The notes below the pieces were generated by a model that saw nothing but the letters and a program-made list of their open reading frames with translations, ran no database searches and was not told where the DNA came from. This document shows, piece after piece, positions 1 through 64,000 of a DNA stretch of 64,000 nt. The position numbers were made by a program, and so were the translations under genes. Origin of the DNA: Caldilineaceae bacterium (GTDB lineage: Bacteria; Chloroflexota; Anaerolineae; Caldilineales; Caldilineaceae); contig CBDCOU010000003.1 in assembly GCA_965219935.1 (NCBI GenBank), positions 289,632-353,631 of the forward strand. The letters run 5' to 3'. Numbering within the stretch: the first letter of the stretch is position 1; each line of letters begins with the position of its first letter.

Positions 1-1435
1 CCTGTTCCAGCGGCACCCACTGGAACGGCGTATGCGGCTTGGGCACCAGCGTGCTGACGCCGAGCCGCACCCGGGCCCTGCCGCCAATGGCCGCGCGGCC
101 CCGGGCCAGCACCTCCTTGGCGAGGTCGGCGATGGCCTGCACATCCTCGTCGGTCTGGGTTGGATGCCCGATCATGAAGTACATCTTGATCGTGGTCCAG
201 CCGCGGCTGTAGACCTCGGTGGCCGTGGCCAGCAGATCCTCGGACGCGATCGGCTTGTTGATGACGTCGCGGAGCCGATCCGTGGCAGCTTCGGGCGCAA
301 AGGTGAAGCCGGGCCGGCGTCGGCCCTTTTCGAGCAGTTCCATCAGCCCCACGCTGAATGATTCGATGCGCAGGCTGGGCAGGCCGATGGAGAGTTTCCG
401 GTGTCCGTGTTTCTCGACGACGCGCCGGACCAGTTCCTCGACGTAGGTGTAGTCGCTGCTGCTGAGGCTGAGGAAGCTGATCTCCTCAAAGCCGGTGTGT
501 TCGCAGATTTCGTCGACGGCGGCCAGTACTTCCTCGACCGGGCGTTCCCTGACCGGCCTGAAAATCATTCCCGCCTGGCAGAAGCGGCAGCCGCGCGTGC
601 AGCCCCTCATAATCTCGATGGCGGCCCGGTTGTGGACGGTGTCCACGAACGGCACGATAAACCGCGTGACGGGCGGCGGCAACACCTTGACAACCCGTTT
701 CATGACCAGGGCCGGCGCCGCCGGATCGCTGGGCTTGGTGGCTGCCAGGGCACCGTCGTCGTGGTAGGAGGCTTCGTACAGGGCGGGCACGTAGACGCCG
801 GGCACGGCGGCCAGTGTTCGCCACAGGGACAGCCGATCCAGATTCGGGTCGGCCTCCCGCCGCGTCCGCCATGCGCGATGCGCCTCGATGATCTCGATCA
901 TCACCTCTTCGCCTTCCCCGATCACCATGGCGTCGAAGAAGGGACTCATGGGTTCGGGGTTGTAGCAGCCCGAGCCTCCGGCCAGGACGACCGGATCGGC
1001 GGGGCCCCTGTCCGCCGCCCGCAGGGGCAGGCCGGCCAGGTCGAGCATGGTCAGGACATTGGTGTACAGCTGTTCGTACGGAAGACTGAACCCCAGGATG
1101 TCGAAGTCGCGCAGGGGATGGCGGGTTTCAAGGCTGAACAACGGAAGGCCCTCGTCCCGCATCACCTGCTCGAAGTCGGGCCACGGGCAATAGACCCGTT
1201 CCGCCAGCATGTCGGGGCGCTTGTTGATGAGGTCGTACAGGACCATCAGGCCGAGGTTGCTGCCCCCCAACTCGTAAATGTCGGGGAAGGCCAACGCAAC
1301 CCGGTCGCGCAGGCCGCGACCGGACCAATCCTTGACCACGCTGTTCAACTCGCCGCCCGTGTAACGGGCCGGCACGTTGACGCGCGGCAAAACCCGGTCG
1401 AGGGTTTGTGTGATCGCCTCAGGAGTGGCCAGCAT
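1..1435 (-). CDS. Radical SAM protein with N-terminal B12-binding-like region (TIGR03960-like); C-terminus runs off the window
   Basis: Absent from the ORF track because it is open at the window edge. My minus-strand translation from the ATG (complement of 1433-1435) gives MLATPEAITQTLDRVLPRVNVPARYTGGELNSVVKDW... It contains the cluster motif IMRGCTRGCRFCQAG (rc of about 570-615). The listed + ORF 401..1462 is its antisense shadow. Confidence 0.85.
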   Translation of the reverse strand, partial: MLATPEAITQTLDRVLPRVNVPARYTGGELNSVVKDWSGRGLRDRVALAFPDIYELGGSNLGLMVLYDLINKRPDMLAERVYCPWPDFEQVMRDEGLPLFSLETRHPLRDFDILGFSLPYEQLYTNVLTMLDLAGLPLRAADRGPADPVVLAGGSGCYNPEPMSPFFDAMVIGEGEEVMIEIIEAHRAWRTRREADPNLDRLSLWRTLAAVPGVYVPALYEASYHDDGALAATKPSDPAAPALVMKRVVKVLPPPVTRFIVPFVDTVHNRAAIEIMRGCTRGCRFCQAGMIFRPVRERPVEEVLAAVDEICEHTGFEEISFLSLSSSDYTYVEELVRRVVEKHGHRKLSIGLPSLRIESFSVGLMELLEKGRRRPGFTFAPEAATDRLRDVINKPIASEDLLATATEVYSRGWTTIKMYFMIGHPTQTDEDVQAIADLAKEVLARGRAAIGGRARVRLGVSTLVPKPHTPFQWVPLEQ

Positions 1436-1585
1436 ATGAGAATCCAACCACGTTGGGATTGACAATCAAATTTCGGCCTGCGCCGAATGCAAAGCAAAGA
1501 AGGGGGTTGAGCGGAACGGCTCCCTAGCGCGACCATCGATTGTAGCACGCAGGTGGGCCGTCGGATCGCAGTCTGGATCCCAATC

Positions 1586-1638
1586 CAGGGCAATCGCATT
1601 CTGATTGGGGCGGTGCCTGCCATGGGTAGGATAGGGGG
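1586..1638 (+). repeat. Left terminal inverted repeat (53 bp) of the cassette
   Basis: cagggcaatcgcattctgattggggcggtgcctgccatgggtaggataggggg; preceded by GATCCCAATC. Confidence 0.8.
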
Positions 1639-2189
1639 CAGCACAAGCAGTGGTTACACTGTACGCAAGGACCCAAAACTGCACCGTCGCTTCCAAGGCA
1701 GGCTGGTCCGGGCGTGGAACCTGGCGGTTACTCCCGATAAGGAGGTCCTAAGGAGTGCCGGCTATGACCTCATAGTCTATCGGTGCGTATTGGGAACACC
1801 CTCAAACGGTCCCTGCCATCAGCGCGCGGCGTAGCCTCGTGATTGCCTCCCGAATGAGGAGGACACGACAACCTCGTGAAGCATGGATTATGTTGAGCCG
1901 TTTCCGGCTTGTGCGCGCCGGGCCGCTGTGTTCGCGTGAGTTCGTTGCCTTGCTACCACGACGCGTGGACGGTTTTCTCGGACCGGTCCGACTACAGCCT
2001 TCCGCCAACCGAATCAGCAATTGATTACCCTGTGACCCCGTATCCCGGTGGACGTACAAGCGATGTAGTATTCCGGAACCACAGGCCGCTTCCGACCCAG
2101 ACCTGCTGTCGGCGATCGACCGGGCTACCGGTCATCGGGAAGTACGCGTTGGTGTAGGCAGTTCACCGGAAGGGGCTCGAAGGGACGTC

Positions 2190-4001
2190 ATGAGGTTGGA
2201 CGCGGTCACTGGGCGGAGCGGTTCGTGGTTATGGATGTGGAGTCTGGGCCTGTGCCTGATGGTGGCAGGGTGCGCAGCCTACACGGAAACCCTAAGCTCT
2301 GAGGACGGCCCCGCGGCCTTTGCGGCGGTCAGTGCCGGTGGCGCTCACAGCTGCGGGGTTCAGACGGACGGCCTGGTCACCTGCTGGGGCAACAACGACT
2401 TCGGACAGTCCGCACCACCAACGGGATCTTTCACCACCGTCAGTGCCGGAGCCGTGCACACGTGCGCGGTGCGCATCGACGGCACCCTCGCCTGTTGGGG
2501 CAATAACGACTATGCACAGGCCACGCCACCATCAGGTACTTTCGCCACCATCAGCGCTGGGCCCCTGCACACCTGCGGGGTACGCACCGACGGGACCCTC
2601 GCCTGCTGGGGGGAATATTATGTTCGACAGTCCGTACCATCGGCAGACACGTTCACCGCCGTCAGTGCCGGAGCCGTGCACACGTGCGCGGTGCACGCCG
2701 ACGGAACCCTCACCTGCTGGGGCCAAAACGCCTACGGAAAGGCCACGCCACCATCAGGTACTTTCGCCGCCGTTGGTTCCGGAGGCGAACACACCTGCGG
2801 AGTGCGTGTAGATCGAACCCTTGCCTGCTGGGGCCGTGAATACTCCGGCCAACCTACACCTCCATCGGGAACCTTTGCCAACATCAGCACTGGCACCTGG
2901 TACAACTGCGGAGTACGGACCGACGGCACCCTCGCCTGCTGGGGCGAAAACTATTCTGGACAGGCCAATCCGCCACCAGGTACGTTCACCACCGTCAGTG
3001 TCGGAGGCCTGCACATGTGCGGGGTGCGCACCGACGGCGCCCTCGCCTGCTGGGGCAATGACGAATACGGGCAAGCCACCCCACCTACAACCTCCATCGC
3101 CACAGTCGGTAGCGAAACCCAGCCCACCCACACGGTGCGCACCGACGGCACCGCCACCCCTCGGGGTCGCGACTGGCTTGGACTGGCACTGCGCTCCAAG
3201 CCACCCGACGGTACCTTCACCACCATCAGTGCCGGAGCCTATCACACCTGCGGGGTGCGCACCGATGGCACCCTCGCCTGCTGGGGTTCGGACAGTTACG
3301 GACGGGCAACAGCGCCGACAGGTACTTTCGCCACAGTAGCTTCCGGCCTCCTGCATACCTGCGGGGTACGTACCGACGGCATCGTCACCTGTTGGGGTGA
3401 AAATCGCTACGAGCAGCAGGCTGCGCCGACAAGCAGCAATTTCACCGCCGTCAGTGCCGGAACCTGGCACACCTGCGGCGTGCGCACCGATGGCACCCTC
3501 GCCTGCTGGGGTCTTGACGACCATGGGCAGTCCACACCGCCCGGCGGCACCTTTGTTGCCGTCCGTGCCGGGTGGCGCCATACCTGCGGCATGCAGACCG
3601 ACGGAACCCTCATCTGCTGGGGCGATGATGACCACGGGCAGGTTACGCCTGCAAGTAGCACATTTACCGCCGTCAGTGCCGGAACCTGGCACACCTGCGG
3701 CGTGCGCACCGACGGCACCCTCGCCTGCTGGGGTCTTGACGACCATAGGCAGTCCACACCGCCCGGCGGCACCTTCGTTGCCGTCAGTGCTGGAGACCGA
3801 CACGCCTGCGGCGTGCGGACCGACGGAACCCTTGTCTGCTGGGGCAGCAACGAAGATTGGCAGGCCGAACCTCCGGACGGCACCTTCGTTGCCGTCAGTG
3901 CCGGGTGGAGCCATACCTGCGGCATGCGGACCGACGGGACCCTCGCCTGCTGGGGGAGAGTCTCGTTGCCCGCACCACTCATGCCGCCGTCTCGTGGATG
4001 A
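2190..4001 (+). CDS. Secreted lipoprotein made of 15 short RCC1-like beta-propeller repeats
   Basis: 603-aa ORF with an N-terminal signal and lipobox LMVAGC. It then has 15 units of about 37 aa of the form FxxVSAGxxHTCGVRTDGTLACWGxxxxGQxxPPxGT. AGGGA lies 4 nt upstream of the ATG. Confidence 0.85.
   Translation: MRLDAVTGRSGSWLWMWSLGLCLMVAGCAAYTETLSSEDGPAAFAAVSAGGAHSCGVQTDGLVTCWGNNDFGQSAPPTGSFTTVSAGAVHTCAVRIDGTLACWGNNDYAQATPPSGTFATISAGPLHTCGVRTDGTLACWGEYYVRQSVPSADTFTAVSAGAVHTCAVHADGTLTCWGQNAYGKATPPSGTFAAVGSGGEHTCGVRVDRTLACWGREYSGQPTPPSGTFANISTGTWYNCGVRTDGTLACWGENYSGQANPPPGTFTTVSVGGLHMCGVRTDGALACWGNDEYGQATPPTTSIATVGSETQPTHTVRTDGTATPRGRDWLGLALRSKPPDGTFTTISAGAYHTCGVRTDGTLACWGSDSYGRATAPTGTFATVASGLLHTCGVRTDGIVTCWGENRYEQQAAPTSSNFTAVSAGTWHTCGVRTDGTLACWGLDDHGQSTPPGGTFVAVRAGWRHTCGMQTDGTLICWGDDDHGQVTPASSTFTAVSAGTWHTCGVRTDGTLACWGLDDHRQSTPPGGTFVAVSAGDRHACGVRTDGTLVCWGSNEDWQAEPPDGTFVAVSAGWSHTCGMRTDGTLACWGRVSLPAPLMPPSRG
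2316..3957 (+). repeat. In-frame tandem repeat, period about 111 bp, 15 units (unit 8 degenerate)
   Basis: Seen in the translation. Segments 3444-3563 and 3666-3785 differ at only 3 of 120 nt, which indicates a recent two-unit (222-bp) internal duplication. Confidence 0.85.
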
Positions 4002-4588
4002 GAAAATCGGTGGCTCGTTTGCGTCCGCCATTGAGACAACCTCCCTTGACTTGCCTTGGGACCCGCACGGAAGTTGAAGACCCGATTTGCGAGGTTGATG
4101 CCTGTGGCCATCAAACCAAACGGCGGTTTGGCCTGCGGACGGCCATCAGGACGATGTCTGTCGTTGATTTACGGGTGCCGTACATGTCCCGCTTGCGGTG
4201 AGGGAAGGCCGGAGCACCGCACGAGATCCACCATGTCCACTGGAGCGCTGGACTGACCGGACTAACCGACTTTGGGTGCAAAAGAGTCACCCGGAGACCA
4301 GTTGGCAGGAACACTGGGTGGGATCCAACAAGCCGCAGACATGTCCGAAGGTGTCGTGCGAGGAAATACCGTGCGGCAGGATCAGGAATGTGGCCAGCCA
4401 AGCCTGCTTCTGGTGGCCAAAGAACTCGACTTCGGTCCCGTTGTCAGCGCCGTAGATGACGGCCAAGGTGGCGATCAGGAGAATGGCGCCGGGATTGGGG
4501 CCGACAGAGATCGTCAACCTCGGCCAGTAGGGACACAAGGGGGACGGGAGCAGGGTCGGCCATGAGGGATCTCCTCGGTGAAACGAAG

Positions 4589-4641
4589 CCCCCCGTCCTA
4601 CCCATGGCCGGCACCGCCCCAATTGGAATGCGATTGCCCTG
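4589..4641 (-). repeat. Right terminal inverted repeat (53 bp) of the cassette
   Basis: The reverse complement reads cagggcaatcgcattccaattggggcggtgccggccatgggtaggacgggggg. It is followed by GATCCCAATC at 4642-4651. Confidence 0.8.
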
Positions 4642-4788
4642 GATCCCAATCTCGGAAGTCGGGATGGAGTCCAGGCCAAAGAACACACAGGGGGTGCCCG
4701 CCCCGATTGGTTTCGCACAAGGATTCAACGCGTGCCAACCGTGCCGAGGGCGGTCCGGAACGGGGGGCGGATTGTCGGTCCTTGGCAC

Positions 4789-4818
4789 TTGACAATCCGC
4801 CCGAGCGCGGCCTAAAAT
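4789..4818 (+). promoter_or_regulatory. Candidate sigma-70-type promoter for tRNA-Glu
   Basis: TTGACA (4789-4794), an 18-nt spacer, then TAAAAT (4813-4818), about 42 nt upstream of the tRNA 5' end. Confidence 0.4.
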
Positions 4819-4859
4819 CCGGCCACATGCCTGAGCCAACAATTCCTACTCGGCTTTGG

Positions 4860-4935
4860 GGCGCATTCGTCTAACGGTTCAGGATACCGCCCTCTCAAGG
4901 CGGTGATACGGGTTCGAATCCCGTATGCGCTACCA
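4860..4935 (+). tRNA. tRNA-Glu (anticodon CUC), CCA encoded
   Basis: 76 nt. Acceptor stem GGCGCAT/ATGCGCT, and a D arm GTCT..AGGA typical of tRNA-Glu. The anticodon stem CCGCC/GGCGG has loop CTCTCAA. T arm ACGGGTTCGAATCCCGT, with terminal ACCA. Confidence 0.9.
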
Positions 4936-4965
4936 CCGCCACCCCGTGATCACGGGCCGTGGCCG

Positions 4966-5011
4966 AAAGCCCGGGCTCGCCTTCCCTCCAGGTGTCCCGG
5001 GCTTTCTTTTT
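4966..5011 (+). terminator. Candidate intrinsic terminator after tRNA-Glu
   Basis: Stem AAAGCCCGGG (4966-4975) pairs with CCCGGGCTTT (4996-5005), followed by CTTTTT. The loop is large at 20 nt. Confidence 0.45.
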
Positions 5012-5123
5012 GCCTGGTCCTGGGTTCCCGTACAGGACAGCCATCGCGGTGCCGGCCCGCGGCCGGAAACGGGGTGTCGCGGTACGCGGGAGGGGAGTTC
5101 AGCTGATCAAGGAGACTTCCCGG

Positions 5124-6605
5124 ATGCGCATTGAAAACGGTGGACCGTACATTGGTCACGAATGCCTGGTGCTGTTCCCGTTCGACACCCACAGCCTGCC
5201 CTACCAGAACGGAGTGGAACTCAAGCTGCACGGGCACACCGCGCCCTGCGGAACCACTCCCAGGGTGCTGGAACCCGGCTCCCCGGGCGATCCGGACTCG
5301 CTGCGCGCCATCTACTATGGCTCGGTGCACCGGGTCGGGGACCAGTTGTACATGTGGTACCTGGGACAGGACCATGATCCAGGCTGGTTCAGCCGCGTGT
5401 GCCTGGCCACCAGCCGGGACGGGTACACCTGGCACAAACCGGATTTGGGACTGGTGGAGTACAAGGGCAGCCGCCGCAACAACCTGGTGGACCTGCACCA
5501 GGGCCATGTGCATGTCCAGTCCTGTGTCGTATTCCACGATCCCGACGATCCCGATCCGGCCCGCCGTTTCAAGATGGTCTACCAGACCCGCATCTACGAC
5601 TGGCGGTTTGCGGTGGCCTTCAGTGCGGACGGCATGTCCTGGACACCACACCCGGACAATCCCGTGGGCTACTGGCTGGAAATGGCCGGCGGCATGCGGT
5701 TCAACGACTGCTATTTCCTGACTGGACAGGGCGGCAACCATGCGCGTCGGCTGCGCAATCTGGTGACCTACACCTCCTACGACTTCGAGGACTGGAGCTC
5801 CGCCTCCGTGCTGGGCATGCAGCGGTCCGGCGGGGACCGGCTGTTCCACGAGTGGCAGGGTACTGCCGGCAAGCAGATTCACCTGGGTGCGGCCCTGTGG
5901 AACCGGAACAACGTGATGCTTGGCTTCTACGGCATGTGGAACGGCCATCCGTCCAATGATCGGCGGCTGGTGGTCATGCACCTGGGATTGGCCGTGACGA
6001 ACGACGGTCTCCACTACCGGGAGCCGATTCCCGATTATCCGATTGTGTCCGCGGCCGAGGACGGATGGGAAGTCCTGCCGGATACCCGCACCAGCGACAA
6101 CTATCCGTCGCTGATTCAGGGACAGGGTTGCGAGAACATCGGCGACGAAACCCTGTTCTGGTACGCGCCGTGGCCGGAACAGGCCAGCGACGGCATCCGC
6201 GTCGCGAGTTGGCCGCGCGACCGGCTGGGCTCCTTCAAGCCCTACCTGGATCAGCGCATGGCGTCGCGGGGCGACTCGCACGTGATATCGGCGCCCATCG
6301 ATCTCGAAGGCCGTCCCGCCCGTCTGTCCCTCAACGTGGACGGCCAGGGCGAACACTGGCAGGTGCGCTGTTCGGTGCTGGACGAGCGGATGTGCCCGTT
6401 GCCCGGCTTCACCGCCGCCGACTGCCGGCCCGTCGCAGCCGGTTTGGCCGAACCGGTGACCTGGGCGAACGGCCTTGATGCGATCCCGCCCACAGAGGGG
6501 CGGATCAGACTGCGCGTCGACTTCGGTGGCATCAGGCCGGAGGACGCCAGTCTCTATGCACTGTATCTTGAGGGACCTATATCCATGACTAGACGGAAGA
6601 TGTAG
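5124..6605 (+). CDS. Hypothetical glycoside-hydrolase-like beta-propeller protein (GH43/GH32/GH130-like fold)
   Basis: Taken from ORF 4959..6605. I chose the ATG at 5124 because AAGGAG lies at 5109-5114. Recurrent blade-like motifs include ATSRDGYTWHKP, FHDPDDPDPARRFKMVY and AFSADGMSWTPHPDNPV. The family assignment is pattern recognition only. Confidence 0.6.
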   Translation: MRIENGGPYIGHECLVLFPFDTHSLPYQNGVELKLHGHTAPCGTTPRVLEPGSPGDPDSLRAIYYGSVHRVGDQLYMWYLGQDHDPGWFSRVCLATSRDGYTWHKPDLGLVEYKGSRRNNLVDLHQGHVHVQSCVVFHDPDDPDPARRFKMVYQTRIYDWRFAVAFSADGMSWTPHPDNPVGYWLEMAGGMRFNDCYFLTGQGGNHARRLRNLVTYTSYDFEDWSSASVLGMQRSGGDRLFHEWQGTAGKQIHLGAALWNRNNVMLGFYGMWNGHPSNDRRLVVMHLGLAVTNDGLHYREPIPDYPIVSAAEDGWEVLPDTRTSDNYPSLIQGQGCENIGDETLFWYAPWPEQASDGIRVASWPRDRLGSFKPYLDQRMASRGDSHVISAPIDLEGRPARLSLNVDGQGEHWQVRCSVLDERMCPLPGFTAADCRPVAAGLAEPVTWANGLDAIPPTEGRIRLRVDFGGIRPEDASLYALYLEGPISMTRRKM

Positions 6606-6746
6606 TACTTTATGCGGGTCGGCACGGAACAGTCGGCCGGCCCGCGGGACCGGGGCTGCTGCACGGCGAGAGGCGATCCCCGTTGGGGGACCTCAAGGAC
6701 CCGTGAACAGGATATTCAGGCTTGTCCAGTCATGGATATAGGTCCC
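6572..6746. repeat. 175-bp unit bounded by a perfect 19-bp inverted repeat (MITE-like element or long convergent-gene hairpin)
   Basis: GGGACCTATATCCATGACT at 6572-6590 and its exact reverse complement at 6728-6746. The left arm lies inside the last 11 codons of the 5124..6605 ORF. Confidence 0.6.
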
Positions 6747-6764
6747 TATTGACAGTAGTTGGGC

Positions 6765-7259
6765 CTACTCGAAGCTCGTTGTGCCGACCGCGCCCACGAA
6801 CTCGGGAATGTCCTTGTGTCCAAGGACCTGTCGGATGGCATGGGCCTCCCCGAGGTGGAACCAATAGTGGTACATCACGCGCAGCAGCGTGTGGCCGAGG
6901 ACCTCGGGTACTTCCCTGTCCCCGTGGCGTAGCCGAACGTGCAAGTCCTCCCGAGCGAGGCGCTGCAGGTAGGAGTCCGCCTGTTCGGTGATTTGTTGCC
7001 ACTGGGTCCACATGTCGTTCCAGGGCGGAACCGATGCATCGGCACCGGATTGGGCCACCTGAACATCCAGGTCCATGTCCACCCCCTGGCCCAGCAACAC
7101 GAACATTGTGTGTTCATGAAAGGCCATGTGCGCCACCACGAAGCTCAGGCTGTTGAACGGCGGAATCACGCGTTCCCCTTCCTCGGCCGAAACCCCTTCC
7201 ATCACACGCGCAAATTCCCGGCGGGTGAACTCGAGCTGCGTTACAAGCGGATGTGTCAC
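6765..7259 (-). CDS. DinB/YfiT-like family protein
   Basis: 164 aa with the His-rich four-helix pattern HMAFHEH ... MYHYWFHLGEAHAIRQ typical of the DinB superfamily. Confidence 0.7.
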   Translation of the reverse strand: MTHPLVTQLEFTRREFARVMEGVSAEEGERVIPPFNSLSFVVAHMAFHEHTMFVLLGQGVDMDLDVQVAQSGADASVPPWNDMWTQWQQITEQADSYLQRLAREDLHVRLRHGDREVPEVLGHTLLRVMYHYWFHLGEAHAIRQVLGHKDIPEFVGAVGTTSFE

Positions 7260-7322
7260 GAAAACGCTCCCTGATATGTGAGATGCCTAGCGGTCGGACC
7301 GCCAAAGCCCGACGACGTGATT

Positions 7323-7353
7323 TTGACGCCATGGCCGCCGGCAAGTCTATAAT
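7323..7353 (+). promoter_or_regulatory. Candidate promoter of the rplU-rpmA-rpmE operon
   Basis: TTGACG (7323-7328), a 19-nt spacer (long), then TATAAT (7348-7353), 52 nt upstream of the rplU ATG. Confidence 0.35.
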
Positions 7354-7404
7354 GCAGGTTCGCGCCCAGCGCGCCACGACGTCAGTCAGCGATGAGGAAT
7401 CTTC

Positions 7405-7725
7405 ATGTATGCCATTGTGCGTACAGGCGGCAAGCAGTACCGGGTCAGGGAAGGCCAGACCTTCGAGGTGGAGCAGTTGGCCGGCGAAATCGGCGACAGC
7501 ATTGAGTTGACGGATGTCCTCCTCCACTCGGACGGCACCAATGTGACCATTGGGACTCCGGTCGTGCAGGGATCTTCCGTTACCGCGCGCATCACCGGGC
7601 AGCACAAGGGTCGCAAGATCGAAGTGTTCAGGTACAAACCCAAGAAACGCGTCCGGGTTCGGCGCGGCCACCGACAGCGGTACACCCGCCTGCAGGTGGA
7701 GGGAATTTCAGGTCCTGCCGCGTAG
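7405..7725 (+). CDS. rplU: 50S ribosomal protein L21
   Basis: [14 protein letters not shown]...[30 protein letters not shown] is the canonical L21 sequence. A GAGGA RBS is present. Confidence 0.95.
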
Positions 7726-7800
7726 GCGGGGGAATTCGCAGCCCTGGCTGGTTCACACCGGGGGTGCACACAGAAGTCCGGAACAGGAGGCGATTCAGCC

Positions 7801-8073
7801 ATGGCCCATAAGAAAGGCGGCGGTTCGAGCCGCAACAATCGAGACTCGAATGCGCAGCGACTGGGTATCAAGCACTACGGCGGCGAAGCGGTTCAGGCCG
7901 GTTCGATTCTGGTGCGCCAGCGCGGAACCCGCATTCATCCGGGACTCAATGTCGGTCGCGGCAAGGACGACACGCTCTTCGCCCTCAGGGACGGTGTTGT
8001 GTCCTATGGCTGGGCCCGCAAGAACCGCAAGAACGTCAGTGTCCTGGCGGCGGAGGATTCCCAGCAGCTATGA
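7801..8073 (+). CDS. rpmA: 50S ribosomal protein L27
   Basis: [24 protein letters not shown]...[13 protein letters not shown] is the canonical L27 sequence, with no N-terminal propeptide. Confidence 0.95.
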
Positions 8074-8408
8074 AGAAAGGCATTCACCCGGAGTATTTTC
8101 CGGAAGCCACCGTCACGTGCTCCTGCGGTGCCACTTGGGTGACAGGCAGCACCAGACCCCAAATACGTACGGACGTGTGCAGCATGTGCCATCCGTTCTA
8201 CACCGGTGAGCAGCGGATCATCGACACGGCCGGCCAGGTTGAGCGGTTCATGAAGCGCCTGCAGATCAAGCAGGACATGGATCAGTCCAGGCAGGCGATA
8301 GTGTCCGCCCGCGAAGCCGAGGAGCAGGCTGTCCGCCGGGCGCGGGCCCGCGGAGACGATGTGGAAGCGGCTCGAGAGGCGGTGCGCCAAGAGATTCAGG
8401 CTGAATAG
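8070..8408 (+). CDS. rpmE: 50S ribosomal protein L31 (Zn-ribbon type) with a charged C-terminal extension of about 40 aa
   Basis: MKKGIHPEY...CSCG...[24 protein letters not shown]. The start overlaps the rpmA stop as ATGA. Confidence 0.9.
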
Positions 8409-8919
8409 GCGTCAAGTGTCTGCCTGCGGGCGGGTTGTGGTCACAGGGCAGTGCCGCCGACGCTGAGGCACTGTGGCCTGGATCGGCCAACTGGGAGACC
8501 TGGGTACGGTGGGAAACGCTCCTAGTGGGTAGGCTGTTCAATAAATCTGCGGTTGTCCCGAGTGTACGGGATGCCGTCGCCTCCATGCAGAATCGATGCG
8601 GCCGTGTCTGGCCCGGCAATACTCCGGTCTTCTTGCTGAGCCCTTCGAGTCCGTGGTCCGGACTCCCGTCGGTTGCGTTTAGGCAGGGGTAAGAGCGCAG
8701 CCAAACCTCGTTGAACTGGCCCAAGAGGGCGGTGGTCGCGAGACGGTCCGAGTCGCAGCGGGCCGCCAGCATCAGGATGTCCCGTCAGGTTGTGTGGTTT
8801 GATCCACTCGACACGCGGCTCCCCGGTCCCCGGTTGTTCCTGGATTTCAACCAGCGGCGGCGGCCTCACGATATCCATGATATTGTCCAAAGGAGTGTGT
8901 GAAAGGGGCATTTGTAGCC

Positions 8920-8969
8920 AGGCCTCAATCCTCCCGGTCAGCCCACTCCATTGGGATGCGATTGCCCTG
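8920..8969 (-). repeat. Solo copy of the long ISAs1-like terminal repeat
   Basis: ...tcctcccggtcagcccactccattgggatgcgattgccctg ends at 8969. It aligns over about 45 nt with the right TIR at 4589-4641. I found no partner end and no flanking duplication. Confidence 0.55.
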
Positions 8970-9041
8970 ATCCCTGATTGATGTCGGGTTCGATTGTCAC
9001 GTATGTTCAAATTGGGTGCGTGACGGTTCAAGGAATCTGCT

Positions 9042-9632
9042 ATGCCTAGGCGCAAGGGTGACATCGAAGTCATTTGCGGCTCCATGTTCAGCGGCAAGAC
9101 GGAGGAACTGCTGCGGCGCCTGCGTCTGGCCCGTGTCGCCGGGCAGCGCACCCAGTTGTTCAAGCCCGTGATTGACGATCGCTACAGTTCGGACAGCGTG
9201 GTCACGCATGACGGCACCCCCAGTCAAGGGGCGACCAACGCTGACGACGCCTCGGACTTGCTGGCCAAGGTGGAACCCGGCTCCAACGTAGTGGGTGTCG
9301 ACGAAGCCCATTTCTTTGACGATCGCCTGGTCGACGTGTGCATCTATCTGGCGCACTGGGGCAAGCGCGTGGTGGCCGCCGGCCTTGACCAAGACTATCG
9401 AGGCAACCCGTTCCACCCCATGCCGCGCCTGATGGCGGTGGCCGCCGACGTCACGAAGATGCACGCGATCTGCATTGTGTGCAAACGTCGGGCTTCGCGT
9501 ACCCAGCGCCTTATCAACGGACAGCCGGCCCGCATCGACTCGCCGCTGATCCTGATTGGAGGCAAGGAATCCTACGAGGCCCGGTGTTCAAACTGTCATA
9601 GTGTTCCCGGAAAGATCATCAGGCGGCCCTGA
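9042..9632 (+). CDS. tdk: Thymidine kinase
   Basis: P-loop GSMFSGKTEEL, VGVDEAHFF, and the C-terminal Zn motif CIVCKR...RCSNCH. Confidence 0.92.
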   Translation: MPRRKGDIEVICGSMFSGKTEELLRRLRLARVAGQRTQLFKPVIDDRYSSDSVVTHDGTPSQGATNADDASDLLAKVEPGSNVVGVDEAHFFDDRLVDVCIYLAHWGKRVVAAGLDQDYRGNPFHPMPRLMAVAADVTKMHAICIVCKRRASRTQRLINGQPARIDSPLILIGGKESYEARCSNCHSVPGKIIRRP

Positions 9633-9643
9633 GACTCAATCGG

Positions 9644-10201
9644 TCAATCATCTTTGGGTTCCGCTGGTTGGTCCAGCAGTTCCAGTGGTCCGGTTTCGGG
9701 ACCTGTCCAAACATACCGAAGACTTGCCGCCTCGAGTGTGACGGTCAGGCGGGAGCGGTCTGTAGCCGGGTTGGGTTCGGTTTGCACGCCAACCAGCTTG
9801 ATGTCCGAGAACCGCAGGCCCGTCATGGTTGCCAGGTTCAGCATGGCGGATGCCACGACGGGCACATCCTCGTTGAATTCCGTCGCGGTGGGGATCCCTT
9901 GCAACTTGGCGGTCGGCCCGGGTCCAGTGTGCACTGTAAAGGTTCGGTCGCCGGCCTGTATCTGCATGACGCAGCCGGGGGTCAATGCCTGGACATATGC
10001 GACGCCCGGTTCGGGGATGCCAAGGCTGGCGTCCGGCCACAGCTTGGGTTCCACGTTGACGATGGTCACGCTGGCGAGTTCGATGTCCAGTTCGTCGATG
10101 ACATGAACCAGGGCTGCTGCCACCTGTTGTCCGACCTCTGTCGGGTCTACTGGCTGGGGAGTGGTTTCCGGATCTGAAACGTTCATCGTGGATTTGTACA
10201 T
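9644..10201 (-). CDS. Hypothetical protein
   Basis: From ORF 9644..10339. The start was moved to the ATG at 10201 (MYKSTMNVS...) because the listed start would overlap the divergent 10329 gene. No recognisable domain. Confidence 0.5.
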   Translation of the reverse strand: MYKSTMNVSDPETTPQPVDPTEVGQQVAAALVHVIDELDIELASVTIVNVEPKLWPDASLGIPEPGVAYVQALTPGCVMQIQAGDRTFTVHTGPGPTAKLQGIPTATEFNEDVPVVASAMLNLATMTGLRFSDIKLVGVQTEPNPATDRSRLTVTLEAASLRYVWTGPETGPLELLDQPAEPKDD

Positions 10202-10328
10202 GGCTGGCTGGCGGTGGCCCGGTTTCCGTCCGCGACCGGTTGTCGGCTGTCCTTGTGGCTCAGGGCCAAGCAGGGCTGCGACAGTATAATGGGCGGTTCC
10301 CTCCCCTGATTTCTGGCTTTCCGCGAGC

Positions 10329-11321
10329 ATGTCGGACACCCGCGCATTGACCTGCCGCCTGCCGGCTCGTCTTCACTTCGGTTTGCTGGACATGAACGGA
10401 TCGCATGGCCGCGTGGACGGTGGTATTGGATTGGCCATCCAGGAACCGGCTTCCGTCATCAAAGTCGCATGGTCGGACGATCTGGACGTGTGTCCCGGCA
10501 ACTTGGACGACCAACTCAGGGAGCGGATGGCGGCCGGTTTGGCCGTGGTGCGGAAGGACTTCGGGCTTCCGGGAGCCAAGGTTGAAGTGCTCGCGCGACC
10601 GGGCGCCCACTCGGGTTTCGGCAGTTCAACGCAACTGCTGGTGGGTGCCGCCCGGGCTCTCTGCCTGTTGGCGGGACGCGCCGTGTCCGCCTCGGCTCTG
10701 GCTTTCCGCATGAGGCGGGGCGGTACGTCCGGTATCGGCACCGCAGTCATGGACGGTGGCGGTTTCGTGTTGGACGGCGGGCATCGATTCAGGCGTGGCC
10801 CGCGGTCCAAGCAGGAGTTTGAACCCTCCGGGGCCGCGGCGGCACCGCCGCCTCCAGTGCTGATGCAGGAGCCGTTTCCCGAAACTTGGGAGATTCTCAT
10901 TGCCCAGCCGCCTGGACTTGACATAAGTGGCAAGCAGGAACTGGCATTGTTCCATCAGGTGTGCCCCGTGCCCGACCATGAAGTGGATGCGATGTGCCGC
11001 CTGCTTCTGACGCGGATCGCCCCTGCGGTGTTGGAGGAGGACCTGGACGAGTTCTGTGACGGACTCGAGGCCTATCAACGGCTGGGGTTCAAGGTGGCGG
11101 AAGTCCGGACGCAGCTGCCTGTTGTCCAGGAATGCATGGATCGGCTGCGCGCATTGGACGGCCGGGGGGTCGGCATGAGCAGTTGGGGGCCTGTTGTGTT
11201 CAGTTTTGGCCGGGACCTGGCACCTCTCAAGACCGACTTGGATCCTTGGCTGACGGCCCGGGGAGGGAAGCCGGCCTTCATTACCAGGGCGGACAATCAC
11301 GGTTGCCGGGTGCTGCTGTGA
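10329..11321 (+). CDS. Beta-ribofuranosylaminobenzene 5'-phosphate (beta-RFAP) synthase family protein (GHMP-kinase fold, COG1907)
   Basis: RLHFGLLDMNGSHGRVDGGIGLAIQEP, PGAHSGFGSSTQL and RGGTSGIGTAVMDGGGFVLDGGHRF closely parallel the archaeal MJ1427-type enzyme as I recall it. Confidence 0.75.
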   Translation: MSDTRALTCRLPARLHFGLLDMNGSHGRVDGGIGLAIQEPASVIKVAWSDDLDVCPGNLDDQLRERMAAGLAVVRKDFGLPGAKVEVLARPGAHSGFGSSTQLLVGAARALCLLAGRAVSASALAFRMRRGGTSGIGTAVMDGGGFVLDGGHRFRRGPRSKQEFEPSGAAAAPPPPVLMQEPFPETWEILIAQPPGLDISGKQELALFHQVCPVPDHEVDAMCRLLLTRIAPAVLEEDLDEFCDGLEAYQRLGFKVAEVRTQLPVVQECMDRLRALDGRGVGMSSWGPVVFSFGRDLAPLKTDLDPWLTARGGKPAFITRADNHGCRVLL

Positions 11322-12007
11322 CCGGGCAACCCCTTGAACTCAAGGTCTGCGGCACGACCAGCCCAGCGGACGCCGCCCTGCTGAACGGCACCGCCGTCCG
11401 GTGGTGCGGCATCGTGGTGGAAGCCGATTTTTCACCGCGCTCGCTGAGTGTCGAACAGGCGGCCGCCGTCCGCACGGCAACGGACCGGGATGTTGTGGTC
11501 CTCCTCTGCGAACCGTCGTCCGGTCTTGTGGCGAGGGTCGTCGAACATGTGCGGCCGTTTGCCATTCAGCTGCAATGTGCCGAATCGCCGGCGGAGGTTG
11601 CCCGGGTGAGGGCAACCGTCGATTGTGAAGTCTGGAAAGCGGTGCACCTGCCCGCCGTGGCGTCCCAGGCATCGCCCGCGGCCTATGTGCGGGCCGGAGC
11701 GGACAGGCTGGTGCTTGATTCCCAGGTGGCAGGGGAGGCCGGGGTGCGTTTTTTTGGCGGAACCGGCCGCGTCGGGGACTGGGGTCTCATGGCCGACTGG
11801 ATGGCCGGGATTCGGGAGGTCCCCGTAATGCTTGCCGGCGGCATCCATGCCGGTAACCTGCATGAAGCAGTCCGGCAGACCGGACCGGCCGGCGTCGATC
11901 TGTGCAGTGGGGTTGAGCGACAGGTGGGCCGCCGCGATCCGAAGCGTCTGGCCGAACTGCTGGCGGCCTGGCATGCCTTGGAACCCAACGGGGAGGCGGC
12001 GGCATGA
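11318..12007 (+). CDS. Phosphoribosylanthranilate isomerase (TrpF)-like protein
   Basis: The GTG at 11318 overlaps the upstream stop (GTGA). LKVCGTTSPADA..., GGTGRVGDW, PVMLAGGIHAGNL and GVDLCSGVE follow the TrpF pattern. It is in the frame of ORF 11132..12007. Confidence 0.7.
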   Translation: MTGQPLELKVCGTTSPADAALLNGTAVRWCGIVVEADFSPRSLSVEQAAAVRTATDRDVVVLLCEPSSGLVARVVEHVRPFAIQLQCAESPAEVARVRATVDCEVWKAVHLPAVASQASPAAYVRAGADRLVLDSQVAGEAGVRFFGGTGRVGDWGLMADWMAGIREVPVMLAGGIHAGNLHEAVRQTGPAGVDLCSGVERQVGRRDPKRLAELLAAWHALEPNGEAAA

Positions 12008-13068
12008 AGGCGGCAGTGGTGCACGGCCTGAACGACATCCGCATCGACGAGGTGCCGATGCCGGAAATTGGGCCCGCGCAGGTGCTGGTGCGGGTGGGTG
12101 CCGCCGGGGTTTGCAGCACGGATGTCAAGACCCTGGCAGGCCTGAGTCCGCCCCGAACCGTTCCGGCGATCTTGGGCCATGAAGTGGCCGGCCTGATTGT
12201 CGAGACCGGAACCGACGTGGACGACTGGCAGGTGGGCCAACGCGTGGCGGTGTATCCCATCGCGGCCTGTGGCGGATGCTTCTACTGCATGGCCGGACGC
12301 CACAGCCTTTGCCTCCGCGAGTACGGTCTGGGCCGAGGCGCCGACGGAGCCTTCGCCGAATATCTGGCCGTGCCTTCCGAAGTGATGTCCTTGGGCGGCT
12401 TGGTGGACATCGGAGACACTCCGTATGCCACGGCCACCCTGATCGAGCCCTTGTCCTGCGTCTTGGCCGCCGCACGCCAATGCAGGACGGGAGAGGGCAG
12501 TTCCGTGGTGGTGGTGGGCTGCGGGCCGATGGGCCTGCTGCACGTATACGCCAACCGGCGACTGGGAGCCAAGGTTGTGGCTGTGGACATGAATGCCGAA
12601 CGCTTGGAACATGCCCGGCGGCTGGGGGCACAGGCGGTCCTCAATCCCGATCGGGACCCGGTCCGGGAAGGTGTGCTGGAGGCGACCGGCGGCCTTGGGG
12701 CCGACATCGTGATTGCCGCCGTGGGTTTCGTGGACGCGGTCTGCCAGTCCTTCGACTATGTGCGTCCGGGCGGTGTCCTCAACGTTTTCGGGGGCACCCC
12801 GCGCGGCGATATGATGACGGTGGATCCCCGCTGGCTGCACTACGGGGAAATAACCTTGACCGGAACCTTCGCGTCGTCCGTGCAGGACTTCCGTGAAGCC
12901 TGGACCCGTCTGCAGGAGGATCCGGATCCCGTCAATTCGATTGTCTCCCACCATTGTCGGCTTGACGACATCGTGGCGGCAGTGGACCGGGTCCGCACCG
13001 GGCGGGGCACCAAGACCATCGTGGTCTTCGACGAGGCGTCCGACGACGCTCCGTCGTCTCCCCATTAG
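12004..13068 (+). CDS. Zn-dependent alcohol/polyol dehydrogenase (MDR superfamily)
   Basis: GHEVAG, the structural-Zn motif CGGCFYCMAGRHSLC, and Rossmann VVVVGCGPMG. The ATG overlaps the upstream stop (ATGA). Confidence 0.85.
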   Translation: MKAAVVHGLNDIRIDEVPMPEIGPAQVLVRVGAAGVCSTDVKTLAGLSPPRTVPAILGHEVAGLIVETGTDVDDWQVGQRVAVYPIAACGGCFYCMAGRHSLCLREYGLGRGADGAFAEYLAVPSEVMSLGGLVDIGDTPYATATLIEPLSCVLAAARQCRTGEGSSVVVVGCGPMGLLHVYANRRLGAKVVAVDMNAERLEHARRLGAQAVLNPDRDPVREGVLEATGGLGADIVIAAVGFVDAVCQSFDYVRPGGVLNVFGGTPRGDMMTVDPRWLHYGEITLTGTFASSVQDFREAWTRLQEDPDPVNSIVSHHCRLDDIVAAVDRVRTGRGTKTIVVFDEASDDAPSSPH

Positions 13069-13102
13069 CTGTTGTTCAACTTTTTCATCGGGGCCGTGTT
13101 CC

Positions 13103-16100
13103 GTGTCTGATTCCTTCGTCCACCTTCACACCCACTCCGAATATTCCCTCCTGGACGGCCTGAACAGCCTGGATCGGCTGGTGGGACGCGCAGCCGAATT
13201 GGGACAGCCGTCCCTGGCGCTGACCGACCACGGCGTCATGCATGGCGCCATCGACTTCCACCGGACCTGTCGGGGACACGGCATCCACCCGGTGTTGGGC
13301 ATCGAGGCCTACCTGACCAAGTGGGGTCGGCCCATGGACGGTCGGGACAAGTCCCTGGATTCCCAGCGCCACCACCTCCTTTTGCTGGCCCAGAACGACA
13401 CCGGCTACCGCAACCTGCTCAAACTGTGCACCCAGGCTCATTTGGAGGGTTTCTACCACAAGCCCCGGGTGGACCACGACCGTCTGCGGGAGTTGAGCAA
13501 CGGCCTGATCTGCACGTCCGGCTGCCTGTCGGCGGAAATCCCGTGGCTGCTGTCCCACGGGCGCGATGACGAGGCCGCGGAGCGCACGGCGTGGTACGTG
13601 GAGACCTTCACCAGGGAGCGGTTTTTCCTCGAACTGGAAGGGCACGACATCCCGGAACTGGATGTTGTCAACAAGGGCCTGTTGCGCCTGGCCAAACAAT
13701 TCGACCTGAAGATGATTGCCAGCAACGACGTGCACTACGCGTGCGAGTCCGACGGCAAGTACCAGGATGTTCTGCTGTGCGTTCAGACGGGCAGCAGACG
13801 GAGCGATGCCAAGCGGATGCGCATGACCGGAGACAGCTACTTTCTCCGGTCCCGCAGCCAAATGGAGGATGCCTTCCGCAACAAGGTGGACCTTCCCCGC
13901 GACGTGTTCGACCGGACCATCGAGATTGCCGAGATGTGCAACGTCAATCCGGAGGACGATGCCTATCACATGCCCAGGTTCCCGCTGCCGGAGGGATTTG
14001 AGACGGACAAATCCTATTTGGAGGAGTTGACCGGCACGGGTTTGCAGAAGCTGTACGGGGGCGGTCCGGGGGAAAGCACCGCACAGGACCGCCTGCGGGC
14101 CGAGCTGGACATGATCTTCGACATGCAGCTGGAGTCCTACTTCCTGATCGTGGCCGATATTTGCCGGTATGCCCAGAAGGAGAACATCTGGTTCAACGTG
14201 CGGGGTTCGGGAGCTGGTTCGATCGTGGCCCGGGCGCTTGGGATCACGAGCGTCGACCCCCTCAAGTACGACCTGATTTTCGAGCGTTTCCTCAATCCCG
14301 GACGCCTGACCATGCCGGATTTCGACCTGGACTTTCCCGACGACCAGCGGGAAAAGATGATCCAGTACACCATTGATCGGTACGGCAAGGATCACGTGGC
14401 CCAGATTGTGACCTTCGGGCGCATGAAGTCGCGGGCCGCCGTCCGGGATGTGGGCCGCGTTCTGGGCGTGGACCTGGGGGATGTCGACCGCATGGCCCGC
14501 TTGGTTCCGTCCGGTCCGGGCGCGGCCAAGCTAAGGGAAATGCTCGACCCGCAGCACGATGCCCACGACCCGGACGTGGCGGCGGCCGCCCAGAGCGAAC
14601 CGCTGGCCGAGTTGATGCATGTCGCACCGGAACTGGAGGGGGTCGCGCGCACCGAGAGCATCCACGCGGCGGCGGTGATCATGTCCGAGAAGGAGCTGTG
14701 GCGCTACACCCCGCTGAAGCGCGGTCGCAACACCATCTCGGAATACGTGACGCAGTACGAGTTTCCGGTCCTGGAATCGATAGGCCTCCTGAAGGTCGAC
14801 TTTCTCGGCCTCAGCACCTTGACCGTGATGCGGGAGGCCTGCCGGCTGATCAAGGCGTATCACAAGGAAGAGTGGGACATCGACACCATTCCCTATGAAG
14901 GGGAAGGCACGGAACAGGCCTTTGAACTGCTGTCCAGCGGCGAAACCGCGGGGGTGTTCCAGGTTGAATCGGAGGGGTTCCAGGACACGCTGCGCTCCAT
15001 GCGGCCGACCCAGTACGTGCACATCATCGCGGCCCTGTCACTCTATCGGCCCGGCCCGATGGACTACATCGACCTGTACAACCGTCGGATGCACGGAGAG
15101 GTTGCGGTGGAGTACAAGCATCCGCAGCTGGAACCGATTCTGGCCGAAACCTACGGCATCATCGTCTATCAGGAACAAATCATCCGGATTATTCAGGAGT
15201 TGGCGAACTACACGGCCGCCGAGGCCGATTTGGTGCGGATTGCGATTAGCAAGAAGGAACGCAAGAAGATCGACGAGTCCCGGGCAGGTTTCATCACGGG
15301 ATGCGCCGCCAACGGCATCGGCGAGAAGATCGCAGACGAAATCTGGCAGGACATCGAGTTGTTCGCCGGATACGGCTTCAACAAGAGCCATGCCGCCGAC
15401 TACGCCAAGATCACGGTCCAGACCGCGTGGCTCAAGGCCAACTATCCTCAGGAATACATGCTGGCCATGCTGCTCGTGGAGCGGAACAAACCGGACAAGG
15501 TGACCCGCATCATCAGCGAGTGCCAGCGGATGGGGATTCAGGTGGCGGCCCCGGACATCAACCAAAGCAGCCACGAATTCACCATCGAGGTACGGCCGCA
15601 ACTGCAGGATGGCACGGATGGCCCCGCCGCGGTCCAGTCGAACTTCGCTTTTCCGGTGCCCGAGGGTTCCACCATTCGCTTCGGTCTGGCTGCCGTCAAG
15701 GGCATCTCCAGCGAGGGGGTGGCCGGCGAAGTCGTTGCTCCCAGGCCGCCGGACGGATTCGCCAGCCTCGACGAATTCTGCGAGGTGTGCGACCTCCACG
15801 CATTTTCCCGCCGTTCGGTCGAGACCCTGATTCAGGCCGGTGTCCTGGATCGCTGGGGGAACCGCAAACAGCTGATGGACGCCCTGGATGCCATGATGGC
15901 ACGGTCGAAAGTGGCCCACAGTGCCGGCTTGGAGGGGCAGAACAGCCTGTTTGGAGACGATGAAGAGGCGGTCAGGCCGCCGTCCGTGGTTCTGTCCGAG
16001 GCGGAACCGTCGCCGGCGGAGATGGTTGAGTACCTGGGTGTCGAGAAGGAATTGCTGGGTGTGTCGTTAAGCAGCAGGCATCCCGTGACGGATTTGTACA

Positions 16101-17017
16101 ACCGGCTCAAGGATCACTTCACCTTGGTCACGACCGCCAGGGCCGCGGGCGATACGACGGTCAGACAAAAGGCGCGGCCCATCAAGATTGTCGGCCTGGT
16201 TCGAGAGGTGCGCACCATCAGGACCAAGAAGGGCGATGCGATGGCATTCATCACGCTTGAGGATGCCCACGGCGAGTTGCCGTGTGTCGCCTTCCCGGAT
16301 GCCTGGCGCCGCCTCGCACGCACCGTCGTGGAGGGCGTCCAGTTGCTGTGCGACGGCAAACTCAGCTACAACCAGGCGCGGGACGAACAGTCGCTCCATC
16401 TGGAGCAGGTGAGGACCTACTCGGACCTGGCGGACTATCAGACCAAGGAACGGCCCGGCATCCAGCGCTCGCCGGCGTCGCCTGCTCCCGACAGGCGGGG
16501 CGACGAACCGCCGGACACTTCCGAACCGGCGGGCGGGCCCGCCGAGATGTTCGTTGTGGACGAAGCGTTATCCAAACCGGCCGGACACGTGTCGGAACCG
16601 GAACCCCAGCAGGAGATCGGCGAATCGGACGAAGTTCTGTTTGCACCGGAGCCGACTGCACGCGAATCCACGGCCGCCGTGCCTCCCATCGAGTTGGACC
16701 GCCACGAGCAGGCCGAGCCGCCCGCAGACATGCAGGCGGAGGCCGGCCGCGTGGCCCTGTTTCTGCGGCTCGATGAGGGCAAGCCTGTGGGCGCACAGGT
16801 AGCCGCGGTGCAAAAACTCAACGACACGCTGAACGCGGCCCAAGGGTCGGACCGCTGGACGGTGGAGCTGATTGTCAGCGTGAACGGGTTGTCAACCGGG
16901 TTCAGGTACCCCGAACCCATGCCCCTGGACCCGGAGAACGGGAACCTGTCCGCTCAACTGGAGGAACTGGGCGTGAAGCTGTGGGTCGAACCAAATCGGG
17001 ATGGCAACCGAGTATGA
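13103..17017 (+). CDS. dnaE: DNA polymerase III alpha subunit with a long acidic/Pro-rich C-terminal tail
   Basis: PHP-domain start FVHLHTHSEYSLLDG, and later GLLKVDFLGL and an OB-fold region. I chose the in-frame GTG at 13103 just upstream of the PHP motif, within ORF 12893..17017. Confidence 0.93.
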   Translation: MSDSFVHLHTHSEYSLLDGLNSLDRLVGRAAELGQPSLALTDHGVMHGAIDFHRTCRGHGIHPVLGIEAYLTKWGRPMDGRDKSLDSQRHHLLLLAQNDTGYRNLLKLCTQAHLEGFYHKPRVDHDRLRELSNGLICTSGCLSAEIPWLLSHGRDDEAAERTAWYVETFTRERFFLELEGHDIPELDVVNKGLLRLAKQFDLKMIASNDVHYACESDGKYQDVLLCVQTGSRRSDAKRMRMTGDSYFLRSRSQMEDAFRNKVDLPRDVFDRTIEIAEMCNVNPEDDAYHMPRFPLPEGFETDKSYLEELTGTGLQKLYGGGPGESTAQDRLRAELDMIFDMQLESYFLIVADICRYAQKENIWFNVRGSGAGSIVARALGITSVDPLKYDLIFERFLNPGRLTMPDFDLDFPDDQREKMIQYTIDRYGKDHVAQIVTFGRMKSRAAVRDVGRVLGVDLGDVDRMARLVPSGPGAAKLREMLDPQHDAHDPDVAAAAQSEPLAELMHVAPELEGVARTESIHAAAVIMSEKELWRYTPLKRGRNTISEYVTQYEFPVLESIGLLKVDFLGLSTLTVMREACRLIKAYHKEEWDIDTIPYEGEGTEQAFELLSSGETAGVFQVESEGFQDTLRSMRPTQYVHIIAALSLYRPGPMDYIDLYNRRMHGEVAVEYKHPQLEPILAETYGIIVYQEQIIRIIQELANYTAAEADLVRIAISKKERKKIDESRAGFITGCAANGIGEKIADEIWQDIELFAGYGFNKSHAADYAKITVQTAWLKANYPQEYMLAMLLVERNKPDKVTRIISECQRMGIQVAAPDINQSSHEFTIEVRPQLQDGTDGPAAVQSNFAFPVPEGSTIRFGLAAVKGISSEGVAGEVVAPRPPDGFASLDEFCEVCDLHAFSRRSVETLIQAGVLDRWGNRKQLMDALDAMMARSKVAHSAGLEGQNSLFGDDEEAVRPPSVVLSEAEPSPAEMVEYLGVEKELLGVSLSSRHPVTDLYNRLKDHFTLVTTARAAGDTTVRQKARPIKIVGLVREVRTIRTKKGDAMAFITLEDAHGELPCVAFPDAWRRLARTVVEGVQLLCDGKLSYNQARDEQSLHLEQVRTYSDLADYQTKERPGIQRSPASPAPDRRGDEPPDTSEPAGGPAEMFVVDEALSKPAGHVSEPEPQQEIGESDEVLFAPEPTARESTAAVPPIELDRHEQAEPPADMQAEAGRVALFLRLDEGKPVGAQVAAVQKLNDTLNAAQGSDRWTVELIVSVNGLSTGFRYPEPMPLDPENGNLSAQLEELGVKLWVEPNRDGNRV

Positions 17018-17035
17018 CCTGCCTGTCCCGGGCCC

Positions 17036-18370
17036 TTACGCCGCCAACCCGATAGCCGCCCGGATCGTAGCCAGATCCCCGTAGGCTCGCTGCACCACCG
17101 TGCCCTGCTGTTGCAGGTTCTGGTCGACTTCCGGACCCACAACATCCGGACTGGCCAGAATGGTGACGCGTCGTGCATAGACGGCTTCGTCCGCGCTGAA
17201 GCCGAACGTTGCGCCGATGGCCGTCAGTTCGCCGACCAGCAGCGGCAGGTACACCTTGGTTGCGAAGTGTTCCCTGGGTCCGAACAGAATGTAGTGCTCC
17301 ATGGTCTTGACCGACAGGGTGCCCGTGGCCTGCAACGGCACGGCTGGTTGGACGGGCGCAACGGGCTGGACTGGCGGGGTGGCCTGAACTGGCGGCAATT
17401 CGGGTGGTGAAGAAGCCGCCTGGGCGGGCGGCACGACGGGAGGCAACGGTTCGGCACTGGGAACCTGGGGCGGTTGCAGGCTGTTGTCCAAGGATGGTGC
17501 CGGGCTTTCCGGGGATTCGGCAGCCGGTGCCGCCGGCGCCGGTTCACTGGCCGCGGGTGCCTCCGGGACATCCAGGTCCAACTCGACTTCATTGCTGCCG
17601 TCCAGTTCAATGACCTGCGACTCGACGACCAGGTCGTCACTGTCGGGATCGATCACCTGCAGCACGCAGTCGCCGGCCGGAATGGACTTGAACCGATAGG
17701 AACCGCTGCGGGGAATGGTTCCCTCCCCGAGGATTTCGTTGTCGGCCAGCAGCCTCAAGGTAAGCCCAACGCCGTTGGACACGAGGCCGTGGATGACACT
17801 TTCCTCGGTTTCCTCGATTACTTCCTCAAACTCGACTTGGAAGGAGTGGTGGAAGAGTGTGTTGCCGCTGCGCGTGCCGTCCTCCAGCAATTCGTCCGGG
17901 TGGTTGGCCGTAAGGCCTGATACGACTTCGCTGGGTGCGCCCAGCATCTGCACGTTGCAGACCTGCCAGGTGAACATGGCCACGTGGCCGATGGATTCGC
18001 GGCGGCTCCGGCGCAACTTGTATTCCTGACTGCCGTCTTCCCATTCGACCAGGAACAAGACCTCGTCGGACGTGCTGTCCGGATGGAAATGGGCCTGGAC
18101 GAAGATATGGTGCCGCCCTTGGTTTTCCTCGGGGGCCAAGTGTCGGACCTGCCGTACCTTCCAGTATCGGCCAGCCCCTTGGGGAAGCATCGAATCGATG
18201 GCCACACCGTAGTGCGAGGCCAGATTGACGGATGAAGGTTCCACTTGCATACCTGTGTTTTGTGCGATCGCTGGTTCAGGGTTCGCCTGAAGCACCGGAT
18301 CCGACGCAAGCTCCGGAGCTGAGGATTGCCCCCGCTGCCGGCGGTCTGAGAAGAGATTTCTGAGGCTCAT
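17036..18370 (-). CDS. Hypothetical protein with a central Pro/Ala/Val-rich linker
   Basis: 444-aa ORF with protein-like composition in the N- and C-terminal domains. A low-complexity PVQP-type linker joins them. No confident family. Confidence 0.6.
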   Translation of the reverse strand: MSLRNLFSDRRQRGQSSAPELASDPVLQANPEPAIAQNTGMQVEPSSVNLASHYGVAIDSMLPQGAGRYWKVRQVRHLAPEENQGRHHIFVQAHFHPDSTSDEVLFLVEWEDGSQEYKLRRSRRESIGHVAMFTWQVCNVQMLGAPSEVVSGLTANHPDELLEDGTRSGNTLFHHSFQVEFEEVIEETEESVIHGLVSNGVGLTLRLLADNEILGEGTIPRSGSYRFKSIPAGDCVLQVIDPDSDDLVVESQVIELDGSNEVELDLDVPEAPAASEPAPAAPAAESPESPAPSLDNSLQPPQVPSAEPLPPVVPPAQAASSPPELPPVQATPPVQPVAPVQPAVPLQATGTLSVKTMEHYILFGPREHFATKVYLPLLVGELTAIGATFGFSADEAVYARRVTILASPDVVGPEVDQNLQQQGTVVQRAYGDLATIRAAIGLAA

Positions 18371-18776
18371 TCACCAGATCCTTTGAATGCTGCGAAGTGC
18401 GACGGATTCAAGCTCGCGGCGCAACCGGTGGGGAAGCCGAATCGTATCATAACGATTTGAATCCGGATTCTCCCTCCCATGGCCCGGGATGCGGTTTTCC
18501 GCCCCACTTGCAACACCAATTCGAGGATTGACAATATGACATGCCGGCATCCGCGGCCGGCCATGCAACCCCTGTCGGCGGGGTGTTGGCTGGCCGAGAC
18601 CACCGAAGTCGTTATGCATCACGAAGCAGGATGCACAATGCCCGACGCCCTGCCCATGTCCAAGCGGCTTGGCCGGTCTGGAGCACTGGTAGTGGTCGAA
18701 CGAACAGTTGGGATTTGAGGTGGCCTGTCCAATTGGCGGAGTGGGATCCGACTGTGGCATATGCAGGGGATGAATC

Positions 18777-20036
18777 ATGGCAACAGTCGTTGGGGAACGG
18801 GGACACCTACAGGCGGTGTCCAACGGGCGCGGGCGGGAATGGTACGTTGATGCGACCATGACGCGGGCGGCGCGGGAGCAGCGGATTGCCTGGCGGCTGG
18901 AGCATTTGGCGGCGTGGCGGCACGATTTGGAGAGTCTGGCGCACTTCGACGCCGACTATCCATACGACGTTGCCCACGAGTACGACTATGACTGGGCGAC
19001 CGATCCCGACTACGGCGCCGAAGGCGTGCATTTCATTGAATTCGAAGAGGATGGCGTGCTGATCGACGACGACTCTCGACCCGGCTGGCTCCGGGAGCAC
19101 ATGCTTGTTACCGCCCGCGACCGGATTGGCCACCGCACAATGACCCAGGCGACCTACATCTTCCTGCCGCAGCAGGTCGCGCATCTACGGTTGGCCACCC
19201 GGCAGGGTAGCCCGGTGGACCGGGTCAAGCCGGATCTGGTGGTGATGCCGTCGGAAGCGGATCTGCTGGAGGCGAACGAACCCAGTTCGGACCGCACCGC
19301 CCAGCTCGACGATGCCGTTCCGGAACTGGTGCTGGAGGTCCTGTCGAAGACCACGGCGGCGCGGGACCTGGACGACAAACGGCGCCTGTACGAAACCCTT
19401 GGGGTGGGCGAATACCTGGTCTACGACCTGGGCGGCAAGCGCTGGCCGGATTCGCCCAGGGAACTGCTGATGTACCGGCTGGTGGATGGGGCCTACGAAG
19501 CGGTTGCACCCCTGGAGAAGACATCCGCATCGGAACCGGACACGGTTTGGAGCGACGTGTTCAACACGCATATCCGCTTTCTACCGGACGTGCGGGAGGA
19601 CGCGGAGGAGTTTCGCCACCTGCCAAAAGGGCACCGGCCGTCGCCGCGCTTCCAATGGTACGACCCGGAAGAGGGTCGCTGGAGGGACAGCGAGACCGAT
19701 GCCGAACATGAACGGGACCGGATCGTGCAGGAACGGGACCAAGCCGCGCAGGAACGGGACCAAGCCGCGCAGGAACGGGACCAGGCTGCGCAGGAACGGG
19801 ACCAAGCTGCGCAGGAACGGACCGATATGGCCATCGATATGATGCGCGAGTTCTTGGGATCCGAGTTGGAACCTGAGAACCTGGATCGGGTTGAGGAAGT
19901 CTGGCGCAGAGACGGTCCTCCGACGGATGCCGCCCGCCGCGTCCGTGCCGTGCTGCAAACTCCCCATGAGTGGCACTTCCTGTTGGGGCTTTCGCTTGAC
20001 GACGACCACGGCCCCGACCGCACGCGCGGGCCATAG
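18777..20036 (+). CDS. Uma2 (DUF820) family putative endonuclease with N- and C-terminal extensions
   Basis: Core KPDLVVMP...PELVLEVLSKTTAARDLDDKRRLYETLGVGEYLVYD (PD-(D/E)xK-like). It is a paralogue of 33800..35020. Confidence 0.75.
   Translation: MATVVGERGHLQAVSNGRGREWYVDATMTRAAREQRIAWRLEHLAAWRHDLESLAHFDADYPYDVAHEYDYDWATDPDYGAEGVHFIEFEEDGVLIDDDSRPGWLREHMLVTARDRIGHRTMTQATYIFLPQQVAHLRLATRQGSPVDRVKPDLVVMPSEADLLEANEPSSDRTAQLDDAVPELVLEVLSKTTAARDLDDKRRLYETLGVGEYLVYDLGGKRWPDSPRELLMYRLVDGAYEAVAPLEKTSASEPDTVWSDVFNTHIRFLPDVREDAEEFRHLPKGHRPSPRFQWYDPEEGRWRDSETDAEHERDRIVQERDQAAQERDQAAQERDQAAQERDQAAQERTDMAIDMMREFLGSELEPENLDRVEEVWRRDGPPTDAARRVRAVLQTPHEWHFLLGLSLDDDHGPDRTRGP
19728..19820 (+). repeat. 21-bp in-frame tandem repeat, about 4.4 copies (QERDQAA heptads)
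   Basis: caggaacgggaccaagccgcg repeats at 19728, 19749, 19770 and 19791, with a partial fifth unit. Confidence 0.9.
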
Positions 20037-20248
20037 TTGCCCAAGAACAGTCAGTCAACGCGCCAGGGAGCAGGCGTAGGCCCAATTGCTCTTGGGTTTC
20101 CCGTGCGTGGCTGTCGTACCGCCTGCGCGGCTTGCATGGAGCACACCGCCTGAAAAGAACAGAGTGGGAAGAACTGTCCGTTCGGCAGCGGCCTTCCCGA
20201 GATGGACCGGACCTGCATGATCCCGCGTCGTGACGTACACTTCGCGGT

Positions 20249-21295
20249 ATGACCATCCGTACCGAAATCGAGTGGTTCTTGGCCGATGCCGCCGCCGGGG
20301 CGCCGTTGACCCGCCGCACCTACCGGACGGGCCTCAATCGGTTTCAGGAGTACCTTTTGGCGAACGACCTGGATCCGGAGGTCCAAGAACTGGAGGTCCT
20401 GCAGGCGAGCCTGGTGCTGGGTTGGGCCAGCTGGCTTACCGACGTGCAGGGCGTCAACCGGCGCACGCTGTTGACCTATCTGTCCGCGATCATGAGTTTC
20501 ATCTCATGGTTGCAGGTTCGGGATCTCCAGCCCATTGCGAGCAGTGACTATGCCCGTTTGCAGGAGGGCATGCGCCGACTTCGGCGCAACCAGAAACCCC
20601 CTGAACTGGTCCCGCATCCGCCGGAAGACCCGGAACTGAACGAATTGCTGCTGGTGGCCCGACGGCTGCCGTCGAACTGTACGGACCCGCGCGAGCGTCT
20701 GGCCGCGGCTCGCAATATCGCAATTCTGGAAACCCTCTTGTCGACAGGCATGCGGGTCGGCGAGCTGGTGGCGCTCCGAACACGCGAACTTGATGAGGGG
20801 GACAGTTCCGCGTGGGTCACCGGCAAGAGGGGCCGCACGCGCAAGGTGTTCTTTGCCGCCTTTGCCTGGCAGTCCACCACAGAGTATCTGCGGCAGCGCC
20901 ACAGCGCCGGTTTGACCTATCGCGGCTCGTTGGGCGACCAGCCGGTGTTTGCACGGCACGACCGTCGGGCGGGCACCGAGGTACTTCCGTTGAGTACGGG
21001 GGCGGTGCAGCGGATGTTCCGCAAACTTGCCCAGCGCGCGGGCCTGGACCTGAAAGACGTCACGCCGCACGCGCTGCGGCACTACTTCGGCACGCGGATG
21101 TATCGGGCCACTTCCGATTTGGCCGTGACCCAGACAGCCTTGGGACATGCCAGTCCGGTAACCACCAGGATTTACGCGAAGTTGGCGGACAGTGCGGTGC
21201 AGGATGCCCACCGCGAGGCATTTGGAGACGGTCAGCCTCCAACGACAAGCCCCAGAAGCAATTCCGACAGAAGCCAGGTGCGGGACACGAGCTGA
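20249..21295 (+). CDS. Site-specific tyrosine recombinase (XerC/XerD/phage-integrase family)
   Basis: TGMRVGELVAL, HALRHYFGTRMY and LGHASPVTTRIYAKL supply the R..HxxR..Y catalytic pattern. Confidence 0.85.
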   Translation: MTIRTEIEWFLADAAAGAPLTRRTYRTGLNRFQEYLLANDLDPEVQELEVLQASLVLGWASWLTDVQGVNRRTLLTYLSAIMSFISWLQVRDLQPIASSDYARLQEGMRRLRRNQKPPELVPHPPEDPELNELLLVARRLPSNCTDPRERLAAARNIAILETLLSTGMRVGELVALRTRELDEGDSSAWVTGKRGRTRKVFFAAFAWQSTTEYLRQRHSAGLTYRGSLGDQPVFARHDRRAGTEVLPLSTGAVQRMFRKLAQRAGLDLKDVTPHALRHYFGTRMYRATSDLAVTQTALGHASPVTTRIYAKLADSAVQDAHREAFGDGQPPTTSPRSNSDRSQVRDTS

Positions 21296-22389
21296 TCCGT
21301 CTCGATGTGTTCGTGGTCGGCGTGGGCCCCGGCACCGGGTACGCCGAGGCCGTCCAGCGTCGGTATTCCCAAGGCTCCGGTCAGGTTGCCGTCGCTGCCG
21401 CCGCCGGTGCGGCCCCCGACTAGTTCCATGTCCAGACGCGCGGCGATGGTCCGGGCCTTGGCAAAGACGTCCTTGGTTGCGGTTTCCTCCAGCGGTGGGC
21501 GTGATCGCGCGCTGACCACATCAATGGAGGTTCCCTGCAGCCGCGGGCGCAGATTCCGCAGCTGGTTCTCGGCATCTCGCAGATCCGCGAGACGCCAGGC
21601 GCGCACATCAATCTGGATGTCGGCATGGGGCGCCACTACGTTGGAACGCGTGCCGCCTTGCATGACCCCGGCGTTGACCGTCAGCCCTGTTTCCAGGTCC
21701 GTCATGGCCTGGATGGCCAGGATTTGATGCGCGGCCTCCTCCAAGGCGGAAACGCCCTTCTCGATTTCGATCCCGGCGTGGGCGGGAATGCCCTTGATAT
21801 GGACGTCCATGTGCTGGCTGCCCTTGCGGGCGGTTTTGAGTACCCCGCCGGGCAACGGTGCCTCAAGAACCAGTACACAGTCCACCTGTCGGGCCTCATC
21901 CTCGATAAGTTGTCGGGACGTGGCACTGCCGATTTCCTCGTCGGCCGTCGCCAGGAATACGATGTTCCGCCCAGGGTCGATGGCCAATTCCCTGAAAGCA
22001 CTGAAAATGTGCTCCATCATGGCCAGGCTGCTCTTCATGTCGAAGATGCCCGGCCCGTAGGCTCTGTCGTTCGGAGTCTCCCGAAACGGCATGCGTTCCA
22101 GGGTTCCTACGGGCCAGACCGTGTCGAAGTGCGTCAGCACCAGCACCGGCGGCAGAACCTCCCGCTGGGCTTTCAGTTCGCAGCGCAGGTGATTGCCGCC
22201 GGCGACAACGGGGATGATCTCGGCCCGGTCGACCACCGGTGCGAACACGGAACGGAGGTGGTCCGCGCATCGGTCCAGCCGGTCGATGTCGGTGCTGGGT
22301 GTTTCCATCTCCACCAGAGTCCGGATGGACTCCAAAATGGCGGGTTGGGCGTTGCTGAAGTACCTGTGCAGGGCTTTGTAGTGCTCCAT
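21232..22389 (-). CDS. M20 family metallopeptidase (carboxypeptidase G2-like)
   Basis: THFDTVWP, GPGIFDMKSS, ADEEIGS and GGGSDGN. An AAGGTG RBS is present. Its 3' end overlaps the recombinase ORF by 64 nt. Confidence 0.85.
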   Translation of the reverse strand: MEHYKALHRYFSNAQPAILESIRTLVEMETPSTDIDRLDRCADHLRSVFAPVVDRAEIIPVVAGGNHLRCELKAQREVLPPVLVLTHFDTVWPVGTLERMPFRETPNDRAYGPGIFDMKSSLAMMEHIFSAFRELAIDPGRNIVFLATADEEIGSATSRQLIEDEARQVDCVLVLEAPLPGGVLKTARKGSQHMDVHIKGIPAHAGIEIEKGVSALEEAAHQILAIQAMTDLETGLTVNAGVMQGGTRSNVVAPHADIQIDVRAWRLADLRDAENQLRNLRPRLQGTSIDVVSARSRPPLEETATKDVFAKARTIAARLDMELVGGRTGGGSDGNLTGALGIPTLDGLGVPGAGAHADHEHIETDQLVSRTWLLSELLLGLVVGG

Positions 22390-22517
22390 TTCGACACCTT
22401 AGTATTGGGAGAGCGGTAGCGACGGCGGTGCCACAGTCGGCGGCCACCTGGAGGTCAGGTCCCCTTTATACTTCAGTGGACCGACACCCGGACAACCGCA
22501 CATGGGAGTAAGTAGCC

Positions 22518-23432
22518 ATGAAGTTTGGTGGCAGTGTATGGACTTTCAACTGGCAACCGCCGTACGACGACGGATTGCGCACGATTGCCGCCTGCGGCCT
22601 CAAGGCCGCGGAACTCATCGCCTGGCGCCGGGAAGTGCTGGACAGCTACTACACCCTTGACACCATTCGGCATCTGCGGACACTCCTGGACGACTTGGGC
22701 CTCGAACTGTCCGAATTCGTCTCCACCCCCCGCGGCTTGGCGTCTGAGGACCAGAAGGACCGGGACGGTGCGGTCGAGCACTTCCAGGTAATGGTGGACA
22801 CCGCCCGGGCCCTGGGCACGGACATGGTGAATTCGGTATCGCCCAACGCGTTCAACCTGGACATGCCGCGCATCATGGACAAGCCTACTGCGCAGGAGTG
22901 GGGTGTGGACCTGCCCCGCGGCCTGGACTGGAACGCCAACTGGAATGCCTATGTCGACACCACGGCCCGTTGCTGCGAGATTGCGGAGGCCAACGGCGTG
23001 CGCTGGGCCCTGGAACCCCACCCCTATCGCTGGGTCCGCAACACGGGTTCCATGCTGCGCCTGATCGACAGCGTCGGATCCCCTGCCCTGGGCATGAACT
23101 TCGATCCCAGTCACCTCTTCCCGTCCGGTGAAATCTCCGAACAGGCGGTGTACGAACTGGGCGATCGCCTGTTCCACGCCCACTTCTCGGACAACGACGG
23201 CACCACCAACGCCCACTGGCGTCCGGGCAAGGGCAAGATCGATTGGCGGGCGGTGATGGTGGCGATGCACGACGTCGGCTTCGACGGGGTGATTTCCATC
23301 GAGCTGGAGGATGTGCCGGGTACCGCCGGCGCCAACGACGGCGTGGCCACTGACGCCTTCGCCCGCGAGGTTGAACTGTCGGTAGCCTACCTGTCGGCCA
23401 TTTGCGAGAGCGAGGGCATTCCGCTGGCATGA
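22518..23432 (+). CDS. Sugar phosphate isomerase/epimerase (xylose-isomerase-like TIM barrel)
   Basis: ALEPHP, NFDPSHL, HFSDNDG and ISIELED are typical metal-ligand motifs of this fold. Confidence 0.8.
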   Translation: MKFGGSVWTFNWQPPYDDGLRTIAACGLKAAELIAWRREVLDSYYTLDTIRHLRTLLDDLGLELSEFVSTPRGLASEDQKDRDGAVEHFQVMVDTARALGTDMVNSVSPNAFNLDMPRIMDKPTAQEWGVDLPRGLDWNANWNAYVDTTARCCEIAEANGVRWALEPHPYRWVRNTGSMLRLIDSVGSPALGMNFDPSHLFPSGEISEQAVYELGDRLFHAHFSDNDGTTNAHWRPGKGKIDWRAVMVAMHDVGFDGVISIELEDVPGTAGANDGVATDAFAREVELSVAYLSAICESEGIPLA

Positions 23433-23562
23433 CAGGGACGGCGGGGGCTTTCGGAAACCCGCTGGTGTAAAATCCGGGGGTGCTGTGCACCAGCCGAATA
23501 TTTCCTGTGCGACCGGGCACCGCGCGGTGCCGGCGCGCGACTGATTGTCATGGAGGATACCC

Positions 23563-24969
23563 ATGCAGAGAGTTAGCCGAAGACAGTTCATCCGGTTTAC
23601 CGGCTTGGGCGCAGCCGGCCTGGCCTTGGCCGCCTGTGCCGCCCCTGCTGCTGAGGAGGCCGCCGTTGGTACGGGCGCCACCGCCGAGGTGGTAAGCCTT
23701 CGTTACCAGTCCCGCGAGCTTCAGGAAGCCGAAGGCGTGCAGGAGTTGTGGTCTGAGTTCTATCCCGAGTTCAGGGCCAGCAATCCCGACATCGAGGTCG
23801 AGTTCCTGCCCCAGCCGGGCGGCGTGAACCTGCGCGAGGGCGTGCTTGCCCAGATGGTGGCCGGCGATGCCCCCGACCTGATCGAGTTCTGTTGTTGGAG
23901 CTCCACCTTCTTTGTGCAGAAGGGCGAGACCCTGAACCTGCAGGCCTACATCGACCGGGATGCCGACGAGGTCGATCTCGACGACTACTACGAAGGACAG
24001 TTCGATCCGTGGGTGGACGAGCAGGGCGACATCCACCTGATGCCGCGCTTCACCGGCACCATGGCCCTGTACTACAACATCGACATGTTCGAGGAGATGG
24101 GGGTTGACACGCCTCCGCACGAGTGGGGTGCCTGGAACCACGAGGACTACGTGGCCATTGGCGAGAACTTTGTCTCCCGCGAACCCGGACAGCCCATCAG
24201 CTGGGCAACCTCGAACTACGGCATGAACGCCAACTGGCTTTCCCAGTACTGGATCCGCGGCTTCGGCGCCAACATGGTCAATCCGGACGACAACAAGCTT
24301 TGCGGTCTGGGCGAACCGGCGGCCGTCGACGCCCTGAACTACATTCACAGCATCATCTGGGACAGCCAAATTTTCGCCTATGGTTCCGACATCGGCATGG
24401 GCGTCAACCAGCTGTTCGAGAGCGGACGCATTGCCATGATGGAGATGGGGCCTTGGAGCCTCGGCGCCACCATGCGCAACGCGACCTTCCGCTGGGATGT
24501 GGCGCCGCTGCCGATGGGGCCGGCGGAAATCACCACCCACCAGTCGGTGGACGGCACGATGATCTGGAACAAGACGGAGCATCCGGACGAAAGCTGGGAG
24601 ACGCTGAAGTGGCTGACCAGCCCGTTCTACGGCAAGCTGTACGCCAAGTGGGGCACCAAGCAGCCGTCGCGCATCAGCGTCCTGCCGGAGTTCCAAGCGG
24701 CCTTGATTGACCGGGACGAACGGTTTGGCGACATCGACATCGATGTCTTCACCTCTTCCATTGCCGCGTCGCTGGGTGGTCCGGAGGAGATGTTTGCCAA
24801 CGACTTCACCTGCAAGGACACCATCCTCAAACCCGCGTTTGATCAAGTGATGTTGTTGAACGAGGCTCCGGTCGATCTGATTGTTCAGCATGCGGACGTT
24901 GTCAACAGGTTCAACGCCGGCGAAATCGCCGTGGAAGACCTGGGCGCCGCCATGGCGGCACTGGGCTAG
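23563..24969 (+). CDS. ABC transporter sugar-binding protein (family 1) with a Tat/lipoprotein-type signal
   Basis: MQRVSRRQFIRFTGLGAAGLALAACAAP. GGAGGA lies at 23552-23557, so the ATG at 23563 is preferred over the listed 23545. Confidence 0.85.
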   Translation: MQRVSRRQFIRFTGLGAAGLALAACAAPAAEEAAVGTGATAEVVSLRYQSRELQEAEGVQELWSEFYPEFRASNPDIEVEFLPQPGGVNLREGVLAQMVAGDAPDLIEFCCWSSTFFVQKGETLNLQAYIDRDADEVDLDDYYEGQFDPWVDEQGDIHLMPRFTGTMALYYNIDMFEEMGVDTPPHEWGAWNHEDYVAIGENFVSREPGQPISWATSNYGMNANWLSQYWIRGFGANMVNPDDNKLCGLGEPAAVDALNYIHSIIWDSQIFAYGSDIGMGVNQLFESGRIAMMEMGPWSLGATMRNATFRWDVAPLPMGPAEITTHQSVDGTMIWNKTEHPDESWETLKWLTSPFYGKLYAKWGTKQPSRISVLPEFQAALIDRDERFGDIDIDVFTSSIAASLGGPEEMFANDFTCKDTILKPAFDQVMLLNEAPVDLIVQHADVVNRFNAGEIAVEDLGAAMAALG

Positions 24970-25109
24970 GCGGCCAGCCACAGTTGGTTGTTGTTACAGG
25001 TAACCGAGGCAGGCATTCGGGTGCGCCCGGGTGCCTGCCTGCCATGGGACTTGGCGACTGACGAGACGGGTTGAAGCTCTTCTCCGTTGAGTCCCGGCGA
25101 GCCCTGGCC

Positions 25110-26075
25110 ATGTCAACCCTCAACCCCGCGGCCGACACAGGCACACGCTCCCCGGGCCGCCGGTGGACGCCGGAGCGGCGCGAAGCGCTCTTCGGCTTTT
25201 TCTTCATATCCCCCTGGATCATCGGCTTCCTGGTTTTCACGCTGGGACCGATGATTACATCCTTGGTTTTCGGCTTCTACCGGACGGATCTGCTTCAGAT
25301 TTGGGAGGTGGTGGGATTCAAGTGGTTCCGGGCCGTGTTCACGGACGTGCTGGTCCGCAAGGCCATGTTCAACACGGCCTACTACGCCTTCATCATGGTG
25401 CCCCTGAGCACCACCCTGGCCCTCCTGATTGCGGTGTTGCTCAACCAGAACATCAAGGGCCAAAGCTTCTGGCGGACCATCTACTACCTGCCGTCCGTGG
25501 TGGCCGGGGCGGCCGTTGCGATTCTCTTCAAGTGGCTGTATCAGCCGGATATCGGCCTGTTGAACTCCATTCTCAATCCGATTCTGTTCCGGATCAGCGA
25601 GTTCCTGTCCCTGGAAACCCCGTTGGTCGCGCCGCGCTGGGTCTTCAGCCAGGATTGGGCCATGCCCTCCGTGATCATCATGGCCCTGTGGGGCGCGGGC
25701 GGCGCGATGCTGATTTTCCTGGCGGGCCTGCGCGGGATTCCCACCGCCCTCTACGAGGCCGCCAAGATTGACGGGGCGGGACCCGTCCGCCAGTTCTTCT
25801 CGATCACGATCCCGCTTCTGACCCCGACCATTCTTTTCAACGTGGTGTTGAACATCATTGCATCGTGGCAGGTGTTCACCCAGGTGCTGATCATGACCCA
25901 GGGCGGTCCCAACAACGCCACGCTGACCATGGTCCTGCATCTGTACAACACGGGGTTCAGCCAGTTCCGCTTCGGCTACGCCTCGGCCCAGGCGTGGGCG
26001 CTGTTCCTGGCGATTCTGGTGTTCGTGCTGTTCGCCATCCGGACGAGCAGCAGCTGGGTCCAGTACGAGCGCTGA
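25110..26075 (+). CDS. Carbohydrate ABC transporter permease (MalF-like)
   Basis: Multi-TM protein with the EAA-loop region YEAAKIDGAGPVRQFFSITIP. The ATG at 25110 lies within ORF 25071..26075. Confidence 0.85.
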   Translation: MSTLNPAADTGTRSPGRRWTPERREALFGFFFISPWIIGFLVFTLGPMITSLVFGFYRTDLLQIWEVVGFKWFRAVFTDVLVRKAMFNTAYYAFIMVPLSTTLALLIAVLLNQNIKGQSFWRTIYYLPSVVAGAAVAILFKWLYQPDIGLLNSILNPILFRISEFLSLETPLVAPRWVFSQDWAMPSVIIMALWGAGGAMLIFLAGLRGIPTALYEAAKIDGAGPVRQFFSITIPLLTPTILFNVVLNIIASWQVFTQVLIMTQGGPNNATLTMVLHLYNTGFSQFRFGYASAQAWALFLAILVFVLFAIRTSSSWVQYER

Positions 26076-26078
26076 GCC

Positions 26079-26975
26079 ATGGCCGAAAACACTGCCGCGA
26101 TCACGGAATCGGTGTCCCTGCCGTTGCAGAGGCAGCGTCACTACAACATTGGGGTCATTCTCTGGCGCGTACTGCTCTATGTGGTGGTGCTGTGGGGTGC
26201 GGTGATCTTCGCGATCCCGTTCTACTGGATGATCCGGACGGCGGTGATGCCGCCCTACCAGGTCAATCTGTTTCCGCCCGAGTGGATCCCGGACTCGATC
26301 AACTTCGTCAATTTCCGTGCGCCTTTCGTGGGACCGTTCCCGTTCGCGCGGTGGTTCGGGAACAGTGCCATTGTGTCGGTGCTCAGTTCGGCCGGTGTTG
26401 TCCTTTCGGCTTCCTTCGTGGGCTTCGGCTTCGCCCGGCTGCGGTTTCCCTTTCGCAACCTCCTGTTCATTGTGGTCCTGTCCACGATGATGCTGCCCGA
26501 GCACATCAAGCTGATTCCCACCTATCTGCTGTTCGTAAGGTTGGGCTGGGTCAACACCGTTCTGCCGCTGATCATTCCCAACTGGTTCGCACCGCCGTTC
26601 CACGTGTTCCTGATGCGTCAGTTCTTCATGACCATCCCCCAGGAAATGGACGATGCCGCCAAGATTGACGGATGTGGCTGGCTGGGAATCTACGGGCGCA
26701 TCCACATTCCGTTGTCATTACCGGTGATGGGGGTTTCCGCCATCTACCAGTTCACGTTCACTTGGAACGACTTCCTGCATCCCCTGGTGTACCTCCAGCA
26801 GGTGGACAAGTACACGGTGGCCCTTGGCCTCAGGCTGTTCGAAGGCTTCATGCGTTCCAACATCCAGGACATGATGGCATCCGCGCTCATTGCCGTGATG
26901 CCGACCATCATCATTTTCTTCATCGCCCAGCGCTACTTCATCCAGGGCATTGTCATGACGGGGGTCAAGGGGTAG
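26079..26975 (+). CDS. Carbohydrate ABC transporter permease (MalG-like)
   Basis: EAA loop DDAAKIDGCGWLGIYGRIHIPL and six predicted TM segments. Confidence 0.85.
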   Translation: MAENTAAITESVSLPLQRQRHYNIGVILWRVLLYVVVLWGAVIFAIPFYWMIRTAVMPPYQVNLFPPEWIPDSINFVNFRAPFVGPFPFARWFGNSAIVSVLSSAGVVLSASFVGFGFARLRFPFRNLLFIVVLSTMMLPEHIKLIPTYLLFVRLGWVNTVLPLIIPNWFAPPFHVFLMRQFFMTIPQEMDDAAKIDGCGWLGIYGRIHIPLSLPVMGVSAIYQFTFTWNDFLHPLVYLQQVDKYTVALGLRLFEGFMRSNIQDMMASALIAVMPTIIIFFIAQRYFIQGIVMTGVKG

Positions 26976-27064
26976 CCAACCCTTGCCGGGCCACGGCTGC
27001 CCGGACATTGTCCGGAAGCCTTTCAGACAGCCGGTCCCATGCTGGCCGGCGGGAGAGAAAACTC

Positions 27065-27859
27065 ATGATGCGGAACGGCATTACGGATGCGGCCTGGTCC
27101 AGGTTTAAGGAGCAGGGCTACGTGCGGCTGGGATCGGTGTTGGAACCGGATGAGCTCAGGGCGCTGCAGCAGCGGATCGACGCGATCATGATGGGTACCG
27201 CCGACGTGCCGTACGACCGCATGTTGATGCAGCTGGACTCGGTGCCCGGCGTCTCCGATCAGCCGGGCCCCCAGACCGACGGACACAAGCTGGCCACGCT
27301 CTCCTACCGCAAAATCCAGGATCTCGAGTTTGATCCGGTGTTCCTGCGGTACATGCAGCGCCCCCTGTTCAAACACATCTGTGAACGGGCCTATGGCTTG
27401 GGCACGCCGGTGTCCTCCTACCGCGCGATGTTTATGAACAAACCCGCCCATGAAGGCACCGACTTGGCCTGGCACCAGGATCGCTGGACATCGTTGGACC
27501 GCGACCCATTGATCACGATCTGGACGGCGTTGGATCCGGCTACGGTGGAAAACGGCTGCATGTGGGTTACCCCCGGACGGCACCACACACTGATCAACCC
27601 GTCCGACGGATCCGGGTTTCTTACCGCCGAGCAGGCGGAAGACCTCGCGGAGGAATTCGAGGCCGAACCCCTGACCGTGGAGGCGGGGGAAGCCCTGCTC
27701 CTCCACAACCACCTGCCGCACCGTTCAGGGGTCAACAGTACCGACATCGCCCGCCGGGCCTTCAGTGTCTGCTACATGGAGACCGCTACCGTATCCACCG
27801 AGAGCCGGGACTATCCGGTGCTGTTCGGGCCGGATGCCATGAAGCCGGACGATCTGTAG
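27065..27859 (+). CDS. Phytanoyl-CoA dioxygenase (PhyH) family Fe(II)/2-oxoglutarate oxygenase
   Basis: WHQD (HxD) ... LLLHNHLPHRSGVN ... RRAFSV. The ATG at 27065 is in the frame of ORF 26672..27859. Confidence 0.75.
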   Translation: MMRNGITDAAWSRFKEQGYVRLGSVLEPDELRALQQRIDAIMMGTADVPYDRMLMQLDSVPGVSDQPGPQTDGHKLATLSYRKIQDLEFDPVFLRYMQRPLFKHICERAYGLGTPVSSYRAMFMNKPAHEGTDLAWHQDRWTSLDRDPLITIWTALDPATVENGCMWVTPGRHHTLINPSDGSGFLTAEQAEDLAEEFEAEPLTVEAGEALLLHNHLPHRSGVNSTDIARRAFSVCYMETATVSTESRDYPVLFGPDAMKPDDL

Positions 27860-27923
27860 GACGGGTTCCTTGGGGCTTTATTCGCACGAATGTCCTCGTT
27901 GAAAACTCGGATTGGTTGGAGGA

Positions 27924-28523
27924 ATGATGAGTGCATTGGAAGAAACCACCGCCAAATTTCCCAAGCGCCTAGTGTCCTGTGCCCGCAGATACCTGACCGA
28001 CAACGAGCAAATTCTGGAAATGGCCCAACAAAACGGGCTGGCATGGGGGCAGGCCAAGGATGTGGTTCTGACCACCGAGAACCGGATTCTATTCCTGCGT
28101 CGACATTGGTTCGGGGGCGTAGCCTGCCAAGACATTCAGTGGCAGGACGTAAATAACGTGCATGTCCGTCAGCGCATATTCAGCAGCAACTTCACCTGTC
28201 ACTTGGAAGACGGTGGCAAGATTGTGATGGGTTGCCTGCACCGTAAACAGGCAGCTGGTCTGTACCGTGTATGTCAGCAACGGGAACAAGACTGGCGGGA
28301 ACGGTGTCGAATTAGGGCTATGGAAGAGGACTATGCCAAGTCGGGTGGTTTTCGCATGGAAATGCCATCAATGTCGTCACAGTCCTTGCCGGCCCCCAAT
28401 GGGCCTCCAACTACCGCCAATCCCAGGATACAGCTGGATGAACTGAAACAGCTCTTTGAAGAAGGCTACTTGGATGAAGCTGAGTACCAAGCCAAGCGGG
28501 CTGAAATTATTGAGCGGATGTAA
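27924..28523 (+). CDS. Bacterial PH-domain protein with a C-terminal SHOCT domain
   Basis: The middle has a YokE/bPH-like pattern (ENRILFLRR...IQWQDVNNVHV). The C-terminus ELKQLFEEGYLDEAEYQAKRAEIIERM is SHOCT-like. GC is visibly lower than in the neighbouring genes. The exact start is uncertain (27912, 27924 or 27927). Confidence 0.65.
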   Translation: MMSALEETTAKFPKRLVSCARRYLTDNEQILEMAQQNGLAWGQAKDVVLTTENRILFLRRHWFGGVACQDIQWQDVNNVHVRQRIFSSNFTCHLEDGGKIVMGCLHRKQAAGLYRVCQQREQDWRERCRIRAMEEDYAKSGGFRMEMPSMSSQSLPAPNGPPTTANPRIQLDELKQLFEEGYLDEAEYQAKRAEIIERM

Positions 28524-28550
28524 TCCGTCGGGGTCATCAGAACCGCAGAG

Positions 28551-28573
28551 CCCCCGCGATCGCGGGGGTTTTA
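28551..28573 (+). terminator. Intrinsic terminator
   Basis: Perfect 18-nt palindrome CCCCCGCGATCGCGGGGG followed by TTTTA. Confidence 0.7.
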
Positions 28574-28599
28574 ATCTTGAGGGACAACTCGAGGTCGTA

Positions 28600-28710
28600 T
28601 CAGAGGCGACGGCGCACTGCCAGCATGCCGCTGATGAGCAACAGTCCGGAAGTAACAAGGGAACTGGCCAGCACAATATTGCACTTTAGGCGTGTTCCTG
28701 TGTTTGATAG
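28600..28710 (-). pseudogene. Orphan copy of a C-terminal TM-anchor/RRRL tail (remnant or 37-aa mini-ORF)
   Basis: Encodes (M)LSNTGTRLKCNIVLASSLVTSGLLLISGMLAVRRRL*. The first 50 nt or so are nearly identical to the 3' end of the 32308..33582 gene. Confidence 0.45.
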
Positions 28711-28742
28711 CATTGCCGAAACACTGACAGCAGGAGACTGGC

Positions 28743-30290
28743 ATGGGCAAGGAGACGAGGGTTGTAATCGTTGGCGGGGGGCACAACGGCCTGGTTGCCG
28801 CAGGTTACCTGGGAAGGGTTGGGCTAAACGTCCAGGTATTGGAGCGTAGGGACATCGTTGGTGGCGCCGTGGTGACTGAGGAGTGGTTTCCGGGCTACAG
28901 GATCTCCACCTGTTCCTACATCTGCCACATCCTCCAAAAGAAGGTGATCGACGACTTGGAGTTGCGCAAGCACGGCTTTCACATCTATCCCATTGACCCG
29001 TCGCGCGTCCACCCCTTCCCAAACGGAAAAGTACTGACTCTCTGGCACGATGACGCAAGAACCGCCGAGGAACTCCGGAATCTGTCGCCGGAGGACGCCG
29101 ATGCCTGGCCCGAATGGGCCGACTTTTGGCACCGTGCCGTTCGGATACTCAGCGACTACTACCTCGGCCCTCCTCCTTCGCTCGCCCAGCTTACCGAGAG
29201 GTTCCGTCAGGAGGGTGAGGAAGAGCTCCTGGAGACGCTGCTGACCGTCCCACTAAGGGACCTGATTGACCGCTACTTCATATCGGACGAAGTCAAGGCA
29301 GCGGTAAGCACGGGGTCGGTCGACATGGGAGACATAAGCGCCCCCGGCAGCGCTTACATCACCGCACTCTATCGTTTCAGCGCCTTCCGGCCAGACACTG
29401 AGAATTACGGAATCGTACGTGGCGGCATGGGTTCCATCACCCAAGCGCTGGCCCGTTCCGCAGAGGCGTCGGGCGTGTCCATCAGGACGGGCGCGGCAGT
29501 GAGGCGCGTCCTGACGAACGGCGGCAGGGCCACCGGCGTCGTGCTCGAAGACGGTGAGGTAATCGAAGCCGACGTTGTCCTGTCGAACGCCGACCCGAAG
29601 CGGACCTTCCTCAAGCTCCTGAGTGAGACAGACATGGATGGGGAGTTCATCAATGAGGTGAAAGCGCTTAAGACGCGGGTGGCCTCCGGTAAGTTTCTGT
29701 GCGCCCTGAAGGAACTTCCCGACTTGTCCGGCCACCTTGGTCCCGGGTACAACCCGGAGCACTTGGCGATGATTGCTCTTTGCCCCACGGTTGACCAGTG
29801 TGAGAGCACCTGGAACGATGCCAGGAACGGTCGGGTGCCCGACACGCCGATCATCCATCTCCAAATCCCTACCGTGTACGACAAGACGGTCGCCCCGGAG
29901 GGCTGCCACGTGCTGTCGCTGTGGGTCTACTTCCTGCCGCCCCACGTTCGGGACGGCTCGTGGGGTGAGATGCGCCAGCAGTTCGGGGAGCGCCTCATCG
30001 ACGAGGTGTCCAGGTATGCCCCGAATTTCAGGGACGCGATCATCGACTGGGTCCTGCTGACTCCGGAGGACATTGAGGAGCGCGTCGGCCTGACGGACGG
30101 CAACATCAGGCATCTTGACATGATCCCGCAGCAGATGATGTCACGCCGTCCGCTGCCGGGATGGTCCGACTACCGGACGCCGGTCGAAGGCTTATACCTG
30201 TGCGGAGCCGGGACGCATCCCGGCGGCGAGGTTACGGGTGCGCCAGGACACAACGCGGCCCACGTCGTACTGCGGGATCTGGACCGCTGA
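28743..30290 (+). CDS. Phytoene-desaturase-family NAD(P)/FAD-dependent oxidoreductase (CrtI-like, COG1233)
   Basis: N-terminal dinucleotide fold VVIVGGGHNGLVAAGYL...ERRDIVGG and C-terminal LYLCGAGTHPGGEVTGAPG. An AGGAG RBS is present. Confidence 0.8.
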   Translation: MGKETRVVIVGGGHNGLVAAGYLGRVGLNVQVLERRDIVGGAVVTEEWFPGYRISTCSYICHILQKKVIDDLELRKHGFHIYPIDPSRVHPFPNGKVLTLWHDDARTAEELRNLSPEDADAWPEWADFWHRAVRILSDYYLGPPPSLAQLTERFRQEGEEELLETLLTVPLRDLIDRYFISDEVKAAVSTGSVDMGDISAPGSAYITALYRFSAFRPDTENYGIVRGGMGSITQALARSAEASGVSIRTGAAVRRVLTNGGRATGVVLEDGEVIEADVVLSNADPKRTFLKLLSETDMDGEFINEVKALKTRVASGKFLCALKELPDLSGHLGPGYNPEHLAMIALCPTVDQCESTWNDARNGRVPDTPIIHLQIPTVYDKTVAPEGCHVLSLWVYFLPPHVRDGSWGEMRQQFGERLIDEVSRYAPNFRDAIIDWVLLTPEDIEERVGLTDGNIRHLDMIPQQMMSRRPLPGWSDYRTPVEGLYLCGAGTHPGGEVTGAPGHNAAHVVLRDLDR

Positions 30291-30726
30291 ACATACGCAG
30301 CGTCTGGCGGCCCGACAAGGAAGAGGTCGGCGGCGAGCAAGACGCTGTCACCCCCTGCTGCCCTGCCTATTGGCTTGGCTCAGGTCACCCACGCTGCCGC
30401 TGGCCCTCTGCCCATACAGGGATTTCCGGCTGAGTTTCCAAGGTGCAGTCGCTGGTCTCGGTCCGCGGACGATAGGTCGTGCTCACGGGCGGTGTTGACC
30501 CGAGGCTGGGGCAGCGTTTGGGTAAGCGATGTGCGGCTTGATGCTGGATCAGCGCAAGGTGGACGGCCGGGCCCACGCGATTTACCTTCCCGTCATGCCG
30601 AACGCATCATCAAACTCGGAGATGGTGCGTGAAAACGGCTCAAAACTGTCCGAACCATAGACCCAAAGAACCTTCACGCAATGCATCCCGCTTTACTGCG
30701 GGCATGCCCTTTCGGTCGTGGCGAGT

Positions 30727-31629
30727 CTAGGTCCGTCGGTAGTCGTCCTTGGTGAAGGTCCAAGGGTCGAAGCCACCCATACGTCCGCAGTGGTTCAACA
30801 TGGCCTCCACGTCCGCCGTCACAGCCTGCACCATGGTTTCCGGGTCCTGTTCCAGGTCCGGGTTGCCGTAGGCCTCGGGCCCGGCAAAGTCCGAGAGGCC
30901 CTCAAGGTCGGCGGTCAGGGTTGGACGGGGCACCAGGTTGCGGACATACTGGTGCAGGGATTCCAGGGTGTGAGTATGTGGAAAGGCGCGCCCGTGGGCC
31001 GCGCTCACGGCCTTGCAGGCGTGTTCAAGGGCGTGCTGGGCCTTCTCACCCATTTCGCTTTCCCATGCGGCGGGTTCGGGAAATGCTTCGGAACCCGCCT
31101 GAAAGATCAGCCGCATGGCCAGCAGGTTGCGCCGGGCGGTCCAGGCCCGTTCCATGGCTTCCCTGCTGCGGTGCTCGTCGGAGGGATTCGGAGCCTGTTC
31201 GCCACCGGTCGGAGGCCGGTATCTGAAACCCCTAGTGGTGACACCGTCCCGGGCGGCTTGAGCGGCCACGTGGTTGAGGCCATGCTGCATGAATTCAAAA
31301 AAGTCGGAAGCCAGGATGGTCACGTCCACACCCGGTCCCCAATTCCCGTAGCCACGGCGCACGGCCCTGTCGGCGACCTCCTCGATGGCTTCGGGGCGCT
31401 TCCGGTCGGCCGGCACGACCACCAGCAGGTCAATATCGGAGTGCGGGAGGTGATCGCCGCGCGCTCGTGAACCGAATAGCAGCACCCGTTCCACGCCCTG
31501 GATTTCGGCCACGGCCTGCGCCACGGTCCGCGCTCGGGGATCGTGGGCGGTGTCGAGTATGCGGGGTGACTTCTCGTCAAGTCCGCGCTCCACATCCGAA
31601 ACAGGACTTGGCAGCATCCGGTACAACAT
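30727..31629 (-). CDS. Fused minimal nucleotidyltransferase (MNT) - HEPN domain protein
   Basis: The N-terminal LLFGSRARGDHLPHSDIDLLVVV is the Pol-beta NTase GS...DxD motif. The C-terminal helical half has a HEPN-like AQHALEHACKAVSAAHGRAFPHTHTLESL. Confidence 0.7.
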   Translation of the reverse strand: MLYRMLPSPVSDVERGLDEKSPRILDTAHDPRARTVAQAVAEIQGVERVLLFGSRARGDHLPHSDIDLLVVVPADRKRPEAIEEVADRAVRRGYGNWGPGVDVTILASDFFEFMQHGLNHVAAQAARDGVTTRGFRYRPPTGGEQAPNPSDEHRSREAMERAWTARRNLLAMRLIFQAGSEAFPEPAAWESEMGEKAQHALEHACKAVSAAHGRAFPHTHTLESLHQYVRNLVPRPTLTADLEGLSDFAGPEAYGNPDLEQDPETMVQAVTADVEAMLNHCGRMGGFDPWTFTKDDYRRT

Positions 31630-31970
31630 GACAGCAGGATGACCTTGCGGTTGCTGAATGATCCGATTGTACAGGATTGGATTCGGTCAGATGGTTCCGA
31701 TTCTCGCCCCATGTTCGCTTGAGAATTGATGATGGCCCATGCCTTCGTACCCCGACAACCGACCGTGGCATACTTATCCAAGTACCCCTGCCAAGGGGGA
31801 TGCGGGGTTTCGCAAGGGATAGACAAATACGCATTGGGCCGATGGCGGATGCCTTGGAATGACGAAAGCCCCGGCGCGATGACAGCCGAGGCTTGCTTGG
31901 TCATGTGGGGAGGCGCGGCCCCGGCCGACAGGAGGTGGATCCCGTGGCCCGTTCGATTGTACAGCCGGAA

Positions 31971-32210
31971 ATGATCAACCGGACCGCCTACCGCGACCTG
32001 CAGGACGCAGGCATGGACGCGTCCCAGGCGGAGGCGGTGGCCGTCCACTTGCCGGACTGGTCGCAATTTGCGACCAAGCAGGACTTGGCGACTTTGCGGA
32101 GCGAGATGAAGGATCTGCAGGCAACGCTGATTCGCTGGATGGTGGGCCTGTTTTTGACGTTCACTGCGGTTTTGGGTGCCCTGCTGACATCAAGCAATCT
32201 GCTGGGCTGA
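31971..32210 (+). CDS. DUF1640-like small coiled-coil protein with a C-terminal TM helix
   Basis: ATKQDLATLRSEMKDLQATLIRWMVGLFLTFTAVLGALL resembles DUF1640 proteins. The ATG at 31971 lies within ORF 31893..32210. Confidence 0.5.
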   Translation: MINRTAYRDLQDAGMDASQAEAVAVHLPDWSQFATKQDLATLRSEMKDLQATLIRWMVGLFLTFTAVLGALLTSSNLLG

Positions 32211-32307
32211 CAGGCCGAAACTGCTGCGCAGTGTGCCTGGGCGGGCTTGGTCGTGGCCGCCGTGCTCATCGCCGAGATGTTCCAGCAGCGCATTCCTCCG
32301 GGGAGCA

Positions 32308-33582
32308 TCAGAGGCGACGGCGCAACGCCAGCATGCCGCTGATGACCAACAGCCCGGCCATCACCAGCGCACTGGCCAGTACGATGCCCATCGCCAAGGA
32401 TAGGATGGTGCTGTCCTGTGTGGTGCCTTGACTCAGTGTCCACTCGTACCAGCCCCAGCCCTTGGTCTGCTCGAACTCCAAGCGATAGGTACCCGGATCC
32501 AAACCGGTCAGCGGAAACTCCTGGTAGAAGTACTCCTGGTCGTTGCGCCGGGTGAACGACCAGTCCGTCACGGGCTCCAAGGCTGCAGCGTCCGACGAGG
32601 CCGCGGTCAGTCGGACCGTGACGTTACCCTCACCGTTGACGTTGACAATCCTGATCTTCCGGGCATCGGGGTCGAGAACCAGCGTATCGCTTCTAATCGG
32701 ATCGACGCGCGTCAGGACAAAGGCACCGTGTTCCAGACGCAGGGTCGACTCCTTGTATTGCGAGTTCAGCAACAGTACGGCGACGGACAGCAACACAAAC
32801 AGAACCGAGGCTCCAATTAGAAATGGCCGGGACAGGAGTAGCGACCTATAGGGATCCGTGGCTTTGGCACCGCCCGACTGTGCCTGCCTGCCGAAAGGTG
32901 TTCCCGTTTCTTGCCATGGTTGGTTCAAGTTCGGCAGTGCCGAAGGCATGGGCATGTTTGGCGTTGGCAAGCGCGGTCGCCGTTGCACCAGTCGTTCAAA
33001 CCACCAGCGCCAAGCCATCCAAATCGGTGCTGCCACCAGCAGGCTGAACACCAGCATCACGGAGATGTCGGTGCCGATGGACCGCATGAGCACGTCGCGC
33101 CAGCGGAATAGTTCCGGGGACTCGGCAATCCAAATCTGTATTTGGTTGCGCTGAAGCATCATCCAGACGGTGGCCGTTGCCCCGATGACGGCAGCCATGA
33201 CCCCGAAACTGACAAACCAGCGCCGGGTTTCCTTGAGTGAGCCGCTCAGGAACCAGCCGGTGGCGGCGACAATGCCCAGGACGGCGAAGACGATGAACGC
33301 CGGCCAAGCCGCAACCAGGCCGTTGACCGCGTTGCTGAATGTTCCGCCCAGGCTTTCCAGGACCAGCTCACTGGTGGTCTTGTCCGTCAGGGCTCCAAGT
33401 TCGGATCCGGCTCGTGCCATTGTGTTGGCCAAGCCGTAGAACACCCCCACGACGGCAAAACCAAGGTAGAGGATTCCAATCACAGAAGCCAGGGCCAGGA
33501 CGTTGGAGGCTGCACCGAGTACCGCGGACCTGCCCAGTGTCTTGATGTTTACCGAGTGTTGCAACGGATGCCCTTGACCCAA
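32308..33582 (-). CDS. Polytopic membrane protein with an extracytoplasmic beta-rich domain and a C-terminal TM anchor ending RRRL
   Basis: 424-aa ORF with a TTG start. It has several N-terminal TM helices and the tail AMGIVLASALVMAGLLVISGMLALRRRL. Confidence 0.6.
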   Translation of the reverse strand: MGQGHPLQHSVNIKTLGRSAVLGAASNVLALASVIGILYLGFAVVGVFYGLANTMARAGSELGALTDKTTSELVLESLGGTFSNAVNGLVAAWPAFIVFAVLGIVAATGWFLSGSLKETRRWFVSFGVMAAVIGATATVWMMLQRNQIQIWIAESPELFRWRDVLMRSIGTDISVMLVFSLLVAAPIWMAWRWWFERLVQRRPRLPTPNMPMPSALPNLNQPWQETGTPFGRQAQSGGAKATDPYRSLLLSRPFLIGASVLFVLLSVAVLLLNSQYKESTLRLEHGAFVLTRVDPIRSDTLVLDPDARKIRIVNVNGEGNVTVRLTAASSDAAALEPVTDWSFTRRNDQEYFYQEFPLTGLDPGTYRLEFEQTKGWGWYEWTLSQGTTQDSTILSLAMGIVLASALVMAGLLVISGMLALRRRL

Positions 33583-33799
33583 CGCAGTTCAGCCAGTTCG
33601 CATGGATTGTACTGGGAAATCGGCACATCCGGGGCGAATCGCGTTATGTAGATCTTGCCGCCCGCCCAGAAACAGCGTCGGTCGTTCAGCACCGCGAATG
33701 GAGGCTTGTACCGGTGCCCGGCTCCAATACCTGCGGTACTGTTGCAGTCTCATAGATAATGAATCGTACCGGGCACCTCACATTAGGAGCATGCACGTC

Positions 33800-35020
33800 A
33801 TGACCACTGACACGGTTGTACGGGAACAAGCACCCCCCTCCGACAGGGACCGGGTTCCCGAACCCGCTCCGGTGCCGCGCTGGACCCACCGGGATTGGCG
33901 CGTGCCGCCGGGGCACGGCGACACCACGCCGGATGCGGCGCAGACGGCACGCCGCCGCCGCGTCATCCACCGCATCCTCCACCCCGACCAGTGGCGCGCC
34001 CACCTGGAGGCCCTGCCGCACTACGATCCCGAGTACGTCTACGACGAGGGGCACGAGTACGAGGACGACTGGACCACCGACCCCGACTACTGTTGGGACG
34101 GAAACCATCTCCATTGGCGCATATTCGACGAAGAAGGTTTCCTGATGCCCATCCCTCGCGACCATGCCTATCTGATCGGCAATGTGCAGGAGGCCCTGTG
34201 CGGAGCCTTGGACACGGACCGCGACACGGTTCTCAACGAGCCCGACTACCACTTCCCGGAGGAACTGGGCCGGGTTGCGGGGTTGCGCACCGAGAGTGGC
34301 GCCATCCAAATCAAGGTGCAGCCGGATTTGGTCGTATTGCCGCCGGGTTGGCATGACGGACGGCTCCCCAAGTCCCGCGTGTTGCGCGTGGATGCCGACC
34401 ATCCCGTGCCGACATTGGTCGTGGAAGTGGTTTCGGCCAGCACCGCGGGCCGGGACCGGGAGGGCAAACGGGCCCTGTACGAAGCTTTGGGTGTGCGTGA
34501 GTACCTGTTGCTCGACCCCGGTGGGGAAGACCAATCCCGTCCGCCCGGACTGGTTCTGTATCGCCTGCAGGATGGGGTCTATGCCCACATCCCGGGCGGG
34601 GATCCGGGCCCGTCGGCGGGGGACGACGGGCTGGTTTTGATGCCGGTGTTCAGCGAGGTCTGCGATACGGCCCTGCGCCTGGTCCGACCGGCGTCGGATG
34701 CCCGTCTTGTATGCCAATGGCGGGATCCGGGAACGGGGCACTGGCGCGACCACGACACCGATCAGGCGACTGCCTTGCTCGAAAGCCGCGTCGAGGGTCG
34801 TGCTGAGGGTCGCGTTGAGGCGCTATTGCAGTTGTTGGAGCGAATCCTGCCTGAGGCCGCGTATCCCGGGGCAGCGGCGCAGATAGCACAGCACTGGTCG
34901 GCACACGGCCTGCCGGCGGATGCCGAGGCACGCGTGTTGGCGGCTGCGGCGGAGCCCAACCGCTGGCGGGACCACCTCCGCGTACCCGCGGACACCGACC
35001 GCACCCCGCCGTCCCGGTAA
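33800..35020 (+). CDS. Uma2 (DUF820) family putative endonuclease, paralogue of 18777..20036
   Basis: VQPDLVVLP...PTLVVEVVSASTAGRDREGKRALYEALGVREYLLLD. The ATG at 33800 lies 10 nt after AGGAG, within ORF 33602..35020. Confidence 0.75.
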   Translation: MTTDTVVREQAPPSDRDRVPEPAPVPRWTHRDWRVPPGHGDTTPDAAQTARRRRVIHRILHPDQWRAHLEALPHYDPEYVYDEGHEYEDDWTTDPDYCWDGNHLHWRIFDEEGFLMPIPRDHAYLIGNVQEALCGALDTDRDTVLNEPDYHFPEELGRVAGLRTESGAIQIKVQPDLVVLPPGWHDGRLPKSRVLRVDADHPVPTLVVEVVSASTAGRDREGKRALYEALGVREYLLLDPGGEDQSRPPGLVLYRLQDGVYAHIPGGDPGPSAGDDGLVLMPVFSEVCDTALRLVRPASDARLVCQWRDPGTGHWRDHDTDQATALLESRVEGRAEGRVEALLQLLERILPEAAYPGAAAQIAQHWSAHGLPADAEARVLAAAAEPNRWRDHLRVPADTDRTPPSR

Positions 35021-35511
35021 CCCTGGGCTCACAACCTCCAAGGGTTGCTGATATTCCGGGATCAGCCCGTTAACCTCAGTGCTCCAAGACTGACCACGGA
35101 GTGGGATGGAGGCGCGTATTCCGACGAATACGAAACCTATTCCCTTGATGATGTGTTGACCGGCTGGTGATCCCGTTTTGTCACGTGTACGCGTGGATCA
35201 GCGCACAACGGCCTCCTCGGGTTGATCACCTCGGCCGGAGGATTGATCTCGTGACAGTCTGTGTGCCAGTCTCGACAACCTGCGCCTGACCCGTCCCGAA
35301 ACGTCTTCATTACTTGCATTACTGCTCCGAATCGCAATCTCGATTGCGAATGTCGCCGAATCCGCGTCCTACCTCCATTGCGACTGTTGCCTGCAGACCA
35401 GCCAAAGCATACCGAGGACGGGCTGTTTGCCACAGGCTGCATGATTGATGTTGGCAACTTTGCAGATCACTGTTGCCGTTCTGATACTTGTTGGAAGGAG
35501 CAAACCAGGTC

Positions 35512-36624
35512 ATGGGAGACGCAATCAAGGTCGGCATCGTCGGCTTCCTGGGCAGGGGCGGCAGCCTGGCGGCCGCTGTAGATGTACATCCCCATGCCCG
35601 GGTTCAAGCAGTGTGCGACATCGATGGGGAGAGGTTGGCCCCGGCTGCGGCCTCCATTGGTGCCGAGCCCTACATGGACTACGATCGGATGTTGGGCGAA
35701 GCGGACCTGGATGCCGTGATCCTGGGTACCCCGATGCAACTGCACGCGTCCCAGGCAGTGAAGGCCTTGGACCGCAATATCCATGTGCTCAGCGAGGTGG
35801 TGGCTGCAGTCTCCGTCAAAGAGTGCCGGGAACTGGTGGCGGCCCAGGCAAGGTCCTCGGCCACCTACATGCTCTCGGAAAACTACTGCTACACCAAAGC
35901 CAACATGCTGATCGAGGCATTGGTCGCGCAGGGCCTGTTTGGGACGGTCTACTATGCGGAGGGAGAGTACCTGCATGACCTGAAAGACCTCAACGAAATC
36001 ACGAGGTGGCGACGTCGTTGGCAGACTGGAGTCGACGGCATTACCTACGGTACGCACAGTCTGGGTCCCATTCTGCGGTGGATGCCCGGTGACCGGGTGG
36101 CGAGTGTGTGTTGCCGGGGGAGTGGACACCATTACCGGGATCCGAGGGGCGATCCCTACGAAAATCAGGATACGTGCGTCATGCTGGCCAAGACCAGGCA
36201 GGGAGCCCTGATCAAGATTCGCGTGGACATGGTGTCAACCCGGCCGCACGCCATGCACAACTTCCAGCTGCAGGGGACGGAAGGCGCATATGAATCGGCG
36301 CGTGTGGATTCGGAGGTCAACCGGGTTTGGCTATCGGCGTTGGATGGCGGAAACAGGGAGTGGATGGACTTGCGGGAACTCGAAGGGAGATTCCTGCCTG
36401 ATGTGTGGCGTCAGGCCTCTTCGGAAGCCGTGAAGTCCGGACACGGAGGGGGAGACCACTTCGTACTGGAGGACTTCATCGCGGTCGTCCGCGGGGAAAG
36501 GCAATGCCGCATTGACATCCACACAGCCATGGACATGACGTTGCCCGGCCTGATCAGTCAGGAGTCGATTGTCCGGGACGGCATTTGGCTTGAGGTTCCG
36601 GATTCCCGAACCTGGCAGAACTGA
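35512..36624 (+). CDS. Gfo/Idh/MocA family oxidoreductase
   Basis: IKVGIVGFLGRGGS Rossmann start. GGAAGGAG lies 11 nt upstream of the ATG at 35512. Confidence 0.8.
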   Translation: MGDAIKVGIVGFLGRGGSLAAAVDVHPHARVQAVCDIDGERLAPAAASIGAEPYMDYDRMLGEADLDAVILGTPMQLHASQAVKALDRNIHVLSEVVAAVSVKECRELVAAQARSSATYMLSENYCYTKANMLIEALVAQGLFGTVYYAEGEYLHDLKDLNEITRWRRRWQTGVDGITYGTHSLGPILRWMPGDRVASVCCRGSGHHYRDPRGDPYENQDTCVMLAKTRQGALIKIRVDMVSTRPHAMHNFQLQGTEGAYESARVDSEVNRVWLSALDGGNREWMDLRELEGRFLPDVWRQASSEAVKSGHGGGDHFVLEDFIAVVRGERQCRIDIHTAMDMTLPGLISQESIVRDGIWLEVPDSRTWQN

Positions 36625-36855
36625 ATGGGGCAGGGAAGGGGTGGGGGCGAACCGAAGGTGCTCGTGTTCGGTTCCCATGGACGGGTTCCCCACCTTCCAG
36701 GCGGCTGGTATAGCGCGAGGCAGGATTCGGGCGGGGCCAACCAATGTGAGCTCGGGCTCATCGTTCCAAGTGGCAAGTGGACCCGGGAGACAACGCGGAG
36801 CTCCCGTGGTAGGAAACAGAGTGGTTGGCGGAACCGGGATCGGAGCCTTCAGACC

Positions 36856-37371
36856 TTAAACCCGAACTTTGGGAGGTTGGCTGCTGCGAAACCGCAGTGT
36901 GTCATACACCGCATACGCTTGCCTGTCCGCTTTGGCAACTTGATTGAACTGTGCGATCCCATGCTCCGCCCGATTCACCCACTGGATCACTTGGGCTCTG
37001 GTAAATGACGCCATCGGATCATAGTCTGCTTCGTGGCGGTGATATTGCATGGCAACCAAGAACCTGGCAAAGGCCCGAATCTCAGGTGGAAAAAGTTTTA
37101 TATGGCTTGGTCTCTCGCACCGCTTCTTGACTTCGCCGTGGTCCACTGCACGATAAGCCTGAACCCGGGCCGGCTGGCTTCGTGCAGATCTCGACTTTGC
37201 TGTCAGGGTGTTGGCGACACACCGTGCAAGAGTATGAAACAAAGCGTAGTAAATCGTACTGACAGCCCGTTGCAACTCAACCGCATCAGGTCGGCCCGGC
37301 CTTGTGCCATGGGCACCTTCCGCTAAACGCCGGGCCAACCGCAACAGTCTGTTCGGTGACATCACTCCCAC
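36856..37371 (-). CDS. Hypothetical protein, possibly a HEPN-like helical domain
   Basis: 171 aa. LQRAVSTIYYALFHTLARCV and MQYHRHEADYDP resemble HEPN helices. It lies in a lower-GC tract and overlaps the upstream ORF by 10 nt. Confidence 0.5.
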   Translation of the reverse strand: MGVMSPNRLLRLARRLAEGAHGTRPGRPDAVELQRAVSTIYYALFHTLARCVANTLTAKSRSARSQPARVQAYRAVDHGEVKKRCERPSHIKLFPPEIRAFARFLVAMQYHRHEADYDPMASFTRAQVIQWVNRAEHGIAQFNQVAKADRQAYAVYDTLRFRSSQPPKVRV

Positions 37372-37694
37372 GCTTTCTCAAGCGTGCGCAACAAACCCGG
37401 CCACTCCGACTTCAACACGTACGAATGAAGGGGAACCCCCGGGTATCCCAGTTCGACAGCTCTGGCCCAAAGATGTTCCTCCATGGACGACGTCTTTGCA
37501 GGATCAAGATTGTTCACGTCACCTTCGAACACGATGTAGGTGCGGAGGAAGGAGAGTTCGTCATCCTGATCTGCCCAAACCTCGATTGGACCAAACTCAA
37601 ATTCGTCTCCAAATCGTTCATTCAGCATCTGTCTGATTTCGTTAGCGAACACTTTCTCGTTGGTGGTCACAACGCCTCCTGGAAGATTGGACAT
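37362..37694 (-). CDS. Hypothetical small acidic protein, upstream partner of 36856..37371
   Basis: 110 aa with protein-like composition and no NTase GS..DxD motif. It appears translationally coupled to the downstream ORF. Confidence 0.5.
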   Translation of the reverse strand: MSNLPGGVVTTNEKVFANEIRQMLNERFGDEFEFGPIEVWADQDDELSFLRTYIVFEGDVNNLDPAKTSSMEEHLWARAVELGYPGVPLHSYVLKSEWPGLLRTLEKAWE

Positions 37695-38428
37695 CCCGAG
37701 CCAAGCAGTCTCTTAATCCCGATCGTAGCATGTTGCCGTGGCTCGTACCGCAGCAGGCTTGAAGACCTCGTTCGGTGGGCAAGAGCAGACATCGGACTCC
37801 GTTATTGCTCGGAACTCCATCCGTTGGACCAAGGCTCGGACCTCGCTCATGGATGGGATTGGCGTTGGAATCAACAGCAGGATGTGTCCGAGGCCATTCC
37901 ACAGCGGTCCAAAGGCCGAATCCGGTTCGCGTTGCCCAGGGCAGACAGAGGTGGAGCGCAGGTCCCAGCCCAGACACATTGAGAGTCCCGTGCGCCGGTA
38001 CATCTCCAATCTGACCGTGGACGCGACTGTGATGGCATGCCGCGACGGATTGCCCTGAACATGGTGAAGCTGGGTTGGCAGTTGTCGGGGCCGGTCTCTC
38101 CAATCGCGCGGTTACGGCACGAGTACGGATCCACACCCCGTTGATACAAGCCCTGATCACGGTCGGTTGACGACTTTGCATGTGCTCCCGAGACGGACCT
38201 CTGCCGTATCTGTTCCTACGGATTTGGGCGTGCGTTACGATCCAAAACACAGGTGTGTTGTCAGGGCTGGAGCCCGGATGGTTCTCCGGTCGTGTCCATT
38301 CACCGCCCCGTGGCTTGGTCGGCGCATGGAGCCGATCAGCATCTGTCGCAAGAAGCACCCGTTCCTTTCACACCTTCAACAATGCATCCGGTGGAAGGCT
38401 GCCGTCTGGCCAGGGAACCCGGACTGAC

Positions 38429-40084
38429 GTGAACTTCGTAAACTTCGATCTGAAGAACCTGAAAGGCGACATCTTTGGCGGCTTGACCTCAACGGTTGTC
38501 GGCCTCCCGGTAGCCCTGGCCTTTGGGGTTGCATCGGGGTTGGGGGCCTTGGCGGGCCTGTACGGTGCCATCGCTGTCGGATTCTTCGCGGCGTTCTTCG
38601 GGGGTACGCGGTCCCAAATCTCGGGTCCGACCGGCCCCATGGCCATCGTCATGTCGGCCGTCGTGGCCACGCATGCCGAAAACCTTGCACAGGCCTTTGT
38701 CATCGTCGTGATGGCGGGGATCATTCAGATTCTGCTTGGGGTGTTCAGGATCGGACGCTTTGTGTCCTTCACTCCGTATTCGGTGATCTCCGGCTTCATG
38801 TCCGGGGTTGGCATCATCATCATGACGGTGCAGACCTTGCCTTTCCTGGGTTGGGCCGTGGCCGAGGGCGGTCCGATCGGCGCCATTCGCACCTGGCCCG
38901 AGGTGCTCCGGAATTTCGATCCCAAGGCCTTGGCCATCGGTGCTGCATCCCTGGTGGTGGCGGTGGCCCTGCCGGACAGGGCCCGGAAGTACGTGCCGCC
39001 GCCCCTGGCCGCGCTGGCCGTGGGCACATTGCTGGCCGTGGTCTGGCTGCGCGGCACGCCGGTCATTGGGGAAGTTCCGACCGGCCTGCCCCAAATCCAG
39101 TGGCCCGTGTGGTCGCCCGACATGCTTGCCAAGTCTATTTCGCCGGCGATTACCATGGCACTGCTGGGGTCCATCGACAGCCTGCTCACCTCCCTGGTGG
39201 CCGACGCCATGACCCGTACCAAACACAACCCGGATCGAGAACTGATAGGCCAAGGCATCGGCAACCTGATGTCCGGCCTCATCGGCGGTGTGCCCGGGGC
39301 CGGTTCAACGGTCGGAACGGTGGTCAACCTGCGCGCCGGAGGTCGCACCGGGTTGTCCGGAATGATTCGGTCCGGACTCCTGCTGGCATTGGTCATGGGG
39401 CTCGGAAAGTACGTGTCCGTCATTCCCCATGCGGCCCTGGCGGGCATCCTGCTCAAGGTCGGCTGGGACATCGTTGACTGGCGTTTCATGAAGCGCCTGC
39501 ACAAGGTGCGGCCCGAACATCTCTTGGTCATGGTGCTGACGCTCGGCCTGACCGTCTTCGTGGATCTGGTGACCGCGGTGGCCATCGGTCTGATTGCGGC
39601 GGGCATGGCCAGTTCCCGTCAGTTCGAGAGGTTGGAACTCGACAGCGTGGTGTCGGTGCCGCTGCTCGATCAAACCTTCTTCGGAACCACCGGGACCCGG
39701 GCGGATGCGGATCCCTTCGCGGCACATGTCGGGATGGTGCAACTCAACGGCAGCTTCACCGTCGCGTCCTCGGCCAAGCTGATTAACGTCATCAGCCAGG
39801 ATGTTCAGGAGCACGAAGTCGTAATCCTTGACTTCACCGATACCGACCATGTGGACGACAGTGCGGCCCTGGTCATCGAACAACTGATTGACACGGCGAT
39901 GGATGACGACACGGACTGCATCGTGACGGGGTTGGACGGCGATGCGGCTGCGACGTTGGCGGCCTTGAATGTGCTGCAACGGGTCCCGTCCGCACAGATT
40001 GTTGCCGCCGTGGAGGACGCCAGGCCGATCGCGGCCGGACTGCTTGGTTTTGAGGTTCAGGTGTCCGATGTGCATGCGGGTTAG
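38429..40084 (+). CDS. SulP family anion transporter with a C-terminal STAS domain (copy 1)
   Basis: VNFVNFDLKNLKGDIFGGLTSTVVGLPVALAFGVASG... The start was set at the GTG at 38429 by alignment with copy 2. 551 aa. Confidence 0.85.
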   Translation: MNFVNFDLKNLKGDIFGGLTSTVVGLPVALAFGVASGLGALAGLYGAIAVGFFAAFFGGTRSQISGPTGPMAIVMSAVVATHAENLAQAFVIVVMAGIIQILLGVFRIGRFVSFTPYSVISGFMSGVGIIIMTVQTLPFLGWAVAEGGPIGAIRTWPEVLRNFDPKALAIGAASLVVAVALPDRARKYVPPPLAALAVGTLLAVVWLRGTPVIGEVPTGLPQIQWPVWSPDMLAKSISPAITMALLGSIDSLLTSLVADAMTRTKHNPDRELIGQGIGNLMSGLIGGVPGAGSTVGTVVNLRAGGRTGLSGMIRSGLLLALVMGLGKYVSVIPHAALAGILLKVGWDIVDWRFMKRLHKVRPEHLLVMVLTLGLTVFVDLVTAVAIGLIAAGMASSRQFERLELDSVVSVPLLDQTFFGTTGTRADADPFAAHVGMVQLNGSFTVASSAKLINVISQDVQEHEVVILDFTDTDHVDDSAALVIEQLIDTAMDDDTDCIVTGLDGDAAATLAALNVLQRVPSAQIVAAVEDARPIAAGLLGFEVQVSDVHAG

Positions 40085-40261
40085 GGTGAAGCGGCGGTGG
40101 CCTGAGCCCTGTCACGGTTGTGGCCGACAACCGTGCAACGATCCGGTCTCGCGTTGGAATGGGGCCGGCGTGCGCTTGTCACAAGCAGCACCGGTCCCTT
40201 TCAGGCCTGCAACGATGTGTCCGATGGCAGGCCACCACATCCCCAGGGCAGCCAGATTGAC

Positions 40262-41917
40262 ATGAGCTTCCTGAACTTCGACCTGAAGAACCTGAAGGGA
40301 GACTTCTTTGGCGGTTTGACCTCGACCGTCGTTGGCTTGCCCATCGCCCTGGCTTTCGGTGTTGCGTCGGGTTTGGGCGCCTTGGCCGGACTGTACGGCG
40401 CCATTGCCGTCGGGTTCTTCGCGTCCATGTTCGGTGGAACCCGATCCCAAATTTCGGGACCAACCGGTTCCATGACCGTGTTGATGGCTGCCATCATGGT
40501 CATGCATGCCGAAAACCTCACCCAGGCCATCGTCATCATCCTTATGGCAGGAGCCATTCAGATCCTGCTCGGGGTGTTCAGGATTGGACGCTTTGTGTCC
40601 TTCACACCCTATTCGGTGGTCTCAGGCTTCATGTCCGGCGTCGGGATCATCATCATGGTGGTTCAGACATTGCCATTCCTGGGCTGGGCCGTGGCCGAGG
40701 GCGGACCGGTCGGAGCCATCCGCGTGTGGCCCGAGGCCATTCGCAACTTCGACCCCAAGTCCTTGGCCATCGGTGCCGTGTCCCTGGTGGTGGTCGTGGC
40801 GTTGCCGGAACGGGCGCGGAAGTACGTGCCCCCGCCCTTGGCCGCGTTGGCGGTGGGCACGCTGTTGGCGATGGTTTGGCTGCAGGGCACCCCGGTGATT
40901 GGGGAAGTACCGACCGGTCTGCCCCAAATCCAATGGCCAGCGTTGTCGCCCGCACTTCTCATCGGATCCATTGCGCCGGCAATCACGCTGGCCCTGCTGG
41001 GCTCCATCGACAGCCTGCTCACCTCGCTGGTGGCCGACGCGATGACCCGCACCCAACACAACCCCAATCAGGAACTGATCGGTCAGGGCATCGGCAATTT
41101 CGCGGCAGGCCTCATCGGTGGTGTACCCGGGGCCGGTTCGACCCCGGGTACGGTAGTGAACCTGCGTGCGGGGGGAAGCTCCGGTCTGTCCGGCATGTTG
41201 CGGTCCGGTCTGCTGCTGGCGTTGGTCATGGGGCTCGGCAAGTATGTATCGGTGATTCCCCATGCCGCCCTGGCCGGAATCCTGCTCAAGGTCGGCTGGG
41301 ACATTGTCGACTGGCGCTTCGTGAAGCGTCTGCACAAGGTACGGCGGGAACATCTGATCGTTATGGTGGTGACACTCGGATTGACGGTCTTTGTGGATTT
41401 GGTAACCGCGGTGGCGTTTGGCCTGATTGCGGCAGGTTTTGCGAGCGCCCTTCAGTTCGAACGGCTGGAACTCGACAGCGTGGTGTCGGTTCCGCTGCTC
41501 GACCAAACCTTCTTTGGCATCACGGGGACCAAAGTGGATGACGATCCCTTCTCGGCCCATGTCGGATTGGTCCAGCTCAACGGTACTTTCACGGTGGCGT
41601 CCGCAACCAGGCTCATCAAAGTCATCAGCCTGGATGTTCAGGAGCATGAAGTCGTAATCCTTGACTTCACCGATACCTACTACGTGGACGACAGTGCGGC
41701 CCTGGTCATCGAGCAACTGATCGACACCGCGCTGGATGAAGATACGGACTGCATTGTGTCGGGGTTGGACGGCGATGCGGCCGCTACGTTGGAGGCCTTG
41801 AATGTGTTGGAACGGATTCCGTCCGCACAAATTGTTGCCTCCGTGGACGATGCCAAGCCGATCGCGGCCGGGTTGTTGGGATTTGACGCTGGGGCGATCG
41901 TTGCAGGCAGGGTTTAG
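40262..41917 (+). CDS. SulP family anion transporter with a C-terminal STAS domain (copy 2)
   Basis: MSFLNFDLKNLKGDFFGGLTSTVVGLPIALAFGVASG... Same length (551 aa) as copy 1. Confidence 0.85.
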   Translation: MSFLNFDLKNLKGDFFGGLTSTVVGLPIALAFGVASGLGALAGLYGAIAVGFFASMFGGTRSQISGPTGSMTVLMAAIMVMHAENLTQAIVIILMAGAIQILLGVFRIGRFVSFTPYSVVSGFMSGVGIIIMVVQTLPFLGWAVAEGGPVGAIRVWPEAIRNFDPKSLAIGAVSLVVVVALPERARKYVPPPLAALAVGTLLAMVWLQGTPVIGEVPTGLPQIQWPALSPALLIGSIAPAITLALLGSIDSLLTSLVADAMTRTQHNPNQELIGQGIGNFAAGLIGGVPGAGSTPGTVVNLRAGGSSGLSGMLRSGLLLALVMGLGKYVSVIPHAALAGILLKVGWDIVDWRFVKRLHKVRREHLIVMVVTLGLTVFVDLVTAVAFGLIAAGFASALQFERLELDSVVSVPLLDQTFFGITGTKVDDDPFSAHVGLVQLNGTFTVASATRLIKVISLDVQEHEVVILDFTDTYYVDDSAALVIEQLIDTALDEDTDCIVSGLDGDAAATLEALNVLERIPSAQIVASVDDAKPIAAGLLGFDAGAIVAGRV

Positions 41918-41919
41918 GG

Positions 41920-42175
41920 CAGGGCGATTGCACTCAATTGGGTTTGGGTTTGAGGCCAACCGGCTGGCACAGATAGTCCTTGTTCCAGGCTGCTGCCAGT
42001 CAGGCGTAGAGCCGTTCCAGCTTGTACTTCAGCCCATAGGGCTCCTGCTCTATGGTTTCCAGTCTCCGGCGCTACTCGCCGACCACAACGGTTTCTTCAA
42101 GGAGGTCACCCAGCTTGGTTGCCATGTGGATGCATGTCTGGCGGACACGGCCCAACTGCCCATCGTCGTACCCGT
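41920..42175 (-). mobile_element. ISAs1-family remnant (terminal repeat plus decayed transposase C-terminus)
   Basis: CAGGGCGATTGCACTCAATTGGG starts at 41920. The minus strand reads ...GLKYKLERLYA*LAAAWNKDYLCQPVGLKPKPN*. This parallels AAAWNKDYLCRLIGLMPKSN next to the repeat at 53369-53390. Confidence 0.55.
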
Positions 42176-42189
42176 CGCTGCTCGATGGC

Positions 42190-43287
42190 TTAGCGGGCAT
42201 CGTAGCCTCGCAAGAGTCTCCGCCGGATCTCTGCGGCGGCCTCAGACGCCCTTTCGGGATGGTCCTTCAAGTCGAGATATGCCTGTACCGGATGGACGCA
42301 GGGGATGCTGTCGACGAACTCCACTCCGTCGAAGACGCCTTCGTCGTTGGGCACCACCAGCCAGGTGTTCGCTCCTCTGGGTTCTTCCCGGAATCCGAGA
42401 GCTTCCTTTATCCCAGCCGACGGGTGGCTGGCGAGATACACGGTTGCAAGACGGAAGCCCGCGTGCCGTGTCCACAACCACGCTGCGGCGAGCGCCGTCG
42501 CCGCATGGGGCGCGTCAGCCTTGGACAGGATTTTGGCGATCGAATGGGTCAGTGACTCGCCTCCTCCGGCTGAAATGTGGCCCCGGATCACATCATGCCT
42601 GTCAAATCTGTATTCTTCCCGCCAAGCGTCCAGCAGCGTCCCCGGGTCGGTGGCCCGGATTCCGTCTGCTTCCCGGGCAACGAGACCGGCTTCCAGGAGC
42701 TTGCCTACGACGCGGCTCACGTGTCCCTCGTTCAAGCCGGTGCTGGAGGCTATTGCGCGCTGCCGCACCGCCTTGAAAGGCTCCATGAGCAACCGTCGCG
42801 TTATGCGAGAGCCCTTTGGTCCGAATGCGCTCTCCGGCCGTCCGGGCCGGCGGAACCGGTTGGGATGCCCCAGGTTCTGATAGAAGATGCCGGGCACGAC
42901 GATCCTGGCGTTTCCCGATAGGTCCAGCCAGGGAAGTTCGGCCTGTGCACAACGCTTCTGCGCCGCCTCTCCCATGTAAGGGACGGCCAAGAGCGGAATC
43001 ACCTCATGGGGGAAGCTGCTTTGGGCGATCCTCAGTTGACGAATTGCATCGGCGACTGGACCTAAGGAGCCCGACCTCTTCCATTCCAGCACGAAGGAAT
43101 GGCCTCGAATCGAGAAGACGGCATCCCACTTATGGCCGTCATTCGTGCGAACGCCGAGCTTGGCCTCCTCGGCCAGCTCGGAGGTGCCAAAGATGCCCGC
43201 GAGGTGCTCCACCGCTTGCTGGATGGCTGGAGCTTCGCGTGGAACCTTCATGATTGCTTTTATACTTCTCCTTGCGCATTTGCGCAA
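42190..43287 (-). CDS. Hypothetical DNA-binding protein: PD-(D/E)xK-like N-terminus, winged helix, AbiEi-antitoxin-like C-terminus
   Basis: DAVFSIRGHSFVLEWK (D..ExK), the wHTH RAIASSTGLNEGHVSRVVGKLLEAGLV, and the C-terminal HPVQAYLDLKDHPERASEAAAEIRRRLL. The start is uncertain (TTG 43287 or ATG 43251). Confidence 0.5.
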   Translation of the reverse strand: MRKCARRSIKAIMKVPREAPAIQQAVEHLAGIFGTSELAEEAKLGVRTNDGHKWDAVFSIRGHSFVLEWKRSGSLGPVADAIRQLRIAQSSFPHEVIPLLAVPYMGEAAQKRCAQAELPWLDLSGNARIVVPGIFYQNLGHPNRFRRPGRPESAFGPKGSRITRRLLMEPFKAVRQRAIASSTGLNEGHVSRVVGKLLEAGLVAREADGIRATDPGTLLDAWREEYRFDRHDVIRGHISAGGGESLTHSIAKILSKADAPHAATALAAAWLWTRHAGFRLATVYLASHPSAGIKEALGFREEPRGANTWLVVPNDEGVFDGVEFVDSIPCVHPVQAYLDLKDHPERASEAAAEIRRRLLRGYDAR

Positions 43288-43298
43288 GTTTTATTATA
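43271..43298 (-). promoter_or_regulatory. Candidate -10 box plus palindromic operator
   Basis: On the minus strand TATAAT (43298-43293) is followed by the perfect palindrome CTTGCGCA-AA-TGCGCAAG (43288-43271). Confidence 0.35.
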
Positions 43299-43706
43299 TA
43301 GGCAAGTTTCCTGGTTGCACCGGTGGTATCCCACTATGGGAGTGTGGCGTGGCGGTTGTGGCCGGCGGGCGGGTCGTCCTGCAGTCGCCCCCACATGGCC
43401 TGGTGGTCCGCGTCCGACCGCTACGAGGCCGGTCCGCCAGCCCCTTCAGGCTGGCTTCCAGGTACCGGTTGCACGCACACCCTTCACCACACGCGGGGTT
43501 TCCGGGCGTTTACGCTGTTGCTCAGCTGCGCGGCTTCGGGTGCCTGCGTTCAGGCCCGAAGCCGAATCCTGTGGTCGGCCGGGGTGACCTTGAGTTCCGA
43601 ACCCGGTTCCCGCCGTTTGGGTGTCGGGTCCGTTGCCGAAGGTTGGACGTTCACCGAAGTCTCTCGGTGCATCCGGGCACCCGCTTTCATGTTTCCGGTG
43701 TCGAAG

Positions 43707-44891
43707 CTACCCGTGTGCTCCGACGGTGCTACTACGGAATGGTTCCATGCGGCCGTAGGTGAGTGAGCGCCACAGCCACTCCAGGGGACCGTAGCGGAAC
43801 CGGTTCAGCCACCACGGCGAAAGGATGAGTTGCAACACCCACACGCCCAGGATGAAGACGGTCTGTTCCAGCCGGCTGGTCGTGCCGTACAGGCTGCCGC
43901 CGAAGCCTTGGAAGACGGCCACGCAGATCACGGTATGCATGATGTAGTTGGTGAAGGCCATGCGGCCCACCGCGGCGAGGTGCCGGCGCAATCCGGGCAG
44001 CCAGTCCCGCCGTTCCGCCAACATGACAAACCCGATGTAGCCGGCACTCACCAGAATGCTGGCCCAGTAGTTGTACTGGAAGCCACCGCCGTAGAAGGCG
44101 TGGGCCGCGTCCCAGCCCATTCGGATTCTGTCCCACACGCCAAACAACACAATCGGCAGGCCTACGAGCAGGCCCACCCCTGCCAGCGCGATGTAGGTTC
44201 GATCCGGGCGTTCCGCAGTAAGCAGCCGAAGTTTCCAGGCAGCCATGCCTATGAGCATGAGGCCGGACGCCCGCCAGAAGGCCCACACCGCGAACAGGAA
44301 CAGGTTCTCCGGTGCGTCCGTGATTCGTTGCCGCACCTGCACCAGGTAGGGTTTCTGTCGCAGGGCGATGTCGGCGTTGATCACATCCGCGGATGGAGCG
44401 AAGTCGGCATACAGTGCTTCCACTTCACTTGCCGGCATGTTGGGCATGGAGAGTCCCGCGCCAAGAATCAGGACGGTGTTGACACCGATCACTGCGAGGC
44501 CGGTCAAGGCCAGGAACACCGGGGAACGATGGCGCAGCCAGTACACGGCCATGCCTGACAGGGCGTATGTCGCCAGGATATCCCCATCCCACAACAGGAA
44601 CCAGTGCAGCAGGCCGAAAACAAGCAGCCACAGGGATCGGCGCAGGAACATGGCGGTGGGCTTGCCGCCCCTGCGTTCCAGGTTCGCCGTGAACAACAGG
44701 ATACCGGCGCCGTACAGCGGCGAGAAGATGGTCATGAACTTCTGGTCGGCAAGGACGTGCGAGACCACCCAAATCCACTTCTCGATGCCCTCAAACGAGC
44801 CGTGTACCGTGGGATTGAACAGGATCCAGTCGGGGTTGGCGAAGGAGATCATGTTCATGGGCAGGATGCCCAGCAGGGCGAAGCCCCGCAA
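43707..44891 (-). CDS. DUF418 (YeiB-like) membrane protein, copy 1, with the N-terminus interrupted by an in-frame TGA
   Basis: About 80% similar to copy 2. Upstream in frame are an ATG at 44975 and a TGA at 44921-44919, where copy 2 has Arg. The listed start is the TTG at 44891. Confidence 0.6.
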   Translation of the reverse strand: MRGFALLGILPMNMISFANPDWILFNPTVHGSFEGIEKWIWVVSHVLADQKFMTIFSPLYGAGILLFTANLERRGGKPTAMFLRRSLWLLVFGLLHWFLLWDGDILATYALSGMAVYWLRHRSPVFLALTGLAVIGVNTVLILGAGLSMPNMPASEVEALYADFAPSADVINADIALRQKPYLVQVRQRITDAPENLFLFAVWAFWRASGLMLIGMAAWKLRLLTAERPDRTYIALAGVGLLVGLPIVLFGVWDRIRMGWDAAHAFYGGGFQYNYWASILVSAGYIGFVMLAERRDWLPGLRRHLAAVGRMAFTNYIMHTVICVAVFQGFGGSLYGTTSRLEQTVFILGVWVLQLILSPWWLNRFRYGPLEWLWRSLTYGRMEPFRSSTVGAHG

Positions 44892-45044
44892 CGCATCGAT
44901 GACCTGGATGCGCTGTGTTCAAGGGCTTGGCTGCGACTGCGGTTGGTTCGGGGAATCGGGAAGTGGCTGTGTCATGGACATGGGTTGTTGTTCGATTGCG
45001 GCTGTGGGCTTGCTGGAAATCGGAGTCTCCGGCAACCGCGGGAT

Positions 45045-46304
45045 TCATCCGGTTGCGCTGGCCAAACGCTTTCGGAATGGTTGCCACCGACTGTAGGTCA
45101 ACGAGCGCCATAGCCACTCCAAGGGTCCGTAGCGGAACCGCTGCAGCCACCAAACGGAGAGGACGATCTGCAATATCCACACTCCCAGGATGAAGATGGT
45201 CTGTTCCAGGCGACTGGTCGTGCCGTACAGTCCGCCGCCAAATCCTTGAAAAACGGTCACGCAAATCACGGTCTGCAGAATGTAGTTGGTGAAGGCCATG
45301 CGGCCCACCGAGGCCAGCCAATGCCGCACGTTGGACAGCCAGTCCCGCCGCTCCGCCAACATGATGACTCCGATGTAGCCTGCACTCACCAGGATGCTGG
45401 CCCAGTAGTTGCCGTCGCCGTAGAAGGTGTGCGCCGCGTCCCATCCCATCCGCATTCGATCCCAGATGCCAAACGACACGATTGGCAGGCCCAAAAGCAG
45501 GCCGACCCCGGCCAGACCAATGTAGGTCCGGTCCGATCGCTCTGCAGTGAACAGCCGCAGCTTCCATGCGGCCATGCCCATGAGCATCAGTCCGGCCGCC
45601 CTCCAAAATCCCCACAAGGCGATCGTGTACAGGGTTTCGTTCGGCGCATCCATAATCCGTTGCCGGACCTGGAACGGATAGGGTTCCCGGTGCAGGGCAA
45701 TGTCGGCGTTGATCACGTCCATGGACGGTGCAAAGTCGGCTTTCAGGGCTGCCGCCTCGTTTGCAGGCATATAGGGAAGGCTCAGGTCGGCGCCAAGCAT
45801 GAGAACCGGGTGGACGGCGATCACTGCCAGGCCGGTCAGGATCAGGACCACCGGGGCTCGATGGCGTAGCCAATACACTGCCATCCCCGACAGCGCGTAA
45901 GTCACCAGGATGTCGCCATCCCATAACAGGATCCAGTGCAGAAGACCGAACAGGAGGAGCCATAGGGACCGGCGCAGGAATACTCTGGTCGGTTTGATAC
46001 CCCGACGTTCCAAGTTGTCCATGAACAGCAGGATGCCGGCACCGTATAGGGGCGAGAAGATGGTCATGAACTTCTGGTCGGCCAAGACGTGGGAAACCAC
46101 CCAAATCCACTTTTCGACACCTTCGAACGAACCATGCACCGTGGGGTTGAGCAGAACCCACTGGGGATTGGCGAAGGAGATGATGTTCATGATCAGAATG
46201 CCCAGCAGGGCAAAGCCCCGCAGCGCGTCGATGACTTGGATGCGCCGTGCCCGAGGGCCGGGTCGCGATTGCCCGTCGGGCATTTCAGGGACAGGTTGCA
46301 GCAT
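45045..46304 (-). CDS. DUF418 (YeiB-like) membrane protein, copy 2
   Basis: RRIQVIDALRGFALLGILIMNI...NYILQTVIC...RYGPLEWLWRSLTY. The start was placed after the upstream terminator (ATG 46304 or 46283). Confidence 0.75.
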   Translation of the reverse strand: MLQPVPEMPDGQSRPGPRARRIQVIDALRGFALLGILIMNIISFANPQWVLLNPTVHGSFEGVEKWIWVVSHVLADQKFMTIFSPLYGAGILLFMDNLERRGIKPTRVFLRRSLWLLLFGLLHWILLWDGDILVTYALSGMAVYWLRHRAPVVLILTGLAVIAVHPVLMLGADLSLPYMPANEAAALKADFAPSMDVINADIALHREPYPFQVRQRIMDAPNETLYTIALWGFWRAAGLMLMGMAAWKLRLFTAERSDRTYIGLAGVGLLLGLPIVSFGIWDRMRMGWDAAHTFYGDGNYWASILVSAGYIGVIMLAERRDWLSNVRHWLASVGRMAFTNYILQTVICVTVFQGFGGGLYGTTSRLEQTIFILGVWILQIVLSVWWLQRFRYGPLEWLWRSLTYSRWQPFRKRLASATG

Positions 46305-46351
46305 GGGTGATGGCTGACCTGCGGCTGTGGTCGCGAAACTATAGGAATCAA

Positions 46352-46379
46352 GAGAGGGGTCCCGACCGGGACCCCTCTC
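46352..46379 (-). terminator. Candidate terminator after the minus-strand sugar-binding protein gene
   Basis: Perfect 12-bp stem GAGAGGGGTCCC/GGGACCCCTCTC with a 4-nt loop. The downstream U-tract is weak (CTTGATTCC). Confidence 0.5.
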
Positions 46380-46402
46380 CTGTTGCCTCGGCAACGAAGA
46401 TA

Positions 46403-47839
46403 CTAGGAACTGGCTTCCATTTCGGCGGCCAGGAACTCGTTGGTCTCGTCCTCAAGAGCCTGCAGGGCCTCTTCCAGCCCTTCCTGACCCTCGGTGAAGA
46501 TCGGATCCATGTGCTTGAGCCAGATGGCGTCCCATTCCTGGTATCCGGGCCAGTAGGGGAATGTGCTCTGGTTTTCGGCCGGAATGTCCACGAAGACATT
46601 CTGGAAGTTCGGAATCAACTCCGCGGTCTCGCCCTGCGGCAGACCCCATTCCCAGAAGGACTTGCGGGACACGATCATGCTGCCCATGACGCCGGTGGTC
46701 GGCAACAGATCCGGGTTGGACAGGCCATAGCGGATCAGCTCGTAGGCGGTGTCCGGATAGCGGGAGCCGGTCGGCACGAACCAGCCGGAGTTGCCGGCGA
46801 AGGCCACCCGGCCTTCGGGACCCCGCGGCCAGGCGTAGACGCCCCAGGGGAACGGATTGTCGGTGCCCGAGATGGCCTCTTCCATGCGGAAGGCGGTATC
46901 GTTCAGTGCCCGGTGCATCGCAACACGGCCGGAGGCGAACGCGAACTCGCTGGTCAGGCCCATCGACTGCGTGTCTTCCGGGGTTGGCATGGCGCGGTGC
47001 TTCCAGCGCAGGTCCCACAGCAGATTGGCTGCCGTTACCACGCCGTCATTGGTGAAGCTGGCCTGCGACATGTCGTCGTTGAAGTACCAGCCGCCAAAGG
47101 CCTGGGCTATGTTCCAAACCGTGCTGGCCCCGGGCCCGATGTTGGCGCCCCAGACGGGCATGCCATTGTCATCCTCACCGGTGACGGCGATCGCGGTTTC
47201 CACGAAGTCGTTCCACGTCCAGTCCGGATCGGCCGGATAACCGCCAACGACCTCGTCCAGCAGACCCCGGTTGGCGTAGATGCCGATCGTGGCCCAGTCG
47301 TAGGGAATGGCGTAGACGGTGCCGTTCCAGCTCATGGTCTTGACCGAAGCTTCCCACCAGTCGTCCGGCCAGCCGTCCGGCGGATAGGCGTTCAGGTAGT
47401 CGGTCAGGTCGACCGACCAGCCCTTGGATGGGAATACCTGACCGCGGGACTGATGCTGCCAGGCCATGTCGGGCGGAGTGCCCGCCGCCATCAGGGTCGG
47501 GAGCTTGGTCCAGTACTCGCCCCACGGGATGCCCCACTCCACCTCGGGTTCCAGGCCCGGATAGAAGGCATCGAAGAACTCGTTGATGTGGAGCAGGAAC
47601 TTCCGGATTTCTCCTTCATCCTCCCAACTCATGATCTTGAAGTCCCCGGTTGCGTCCCGATCACCCATGCCGGTAAGCCAGCGGGCCGCGGCCTCGGAAT
47701 CGACCGCTTCACCCGCGGCCGTGTCCTCCGCCGCCGGCGGGGTGGGAGCCACGCAGGCGGCCAGTGCCACAGTCGAAGCTGCGGCGCCCACCTGCAGGAA
47801 ACGCCTCCGGCTCAGCAGGTACCTTCTCTTTTCGTCCAT
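46403..47839 (-). CDS. ABC transporter sugar-binding protein (family 1) with a Tat-type signal
   Basis: MDEKRRYLLSRRRFLQVGAAASTVALAAC. GGGAGG lies 7 nt upstream of the ATG at 47839. Confidence 0.85.
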   Translation of the reverse strand: MDEKRRYLLSRRRFLQVGAAASTVALAACVAPTPPAAEDTAAGEAVDSEAAARWLTGMGDRDATGDFKIMSWEDEGEIRKFLLHINEFFDAFYPGLEPEVEWGIPWGEYWTKLPTLMAAGTPPDMAWQHQSRGQVFPSKGWSVDLTDYLNAYPPDGWPDDWWEASVKTMSWNGTVYAIPYDWATIGIYANRGLLDEVVGGYPADPDWTWNDFVETAIAVTGEDDNGMPVWGANIGPGASTVWNIAQAFGGWYFNDDMSQASFTNDGVVTAANLLWDLRWKHRAMPTPEDTQSMGLTSEFAFASGRVAMHRALNDTAFRMEEAISGTDNPFPWGVYAWPRGPEGRVAFAGNSGWFVPTGSRYPDTAYELIRYGLSNPDLLPTTGVMGSMIVSRKSFWEWGLPQGETAELIPNFQNVFVDIPAENQSTFPYWPGYQEWDAIWLKHMDPIFTEGQEGLEEALQALEDETNEFLAAEMEASS

Positions 47840-47905
47840 CGTTATTACCTCCCGGTTCAAAACGGACGTTGTCAATACAGGGTAGGGCTCCCAAGGGGGA
47901 GCACG

Positions 47906-48433
47906 TCAGAATCCGAGTTCGATGGTCCCGTCGAAGTCCTTGAACATGAGCTGCAGGCCCGTGGCACTGTCCGGGACCAGGAAGGTGACCACGCCGCGCC
48001 GGCTCTTGCCCGGTTGCAGGGGACTGTCCAACACAATGGAGTAACCCTCCTTGCTCCCGTCCTGTTCCAGGTATGCAACCTGATGGGCCGAGATGCTGGC
48101 GCTGTACTCGTTGCCGGCCGCGTCCCTGACTTGGAGCAGACTGCGGTCCACAACCTTGAGTACCGTTCCCGTATTGGAGAGATCCAGGAACACGAGAAGA
48201 TAGATGTTCTCGTTCTCGGCTTGATAGGTGATGTTGCCCTTGCCCAGGATCAGGTGCTTTTCCGGAGCGTCGGCCAAGTTGACCTTCCAACCGTCGCCTT
48301 CGATGGTGGCGCTCAGGTCGATTGTCTCGGCATCCGCTGCTTCACCTCCGCCCCCGCCGCCGCACGCCGCGGCCGCCAGCGCGAAGACAAGGCACAGGAA
48401 CAATGCAGGGATGAGCCGCGGAACGGTGCCCAT
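47906..48433 (-). CDS. DUF4352-like lipoprotein
   Basis: MGTVPRLIPALFLCLVFALAAAAC lipobox, a Gly-rich linker, then a beta-sandwich-like region YLLVFLDLSNTGTV...LQVRDAAGNEY. It is the 3' part of the listed ORF 47906..49093. Confidence 0.7.
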   Translation of the reverse strand: MGTVPRLIPALFLCLVFALAAAACGGGGGGEAADAETIDLSATIEGDGWKVNLADAPEKHLILGKGNITYQAENENIYLLVFLDLSNTGTVLKVVDRSLLQVRDAAGNEYSASISAHQVAYLEQDGSKEGYSIVLDSPLQPGKSRRGVVTFLVPDSATGLQLMFKDFDGTIELGF

Positions 48434-48441
48434 GGAATTCG

Positions 48442-49347
48442 CTACCCTTTCAGTCCGGTGGTGACGATGCCGCGCACGTAGTATTTCTGGCCCACCAGGA
48501 ACAGCACCATGATCGGCAGGACGCTGACGACCGATGCGGCCATGACGAGGTGCCACGGCGTCTTCATGGCGGTCATGCCCCGGAAGGCCGCCATGCCCAG
48601 CGAGATCGTCTTCTTTTCCAGGCTGCTGATGATGATCAGCGGCCAGAGAAAGGCGTTCCAACTGTCCATGAAGGTGAAGATGCCCAGGGTTGCCAGGGCC
48701 GGTCCCGTGAGCGGCAGGATGATGCGGTAGTAGATCTGGAAGAAGCTGGCGCCGTCGATCAAGCCGGCATCCTCGAGTTCCCTGGGGATGGTGAGCATGA
48801 ACTGCCGCATCAGGAACGTGCCCCAGGCACTGAACATGCCCGGGACGATCAGGGCCTGCAACTGGTCCACCCACTGGAAGGTGCGCATCAGGACGAACAG
48901 CGGAATCATCCGGACCGCAAACGGCACCATCATCGTGGAGAGGTAGATCAGGAAAATCGTGTCCCGGTGGCGGAACCGGAGGCGGGCGAACGCGTAGCCG
49001 GCCAGCGATGAGGTGAACAGGACCCCGGCCGTCTCCAGCGAGGAGACGAAGAAGCTGTTGCGGAAGAACAGGTGGAACGGCAGCCGCCGCCAAATCTCAA
49101 GGTAGTTCGTCCACTGCCACGTGCTCGGGATGAACGTGGGTGGGAAGTTGAACAGGCCGCCGAATTCCTTGAAGGAGCTGGAAACCATCCAGAAGAAGGG
49201 CAGGATGAAGATGATGCTGCCGACGAGCAGACCGGCCCACACCACCGCGTCGACAAGCAACGTTTGGGAGCGGCGGCCCAGGCCGGCCACCGACCGCGAG
49301 CCTGCCGGGACGGCAATCTGTTCGGGTTGGACGGCTTCGGCTTTCAT
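48442..49347 (-). CDS. Carbohydrate ABC transporter permease (MalG-like)
   Basis: EAA loop LEDAGLIDGASFFQIYYRIILPL. Confidence 0.85.
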   Translation of the reverse strand: MKAEAVQPEQIAVPAGSRSVAGLGRRSQTLLVDAVVWAGLLVGSIIFILPFFWMVSSSFKEFGGLFNFPPTFIPSTWQWTNYLEIWRRLPFHLFFRNSFFVSSLETAGVLFTSSLAGYAFARLRFRHRDTIFLIYLSTMMVPFAVRMIPLFVLMRTFQWVDQLQALIVPGMFSAWGTFLMRQFMLTIPRELEDAGLIDGASFFQIYYRIILPLTGPALATLGIFTFMDSWNAFLWPLIIISSLEKKTISLGMAAFRGMTAMKTPWHLVMAASVVSVLPIMVLFLVGQKYYVRGIVTTGLKG

Positions 49348-49378
49348 GAAGAAACGTTGGGCGGCTCGGCCTGGGCGC

Positions 49379-50278
49379 TCAGTCCTGCGTAAACCCGTGC
49401 ACCCAGGTCTTGGCCGAGGTCCACTGAATCAGCGTGATGAACAGAATACAGAGGAACAGCACGAAGGCCATCGACGAGGCATAGCCCATCTTGAAGTAGC
49501 GGAAGCCGTTGTTGAAGATGTGCAGGACCAGCGTTGTGGTGGCAAACGATGGTCCACCGTTGGTCATGATATAGAACTGGTCGAAGCCTTGGAAAGCGCC
49601 GATGAACGAGGTGGTCAGCACGAAAAACGTTGTCGGCGACAGCATGGGAATCGTGATCTTGACCAGCCTGTACCAGCTGTTGGCGCCGTCCATCACGGCC
49701 GCCTCGTACAGCTCGGCCGGTACGCCCTGCAACCCCGCCAGGAAAATCAGCATGGCATAGCCGATGCCCTTCCAGTTGCTCATGATGATGAGGGCCGGCA
49801 TGGCGGACTTGCTGTTGAAGAGCCAGTTGGGACCCTGGATGCCAATCAGGCTGAGCAGGTAGTTGATGATGCCGAATTCCGGGTGGTAGATCCAGGCCCA
49901 GACGATGGCGGCGGCCACGGTCAGGGTGACGTGCGGCAGGAAGTAAATGAGCCGAAAGGCAAACACTCCCCGCATGGGCCGGTTGACACCCAGGGCCAGG
50001 ACAAACGCCAGGAAGACCCCGGTGGGCACGGCCACGAAAGCGTAGTAGAAGGTGTTGCCGAAGGCCTTGACGAAAATGTCGTCGCCGATCATGGCCCGGA
50101 AATTCGCCAGGCCGGCAAAGGTGGGGGGCGCGCTCAACTCCCACTCGGTGAAGGTGAGGTAGATCGCAGCCAGGATTGGGAAGACCAGGAAGACCAGGAA
50201 ACCGATTAGGTTGGGCAGGATGAACAGGTAACCTGCCAGTTCTTCCTTGCGCTGCAATCCGGACAGCTTGGCGGCCAT
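49379..50278 (-). CDS. Carbohydrate ABC transporter permease (MalF-like)
   Basis: EAA loop YEAAVMDGANSWYRLVKITIPML. Confidence 0.85.
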   Translation of the reverse strand: MAAKLSGLQRKEELAGYLFILPNLIGFLVFLVFPILAAIYLTFTEWELSAPPTFAGLANFRAMIGDDIFVKAFGNTFYYAFVAVPTGVFLAFVLALGVNRPMRGVFAFRLIYFLPHVTLTVAAAIVWAWIYHPEFGIINYLLSLIGIQGPNWLFNSKSAMPALIIMSNWKGIGYAMLIFLAGLQGVPAELYEAAVMDGANSWYRLVKITIPMLSPTTFFVLTTSFIGAFQGFDQFYIMTNGGPSFATTTLVLHIFNNGFRYFKMGYASSMAFVLFLCILFITLIQWTSAKTWVHGFTQD

Positions 50279-50493
50279 GGCGGAACGGGAAAGGGTGAAC
50301 GACGCCTCAAGGGCGGACGAACAAGACGATTCAGCACTGAATGCTCGGACGGCCGATTATAGCGCAGGCTATCGAGAGGTGCGGCGAATTGGATCCAACT
50401 TCAACGGAACAGCACTCTTTCCCGCACCACCCGGGACTTGGCTCTGATACCAGTTGAGGTCTGCCGGTTTTCCGAGGTCAGTACCGAAGCCAA

Positions 50494-51081
50494 ATGACCG
50501 TGCTGACCGCCCCGGCCACAGTCTGGACCGCCCTGCGCCAACGCTGGCCCAATGGCACCAAGAGGCATCTTCAGGCCGCCACCGGCACGGCTCTCTGGTA
50601 CTACCCGGGCCAACCCACCGTCCCGCTGCGCTGGCTACCCGTGTGCAACCCGACCGGGTGCCGGCAACTCCAGGCCCTGCTCTGTACCAATCCCGACTGG
50701 AGCCCCACCGCCATGCTCACCACGTACCTGCAGCGCTGGTAGGTGGAAGTCACCTTCCAGGAAGTCCGCACCCACCTGGGCGTCGAAACTCAGTGCCAGT
50801 GGTCGGCGGCCATCGTCCGTACCACCCCGGTCCTGCGCGGCCTCTTCAGCTGGCTCCTCCTGGTCGCCCACCACCGGCTCCGGGCGTGCTCTTTCCGCCC
50901 CCGCCGGGCTGCCTGGTATGCCAAGACCGTCCCCACCTTCTCCGATGTCTTGGCCTGCGTCCAGACGGCGTGGCGGACGCAGGCCTTGCCTTTTTCCATG
51001 TCCCCGGTCGCCTCTGACATCCGCAAACGTCCCCAGCCGCCGCCTGATCCGTGCTTGGCCGCCCTCTGCCACTCGACCTAA
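50494..51081 (+). pseudogene. C-terminal fragment of a DDE transposase (IS4/IS701-like) with an in-frame TAG
   Basis: ...LTTYLQRW*VEVTFQEVRTHLGVETQ is the Y-x2-R-W-x-[IV]-E signature, interrupted by TAG at 50740-50742. No N-terminal catalytic part lies upstream. Confidence 0.65.
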
Positions 51082-51340
51082 AACACTCCCGCCCCTCAGC
51101 GCCCGCCCGGACTTCGCGCAAAGTTCAGCTTTGGCGGCAACTGTTCCGGTACCCCCCTGTGCAAGCGGCCTGAGGGGCGGGGACGCGACGGTATCGGGTT
51201 AGGGTGGGATGGGGTCCAGCCACGGTGCGTCGGGATCCAGCCACAGGAGGTCGGGCAGGTTTTGCCCCTGCGTGCAGGAAGGATTCCCAGGCCGCAAACC
51301 GGCGGCAATCGAATGCGGGACCCTACAAGGCAGAATCCGT

Positions 51341-52612
51341 TTACCTCGCCAAGTCCTCGACCGTCATGTCGCCCGGCAGAACACCCTCGTAGGTGATGAG
51401 GTCGCCGAAACGCACCCACCTGCCCCCTTCAACTCGGACCAGAAAACCCCCTTGCACGGGATCGTGGTCGGTGGGGCTGGTGTTGACGGGCCCAAGGCAA
51501 ACGGAGCACCAAAAATCGGTGATCGACTCCGCGGCTTCGAGCAGGCCCTCGCGGGAAAGGTCCGGACCAGCCTTTCTCAGGGTTTCCTCCACCAACTCTC
51601 CGATGAATTGGCCGTACAGGGTCAAGGTGTTGCCGTTCTCCGCTCCCATGTAGTCCTGGACCAGTTTATGGTGTTTGGCGACGTCGGGGTCGTCGATTTC
51701 AAAGGCCGATTTGAGGTATCCAAGGGACACGGTGCCTTCGATGACCTCCGGGCCGGCCAAGAGCACGGTTAATTCGTTGGCACTGACCACAGTCAAAACG
51801 AAGGGCACGTCCCAATTCAGGTTCAGACGCGCGTGTTTGATCGCGGTGGCGAAATGTTGGGGCGTGGCCCAGATGGCAATCACGTCGGCTCCCGCCGCGT
51901 GGAGGCGATCCACCTGGGAGGACAGGTCCACATCCAGGACTTCGTGAGTTTCTTCACCCACTATGTCCAGGGCATCTCCCACTCCCCGCCTGATGCCGGT
52001 CATGCCGTCCGCGCCGAAATCGTCGTTCTGGCGCATCAAACCCAACTTTAGCCCGGGATAGGTCTCCGCGATATGTTGTCCCAAAATTATCCCTTCGCCC
52101 ACGTAGTTGGGGACGGAGCCAAAGACCATGGGTCTGGCCTCCGGGTCCTTCACCCACTCGGTAGCTCCGGTCGCCAGGAACAGGTCGGGCACTCCGTTTT
52201 CCTGAAGATAGTCCACAACCTGCAAGTGGGTGGGCGTTCCAAATCCGTTGACCAAGGCGAAGATTCGGTCTTCCTCCACCAGCTTGCGGACCAGGTCGAC
52301 CGTCTTGGGAGGCGAATAGCCGTCGTCTTCGATCAAAAACTTGATTGTCCTGCCGTTGACTCCCCCCTTGGTCTCGTTCACGTAATCGAAGTAGGCGTTG
52401 ATGGCTAAAGCGACTTGAGAATACACGGCGACGGGGCCGGTAAGGGCGGTGTGAGTTCCCAGCACCACCTCATCGTCCGTAACCCCGGGCACCGGCACCT
52501 CCTCGGTAGGCGCCGGAAATTCTCCGACACCTTCCACGCATGCGGCTCCCAGGAACATCGCCGCGAGCAATCCGGCAACAACCCATGTCCAAGCTTTACC
52601 CGAGAGAGTCAT
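51341..52612 (-). CDS. Branched-chain amino acid ABC transporter substrate-binding protein (LivJ/K-like)
   Basis: MTLSGKAWTWVVAGLLAAMFLGAAC signal, then VLGTHTALTGPVAVYS..GGVNGRTIKFLIEDDGYSP. An AGGAG RBS precedes the ATG at 52612, within ORF 51341..52849. Confidence 0.85.
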   Translation of the reverse strand: MTLSGKAWTWVVAGLLAAMFLGAACVEGVGEFPAPTEEVPVPGVTDDEVVLGTHTALTGPVAVYSQVALAINAYFDYVNETKGGVNGRTIKFLIEDDGYSPPKTVDLVRKLVEEDRIFALVNGFGTPTHLQVVDYLQENGVPDLFLATGATEWVKDPEARPMVFGSVPNYVGEGIILGQHIAETYPGLKLGLMRQNDDFGADGMTGIRRGVGDALDIVGEETHEVLDVDLSSQVDRLHAAGADVIAIWATPQHFATAIKHARLNLNWDVPFVLTVVSANELTVLLAGPEVIEGTVSLGYLKSAFEIDDPDVAKHHKLVQDYMGAENGNTLTLYGQFIGELVEETLRKAGPDLSREGLLEAAESITDFWCSVCLGPVNTSPTDHDPVQGGFLVRVEGGRWVRFGDLITYEGVLPGDMTVEDLAR

Positions 52613-52705
52613 TTCATCGCTCCTATTGTGCTTCGCAGTACGTTGAACGGGTTCGGATGTGACCTTATACCACACTTCTGGTTGTTGCTTTGGCGGGCCG
52701 TAGGC

Positions 52706-53390
52706 CAGGGCAGGGCAATCGCATTCTGTTTTAAGTCGAAGCCAAGTGAATAAATATTTTTGAAGATTATGGGTGCAGCAGTCAAATGTCCAATCCGATA
52801 ACGAAACAAGCCGATTAACCGATACTCGCTGGCACAAACTGCATTGCACAACGTCATAAATTCAGGCGAGCGGGGACCAGGGCTCCACAGGGATAACAGG
52901 ACGGAACTCCCAAAGCCGGGCGCGGCGAGTGCGGCACTGGACCGGATGCAGGAAGCCGACTAGCGCGCCCACCACCAAGGCCTCTGTGATTGCCTGGAAG
53001 CCACCTTTGCCTTGGAACAGACCGTGGATTGCGTCGGCTGTCGCCACGACTATGCGCATACGGTCGGGAAGAACCGCGGGCGAATTGAGACCGACCGCTG
53101 TGGTGACCGGGTCACGACCGACACCCGCTGCTCCATCTCCAGCCCGCCCCCCAAGGCCAAGCCCCTACTGCAGGCGGTGTGCCAGCACTGGAGCATCGAA
53201 AACGTCCACCACCGGGTCCTGGATGTCGCCTTGGGCGAGGATGACAGCCGCATCCGCACGGGACACGCCGCCCACAATATGGCCATCTCCTGCGCATCGC
53301 CCACAGGCGGCTGGCGGCCGCCTGGAACAAGGACTACCTGTGCCGGCTAATCGGCCTCATGCCCAAATCCAATTGGATGCAATTGCCTTG
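52706..53390 (+). mobile_element. Internally deleted ISAs1-family element with a 10-bp target-site duplication
   Basis: Ends are CAGGGCAGGGCAATCGCATTC... (52706-) and ...GGATGCAATTGCCTTG (-53390). Identical GGCCGTAGGC lies at 52696-52705 and 53391-53400. The interior holds a decayed transposase. Confidence 0.75.
53012..53350 (+). pseudogene. ISAs1-family (H-repeat-associated) transposase remnant
   Basis: GRIETDRC...LLQAVCQHWSIENVHHRVLDVALGEDDSRIRTGHAAHNMA matches the conserved HW.IEN..H..LDV...ED.SR.R.G.A..N C-terminal block. It is frameshifted before AAAWNKDYLCRLIG. Confidence 0.75.
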
Positions 53391-53492
53391 GGCCGTAGGC
53401 TGGCTTGGATGTCGAACGGCGACGGCGCCAACCCGTACACAGGCCAACACTTGGCGTCATGACCTGGACGACCAGAGCCGTCCAAGGTTCCA

Positions 53493-54503
53493 TCACCGGA
53501 GTTTGGGCCACGTAGGCCTTTGGAAAAATCCCGCGACACCCTTGGGAAACAGAACGATCACCGCGATTAGGGACGCCCCGTAGAAAACGTTCCGCAGGTT
53601 GTTGGCCCCCGGCACGAACCCGGCCAAAGCGCTAATGGCTTCAGACTGGAAGGTTAAGAACAACGCCGCGACTATGGAACCAAGCACACTGCCCAGTCCT
53701 CCAATCACGATCGCCACCAGGAAGAATATCGAGTCTATGAGACCGAGGCTGTCGGGAGAGACGAATCCTTGTACGGCAAAGAAAAGCCCTCCCCCAATGC
53801 CCGCATACAGTGAACTGACGCCGAAGGCCAACGCCTTGTACCTCGGCACGTCGATTCCCATCTGCTCCGCGCCCACCTCGCTGTCGCGCAAGGCTACGAA
53901 TGCCCGGCCCGTGCGGCTCCGCGTCAGGTTCAGGAACAAGACTGTCATGAACACCGCCGCGGCCATCGCGACGTAATACATCCACGCCCGGCCGTCCAGT
54001 ATGCCCCCCAAAAAGCCGGGAGGCTCCACCGCGCCTCCCCTGATGCCCAACGCCCCTTGGGTCCACCGGGTCAGCGCATTCAATTTGAGGATTTGGGGAA
54101 AGGCCAACATCAAACCGAACGTGGCAATGGCCAGGTAAGGCCCTCTCAAGCGCACTGCGGGGATGCCTATCGTCACCCACCCCACGACGGCGGTCGCCGC
54201 CCCCGACAAGCCGATGGCGCCCCACAAGGGGAAGGCATATTGTTGGGAGAGCACCGCCGTTAGGTACGCGCTGGCCAGGACCAGCGCCGCGTGTCCGAAC
54301 GAGACTTGTCCGCTATATCCGGTCAGTAGGTTCATGCCAAGCAGAACGAGCAGCCAAACGGCAAACATGGTGGCGTTGAAGGTCCGGAATTCACTCAGAA
54401 ACACTCTGAAGAAAGGCCACTCGTGAAGGAAGGGAAACGCTACCAGGAACATGCCCAGCAGCAGTAACCCTATCGGCTTAAGTCCGGTTGGGAGGGCTTG
54501 CAC
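53493..54503 (-). CDS. livM: Branched-chain amino acid ABC transporter permease
   Basis: NLLTGYSGQVSFGHAA, GRAFVALRDSEVGAEQMGI and GGLGSVLGS. Confidence 0.85.
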   Translation of the reverse strand: MQALPTGLKPIGLLLLGMFLVAFPFLHEWPFFRVFLSEFRTFNATMFAVWLLVLLGMNLLTGYSGQVSFGHAALVLASAYLTAVLSQQYAFPLWGAIGLSGAATAVVGWVTIGIPAVRLRGPYLAIATFGLMLAFPQILKLNALTRWTQGALGIRGGAVEPPGFLGGILDGRAWMYYVAMAAAVFMTVLFLNLTRSRTGRAFVALRDSEVGAEQMGIDVPRYKALAFGVSSLYAGIGGGLFFAVQGFVSPDSLGLIDSIFFLVAIVIGGLGSVLGSIVAALFLTFQSEAISALAGFVPGANNLRNVFYGASLIAVIVLFPKGVAGFFQRPTWPKLR

Positions 54504-54506
54504 CGG

Positions 54507-55406
54507 CTACACGCGCATCTGGACGGGTCGTCCGAAAATGCCATTGGGCCGCACCATCAGCACCAGCACAATCACTGCGAAGGCCACGGCCAGGTCGATG
54601 CTGCCTACGCTGGAAGGCGTATAGGTGCCGGCCAAATTCTTCACAACTCCGATGATCAACCCGCCGACCACGGCTCCGACAGGGCTGTCCAAGCCGCCCA
54701 GCACTGCCGCTGCCAAGGCGAACATCACAACAAAAAACATCGTCCGGATGTCAAGCCCCAGGCTTTGGGCCGCCAGTATTCCGGCTATGGCGCCTACTGC
54801 AGTGCCCAAACCCCAACCCGTGCTCAACATGCGGCCCACCGGGATGCCCACCAACCGGCTGGCCAGCCGGTTTAGGGCCGTTGCCCGTAATGCCAGACCA
54901 AACCTGGTGTGTTGGAACAGCAGATACAACAAGGCCGTAGTCACGATGGAAACCACCAGGATGCCCAGGTTCAGACGCCCGATGCACACCCCGCCAACGC
55001 AAGACGCGCCCCCGCTGAAGAAGCTGAAGGGGCCGAAACTCTTGGGCAACGGTCCCCAAACATACAACGCCAACCCGTCGAAAATGAGGAACAACCCCAT
55101 CGCCACAATAAGAGAGTTGAGGTCGGAAGTTCCTTCTACCCGCCTCACGATCAGCCACTCGACCAAGGCCCCCATCGCCAGCGCGGACAACAGGGTCAGC
55201 AAGACCGCCGGCCAGAAGCCCATGCCCGTGCTCATCGCCGACCAAGCGACGAACGTTGAGAACATGGCCATCTGCCCTTGGGCAAAGTTGAGGGTGCCGG
55301 TGGCGCGGTAGATCAACACTATGCCGAGAGCCAGGATGGCGAACATGCTTCCGCTGGCGATGCCGCCGATTAGCTGTTGCAGAAAGAGGTCCATGGCAGT
55401 TCCCAT
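54507..55406 (-). CDS. livH: Branched-chain amino acid ABC transporter permease
   Basis: LQQLIGGIASGSMFAILALGIVLIYRATGTLNFAQG ... GGLDSPVGAVVGG. Confidence 0.85.
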   Translation of the reverse strand: MGTAMDLFLQQLIGGIASGSMFAILALGIVLIYRATGTLNFAQGQMAMFSTFVAWSAMSTGMGFWPAVLLTLLSALAMGALVEWLIVRRVEGTSDLNSLIVAMGLFLIFDGLALYVWGPLPKSFGPFSFFSGGASCVGGVCIGRLNLGILVVSIVTTALLYLLFQHTRFGLALRATALNRLASRLVGIPVGRMLSTGWGLGTAVGAIAGILAAQSLGLDIRTMFFVVMFALAAAVLGGLDSPVGAVVGGLIIGVVKNLAGTYTPSSVGSIDLAVAFAVIVLVLMVRPNGIFGRPVQMRV

Positions 55407-55423
55407 TGCGGCTCAAGCGACGC

Positions 55424-56143
55424 TCAGTGGCCCAGGTAAGCGCTGCGCACCTCTTCGTTGTCCAGTAAATTCCGGGCGGTGTCGCCCAGCACCACCTTGC
55501 CCACTTCCAACACGTAGCCATATCCGGAAATTCCCACCGCCAAGTCGGCGGCCTGTTCGGCCAGCAGCACCGATATGCCCTCCGCTTTGCTCAAGCTCAT
55601 GATTCGGGCGAACATTTCCTGGGCCAGAAGCGGTGCCAAACCCAACGAAGGTTCGTCCATGAGCAACAGCCGGGGCCGCGCCATCAACGCCCGCCCGATG
55701 ACCAGCATCTGTTGCTCGCCGCCACTCAGCAGATAGGACGACAATTCAAGCCTCTCACTCAGGGCGGGAAAGTAGGTGAGTACCCGCTCCAGCTGTTCAT
55801 CGAAACCCTTGCCCTCCCCTTGGGTGTACGCACCCAGGCGTAGGTTCTCCAACACCGTCATCTCGCCGAACAACTGGCGTCCCTCGGGTGTCGCGCATAT
55901 GCCCAACCTCACGATGGCCTCGGTGGACAACCCGGCAATCTCCCGGCCTTCAAATTCGATGGATCCGGCCTGGATCGGCAAAAGGCCCGCCACCGCGCGA
56001 ATGGTGGTGCTCTTTCCGGACCCGTTGGCTCCGAGAAGAGTCACGATGTGGCCTTCCGGCACTTCCAACGAGACTCCGTGCAAGGCGGGCGCTTGGCCAT
56101 AAGAGACGCGAATGTCCTTAAGCGTCAACATGCGGCGCACCAA
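55424..56143 (-). CDS. livF: Branched-chain amino acid ABC transporter ATP-binding protein
   Basis: Walker A GANGSGKST, signature LSGGEQQ, Walker B LLLMDEPS. Confidence 0.85.
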   Translation of the reverse strand: MVRRMLTLKDIRVSYGQAPALHGVSLEVPEGHIVTLLGANGSGKSTTIRAVAGLLPIQAGSIEFEGREIAGLSTEAIVRLGICATPEGRQLFGEMTVLENLRLGAYTQGEGKGFDEQLERVLTYFPALSERLELSSYLLSGGEQQMLVIGRALMARPRLLLMDEPSLGLAPLLAQEMFARIMSLSKAEGISVLLAEQAADLAVGISGYGYVLEVGKVVLGDTARNLLDNEEVRSAYLGH

Positions 56144-56891
56144 GGTACGTCTGGATTACCACAGGATCTCGGCGCACTTCCGTCGGCGTCCCGTCGGCAA
56201 TCTTTCTACCGAAATCGAGTACGCATACCCTGTCGGAAATGTCCATCACCAACCCCATGCGGTGCTCCACCAGCAATACCGCAACTCCCAACTCGTCTCG
56301 GATGCCCCGGACAATGCGGGCTATGGAGTCCACTTGTTGGTGGGTCAGGCCGCCCGCCGGCTCGTCGAGCAGCGCCAGCTTGGGCCGGGAAACCAGGACC
56401 CTGGCTATCTCCACACGTTTTTTTACGTCGTAAGCCAGCGCGTGGACGGGTATGTCCCGGACCTGCGTCAGCTCCATCAGTTCCAAAGTGTCCTCTGCCC
56501 GCGAACGAGCCTCCCTCTCCGCGCGCATTTGCCTGGGAAGGCGGAAAACCGCATCCAGGGCACTGTACCGCATTTTCGAGTGTTGACCCACCAGCAGGTT
56601 GTCCAACACGGACATCGAGGAAAACAGTTCCAAATTCTGAAAGGTGCGCGCCATGCCGTTGGCGACAACCTGGTGGGGCCTCATTTTGAGCAGATCCCGG
56701 CCCATGAACCGAATGGAACCCTTCATGGGATCGTAAACGCGGGTGAGGCAGTTGAACACCGTCGTCTTCCCCGCGCCGTTGGGACCGATGATCGACACAA
56801 TCTCCGCTTCGTCCACGGAGAAACCAACCCCGTCCAACGCCAAGATGCCCCCGAACCGGATCGAAAGTTCTTCGACTGTTAGTAGAGGCAC
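56118..56891 (-). CDS. livG: Branched-chain amino acid ABC transporter ATP-binding protein
   Basis: Walker A GPNGAGKTT, Walker B LALLDEPAGG and the C-terminal LivG-type tail. Confidence 0.85.
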   Translation of the reverse strand: MPLLTVEELSIRFGGILALDGVGFSVDEAEIVSIIGPNGAGKTTVFNCLTRVYDPMKGSIRFMGRDLLKMRPHQVVANGMARTFQNLELFSSMSVLDNLLVGQHSKMRYSALDAVFRLPRQMRAEREARSRAEDTLELMELTQVRDIPVHALAYDVKKRVEIARVLVSRPKLALLDEPAGGLTHQQVDSIARIVRGIRDELGVAVLLVEHRMGLVMDISDRVCVLDFGRKIADGTPTEVRRDPVVIQTYLGAPHVDA

Positions 56892-57272
56892 GACAAGACC
56901 TTCCGCTCCGTCAAACCGCTCGCCTCCGCACCATGTCCAGAACCTCCAACAAATATTGGGGATTATAACCAGAATTCGATTTCGGCGTAGGCGCCGAGGG
57001 GTTGGCCATCCAGTTCCGGATAGCGCGCGGTGGGTACCGCAGTGGGACCAATACCATGGGACTTAATGCGGTCCTGCCAATCTGTCTCGATCATGGCCTT
57101 TGCCTGTCCTTGACACCGTCTGGGACCGGGCGGACCGGTATTCACCACGGTGTGGTGTGCAGTCCCGAATGTGAACGTCCCCTAATAATCTGTTGAAACT
57201 TTGCGCGCGTCGGTTCCATCCGGGCCGGCATACTCACGGCGCATTCATCCGCTTCTCTTTGGGGAGAATCCA

Positions 57273-58274
57273 ATGCGCAAACTGTTGTCTGTTTCCTTGT
57301 TGCTACTGGTGGCAATGCTGACTGCCTGCCGCCCCGCGCCGGCCACTGCTCCCGAACCGGAATCGGCTGCGGAGTCGGCTGTTGAGGAAGAAGCGATGGA
57401 AATGGGTCCCGCCGGCCTGCCGATGGTTGATCCCATGGCCGTCACGGGCGACATCATCATTGCCGGTAGTTCCACGGTATACCCTCTCGCCGAACGCATG
57501 GCGGAGCGGTTTGTGGACGAGGGTTATGACGGCAGCATCTCGATCTCCAGCATCGGCAGCGGCGCCGGCTTCGAGCGCTTCTGTGTTGCTGGCGAGACCG
57601 ATGTTTCCAACGCTTCGCGCCCCATCAAGGACAGCGAAGTGGAGAGTTGCAACGCCATCGAACGCGCTCCGATCGAACTGCGCGTGGGCACCGATGCCCT
57701 GGCGGTGGTCGTGAGCCAGGAAAACGACTTCCTGACAGATATCTCGATGGAAGAACTGGCCCAGATCTTCTCCACAGCGACCAACTGGTCGGACGTGAAC
57801 GCGGACTGGCCGAGCGAACCGATTCAGCGCTTCAGTCCGGGCACCGACAGCGGCACCTTCGACTACTTCGTGGAAGAGGTGTTCGACAAGGATGCGGAAC
57901 CAATTCTGGCCGCCGCCGAACTGCAGCTGAGCGAGGATGACAACGTCCTGGTCCAAGGCGTGCTGGGCAGCTCCTATGCCATCGGCTACTTCGGCTACGC
58001 GTATTACCAGGAAAATGCCGACACCCTGAAGGTTCTGTCCATCAACGGCGTGGAAGCCACCGCCGACAACGTGGACAACGCCACCTACCCGTTGGCCAGG
58101 CCCATGTTCATGTATTCGACCTCCGGCATTCTCAATGAGAAGCCTCAGGTTGCCGACTTCCTGAACTTTGTGCTCACCTACGTGAACGAGGAAATCGTGG
58201 ACGTGGGCTATTTCCCAGCCTCGGCCGCCGACATGCAGGCCGCGATTGACGGCTGGAAGATGGCGATGGAGTAG
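57273..58274 (+). CDS. pstS: Phosphate ABC transporter substrate-binding lipoprotein
   Basis: MRKLLSVSLLLLVAMLTAC lipobox, plus GSSTVYPL, GSGAGFERF and NASRPIK. The ATG at 57273 lies within ORF 57201..58274. Confidence 0.88.
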   Translation: MRKLLSVSLLLLVAMLTACRPAPATAPEPESAAESAVEEEAMEMGPAGLPMVDPMAVTGDIIIAGSSTVYPLAERMAERFVDEGYDGSISISSIGSGAGFERFCVAGETDVSNASRPIKDSEVESCNAIERAPIELRVGTDALAVVVSQENDFLTDISMEELAQIFSTATNWSDVNADWPSEPIQRFSPGTDSGTFDYFVEEVFDKDAEPILAAAELQLSEDDNVLVQGVLGSSYAIGYFGYAYYQENADTLKVLSINGVEATADNVDNATYPLARPMFMYSTSGILNEKPQVADFLNFVLTYVNEEIVDVGYFPASAADMQAAIDGWKMAME

Positions 58275-58349
58275 CAGACAGGTTGTTCGAAGCCATGGGG
58301 CCGCGATGAAGCCGCGGACATCGGGGCAGGCGGGTTCCGGTGGGGCCGA

Positions 58350-58560
58350 TCTACCCTCTCCCTTTGCTAGGGACTTATACCGAGGGGTTGACCCTCGGTA
58401 CGGGGGCGGGTTTGGGCCCGGCCCCCACAGGTGCGGGTGGACCGCGCCTGCCTCGTTCACGGGTTGTCGGGGTCCCCAACGGGATCGCCCCTCGCCGTGC
58501 AGCCGCCCCTGTCCCGCGGGCCGCAACGGGCACGCACGGAAGTCCCGCCCGCGCCAAAAT
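58350..58560 (-). ncRNA. Predicted omega (right-end) RNA of the TnpB element
   Basis: Inferred from the known TnpB architecture, in which the RNA overlaps the tnpB 3' end and the right end. The GC-rich tail is structured and includes the hairpin TACCGAGGG-N5-CCCTCGGTA. No expression data are available. Confidence 0.35.
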
Positions 58561-59988
58561 GTTGATCGCCGCATTGTGGTCGGCATTGGCCCGGAACCCG
58601 CAGGCCCCGCACGCGAACACCGCCTGCAACGGCCGGTTGTCCCGGTGGACATGGACACACCGGCTGCACGTCTGCGACGTGTAGGCCGGATCCACCTTCA
58701 GCAGGGCCCCCGCCTTGTACGCCAACTTGCGCTCCAACGCGCCCCAGCCGCTGGCCAGGATGCCGCGGTTGAGCCCCGACTTCTGCTTGACCTGCTTGCC
58801 GGGTTTCGCCACCGTGCCCTTGGCCGACCGGGTCATGGCCTTCGTGTTCAGATCCTCCACCACCACGGTATGCGCCGTGTCCGCCAGGGTGCGACTGGTC
58901 TGATGCGTGGCGTTGTCGCGCTTGCGCGCCCGTTTGCGGTGCAGCTTCTGCAACTGCCCGTTCACGCGCCGGCCCCGGTTCGACTTGGGCCGCTTGTCCT
59001 TGGGCCCCCAGCCCTGCTTGCGGCTGAGTTCCCGTTGCTTGTGGGCAATCTGTGCGTCCAGCGGGTCCGTATCGGGCATCGCGTACACGGTGCCCTCGCT
59101 GTCCGTGGCCTGCCCCACGTTGCGGTCCAGGCCGAGCGCACCGTCCGCGGCGGGTGGCCGCACCTGCGCCGCGGGCACCTCGTAGCAGACATGGGCGTAC
59201 CACTTGGGGTGCTGCTCGGTGCCTTCCATGCGCACGCGCACGGTCAAGGGCCGGCAGTCCGCGTACCGGTTCGACCCCGCCAGCCGCAGCCAGCCGACCT
59301 TGGGCACGTACAGACGATCCCCGTCCATCTTGACGGCCTCGGGAATGGTGAAGGCCGGCACGGTGAAGTGACGGGCCTTGAAGCGGGGCTTGCCTTCGTT
59401 CACAGGATCCGCGAAAAACCGCGTGTAGGCATCCGCCAAGTACTTCGGGCTGTAGCGCACGCAGGCATACGGGTAGTCCTTCAGCCAGGCATGGTCCGGG
59501 TCGTTGCGCAGTTCCGTGAACCGCTTGTACAGCGTGTAGCAGGAGACGGACGGCGTGGGTCCCATGCGCTTGCGGACGGCCTTGGTCCACGCCGTTTTGC
59601 CTGCCCGGACCTCCGGCCAGTTGGCCGCGGGCACGTGCATTTCCTTCCAGCGGGCGTACCGCCACTCGCAGTCGGCCAGCATGTGGTTCCAGACGTAACG
59701 GCAGGCGCCGGCGATGGCCGTCAGCAGGATGCCGGTGGCGGCATCGCCCGGATACAGGCGCAGGCGCACCGTGCGGTGGACCGTGTCCGGGGTCTGCGTT
59801 GTAGAATCGGGGCTGTCAGGCACGGGAGCCTCATTCCCTGTCTGATGGAGAGTCCGGTGTCCGCCGGGCTCTCATGTACATGCGTGCCATTATGCTGTAG
59901 GCGCACAAAGTTGCGCAAGTTTGAAGGGGCCCTGGGTCCTGGAGCACAGGGCTTGTTGTCAACGGCTCGCCATAAGCCCCCTTTGCTA
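58360..59988 (-). mobile_element. tnpB-only IS200/IS605-family (IS1341-like) element inserted between pstS and pstC
   Basis: A single TnpB ORF with no tnpA. The direct repeat CCCTTTGCTA lies at 58360-58369 and 59979-59988. A subterminal 9-bp-stem hairpin at 58378-58400 is next to the 3' end. The exact ends are not resolved. Confidence 0.7.
58375..59823 (-). CDS. tnpB: TnpB (IS605 OrfB) RNA-guided-nuclease-family protein
   Basis: RuvC-I LGLDRNVG, RuvC-II TVVVEDLN, Zn finger CSRC...CGAC and RuvC-III ADHNAAINI. GTG start. The last 55 codons or so are low-complexity read-through of the expected omega RNA region. Confidence 0.88.
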   Translation of the reverse strand: MPDSPDSTTQTPDTVHRTVRLRLYPGDAATGILLTAIAGACRYVWNHMLADCEWRYARWKEMHVPAANWPEVRAGKTAWTKAVRKRMGPTPSVSCYTLYKRFTELRNDPDHAWLKDYPYACVRYSPKYLADAYTRFFADPVNEGKPRFKARHFTVPAFTIPEAVKMDGDRLYVPKVGWLRLAGSNRYADCRPLTVRVRMEGTEQHPKWYAHVCYEVPAAQVRPPAADGALGLDRNVGQATDSEGTVYAMPDTDPLDAQIAHKQRELSRKQGWGPKDKRPKSNRGRRVNGQLQKLHRKRARKRDNATHQTSRTLADTAHTVVVEDLNTKAMTRSAKGTVAKPGKQVKQKSGLNRGILASGWGALERKLAYKAGALLKVDPAYTSQTCSRCVHVHRDNRPLQAVFACGACGFRANADHNAAINILARAGLPCVPVAARGTGAAARRGAIPLGTPTTRERGRRGPPAPVGAGPKPAPVPRVNPSV

Positions 59989-60039
59989 CGATCCCCTCTG
60001 ACTACTGATCACTGATCCGGGGACTGGGTACAAGCCTCC

Positions 60040-61038
60040 ATGAGCGTAAAACCTGGAGCCGAAGTTCTGACCGGCGGCCTCGGCATGGAAGTGGATGCTC
60101 GACAGTCGCTGACCAGGCGCCGCCGGCCGTTCGAGCAGTTCATGCACGGTGCGCTCTGGCTGTGCGGTGCCATCTCCATTCTGACGACCATCGGCATCGT
60201 GTACATGCTGGGCCAGGAGGCGCTCCTCTTCTTCCGGCGGGAGGAAGTCCGCCTGCTGGACTTCCTGACCGGTTGGACCTGGCAGCCCCAGACCCTTCAG
60301 TTCGGTATTTGGCCACTCGTCAACGCCACCATGGGGGCCAGCCTGATCGCCATGGCCCTGGCCCTGCCCTTGGGCCTTCTCATTGCCATCTACCTGAGCG
60401 AGTATGCCGGCTCCAGGGCGCGTCGCATCCTCAAGCCCATTCTGGAGGTGCTGGCCGGGATTCCCACCGTTGTCTATGGCTACTTCGCCTTGACCTTCGT
60501 CACCCCCATTCTGCGCAACCTGTTCGGGATTGAGGTGGTCGAGATCTTCAACATTGCCTCGGCCGGACTGGTCATCGGGGTCCTTGTACTGCCCACCGTG
60601 ACCTCCATGAGCGAGGACGCCTTGCGGGCGGTGCCCTTGGCGCTGCGGGAGGCGGCGGTGGGCCTGGGTGCCACAAAGCTGGAAACTTCCTTGCGCGTGG
60701 TCGTGCCGGCAGCCCTGTCCGGCATCTCCGCAGCCTTCATCGTGGCCATGTCCCGTGCCGTGGGCGAGACGATGATTGTCGCCGTGGCGGCGGGTGCGGG
60801 CCCCCGCAACTTTCCCGGTTGGGGCGAGGCGCTGGGCGGCCTGAAGGCCCTGAATCCCTTCCAGTCCGCCGAGACGATGACGGGCCACATCGTCCGCATC
60901 TCCGGTGGCGACATCAGCTACGACTCGCTGGACTACGACAGCCTGTTCGCCATCGGCCTCCTACTGTTTCTGATGACGCTGGGTCTCAACATCTTCAGTC
61001 GTGCCGTGGCGCGCCGCTTCCGCGAGAGGTATGACTGA
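60040..61038 (+). CDS. pstC: Phosphate ABC transporter permease
   Basis: SEDALRAVPLALREAAVGLGATKLET is the EAA loop. It is a multi-TM protein. Confidence 0.88.
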   Translation: MSVKPGAEVLTGGLGMEVDARQSLTRRRRPFEQFMHGALWLCGAISILTTIGIVYMLGQEALLFFRREEVRLLDFLTGWTWQPQTLQFGIWPLVNATMGASLIAMALALPLGLLIAIYLSEYAGSRARRILKPILEVLAGIPTVVYGYFALTFVTPILRNLFGIEVVEIFNIASAGLVIGVLVLPTVTSMSEDALRAVPLALREAAVGLGATKLETSLRVVVPAALSGISAAFIVAMSRAVGETMIVAVAAGAGPRNFPGWGEALGGLKALNPFQSAETMTGHIVRISGGDISYDSLDYDSLFAIGLLLFLMTLGLNIFSRAVARRFRERYD

Positions 61039-62645
61039 TGGGGGTTTTTGTCGACAAGACCGCAGTCGGCTGGCCGGAAGGAGCCGGGGAAGCATCCCAA
61101 ACCCGTCGCCGTCGGGTCAGGGGCAAGGCCTGGCGCGTTGTCATCAGGTGTTCCACGGTCTTTGGGCTGCTCGTGCTGACCACACTGCTGTACAACGTGG
61201 TCAACAGCACCTGGGGCTACGTGGTGGTGCGCGATAGGCTGAGCGAGCCTCTGATTGTTCTGCTTGAGCATCCCCACGTCACGCACGCTGAGCGACGGGT
61301 GGATGCCCTCAAGGACGTGGACGGCGACCCGAACGCCGTGGTGGTGCTGGCATCCGAACTGGTGCCGGCCGTGCCGGCCGGCTATCGGGTGCTGCCGGTG
61401 GGGACGCAACAGGCTGCGCTGGCCTTAACCGCTCTGGTATCCGAGGACAATCCGTTCCTGTTGGAGCTCGACGAAAGCGGATTGCTGGACCTGCTGGCTC
61501 CGGGTGCCCGCTGGTCCGACCTGGACGACAACTGGCCGGCCGACACCGTGTCGGTCGTGTTCGTTGTCGACAACGAAGGCGTTCTGAGCCGCTGGGCTGC
61601 GCGGCAGGATCTGCCGAACCTGGACAGCCTCGGGGCGGCCGGGCTTCTGGGAGTCCTGGAGACCCATCTGTCGGCAGGCCTGATCCGGCGCTACGACCGC
61701 GAGCAGCCGATGGCCGGACGCAACCGCGCCAACCTGCTTGCGTTGGTGGAGGAACGGGTCAAGGAGCCCGAGATCCTGGCGACCTTCACGCTGCGCGAGT
61801 CCCTGGTGCAGGCGGACGAGATACGGGCGTTTGCGGACGCCGAGGGTGCCGAAGCCAGTTTTCACAGTTGGCTAACGCCCGGGTTCCTGGTTCGGCCGCA
61901 GTCCGCCAACGCGGCCCTGTCCGGGATCCGCACCGCTCTCCTGGGGTCGCTGTGGGTCATCGCCATCACCATCTGTTTCTCCGTGCCGTTGGGAATCGGG
62001 GCGGCGATCTACCTGGAGGAGTTTTCCACCCGCAACTGGTTCGGCAGGATTGTCGAGACCAACATCAACAACCTGGCGGGAGTGCCGTCCATCATCTATG
62101 GCATGCTCGGCCTGGTGATTTTCGTGCGCGCCCTCACGCAGATCACCAGCGGCTCACTCTTCGGCATCGTGTCCGCGGACGAGGCCAGCGGCCGCACCAT
62201 TCTCTCGGCCGGCCTGACCCTCGGCCTGTTGATTTTGCCGGTCATCATCATCAATGGGCAGGAGGCAATCCGGGCCGTGCCGGACTCGTTGCGCGAGGCC
62301 GCCTACGGCGTGGGCTGCACGCGCTGGCAGTGTGTTCGGTGGCACGTTCTGCCGATGGCCGTGCCCGGCATCCTGACCGGGGCCATCCTGGCCGTGTCGC
62401 GGGCACTCGGTGAAACCGCGCCCCTGGTGGTGATTGGCGCGGCCACCTTCATCTCGGTCGACCCGACCAACCTGTTTGCGAAGTTCACTGTGCTGCCCAT
62501 CCAAATCTACCAGTGGACGGCACGGCCCCAGGCGGAATTCCGCAACATAGCGGCCGCAGCCATTCTGGTATTGCTGACACTGCTTCTGATCACCAACGCA
62601 ACCGCAGTGCTGTTGCGCAACCGCGCCGAAAGCCAACGGATATAG
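61038..62645 (+). CDS. pstA: Phosphate ABC transporter permease with a large extra-membrane insertion after TM1
   Basis: The C-terminal half has AVPDSLREAAYGVGCTRWQ and LGETAPLVVIGAATF. At 535 aa it is much longer than typical PstA. The ATGA start overlaps pstC. Confidence 0.85.
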   Translation: MGVFVDKTAVGWPEGAGEASQTRRRRVRGKAWRVVIRCSTVFGLLVLTTLLYNVVNSTWGYVVVRDRLSEPLIVLLEHPHVTHAERRVDALKDVDGDPNAVVVLASELVPAVPAGYRVLPVGTQQAALALTALVSEDNPFLLELDESGLLDLLAPGARWSDLDDNWPADTVSVVFVVDNEGVLSRWAARQDLPNLDSLGAAGLLGVLETHLSAGLIRRYDREQPMAGRNRANLLALVEERVKEPEILATFTLRESLVQADEIRAFADAEGAEASFHSWLTPGFLVRPQSANAALSGIRTALLGSLWVIAITICFSVPLGIGAAIYLEEFSTRNWFGRIVETNINNLAGVPSIIYGMLGLVIFVRALTQITSGSLFGIVSADEASGRTILSAGLTLGLLILPVIIINGQEAIRAVPDSLREAAYGVGCTRWQCVRWHVLPMAVPGILTGAILAVSRALGETAPLVVIGAATFISVDPTNLFAKFTVLPIQIYQWTARPQAEFRNIAAAAILVLLTLLLITNATAVLLRNRAESQRI

Positions 62646-62651
62646 GCAAGC

Positions 62652-63455
62652 ATGGCCTCCACATACATCAACGGGACCGCCCCCGGCGGAGGCTATGCCC
62701 TGACGGCCTCCCACCTGCAGGTCTGGTACGGCGATTTCCACGCCGTGTCGGATGTCAGCCTGGAGGTTCCGACCCACCGCATCACCGCCATGATTGGTCC
62801 GTCCGGTTGCGGCAAGAGCACGATTCTCCGCACCTTCAACCGTATGAACGACTTGGTCGATGTGGCGCGGGTCGAGGGTTCGGTTCACTACCAGGGCGTC
62901 GACATCTACGGTCCGGATGTGGATCCGGTTGAGGTGCGCCGCCGCATCGGCATGGTGTTCCAAAAGCCCAATCCATTCCCCAAGAGCATCTTCGAAAACG
63001 TGGCCTGGGGCGCGCGCATCCACGGGTACAAGGGGGACATGGAGCAACTGGTCGAGGAGTCCCTGCGTCGGGTGGTGTTGTGGGACGAGGTGAAGGACAA
63101 GCTGAGCCAGAGCGGGTTGTCGCTGTCCGGCGGACAGCAGCAGCGCCTCTGCATTGCGCGGGCCATCGCCGTCCAGCCCGACATCGTGCTGATGGACGAG
63201 CCCTGTTCGGCCCTCGATCCGATTGCCACCCTGCACATCGAGGAATTGATGCGGGACCTGGCGGCGCAGTACACCATCGTGGTGGTGACGCACAACATGC
63301 AGCAGGCGGCCCGCGTGTCGGACTATACGGCTTTCTTCTCGGTGATCCCCGAAACACGCACCGGGGAACTGGTCGAAGTCGGTCCCACGGACCGCATCTT
63401 CGACAGCCCGGAGGAGCCGCGCACCAACGACTACATCACTGGCCGCTTCGGCTAG
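62652..63455 (+). CDS. pstB: Phosphate ABC transporter ATP-binding protein
   Basis: [35 protein letters not shown] and the PstB-typical tail [10 protein letters not shown]. Confidence 0.93.
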
Positions 63456-63466
63456 CAGGGGATGCC

Positions 63467-64000
63467 ATGGCCGACATCATCCGGCGTACGTTTGACAGTC
63501 AACTTTCCGACCTGCGCAGTCAGCTGTACATCATGTCGGCGGTGGTGAAGGAGGAGTTCGACTTGGGGTTCCGGTCCCTGGCCGAGCGCGACCCGGACTC
63601 CGTCGAGGCGGTGTACGCCATCGACGAGGAGATGCGCAGCAAGCGTGCGGAGATTGAGCGGGGCTGCTTCACCCTGTTGTCGCGGCAGCAGCCGGTGGCC
63701 CACGATCTCCGCCGCATCATCGTCTACTACAACGTGGCACTGGACCTGGAACGCATGGGACAGCAGGCCAAGGGTCTGGCTCGGTCGTCGCGCCGGGTGA
63801 TGGACAAGCCGGCGTGTCCCCTGCCGCATGGCCTGGCCCTGATGCACGACAAGGCCAGGCAGATGCACGATGCCACCTTCGCGGCCTGGGAGCAGGGCGA
63901 CCTGAATGCGATCGACCGGGTCATTTCCGACGACGATGAAGTGGACGAACTGGACCGGACTGTCAAAGAGGAGTTGTTCCGGAGCATGGCCGAGACCAGC
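63467..64000 (+). CDS. phoU: Phosphate uptake regulator PhoU (partial, runs off the window)
   Basis: Not in the ORF track because there is no stop in the window. My translation from the ATG at 63467 gives MADIIRRTFDSQLSDLRSQL...QQPVAHDLRRIIVYYNVALDLERMGQQAKG, a PhoU repeat pattern. Confidence 0.85.
   Translation, partial: MADIIRRTFDSQLSDLRSQLYIMSAVVKEEFDLGFRSLAERDPDSVEAVYAIDEEMRSKRAEIERGCFTLLSRQQPVAHDLRRIIVYYNVALDLERMGQQAKGLARSSRRVMDKPACPLPHGLALMHDKARQMHDATFAAWEQGDLNAIDRVISDDDEVDELDRTVKEELFRSMAETS

Follow-up and report, generated by a model that had tools for sequence, protein, structure and literature searches.

Composite transposons such as Tn5/IS50 and Tn10/IS10 are built so that the same end of the insertion sequence (IS) lies outermost in inverted orientation on both sides, the cargo sits between, and one duplication surrounds the unit. 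Elements of the ISAs1 family, as described in ISfinder, have short terminal repeats beginning with CAGGG and an 8-10 bp duplication; we know of no characterisation of their transposition chemistry. Mobile insertion cassettes (MICs) possess the terminal repeats of an IS, lack a transposase of their own, carry an unrelated passenger gene and are bordered on both sides by the respective family's target duplication (PMC3281130, PMC4444841). Examples are MIC231 of Bacillus cereus, which stems from IS231, and the qnrS2 'mic' of Aeromonas plasmids. Cargo cassettes that have IS ends but no transposase are an established class, and so are composite transposons whose outer ends are identical. No report of a MIC or MITE of the ISAs1 family was found in the literature searched.

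The window analysed here, a 64-kb stretch of DNA from a Caldilineaceae bacterium, contains a unit of 3,056 bp (1586-4641) with an ISAs1-type end at each terminus. Like a MIC, this cassette has IS-type terminal repeats, no functional transposase, a passenger gene, the duplication typical of the family, and empty sites. It differs from the MICs in its parent family, which is ISAs1 and not IS4/IS231, in keeping a transposase stub, in having a left end plus leader at both termini, and in being known from a single copy. Furthermore, MIC231 has reportedly been mobilised in trans experimentally, whereas for the cassette we infer such mobilisation. In its outer termini, which are inverted copies of one IS end, and in the single 10-bp duplication around the unit, the cassette recalls transposons of the Tn10/Tn5 type. 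Unlike in those composite transposons, the IS copies are incomplete (54 nt and about 327 nt of 1,232), there is no transposase, and the family is ISAs1. With the IS elements of that family (ISAs1, IS1358, H-repeat/ISEc1, ISPmar4) the cassette shares CAGGG termini, a 10-bp duplication and, in its stub, the PF13808 N-terminal domain that is typical of them, but it is 3,056 bp long, lacks a DDE domain and includes a passenger gene. An ISAs1 IS is about 1.2-1.5 kb long with a single transposase ORF, a description that does not fit the cassette; its relatives have this size. Thus, the cassette derives from the ISAs1 family and is not itself a member IS. It is a real case of a known hitch-hiking element and no new kind of mobile element.

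Insertion of the 3,056-bp unit

Direct reading confirmed two features described in the initial annotation, namely arms that match at 48 of 53 positions (1586-1638 versus the reverse complement of 4589-4641, with 5/53 differing) and identical decamers flanking them. The first 16 nt, CAGGGCAATCGCATTC, are the same in both arms. A repeat search of the window paired 1583-1639 with 4588-4644 (57 nt at 91%); this pair extends 3 nt beyond the cassette arms because the decamer starts with GAT and ends with ATC. The target-site duplication GATCCCAATC is located at 1576-1585 (left copy) and 4642-4651 (right copy). These are the only two occurrences of the decamer in the window, where 0.12 would be expected.

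The insertion site is intergenic, with a radical-SAM gene on one side and tRNA-Glu(CTC) on the other. A query composed of the left flank, one decamer and the right flank gave one end-to-end HSP in each of 15 related Caldilineaceae loci, at 76-94% identity. Cassette sequence was found in none of them (0/15), and the flanks are directly joined. In the closest loci (L036, L030 and L035) the junction reads GCAGTCTG-GATCCCAATC-TCGGAAG, which is the empty site that had been predicted, ...GTCTG-decamer-TCGGAAG... with a single decamer. All seven junctions inspected contain one decamer or its diverged counterpart and no footprint. At the L031 empty-site locus the flanks are 96-97% identical, and the closest genomes are about 97% identical across wider flanks. 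Since the flanks of the relatives are joined with a single decamer, the 3,056-bp unit was inserted whole and with a 10-bp duplication. The comparison shows that one transposition event inserted the unit as a single piece, as had been proposed from the window alone.

The same loci bear on the possibility that the cassette is ancestral at this site and was precisely excised in all relatives, which was considered because the polarity of the event does not follow from presence and absence alone. In addition to the 15 loci with flanks joined at the nucleotide level, which span several clades, five further loci from TK-found relatives have the same gene order; in the gene calls, on which alone this comparison is based, the same neighbour gene comes immediately after the radical-SAM gene. 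With joined flanks in several clades, an ancestral cassette would have had to be excised repeatedly without leaving a footprint. The closest relatives have kept the relic end at 8954-8969, which shows that such relics persist in this lineage. We consider an ancestral cassette highly improbable, and it is effectively refuted by parsimony. As that relic end is common to the closest relatives and the cassette is private to the source genome, the relic is older than the cassette insertion. The comparison further shows that the insertion postdates the split from the relatives with about 97% identity. Third-codon-position divergence from these relatives since the split amounts to 5.6%, both lineages taken together.

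Parent insertion sequence, cassette ends and transposase remnant

The parent element is an IS of the ISAs1 family. It is 1,232 bp long, has a single ORF of 378 aa between terminal repeats of 23 nt, and makes 10-bp duplications. Its termini begin with CAGGG, and the 23-nt repeat, CAGGGCAATCGCATTCTAATTGG, was found at both ends of the copy L001. The ORF of an intact relative (L005:3108-4241) scored 412.8 bits on the NCBIfam model NF033564 'ISAs1 family transposase', for which the cutoff is 70 bits, and also matched PF13808 and PF01609. The full-length copies L001, L005 and L013 measure 1,230-1,232 bp and are flanked by perfect 10-bp duplications. These results bear out the initial assignment of the ends to ISAs1. 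The family also yields short MITEs: L019 (183 bp) has the same ends and a perfect 10-bp duplication, and L004, of the same IS lineage, is 172 bp long. Both are non-autonomous and share their termini with the cassette. They are, however, short left-end/right-end deletion derivatives without genes, whereas the cassette is a 3-kb left-end/left-end unit with a gene.

An intact ISAs1 transposase with matching ends had been called for by the initial annotation. In the 64-kb window, tblastn with the 378-aa L001 transposase revealed none. Among the relatives, such a transposase is present in L005, and the L031 genome contains at least five full-length IS copies, at least one of them with an uninterrupted ORF, which makes these copies a potential helper source. 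Truncations and frameshifts are common among the IS copies of related genomes. Solo end relics occur frequently in the source genome (8954, 41920, 52711 and 53390). Those at 41920 and 53390, previously tied to ISAs1, do belong to the family, but to a more distant subgroup (46% aa identity), and they are of the right-end type. The end-motif sites at 8954-8969 (minus strand) and 52711-52726 (plus strand) had not been recorded before.

Alignment with the left ends of L001 and L002 clarified the nature of the cassette arms. Both track the left end and leader of the IS for about 54 nt, whereas the true right end of the IS parts from them after nt 23, where it enters the transposase C-terminus. The match over 53 nt reported earlier is real, and it arises because both arms are left-end-plus-leader copies; the true terminal repeat of the family covers 23 nt, and the rest is leader. 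Judged from these alignments, the 53-nt inverted repeat consists of the left end with its transposase leader, present twice. The left arm (1586-1639, plus strand) faces inward and consists of an ISAs1-type left end, with the 23-nt terminal repeat at 1586-1608, followed by about 31 nt of leader. The right arm (4564-4641, minus strand) comprises a left end with its terminal 23 nt at 4619-4641, the full leader and a GAGGAG ribosome-binding site upstream of the ATG of the stub at 4563. Each arm has one mismatch to the 23-nt family consensus, and both variants recur at the ends of other copies. A composite transposon with inverted IS copies has this left-end/left-end layout at its outer ends. The 5/53 differences between the arms neither support recent formation nor stand against it.

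The right arm leads into a transposase pseudogene stub (4315-4563, minus strand) that corresponds to residues 1-89 of 378 and has no DDE domain. PF13808 was detected at 4314-4487 on the minus strand (E=6.6e-13), and tblastn with the L001 transposase aligned aa 1-28 (at 82%) and aa 31-89 to 4563-4315. At the DNA level, nt 1-337 of the IS map to 4641-4321 with 81% identity (blastn). There is one frameshift near 4474-4487, and the DPR motif has changed to DLC. The absence of a transposase, as initially stated, therefore holds for a functional enzyme only, as a frameshifted N-terminal stub of 89 codons is present at 4315-4563. Likewise, about half of the roughly 590 nt to the right of the cargo that had been left unassigned is now accounted for by the stub, leader and ribosome-binding site, which fill 4315-4588; the part from 4002 to 4314 is still without a match. 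Neither PF01609 and the DDE region nor either inner right end has left a trace in the cassette (Pfam, and tblastn with the full 378-aa transposase). As read from its sequence, the cassette is thus shown to be without a functional transposase or catalytic domain.

Codons 1-90 of the stub retain about 85% aa identity, with the one frameshift. The private substitutions in this stretch (22/235) are distributed 5/5/12 over the three codon positions, as the tblastn alignment bears out, and since they lean to the third position, the sequence gives no date for the transposase loss. The proposal that the stub was dead before the insertion, derived from codon-position counts of 22/21/23 versus 17/20/42 in intact copies, has been withdrawn. 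The even spread over the three positions stemmed from codons 91-126, a stretch in which the alignment cannot be trusted; the same applies to the tblastn extension beyond residue 89.

The identity of the parent IS also weighs on the view that the arms are a REP-type or structural repeat, or the join an assembly chimera, with the decamer identity being coincidental. The 16-nt end motif is indeed over-represented in the window, with seven occurrences at up to 3 mismatches where 0.99 would be expected. However, the motif forms the end of an IS that has been typed as ISAs1 and encodes a transposase, 10-bp duplications flank several of the copies, and the empty site of the relatives has the decamer once. 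A chimeric join, moreover, would not produce a target duplication exactly at IS termini. We hold this explanation to be most improbable.

The passenger gene and the remaining interior

The cargo is an intact ORF (2190-4001, plus strand) for a 603-aa RCC1-repeat protein, in agreement with the initial description of an RCC1-repeat lipoprotein. Pfam detected RCC1_2 (PF13540) in 14 stretches (E=3.8e-109) and the RCC1-like domain PF25390 (E=2.7e-72). The gene has a repeat period of 111 nt, and the protein contains 14 CWG blades at a spacing of 37 aa, arranged 7+7 around one degenerate blade. A lipobox, SLGLCLMVAGC with Cys28, and an Arg within the first seven residues fit a rule of the PROSITE PS51257 type. 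The predicted product is probably a lipid-anchored double-propeller protein. The composition of the gene gives no sign of a foreign origin; its GC3 value of 0.717 is no outlier to the 39 ORFs of the window (0.775 +/- 0.054, z = -1.1). The closest relatives of the cargo in the protein collection and the JGI metagenomes are only about 59-60% identical. When the non-repeat segments alone were used as query, no match was obtained in the protein collection, and an ISAs1-type end was seen at none of the RCC1-encoding metagenome loci (0/71).

Upstream of the cargo lie 550 nt (1640-2189) without an IS, Pfam, Rfam or GC3 match. This segment shows no transposase homology, Pfam searches of the ORFs in and around it gave no hit, and it has no second copy in the window. 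It is presumably the native upstream region of the cargo gene with its promoter. From the stop codon of the cargo to the transposase stub there are 313 nt (4002-4314), with no IS homology past nt 337 of the IS. Neither 1640-2189 nor 4002-4314 is similar to any of the fetched loci or exhibits a coding GC3 frame signal. RNAs had been suggested for the interior, and an Rfam search at E<=1 did not bear this out, as it returned only the flanking tRNA-Glu and no RNA inside the cassette.

Proposed formation and mobilisation of the cassette

The best explanation is that the cassette is a non-autonomous, IS-derived cargo transposon, that is, a mobile insertion cassette or, equivalently, the core of a decayed composite transposon. 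We have high confidence in an account in which a unit with ISAs1 ends, left-end/left-end geometry and no catalytic domain was inserted as a single piece after the split, moved by an ISAs1-type transposase using two left ends. According to this scheme, a DDE transposase of the ISAs1 family would have recognised the 23-nt left-end termini on both sides. Since the own ends of the IS share the 23-nt sequence, two left ends should serve as well as one left and one right end. All 3,056 bp would then have been inserted between the radical-SAM gene and tRNA-Glu(CTC), with staggered cuts 10 bp apart that were repaired into the GATCCCAATC duplication. The transposase was presumably provided in trans by a full-length copy carried by the species group, and the present transposase-less form would depend on such trans-mobilisation as well. 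The two-left-end geometry may go back to two inverted IS copies, or to one copy and a solo end, that formerly lay on either side of the cargo. Chances are about even that the transposase had already been lost by the time the unit moved.

It is conceivable, though clearly less probable, that the unit was a composite transposon and underwent decay in place. A pair of complete IS copies, inverted around the RCC1 gene and encoding at least one working transposase, would have moved together via their outer left ends. Two separate internal deletions after the insertion would have left 54 nt of the left copy and, with three quarters of it gone, about 327 nt of the right copy. Such a course would produce an identical left-end/left-end geometry and duplication, and the frequency of truncated or frameshifted IS copies in these genomes is consistent with it. 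The little-degraded codons 1-90 of the stub (about 85% aa identity, one frameshift) would fit a recent death of the transposase. Yet two independent large deletions, both taking the inner ends, would be needed within the time corresponding to 5.6% divergence, and neither an inner right end nor the DDE region has left a trace. It is important to note that decay in place and the preferred explanation differ in timing only.

The bare 54-nt left arm, which has no coding remnant, points in another direction. An intact IS beside the RCC1 gene may have used its own left end together with an inverted solo left-end relic some 3 kb away as a surrogate end, so that IS and cargo moved jointly, and one later deletion would have removed the catalytic part and the right end. 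Solo end relics are frequent (8954, 41920, 52711 and 53390), and only this one deletion is required. On the other hand, the left terminus deviates from the consensus by one mismatch only, as expected of any functional end, and to our knowledge no ISAs1 element has been described as using a surrogate end. We regard this capture by a single IS as unlikely.

With regard to the preferred explanation, the cassette is a clean case, found in nature, of a cargo unit that has IS ends but no transposase, with empty sites resolved to the base pair in many close relatives, which are rarely available for uncultured bacteria. It extends the class of IS-ended cargo units to the poorly studied ISAs1 family. 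Furthermore, it is a simple test substrate for the mechanism of ISAs1 transposition, permitting a comparison of left-end/left-end with left-end/right-end units.

Searches of species-representative genomes, JGI metagenomes and the protein collection revealed no second copy of the cassette with different flanks, and the cassette-specific 34-mer of the left junction had 0 hits in the JGI metagenomes. A structural parallel, with the same order of parts and another cargo, is found in L008, where a left end with stub is followed by a gene for a predicted 600-aa AAA-ATPase and an inverted left end with leader. L008 was rejected as a second mobile cassette, as it has no duplication and occupies the same fixed locus in five contigs. 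One may speculate that units made of a left end with stub, a cargo and an inverted left end form a recurrent, long-lived class of ISAs1-derived carriers in sponge-associated Caldilineaceae, which would be mobilised in trans by resident full-length copies and move accessory genes within and between symbiont genomes. We consider this doubtful; if true, the goods carried by such a class would include eukaryote-like surface proteins such as the RCC1 double propeller.

Transposable elements on the one hand and eukaryote-like repeat proteins on the other are held to mark the symbiotic lifestyle of sponge symbionts. The cassette physically joins the two and thereby points to one concrete route to gaining such surface proteins. 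Caldilineaceae MAGs are part of the microbiome of Aplysina sponges (PMC5649159). The isolate names of the related MAGs look sponge-derived.

Cassette ends and the parent element

The 3,056-bp cassette at 1586-4641 is delimited by inverted arms that match at 48 of 53 positions (1586-1638 against the reverse complement of 4589-4641) and are identical over their leading 16 nt; in the repeat search, the pair was retrieved as 57 nt with 91% identity. Directly outside both arms lies the decamer GATCCCAATC (1576-1585 and 4642-4651), which the 64-kb window contains at these two cassette borders and nowhere else (0.12 occurrences expected). Both the 53-nt arms and the duplicated decamer of the initial annotation are thereby confirmed on the sequence.

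With the transposase stub inside the cassette (4315-4563, minus strand) as protein query, only short, truncated Caldilineaceae proteins were matched, and through their genomic contexts we reached near-complete and complete copies of the parent insertion sequence (IS). The copy at L001:9921-11152 measures 1,232 bp and carries a perfect 10-bp duplication, GGATGGGACC, on both sides. An end-motif scan of species-representative genomes yielded 23 loci, nearly all from Caldilineaceae MAGs, among them more full-length copies flanked by perfect 10-bp duplications (L005, L013). A 183-bp MITE (L019 1398-1580) likewise has a perfect 10-bp duplication; other MITE-like derivatives with the same termini lie at L004 2993-3164 (172 bp), L007 2420-2919 and L021 4980-5471 (about 500 bp each). 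On NCBIfam NF033564 'ISAs1 family transposase' (cutoff 70), the uninterrupted L005 transposase reaches 412.8 bits; it comprises the domains PF13808 and PF01609. From this typing and the 10-bp duplications of the full-length copies it follows that the cassette ends are genuinely ISAs1-family, as had been proposed, and that the duplication length in this lineage is 10 bp.

In intact IS copies, the left and right ends share only the terminal 23 nt, CAGGGCAATCGCATTCTAATTGG; past this point, the transposase leader follows at the left end and the C-terminal codons (LLKVLSN*) at the right end. Over about 54 nt, each cassette arm tracks the left end and the leader behind it, and the seeming inverted repeat owes its length of 53 nt to both arms being of this type. 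Relative to the 23-nt consensus there is one mismatch per arm, and each variant also occurs at the ends of other copies. Composite transposons with identical outer ends are a textbook class, and when the IS copies forming one are inverted, its two outer ends are identical and inverted, as they are here.

Empty sites and age of the insertion

Many related assemblies encode L27, L21 and thymidine kinase proteins identical to those of the window, and the DNA around them in those assemblies provided the related loci. At most loci reaching the site, the radical-SAM gene is directly followed by a 486-520-aa gene and then by DinB-L21-L27-L31; the 486-520-aa gene is not called intact in L026/L027 and in L039/L040, equivalent to L048/L049 (the latter pairs with a TnpB insertion). 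No cassette-related sequence lies between radical-SAM and the next gene at the related loci reaching the site. When the two flanks were joined through a single decamer and used as query, they aligned end to end as a single HSP in 15 loci (76-94% identity), with cassette sequence in none of the 15. The closest relatives' junction reads GCAGTCTG-GATCCCAATC-TCGGAAG, exactly the empty site with a single decamer that had been predicted. Identity to the nearest relatives is about 97% across both flanks, and third-codon-position divergence is 5.6%.

Just downstream of rpmE, a relic left-type end was noted at 8954-8969 (minus strand, one mismatch), with a degraded N-terminal frame at about 8700-8950. 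As this relic is common to the closest relatives L029, L036 and L044, it is older than the RCC1 cassette, which is private to this genome. Given the empty sites, and a private cassette versus a shared relic, the cassette was inserted rather than being ancestral and then lost, at a time when the lineage had already separated from roughly species-level relatives. Three rival readings, namely a REP-type repeat, an assembly chimera and an ancestral cassette precisely excised time and again, are each effectively excluded by the typed IS termini, the duplication and the empty sites.

The cassette lies upstream of both neighbours: its insertion point is 141 bp before the radical-SAM start and about 140 bp ahead of a strong promoter-like site for tRNA-Glu(CTC), a site that is still intact. 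An IS605-type TnpB gene (OrfB_IS605 / Cas12f1-like) occupies the same radical-SAM/tRNA-Glu intergenic region in L039 (6276-7595) and L048 (4720-6039), with truncated versions in L040 and L049; unrelated mobile elements have landed here repeatedly. Beside tRNA-Glu lies a conserved 494-aa gene (5121-6605), present in nearly all relatives (486-520 aa) and without match in Pfam and NCBIfam. In L028, an IS1595-type transposase and an HNH/N6_N4 methyltransferase gene are inserted between DinB and rplU (6273-9227). In L034, a 519-aa opposite-strand ORF (15243-16802) seems to interrupt the DNA polymerase III alpha gene, and the call downstream of it is limited to the C-terminal 773 residues. Either a dnaE insertion or an assembly error could explain this.

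Interior, cargo and mode of movement

The cargo gene (2190-4001) is intact and, as initially annotated, RCC1-like: the profile search gave 14 Pfam RCC1_2 matches (E=3.8e-109). It encodes 603 aa, with a signal peptide ending in the lipobox SLGLCLMVAGC (Cys28) and 14 blades, each containing CWG and spaced 37 residues apart, that form two sets of seven around one degenerate blade. Its GC3 lies inside the host-gene range (z = -1.1). No close relative turned up in the resources searched (best identity about 59-60%), a query with the non-repeat segments alone gave no match, and none of 71 RCC1-encoding metagenome loci carried an ISAs1-type end. Nor did a further copy of the cassette come to light in the species-representative genomes, JGI metagenomes and protein collection searched, a negative of reduced weight, as the cassette's own proteins are missing from that collection even though it includes neighbours from their contig.

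The interior had been described as devoid of transposase-like ORFs, which does not hold. On the minus strand, a frame starting from ATG at 4563, with GAGGAG upstream, hits PF13808, the N-terminal domain of the ISAs1 type (E=6.6e-13). In tblastn with a full-length relative as query, this stub covers residues 1-28 and 31-89 of 378, with a frameshift near 4480 in between, and credible transposase homology stops near 4315. By blastn, 4641-4321 corresponds to IS nt 1-337 (81% identity). Neither the DDE catalytic region nor an inner IS end has left any trace in the cassette, 381 of whose 3,056 nt are IS-derived. The segments 1640-2189 and 4002-4314 showed no Rfam match, no coding GC3 signal and nothing similar among the other loci retrieved for comparison, and ORFs tested in and around 1640-2189 had no Pfam match.

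In the best-supported account, an ISAs1-family DDE transposase bound the two 23-nt termini and inserted the whole segment into a target cut with a 10-bp stagger. The cassette in its present form cannot supply this enzyme. An intact transposase with matching ends, which had been called for, is present in L005. The genome of the empty-site locus L031 (flanks 96-97% identical) harbours at least five full-length IS copies, at least one of them uninterrupted, and these are a plausible helper source in the species group. That the unit was already transposase-less when it moved, and hence a true mobile insertion cassette (MIC), has roughly an even chance. Movement as a composite transposon that subsequently decayed in place is somewhat less likely; codon-position patterns did not date the death of the stub once the poorly aligned codons 91-126 were excluded. 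It is still less probable that a single IS moved with the cargo by recruiting a solo left-end relic close by in place of its own second end, a route for which one deletion suffices.

Known element classes and further relics

The cassette belongs to an already known kind of element. MICs are an established class, exemplified by MIC231/IS231 in Bacillus cereus and the qnrS2 mic (PMC3281130, PMC4444841); the cassette has all their structural features, mobilisation of its present form being a presumption. From a composite transposon it differs in lacking two complete IS copies. No report of an ISAs1-family MIC or MITE was found in the papers searched. At L008 5134-7885 (also L127-L131), a left-type end with N-terminal stub (protein P0019) is followed by a predicted AAA-ATPase gene (600 aa, PF09820) and an inverted left-type end plus leader. 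This unit is a structural parallel only, because it lacks a target duplication and all five contigs carry it at a single locus.

Another decayed element, some 680 bp long (52706-53400), is flanked by the 10-bp duplication GGCCGTAGGC (52696-52705 and 53391-53400), and an extra CAGGG (52706-52710) precedes its left terminus. Chimeric in appearance, it combines a left end, CAGGGCAATCGCATTCTGTTTTAAGTCGAAGCC, of the type seen in the roughly 500-bp non-autonomous elements of L007 and L021 with a right end of right-end type, which leads into a transposase C-terminal remnant at 52982-53287 (residues 205-339, 46% identity). A solo right-end-type relic at 41920-42000, with three mismatches in the terminal 16 and a short minus-strand remnant of the transposase C-terminus, falls into the distant ISAs1 subgroup that also includes the end at 53390. 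The isolate names of several related MAGs look sponge-derived. In a sponge-microbiome study (PMC5649159), Caldilineaceae bins comparable in size and GC content were listed, and transposable elements together with eukaryote-like proteins were named as features of symbionts.

Follow-up and report, generated by a model that had tools for sequence, protein, structure and literature searches.

The biology of TnpB has been worked out for the IS200/IS605 and IS607 families, in which scarless excision explains why a guide derived from the flank is useful. To our knowledge, TnpB has only rarely been reported from bacterial elements that have inverted repeats and duplications, and without mechanistic characterisation. 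Elements of the IS200/IS605 family have neither inverted repeats nor target-site duplications (PMC7290912, PMC13565253). Six further TnpB branches are associated with DDE transposases; they have inverted terminal repeats, and for their solo copies mobilisation in trans has been proposed (PMC10691335). The DDE families named for these branches are ISL2, IS630 and IS1031 (PMC13565253). Finally, the reRNAs of Fanzor nucleases extend through the inverted repeat and the duplication (PMC10711439). In this work, a tnpB element in the pst operon of a Caldilineaceae genome is compared with these systems and with its own relatives. Its carrier, with inverted repeats and an 8-bp duplication, is a rare type for a bacterial TnpB.

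The window (the whole 64-kb stretch of DNA that was analysed) contains a mobile element of 1,611 bp on the minus strand, at positions 58370-59980, whose sole gene is an intact tnpB. It lies between pstS (PBP_like_2), which ends at 58274, and pstC (BPD_transp_1), which starts at 60040; both are on the plus strand, with no other gene between them. The features of the element and its flanks, in the direction of tnpB, and one short derivative elsewhere in the window are as follows.

59989, minus strand: candidate TAM base, G at -1, directly preceding the left-end duplication when read in the direction of tnpB.
59981-59988, no strand: left-end target-site duplication, CTTTGCTA on the plus strand and TAGCAAAG in the tnpB sense; it abuts the inverted repeat exactly.
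59958-59980, minus strand: left terminal inverted repeat, GGGGCTTATGGCGAGCCGTTGAC; 15 of the 20 outermost nt match the reverse complement of the right end.
59824-59957, minus strand: left subterminal region and 5' UTR, holding an imperfect palindrome, CATAAT and a 5'-UTR hairpin.
58375-59823, minus strand: tnpB ORF of 482 aa; conserved protein to about aa 430-448, then a read-through tail.
58524-58600, minus strand: upstream hairpin, probably the 5' part of the omega-like RNA, overlapping the last conserved tnpB codons.
58455-58523, minus strand: omega-like RNA core, three nested helices and a 5' hairpin; it ends ...GACCCGUGAAC.
58401-58454, minus strand: subfamily-specific insert that separates the RNA core from the right inverted repeat and consists of two hairpins.
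58370-58392, minus strand: right terminal inverted repeat, ending ...GTCAACCCCTCGGTATAAGTCCC; it overlaps most of the 9-bp-stem hairpin at 58378-58400.
58362-58369, no strand: right-end target-site duplication, identical to 59981-59988.
58350-58369, minus strand: predicted guide, TAGCAAAGGGAGAGGGTAGA, made up of the duplication and pst spacer sequence.
6573-6747: mini element of 175 bp, with a degraded flanking repeat.

The ends form an imperfect pair of inverted repeats, about 23 nt long and of the type GGGRCTTAT..., and the 8-bp duplication, an AT-rich 8-mer from the pstS-pstC spacer, sits directly against them. An earlier note on this DNA had described a repeated decamer. This decamer, CCCTTTGCTA, does occur on both sides, at 58360 and 59979, and nowhere else in the window, but the true duplication is 8 bp long and the two extra bases agree by chance: on one side they are the GG with which the left end opens, on the other they belong to the flank. 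The hairpin at 58378-58400 (TACCGAGGG-GTTGA-CCCTCGGTA) has the perfect 9-bp stem reported for it; however, it is part of the right inverted repeat and not a subterminal TnpA hairpin of the IS605 type, as which it had been taken. An imperfect palindrome is indeed present upstream of tnpB, at 59906-59923, slightly offset from the position 59901-59916 given before. A -10-like CATAAT is located at 59894-59889, and since CATAAT or TATAAT recurs in relatives, we infer that it may be a promoter element; a scan with the sigma-70 consensus detected no promoter, and its single terminator-like site is below the chance expectation of 2.2. The 5'-UTR hairpin at 59847-59873 (GAGAGYCCGR...YCGGACTCTC) is conserved in relatives, with changes on both sides of the stem.

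Relatives were gathered by homologue searches. Exact-sequence protein look-ups of the TnpB, PstS and PstC of the window returned no record, and a literature search gave no description of TnpB in sponge Chloroflexi. Genomes of Caldilineaceae and metagenomes of sponges yielded 34 independent relatives with the same ends, and the 8-bp duplication is a different one in each. An unbiased search for an 8-mer repeat beside inverted repeats, run on all loci and the window, recovered 19 family copies in the window and the genome loci, and 22 non-redundant sites when one mismatch in the 8-mer was allowed; the metagenome loci add 12 tnpB copies and 4 MITEs, each with its own 8-mer. Over the 34 oriented tnpB copies and the 4 MITEs, the duplication is exact, or has one mismatch in a few cases. 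The two inverted repeats match at 15-20 of the first 20 nt across the family, and two copies (L006 and L040) combine perfect 20/20 repeats with exact duplications. Similarity to the independent copies L056, L058 and L081 begins at 59980 or at most 1 base from it, and among independent copies it drops out at, or at most 2 nt from, 59980 and 58370, in support of both boundaries. The repeat arrangement is beyond chance, because it abuts the ends exactly and recurs in 34 independent relatives with a new 8-mer each time.

Empty alleles provide the complementary evidence. In L082 and L084-L086 the pstS-pstC spacer is uninterrupted, and in L082 and L084 a single copy of the 8-mer, CTTTGTTA, is found at the position of the duplication. 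These empty sites prove the insertion of a tnpB-only element antisense in the spacer, as the earlier note had proposed, and the contrary reading as an ancestral non-mobile feature is not borne out. When the element and one repeat copy are removed, the remaining pstS-pstC spacer has 146 nt, close to the 150 nt or so that had been predicted.

The family is large in sponge-associated Caldilineaceae, with members also in a few other MAG lineages, and many unrelated loci hold very similar copies, with a separate duplication at each. It also includes short derivatives that have the same ends and duplications and lack the protein gene. Deletion derivatives among them range from 175 to 477 bp (477 bp in L056), in addition to MITEs of 193 bp with the same ends (L104, L105, L112 and L156), in which the covariance-model search found no RNA module.

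The insertion in the pst operon is shared with a sister lineage (L083), and the dS of the flanking genes between the two insertion-sharing lineages is about 0.16-0.26. For pstC, the dN/dS is 0.066 with a dS of 0.16, from which it follows that pstC is not decaying. Under such strong purifying selection the suggested polar effect on pstCAB, if meant as a strong one, is unlikely.

The protein has the hallmarks of TnpB that had been noticed earlier, namely the RuvC D/E/D residues and the CxxC...CxxC finger. It matches the Pfam models HTH_OrfB_IS605 (PF12323), OrfB_IS605 (PF01385) and Cas12f1-like_TNB (PF07282), all above their gathering thresholds, and the NCBIfam model NF040570 (guided_TnpB), for which the cut-off is 100 bits and the score 208.4 bits. 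The motif LGLDRNVG begins at residue 230, VVVEDLN at residue 320 and ADHNAAINI at residue 414, while CSRC and CGAC start at 386 and 405. Across 20 homologues of 55-85% identity, D233, E323 and D415 as well as the cysteines C386, C389, C405 and C408 never vary, so that no catalytic residue is substituted in the alignment. Alignment also places these residues on the catalytic motifs of PDB 9YYG, an AI-designed TnpB-like nuclease, and on motifs conserved in RdCas12n. An intact ORF is found in the window, in L083 and in L081; compared with the orthologous insertion L083 its dN/dS is 0.19, and compared with the paralogue L081 it is 0.26. Judged from these substitution ratios, tnpB is maintained by purifying selection. 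Its product is probably an RNA-guided DNA cutter. The tail of the ORF, on the other hand, is rich in Gly, Pro, Arg and Ala and not conserved as protein, and the orthologue stops at codon 449. The dS of the tail is 0.04 compared with 0.18 for the tnpB core, which indicates constraint at the nucleotide level and agrees with the earlier idea that the tail is read-through of an RNA scaffold.

Among solved structures, the top match by sequence is RdCas12n (type V-N, PDB 9J09, PMC12216341), with an E-value of 6.9e-28 over residues 278-426, the RuvC/TNB half. RdCas12n is a monomeric miniature nuclease regarded as near TnpB; however, Cas12n is CRISPR-associated, has 540 aa and uses an A-rich PAM, whereas there is no CRISPR array here and only the C-terminal half aligns well. 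ISDra2 TnpB (PDB 8H1J, 8EXA) aligns over the greater part of the protein, residues 102-426, with an E-value of 1.1e-14 and has the same layout of the D/E/D residues and the zinc finger, and its RNA is likewise encoded at the 3' end of the gene. Unlike the present element, ISDra2 is a Y1-TnpA element of the IS200/IS605 family with a TTGAT TAM and neither inverted repeats nor a duplication.

Covariation among the relatives shows that the segment from the 3' end of tnpB up to the right end encodes a conserved RNA module. The low dS of 0.04 noted for the ORF tail applies to this RNA region. In the RNAalifold consensus of the core, which contains compensatory changes, 99.7% of the cells are paired, and 19 cells have double changes compared with 3.9 in shuffles; none of 500 shuffles reached the observed covariation, and slid controls collapse. 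The covariance model scores 91.6 bits at 58455-58523 and 83.9 bits at an independent second copy in the window, and also matches distant relatives. The structured RNA that had been expected at the 3' end is thus supported by covariation, and it overlaps the 3' end of tnpB. In Rfam, a search of 57800-60400 with E <= 10 gave two chance-level matches only and no matching family. For the upstream hairpin, the sequence differs by subfamily and the pairing is kept (GCGGGC...GCCCGU, GUGCGC...GCGCAC and CCAGGGG...CCCCUGG), as seen by eye in a gappy alignment. The two-hairpin insert is present in the window, L056, L081, L017, L029, L039 and L041. By protein sequence the closest relatives are L001, L002 and L016; they lack the insert, and their right end comes directly after GTGAAC. 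These extra hairpins of about 55 nt in the subfamily of the window could disturb a scaffold that needs to reach the right terminus.

A candidate pseudoknot is formed by the last 5 nt of the right end (GUCCC) and the loop GGGAC at 58510-58514. Its pair 11-25 occurs as AU 12 times, as GC 5 times and as GU once, and is unpaired 4 times; the observed score was reached in 1 of 500 shuffles. The covariation of the pseudoknot is modest and the sequences are related, and this counts against the main reading given below. As a candidate, the pseudoknot would place the start of the guide immediately after the right end. The guide listed above is predicted from this covariation, which sets the 3' end of the scaffold at the right terminus, and from the analogy with the reRNAs of TnpB and Fanzor (PMC10711439). 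It fits the earlier proposal of a guide in the 16-20 nt beyond the right end. A guide start directly after GTGAAC, inside the element, was also considered and rejected, since a conserved hairpin is located there in the subfamily of the window and the inner right repeat elsewhere.

The flanks of the family show one more regularity. The base at -1 is G in 32 of the 34 independent insertions, while the symmetric +1 position has G in 18, C in 8, A in 6 and T in 2. From these counts, the orientation-dependent G may be the TAM. A TAM of one base would be unusual for TnpB. No conserved tetra- or pentanucleotide was found 5' of the left end across the copies, only the single G at -1, in disagreement with a fixed TAM motif of the IS200/IS605 kind. 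The duplicated 8-mer itself has a roughly palindromic W3-S2-W3 profile. A symmetric transposase leaves the orientation-specific G unexplained; this and the single-base TAM count against the main reading.

Which enzyme moves the element was approached from the gene content of the copies. In more than 35 complete bounded copies tnpB is the sole gene, if the IS630-like and ISAs1-like insertions nested in some of them are set aside; no bounded copy has a tnpA, and none is present in cis. No partner transposase was found in the 86 genome-derived loci, the 70 metagenome loci and the window, loci with one end captured included. Clustering of ORFs of at least 150 aa for multi-copy proteins other than TnpB gave ABC-transporter permeases as the two largest clusters and seven smaller cluster representatives with no Pfam match, and a pattern scan of the metagenomes for the inverted repeats returned TnpB elements, MITEs, partnerless ends and unrelated low-GC chance matches. 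As candidate partners, the IS630-like genes in L012 were rejected as a nested insertion at TA within the right repeat, the ISAs1-like genes in L009 as nested in the left repeat with their own ends (CCAGGGCAATCGCA), and the DDE_5 (IS701-like) element in L002 because its ends are unrelated. The element is most likely non-autonomous and mobilised in trans by a staggered-cutting transposase, for which the deletion derivatives and MITEs also speak; the assignment of the latter to the DDE type follows from the inverted repeats and the duplication only.

The IS1595 family, in its ISNwi1 and ISSod11 groups, gives an 8-bp duplication and has the end consensus ggnnatTAT or nnnGcnTATC in the ISfinder family table. 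This consensus presumably resembles GGGAATTAT and GGGGCTTATATC, over about 9 nt only, and we take it as a lead; unlike in IS1595, no IS1595-type transposase was seen at the loci examined. ISL2, IS630 and IS1031 give duplications of 2-3 bp. The present family differs from the branches linked to them by its 8-bp duplication, and at the loci examined no DDE gene was found beside or inside a copy. In other respects it is similar to the DDE-1 to DDE-6 branches (Altae-Tran et al. 2023, PMC10691335): TnpB lies within an inverted-terminal-repeat element, mobilisation of solo copies in trans is assumed, and the 3' end of tnpB is at most 250 bp from the end of the element, the conserved protein here ending about 160 nt away. 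Cut-and-paste DDE elements are, however, said to gain little from restorative homing of the TnpB type (review, PMC13565253).

Taken as a whole, the locus is likely a 1.6-kb non-autonomous transposon with inverted repeats, moved in trans, that carries tnpB and a predicted guide-RNA module. Its target was an AT-rich 8-mer in the pstS-pstC spacer, which was duplicated on insertion; the transposase responsible would be encoded elsewhere, would most likely be of DDE type and would make cuts staggered by 8 bp. TnpB would bind the RNA module as its omega RNA or reRNA, with a 3' scaffold that runs through the right inverted repeat and pairs its last 5 nt with the upstream loop, and the guide would be the flank just past the right end (TAGCAAAGGGAGAGGG...). 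The complex of TnpB and RNA would cut alleles without the element. The sequence matching the guide would follow G in the empty allele and the terminal C of the right repeat in the occupied one, and repair from the occupied copy would retain or spread the element.

We more tentatively consider the family as a possible, though rather doubtful, bacterial counterpart of Fanzor, in which TnpB and its RNA would be the standard cargo of a cut-and-paste family whose transposase is never in cis, the G at -1 would be the TAM, and empty alleles would be subject to a drive. Insertion would swap the G for the terminal C of the right repeat, so that TnpB would cut only empty alleles and, in a population of recombining symbionts, would drive the spread of the element. 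This would accord with the mosaic haplotypes that surround the pst insertion. Fanzor1 and Fanzor2* are also TnpB-family nucleases in non-autonomous transposons, there eukaryotic and of the cut-and-paste type, with inverted repeats and duplications (PMC10711439, PMC3627910), and there as here the RNA must cross the inverted repeat to reach a flank-derived guide. In contrast to Fanzor, the host here is bacterial and the protein is a typical TnpB. The duplication of Fanzor1 was proposed as part of the scaffold, whereas here its sequence varies from copy to copy and the right terminus is where the candidate pseudoknot ends.

It is improbable that the element is a decaying or inert relic, immobile and with tnpB and RNA of no function. 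The insertion is old, being common to two lineages with a flanking-gene dS of about 0.16-0.26, its ORF tail is unconserved, and extra hairpins precede the right end in the subfamily of the window. However, the window, L083 and L081 all have an intact ORF, with a dN/dS of 0.19-0.26, the catalytic and zinc-binding residues are invariant, and the RNA core is conserved with compensatory changes; the perfect repeats and exact duplications of L006 and L040 also suggest recent movement. We find it very unlikely that TnpB was domesticated for the benefit of the host, either as a TldR-like RNA-guided regulator or within an element that supplies expression signals to pstCAB. Unlike in TldR, the nuclease residues are intact; copies of very similar sequence, with their own duplications, are found at many unrelated loci; close relatives do well with an empty site; and the guide's own site in the occupied allele is preceded by C and not by the conserved G. 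These points are set against the retention of the insertion in two lineages, the purifying selection on both tnpB and pstC, and a predicted guide that consists of pst spacer sequence.

There is very little to recommend a classical IS200/IS605 element of the IS1341 group, with subterminal hairpins, movement as ssDNA by a Y1 TnpA in trans, a fixed TAM and no duplication. The IS200/IS605-type NCBIfam model does score 139 bits against 90 bits for the IS607-type model, the right end has a perfect 9-bp hairpin, and the IS1341 group resembles the present family in its single tnpB, its RNA overlapping the 3' end, its multiple copies and the lack of tnpA in cis. The end structure already contradicts this framing, since terminal inverted repeats and 8-bp duplications are both foreign to the family (PMC7290912, PMC13565253), and differing 8-bp direct repeats lie beside terminal inverted repeats in 34 of 34 oriented copies, with one copy of the 8-mer in the empty alleles. 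The ends of IS200/IS605 are asymmetric hairpins with insertion 3' of a fixed motif of 4-5 nt; neither holds here, and the left end has no such conserved motif. Ends of the IS607 type do not match either, given the inverted repeats and the duplication, and a serine recombinase is found in no copy. It is scarcely credible that TnpB and its RNA are the sole mobility activity encoded by the element, with a staggered cut filled in to give the 8-bp repeat and no separate transposase: TnpB and Cas12 enzymes do make staggered cuts, another transposase occurs in 0 of more than 35 complete bounded copies despite abundant MITE derivatives, and the target feature is orientation-specific, but no precedent is known to us, both ends have an inverted repeat of about 23 nt, the hallmark of a transposase binding site, the 193-bp MITEs have the same ends without the RNA module, and the roughly palindromic profile of the 8-mer is typical of a symmetric transposase.

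As an observation, the earlier note is confirmed, all the features that it described being present, and its interpretation is partly supported. The insertion splits the pst operon of its host, with no visible decay of pstC. In this family, clean copies with exact boundaries are available by the dozen, along with empty sites and an orthologous insertion for tests of selection; the MITE derivatives include both RNA-only and RNA-less forms, and the target feature is a single base that depends on orientation. Therefore, the delimitation of a guide RNA when an inverted repeat and a duplication separate the scaffold from the flank, the identity of the TAM, and whether TnpB aids the persistence of a staggered-cut transposon are all testable with this family.

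The intact tnpB element that the earlier note described inside the pst operon is real, and it lies between pstS and pstC on the opposite strand, as claimed. To judge from its sequence, it is carried by a non-autonomous transposon that has inverted repeats and makes an 8-bp duplication, not by an IS200/IS605 element.

Features at the insertion in the window
ends 58274, +: pstS, upstream neighbour of the element
58370-59980, -: element, 1,611 bp, boundaries from the similarity limits of loci L056, L058 and L081
58375..59823, -: tnpB ORF, 482 aa
starts 60040, +: pstC, followed by pstA and pstB, both +

The element limits were placed at 58370-59980 because the similarity of independent copies breaks there: it begins at or no more than one base from 59980, and ends no more than 2 nt from 58370. 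The copies used were L056 (a 477-bp deletion derivative, 91-97% identical to the window element at both ends), L058 (where just the left end matches) and L081 (full-length, 90.5% identical, inserted at an unrelated site). The other genomic copies sought by the earlier note to fix the exact ends do exist, and they share their end limits. The element is bounded by inverted repeats that match imperfectly, the left one being GGGGCTTATGGCGAGCCGTTGAC and the right one, as reverse complement, GGGACTTATACCGAGGGGTTGAC. Both flanks carry the 8-mer TAGCAAAG (tnpB sense), and the duplication is different in each copy of the family, for example CGACCTTT in L081 and TATCCTAA in L056. The decamer CCCTTTGCTA, earlier proposed as the flanking repeat, is found within the 64-kb window only at 58360 and 59979, and both copies are real, but the true repeat is the 8-mer, to which the decamer adds GG, with the left GG being the inverted repeat start and the right one chance flank bases. 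The 9-bp-stem hairpin at 58378-58400 is present. The imperfect palindrome upstream of tnpB is also present, at 59906-59923 rather than 59901-59916.

A scan of a genome collection gave 80 loci with relatives, mostly Caldilineaceae MAGs, and the named protein matches are likewise Caldilineaceae, from sponge metagenome bins. In an unbiased search of the window and genome loci, accepting any 8-mer repeated directly outside paired inverted 20-mers, 19 family copies were recovered; permitting one mismatch gave 22 non-redundant oriented sites. Scanning metagenomes for the inverted-repeat pattern added 12 tnpB copies and four 193-bp MITEs (short copies with the same ends and no protein gene), mostly from sponge metagenome records. 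These MITEs (L104, L105, L112 and L156, all on sponge metagenome contigs) have 8-bp duplications that are exact in three and have one mismatch in L105. The covariance model described below finds no omega-like RNA core in any of the four, and so the ends alone suffice for mobilisation. A second end class (GGGGATGAGTAGTTA...), also with 8-bp duplications, bounds a related tnpB and RNA module in L028 and a 175-bp MITE in L006 which keeps the RNA core. Ends of this class (GGGGATGAGTAGTTAGGGGC and similar) were located at L028 3891-5365 and L006 3611-3785, and also in L010 and L045. The tnpB-RNA cassette has thus been joined to two or more end types. Family members were also observed beyond Chloroflexota, at 3901-5256 of a Rariloculaceae MAG locus (L040) and 3856-5198 of an alphaproteobacterial one (L047), with TnpB at 42% identity; the L040 copy has perfect inverted repeats (20/20) and an exact 8-bp duplication. 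These observations suggest that the family has passed horizontally from phylum to phylum and has been active recently.

Inverted repeats and duplications are both lacking in IS200/IS605 and IS607 elements (PMC7290912, PMC13565253). The IS200/IS605 framing of the earlier note does not survive three defining tests: inverted repeats and 8-bp duplications are present, and no tetra- or pentanucleotide is conserved beside the left end. IS607 membership was rejected on the inverted repeats and duplications. Six TnpB branches are tied to DDE transposases and have inverted terminal repeats (PMC10691335), and ISL2, IS630 and IS1031 are the DDE families named for them (PMC13565253). As to its ends, the element agrees with this DDE-associated group. 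Duplications of ISL2, IS630 and IS1031 are 2-3 bp, whereas the present family duplicates 8 bp. The ends resemble the IS1595-family (ISNwi1/ISSod11) consensus, which serves as a lead only.

No gene besides tnpB belongs to any of the complete bounded copies examined (more than 35), and long-ORF clustering, Pfam scans and inspection of TnpB-less metagenome loci gave no transposase candidate. Deletion derivatives and MITEs that share these ends are abundant, which favours a transposase acting in trans; solo TnpB copies in the DDE-associated branches are thought to be mobilised in this way (PMC10691335). IS630-like genes in L012 and ISAs1-like genes in L009 were considered as partners and rejected, each being a nested insertion with its own ends and duplication. 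The former (HTH and DDE ORFs, TA duplication) lies within the right repeat at about 5350-6480 and the latter within the left repeat at 2996-3867. The tnpB elements are themselves hit by insertions, and the genome is IS-rich. Separately, a 3,058-bp segment of the window (1585-4642) lies between ISAs1-type-looking inverted repeats CCAGGGCAATCGCATTC (18/20) and is flanked by the 8-bp direct repeat ATCCCAAT. Its cargo is an RCC1-repeat protein with a PLD motif and no transposase, and the same end type occurs in L009 and L023, in small elements and nested insertions.

The pstS-pstC spacer is uninterrupted in contigs with PstS at 96% (L082) and 93% (L084-L086) identity, and these empty spacers hold one CTTTGTTA at the very position taken in the window by CTTTGCTA-element-CTTTGCTA; this is the comparison of relatives that the earlier note had proposed. 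Locus L083 (PstS at 98% local identity, with 88% of the protein aligned) carries the same insertion, with 94.7% gapless identity to the window over 1,894 nt. On these alignments the insertion is real and common to two lineages. Polarity on the downstream genes had also been suggested. It was found that the window has intact pstA and pstB genes and that pstC has a purifying dN/dS of 0.066 (dS 0.16) between the two lineages sharing the insertion; the downstream genes are therefore still selected, which makes a strong polar block improbable. Along the operon, identity forms a mosaic: over the 5' half of pstS, L083 is the same as the empty allele L082; over the ~230 nt just ahead of the insertion it is the same as the window; and in pstA it is strongly unlike both. 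When window 57142-61800 is compared with L082, L083 and L084, stretches at 100% identity are interspersed with others at 70-93%, and the closest strain pair changes from one stretch to the next along pstS-pstC-pstA. This indicates frequent homologous recombination among strains at the locus. Occupied and empty alleles share only 68% identity in the spacer beside the insertion. Within the L083 element, positions 701-950 (a tnpB block) are 96-98% identical to the paralogue L081 and 87-90% to the window, which suggests gene conversion between element copies. Both processes appear to be active, and this is compatible with the occupied allele having spread through homologous recombination, without proving it.

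The 482-aa ORF matches HTH_OrfB_IS605, OrfB_IS605 and Cas12f1-like_TNB in Pfam and scores 208 bits against NCBIfam guided_TnpB (cut-off 100). Its TnpB motifs are at the positions claimed earlier. The RuvC residues D233, E323 and D415, which lie in the motifs named by the earlier note, are unsubstituted in an alignment of 20 homologues at 55-85% identity, where the four zinc-finger Cys are also invariant; all these residues line up with the catalytic motifs in solved structures of TnpB-like and Cas12n proteins. In every feature open to computation, the protein agrees with TnpB. The core evolves with dN/dS 0.19 (dS 0.18) against the orthologous L083 and 0.26 against L081. In the final 52 codons dS is only 0.04 (window versus L083) and the L083 ORF already ends at a stop in codon 449, which places the constraint on the nucleotides and not on the protein. 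A hairpin in the 5' UTR (GAGAGCCCGGCGGACACCGGACTCTC, 59847-59873, -), downstream of a -10-like CATAAT and ahead of the start codon, is kept in relatives with its stem altered on both sides (CCGG/CCGG to CCGA/TCGG), and may be a regulatory structure.

Rfam has no family match at the element. The 3' regions of 23 family members were aligned, and the core consensus is ...GGCCCGCGGGACAGGGGC-NN-CUGCACGGCGAG-[GGGG..CCC..GGG..CCCC]-GACGACCCGUGAAC. Compensatory changes occur in the outer helix (A-U to G-C) and at two pairs of the middle helix (G-C to A-U or C-G). Paired cells make up 99.7% of the core alignment, compared with 22-63% in slid controls, and 19 double-change cells were observed against 3.9 in shuffles (0/500 reach 19). 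A covariance model, built with the window's second copy left out, gives 58455-58523(-) a score of 91.6 bits and 6638-6708(+) one of 83.9 bits, and its matches extend to distant relatives, among them the Rariloculaceae and alphaproteobacterial MAGs. The structured RNA expected at the tnpB 3' end is thus supported by a covarying core. The right inverted repeat adjoins GTGAAC directly in most relatives; the window's subfamily has ~55 nt of extra hairpins between them. The second copy belongs to a 175-bp mini element (6573-6747, +) with perfect 19-bp inverted repeats (GGGACCTATATCCATGACT), a complete omega-like core and no tnpB. It lies between convergent genes, with its left end giving ORF 4959-6605 its final codons and stop, and its flanking 8-mers are degraded (TATCTTGA and TATTGACA). 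It could act in trans as the source of a second guide RNA.

The first RNA hairpin has a loop, GGGRC, whose complement, GYCCC, forms the five terminal bases of the right end. One such pair covaries, being A-U in 12 sequence types, G-C in 5, G-U in 1 and unpaired in 4, and its neighbour is C-G in 18, U-G in 2 and U-A in 1. Only 1/500 shuffles reached this covariation, which is modest evidence for a candidate pseudoknot. The candidate pairing parallels the guide-adjacent pseudoknot experimentally shown in an IS607 TnpB RNA (PMC10711439). From the covariation and this parallel, we infer that the scaffold 3' end would be the right terminus and the guide the adjoining flank, in this copy TAGCAAAGGGAGAGGGTAGA (58369 down to 58350).

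Compared over 34 oriented insertions, the duplicated 8-mer is approximately a palindrome with AT-rich ends (W-W-W-S-N-W-W-D), as would be expected for a symmetric transposase. Immediately 5' of the left-end duplication, the base is G in 32 of the 34 independent insertions (window 59989; also L002, L008, L081, L119 and L145, for example), with a chance of roughly 1e-14 by our own calculation (G ~31% of bases). The mirror position after the right-end duplication is G 18, C 8, A 6 and T 2, so that C does not prevail there. A symmetric transposase would not explain this G. The feature is orientation-dependent and so should reflect the sole oriented component, tnpB with its RNA. The guide-matching sequence would be preceded by G in the empty allele and by the terminal C of the right repeat in the occupied one, and our hypothesis is that the G is a target-adjacent motif telling empty from occupied alleles. 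We regard the finding as of moderate interest because no complete bounded copy encodes a transposase, the boundaries are clean, and there are a candidate pseudoknot and an orientation-specific G.
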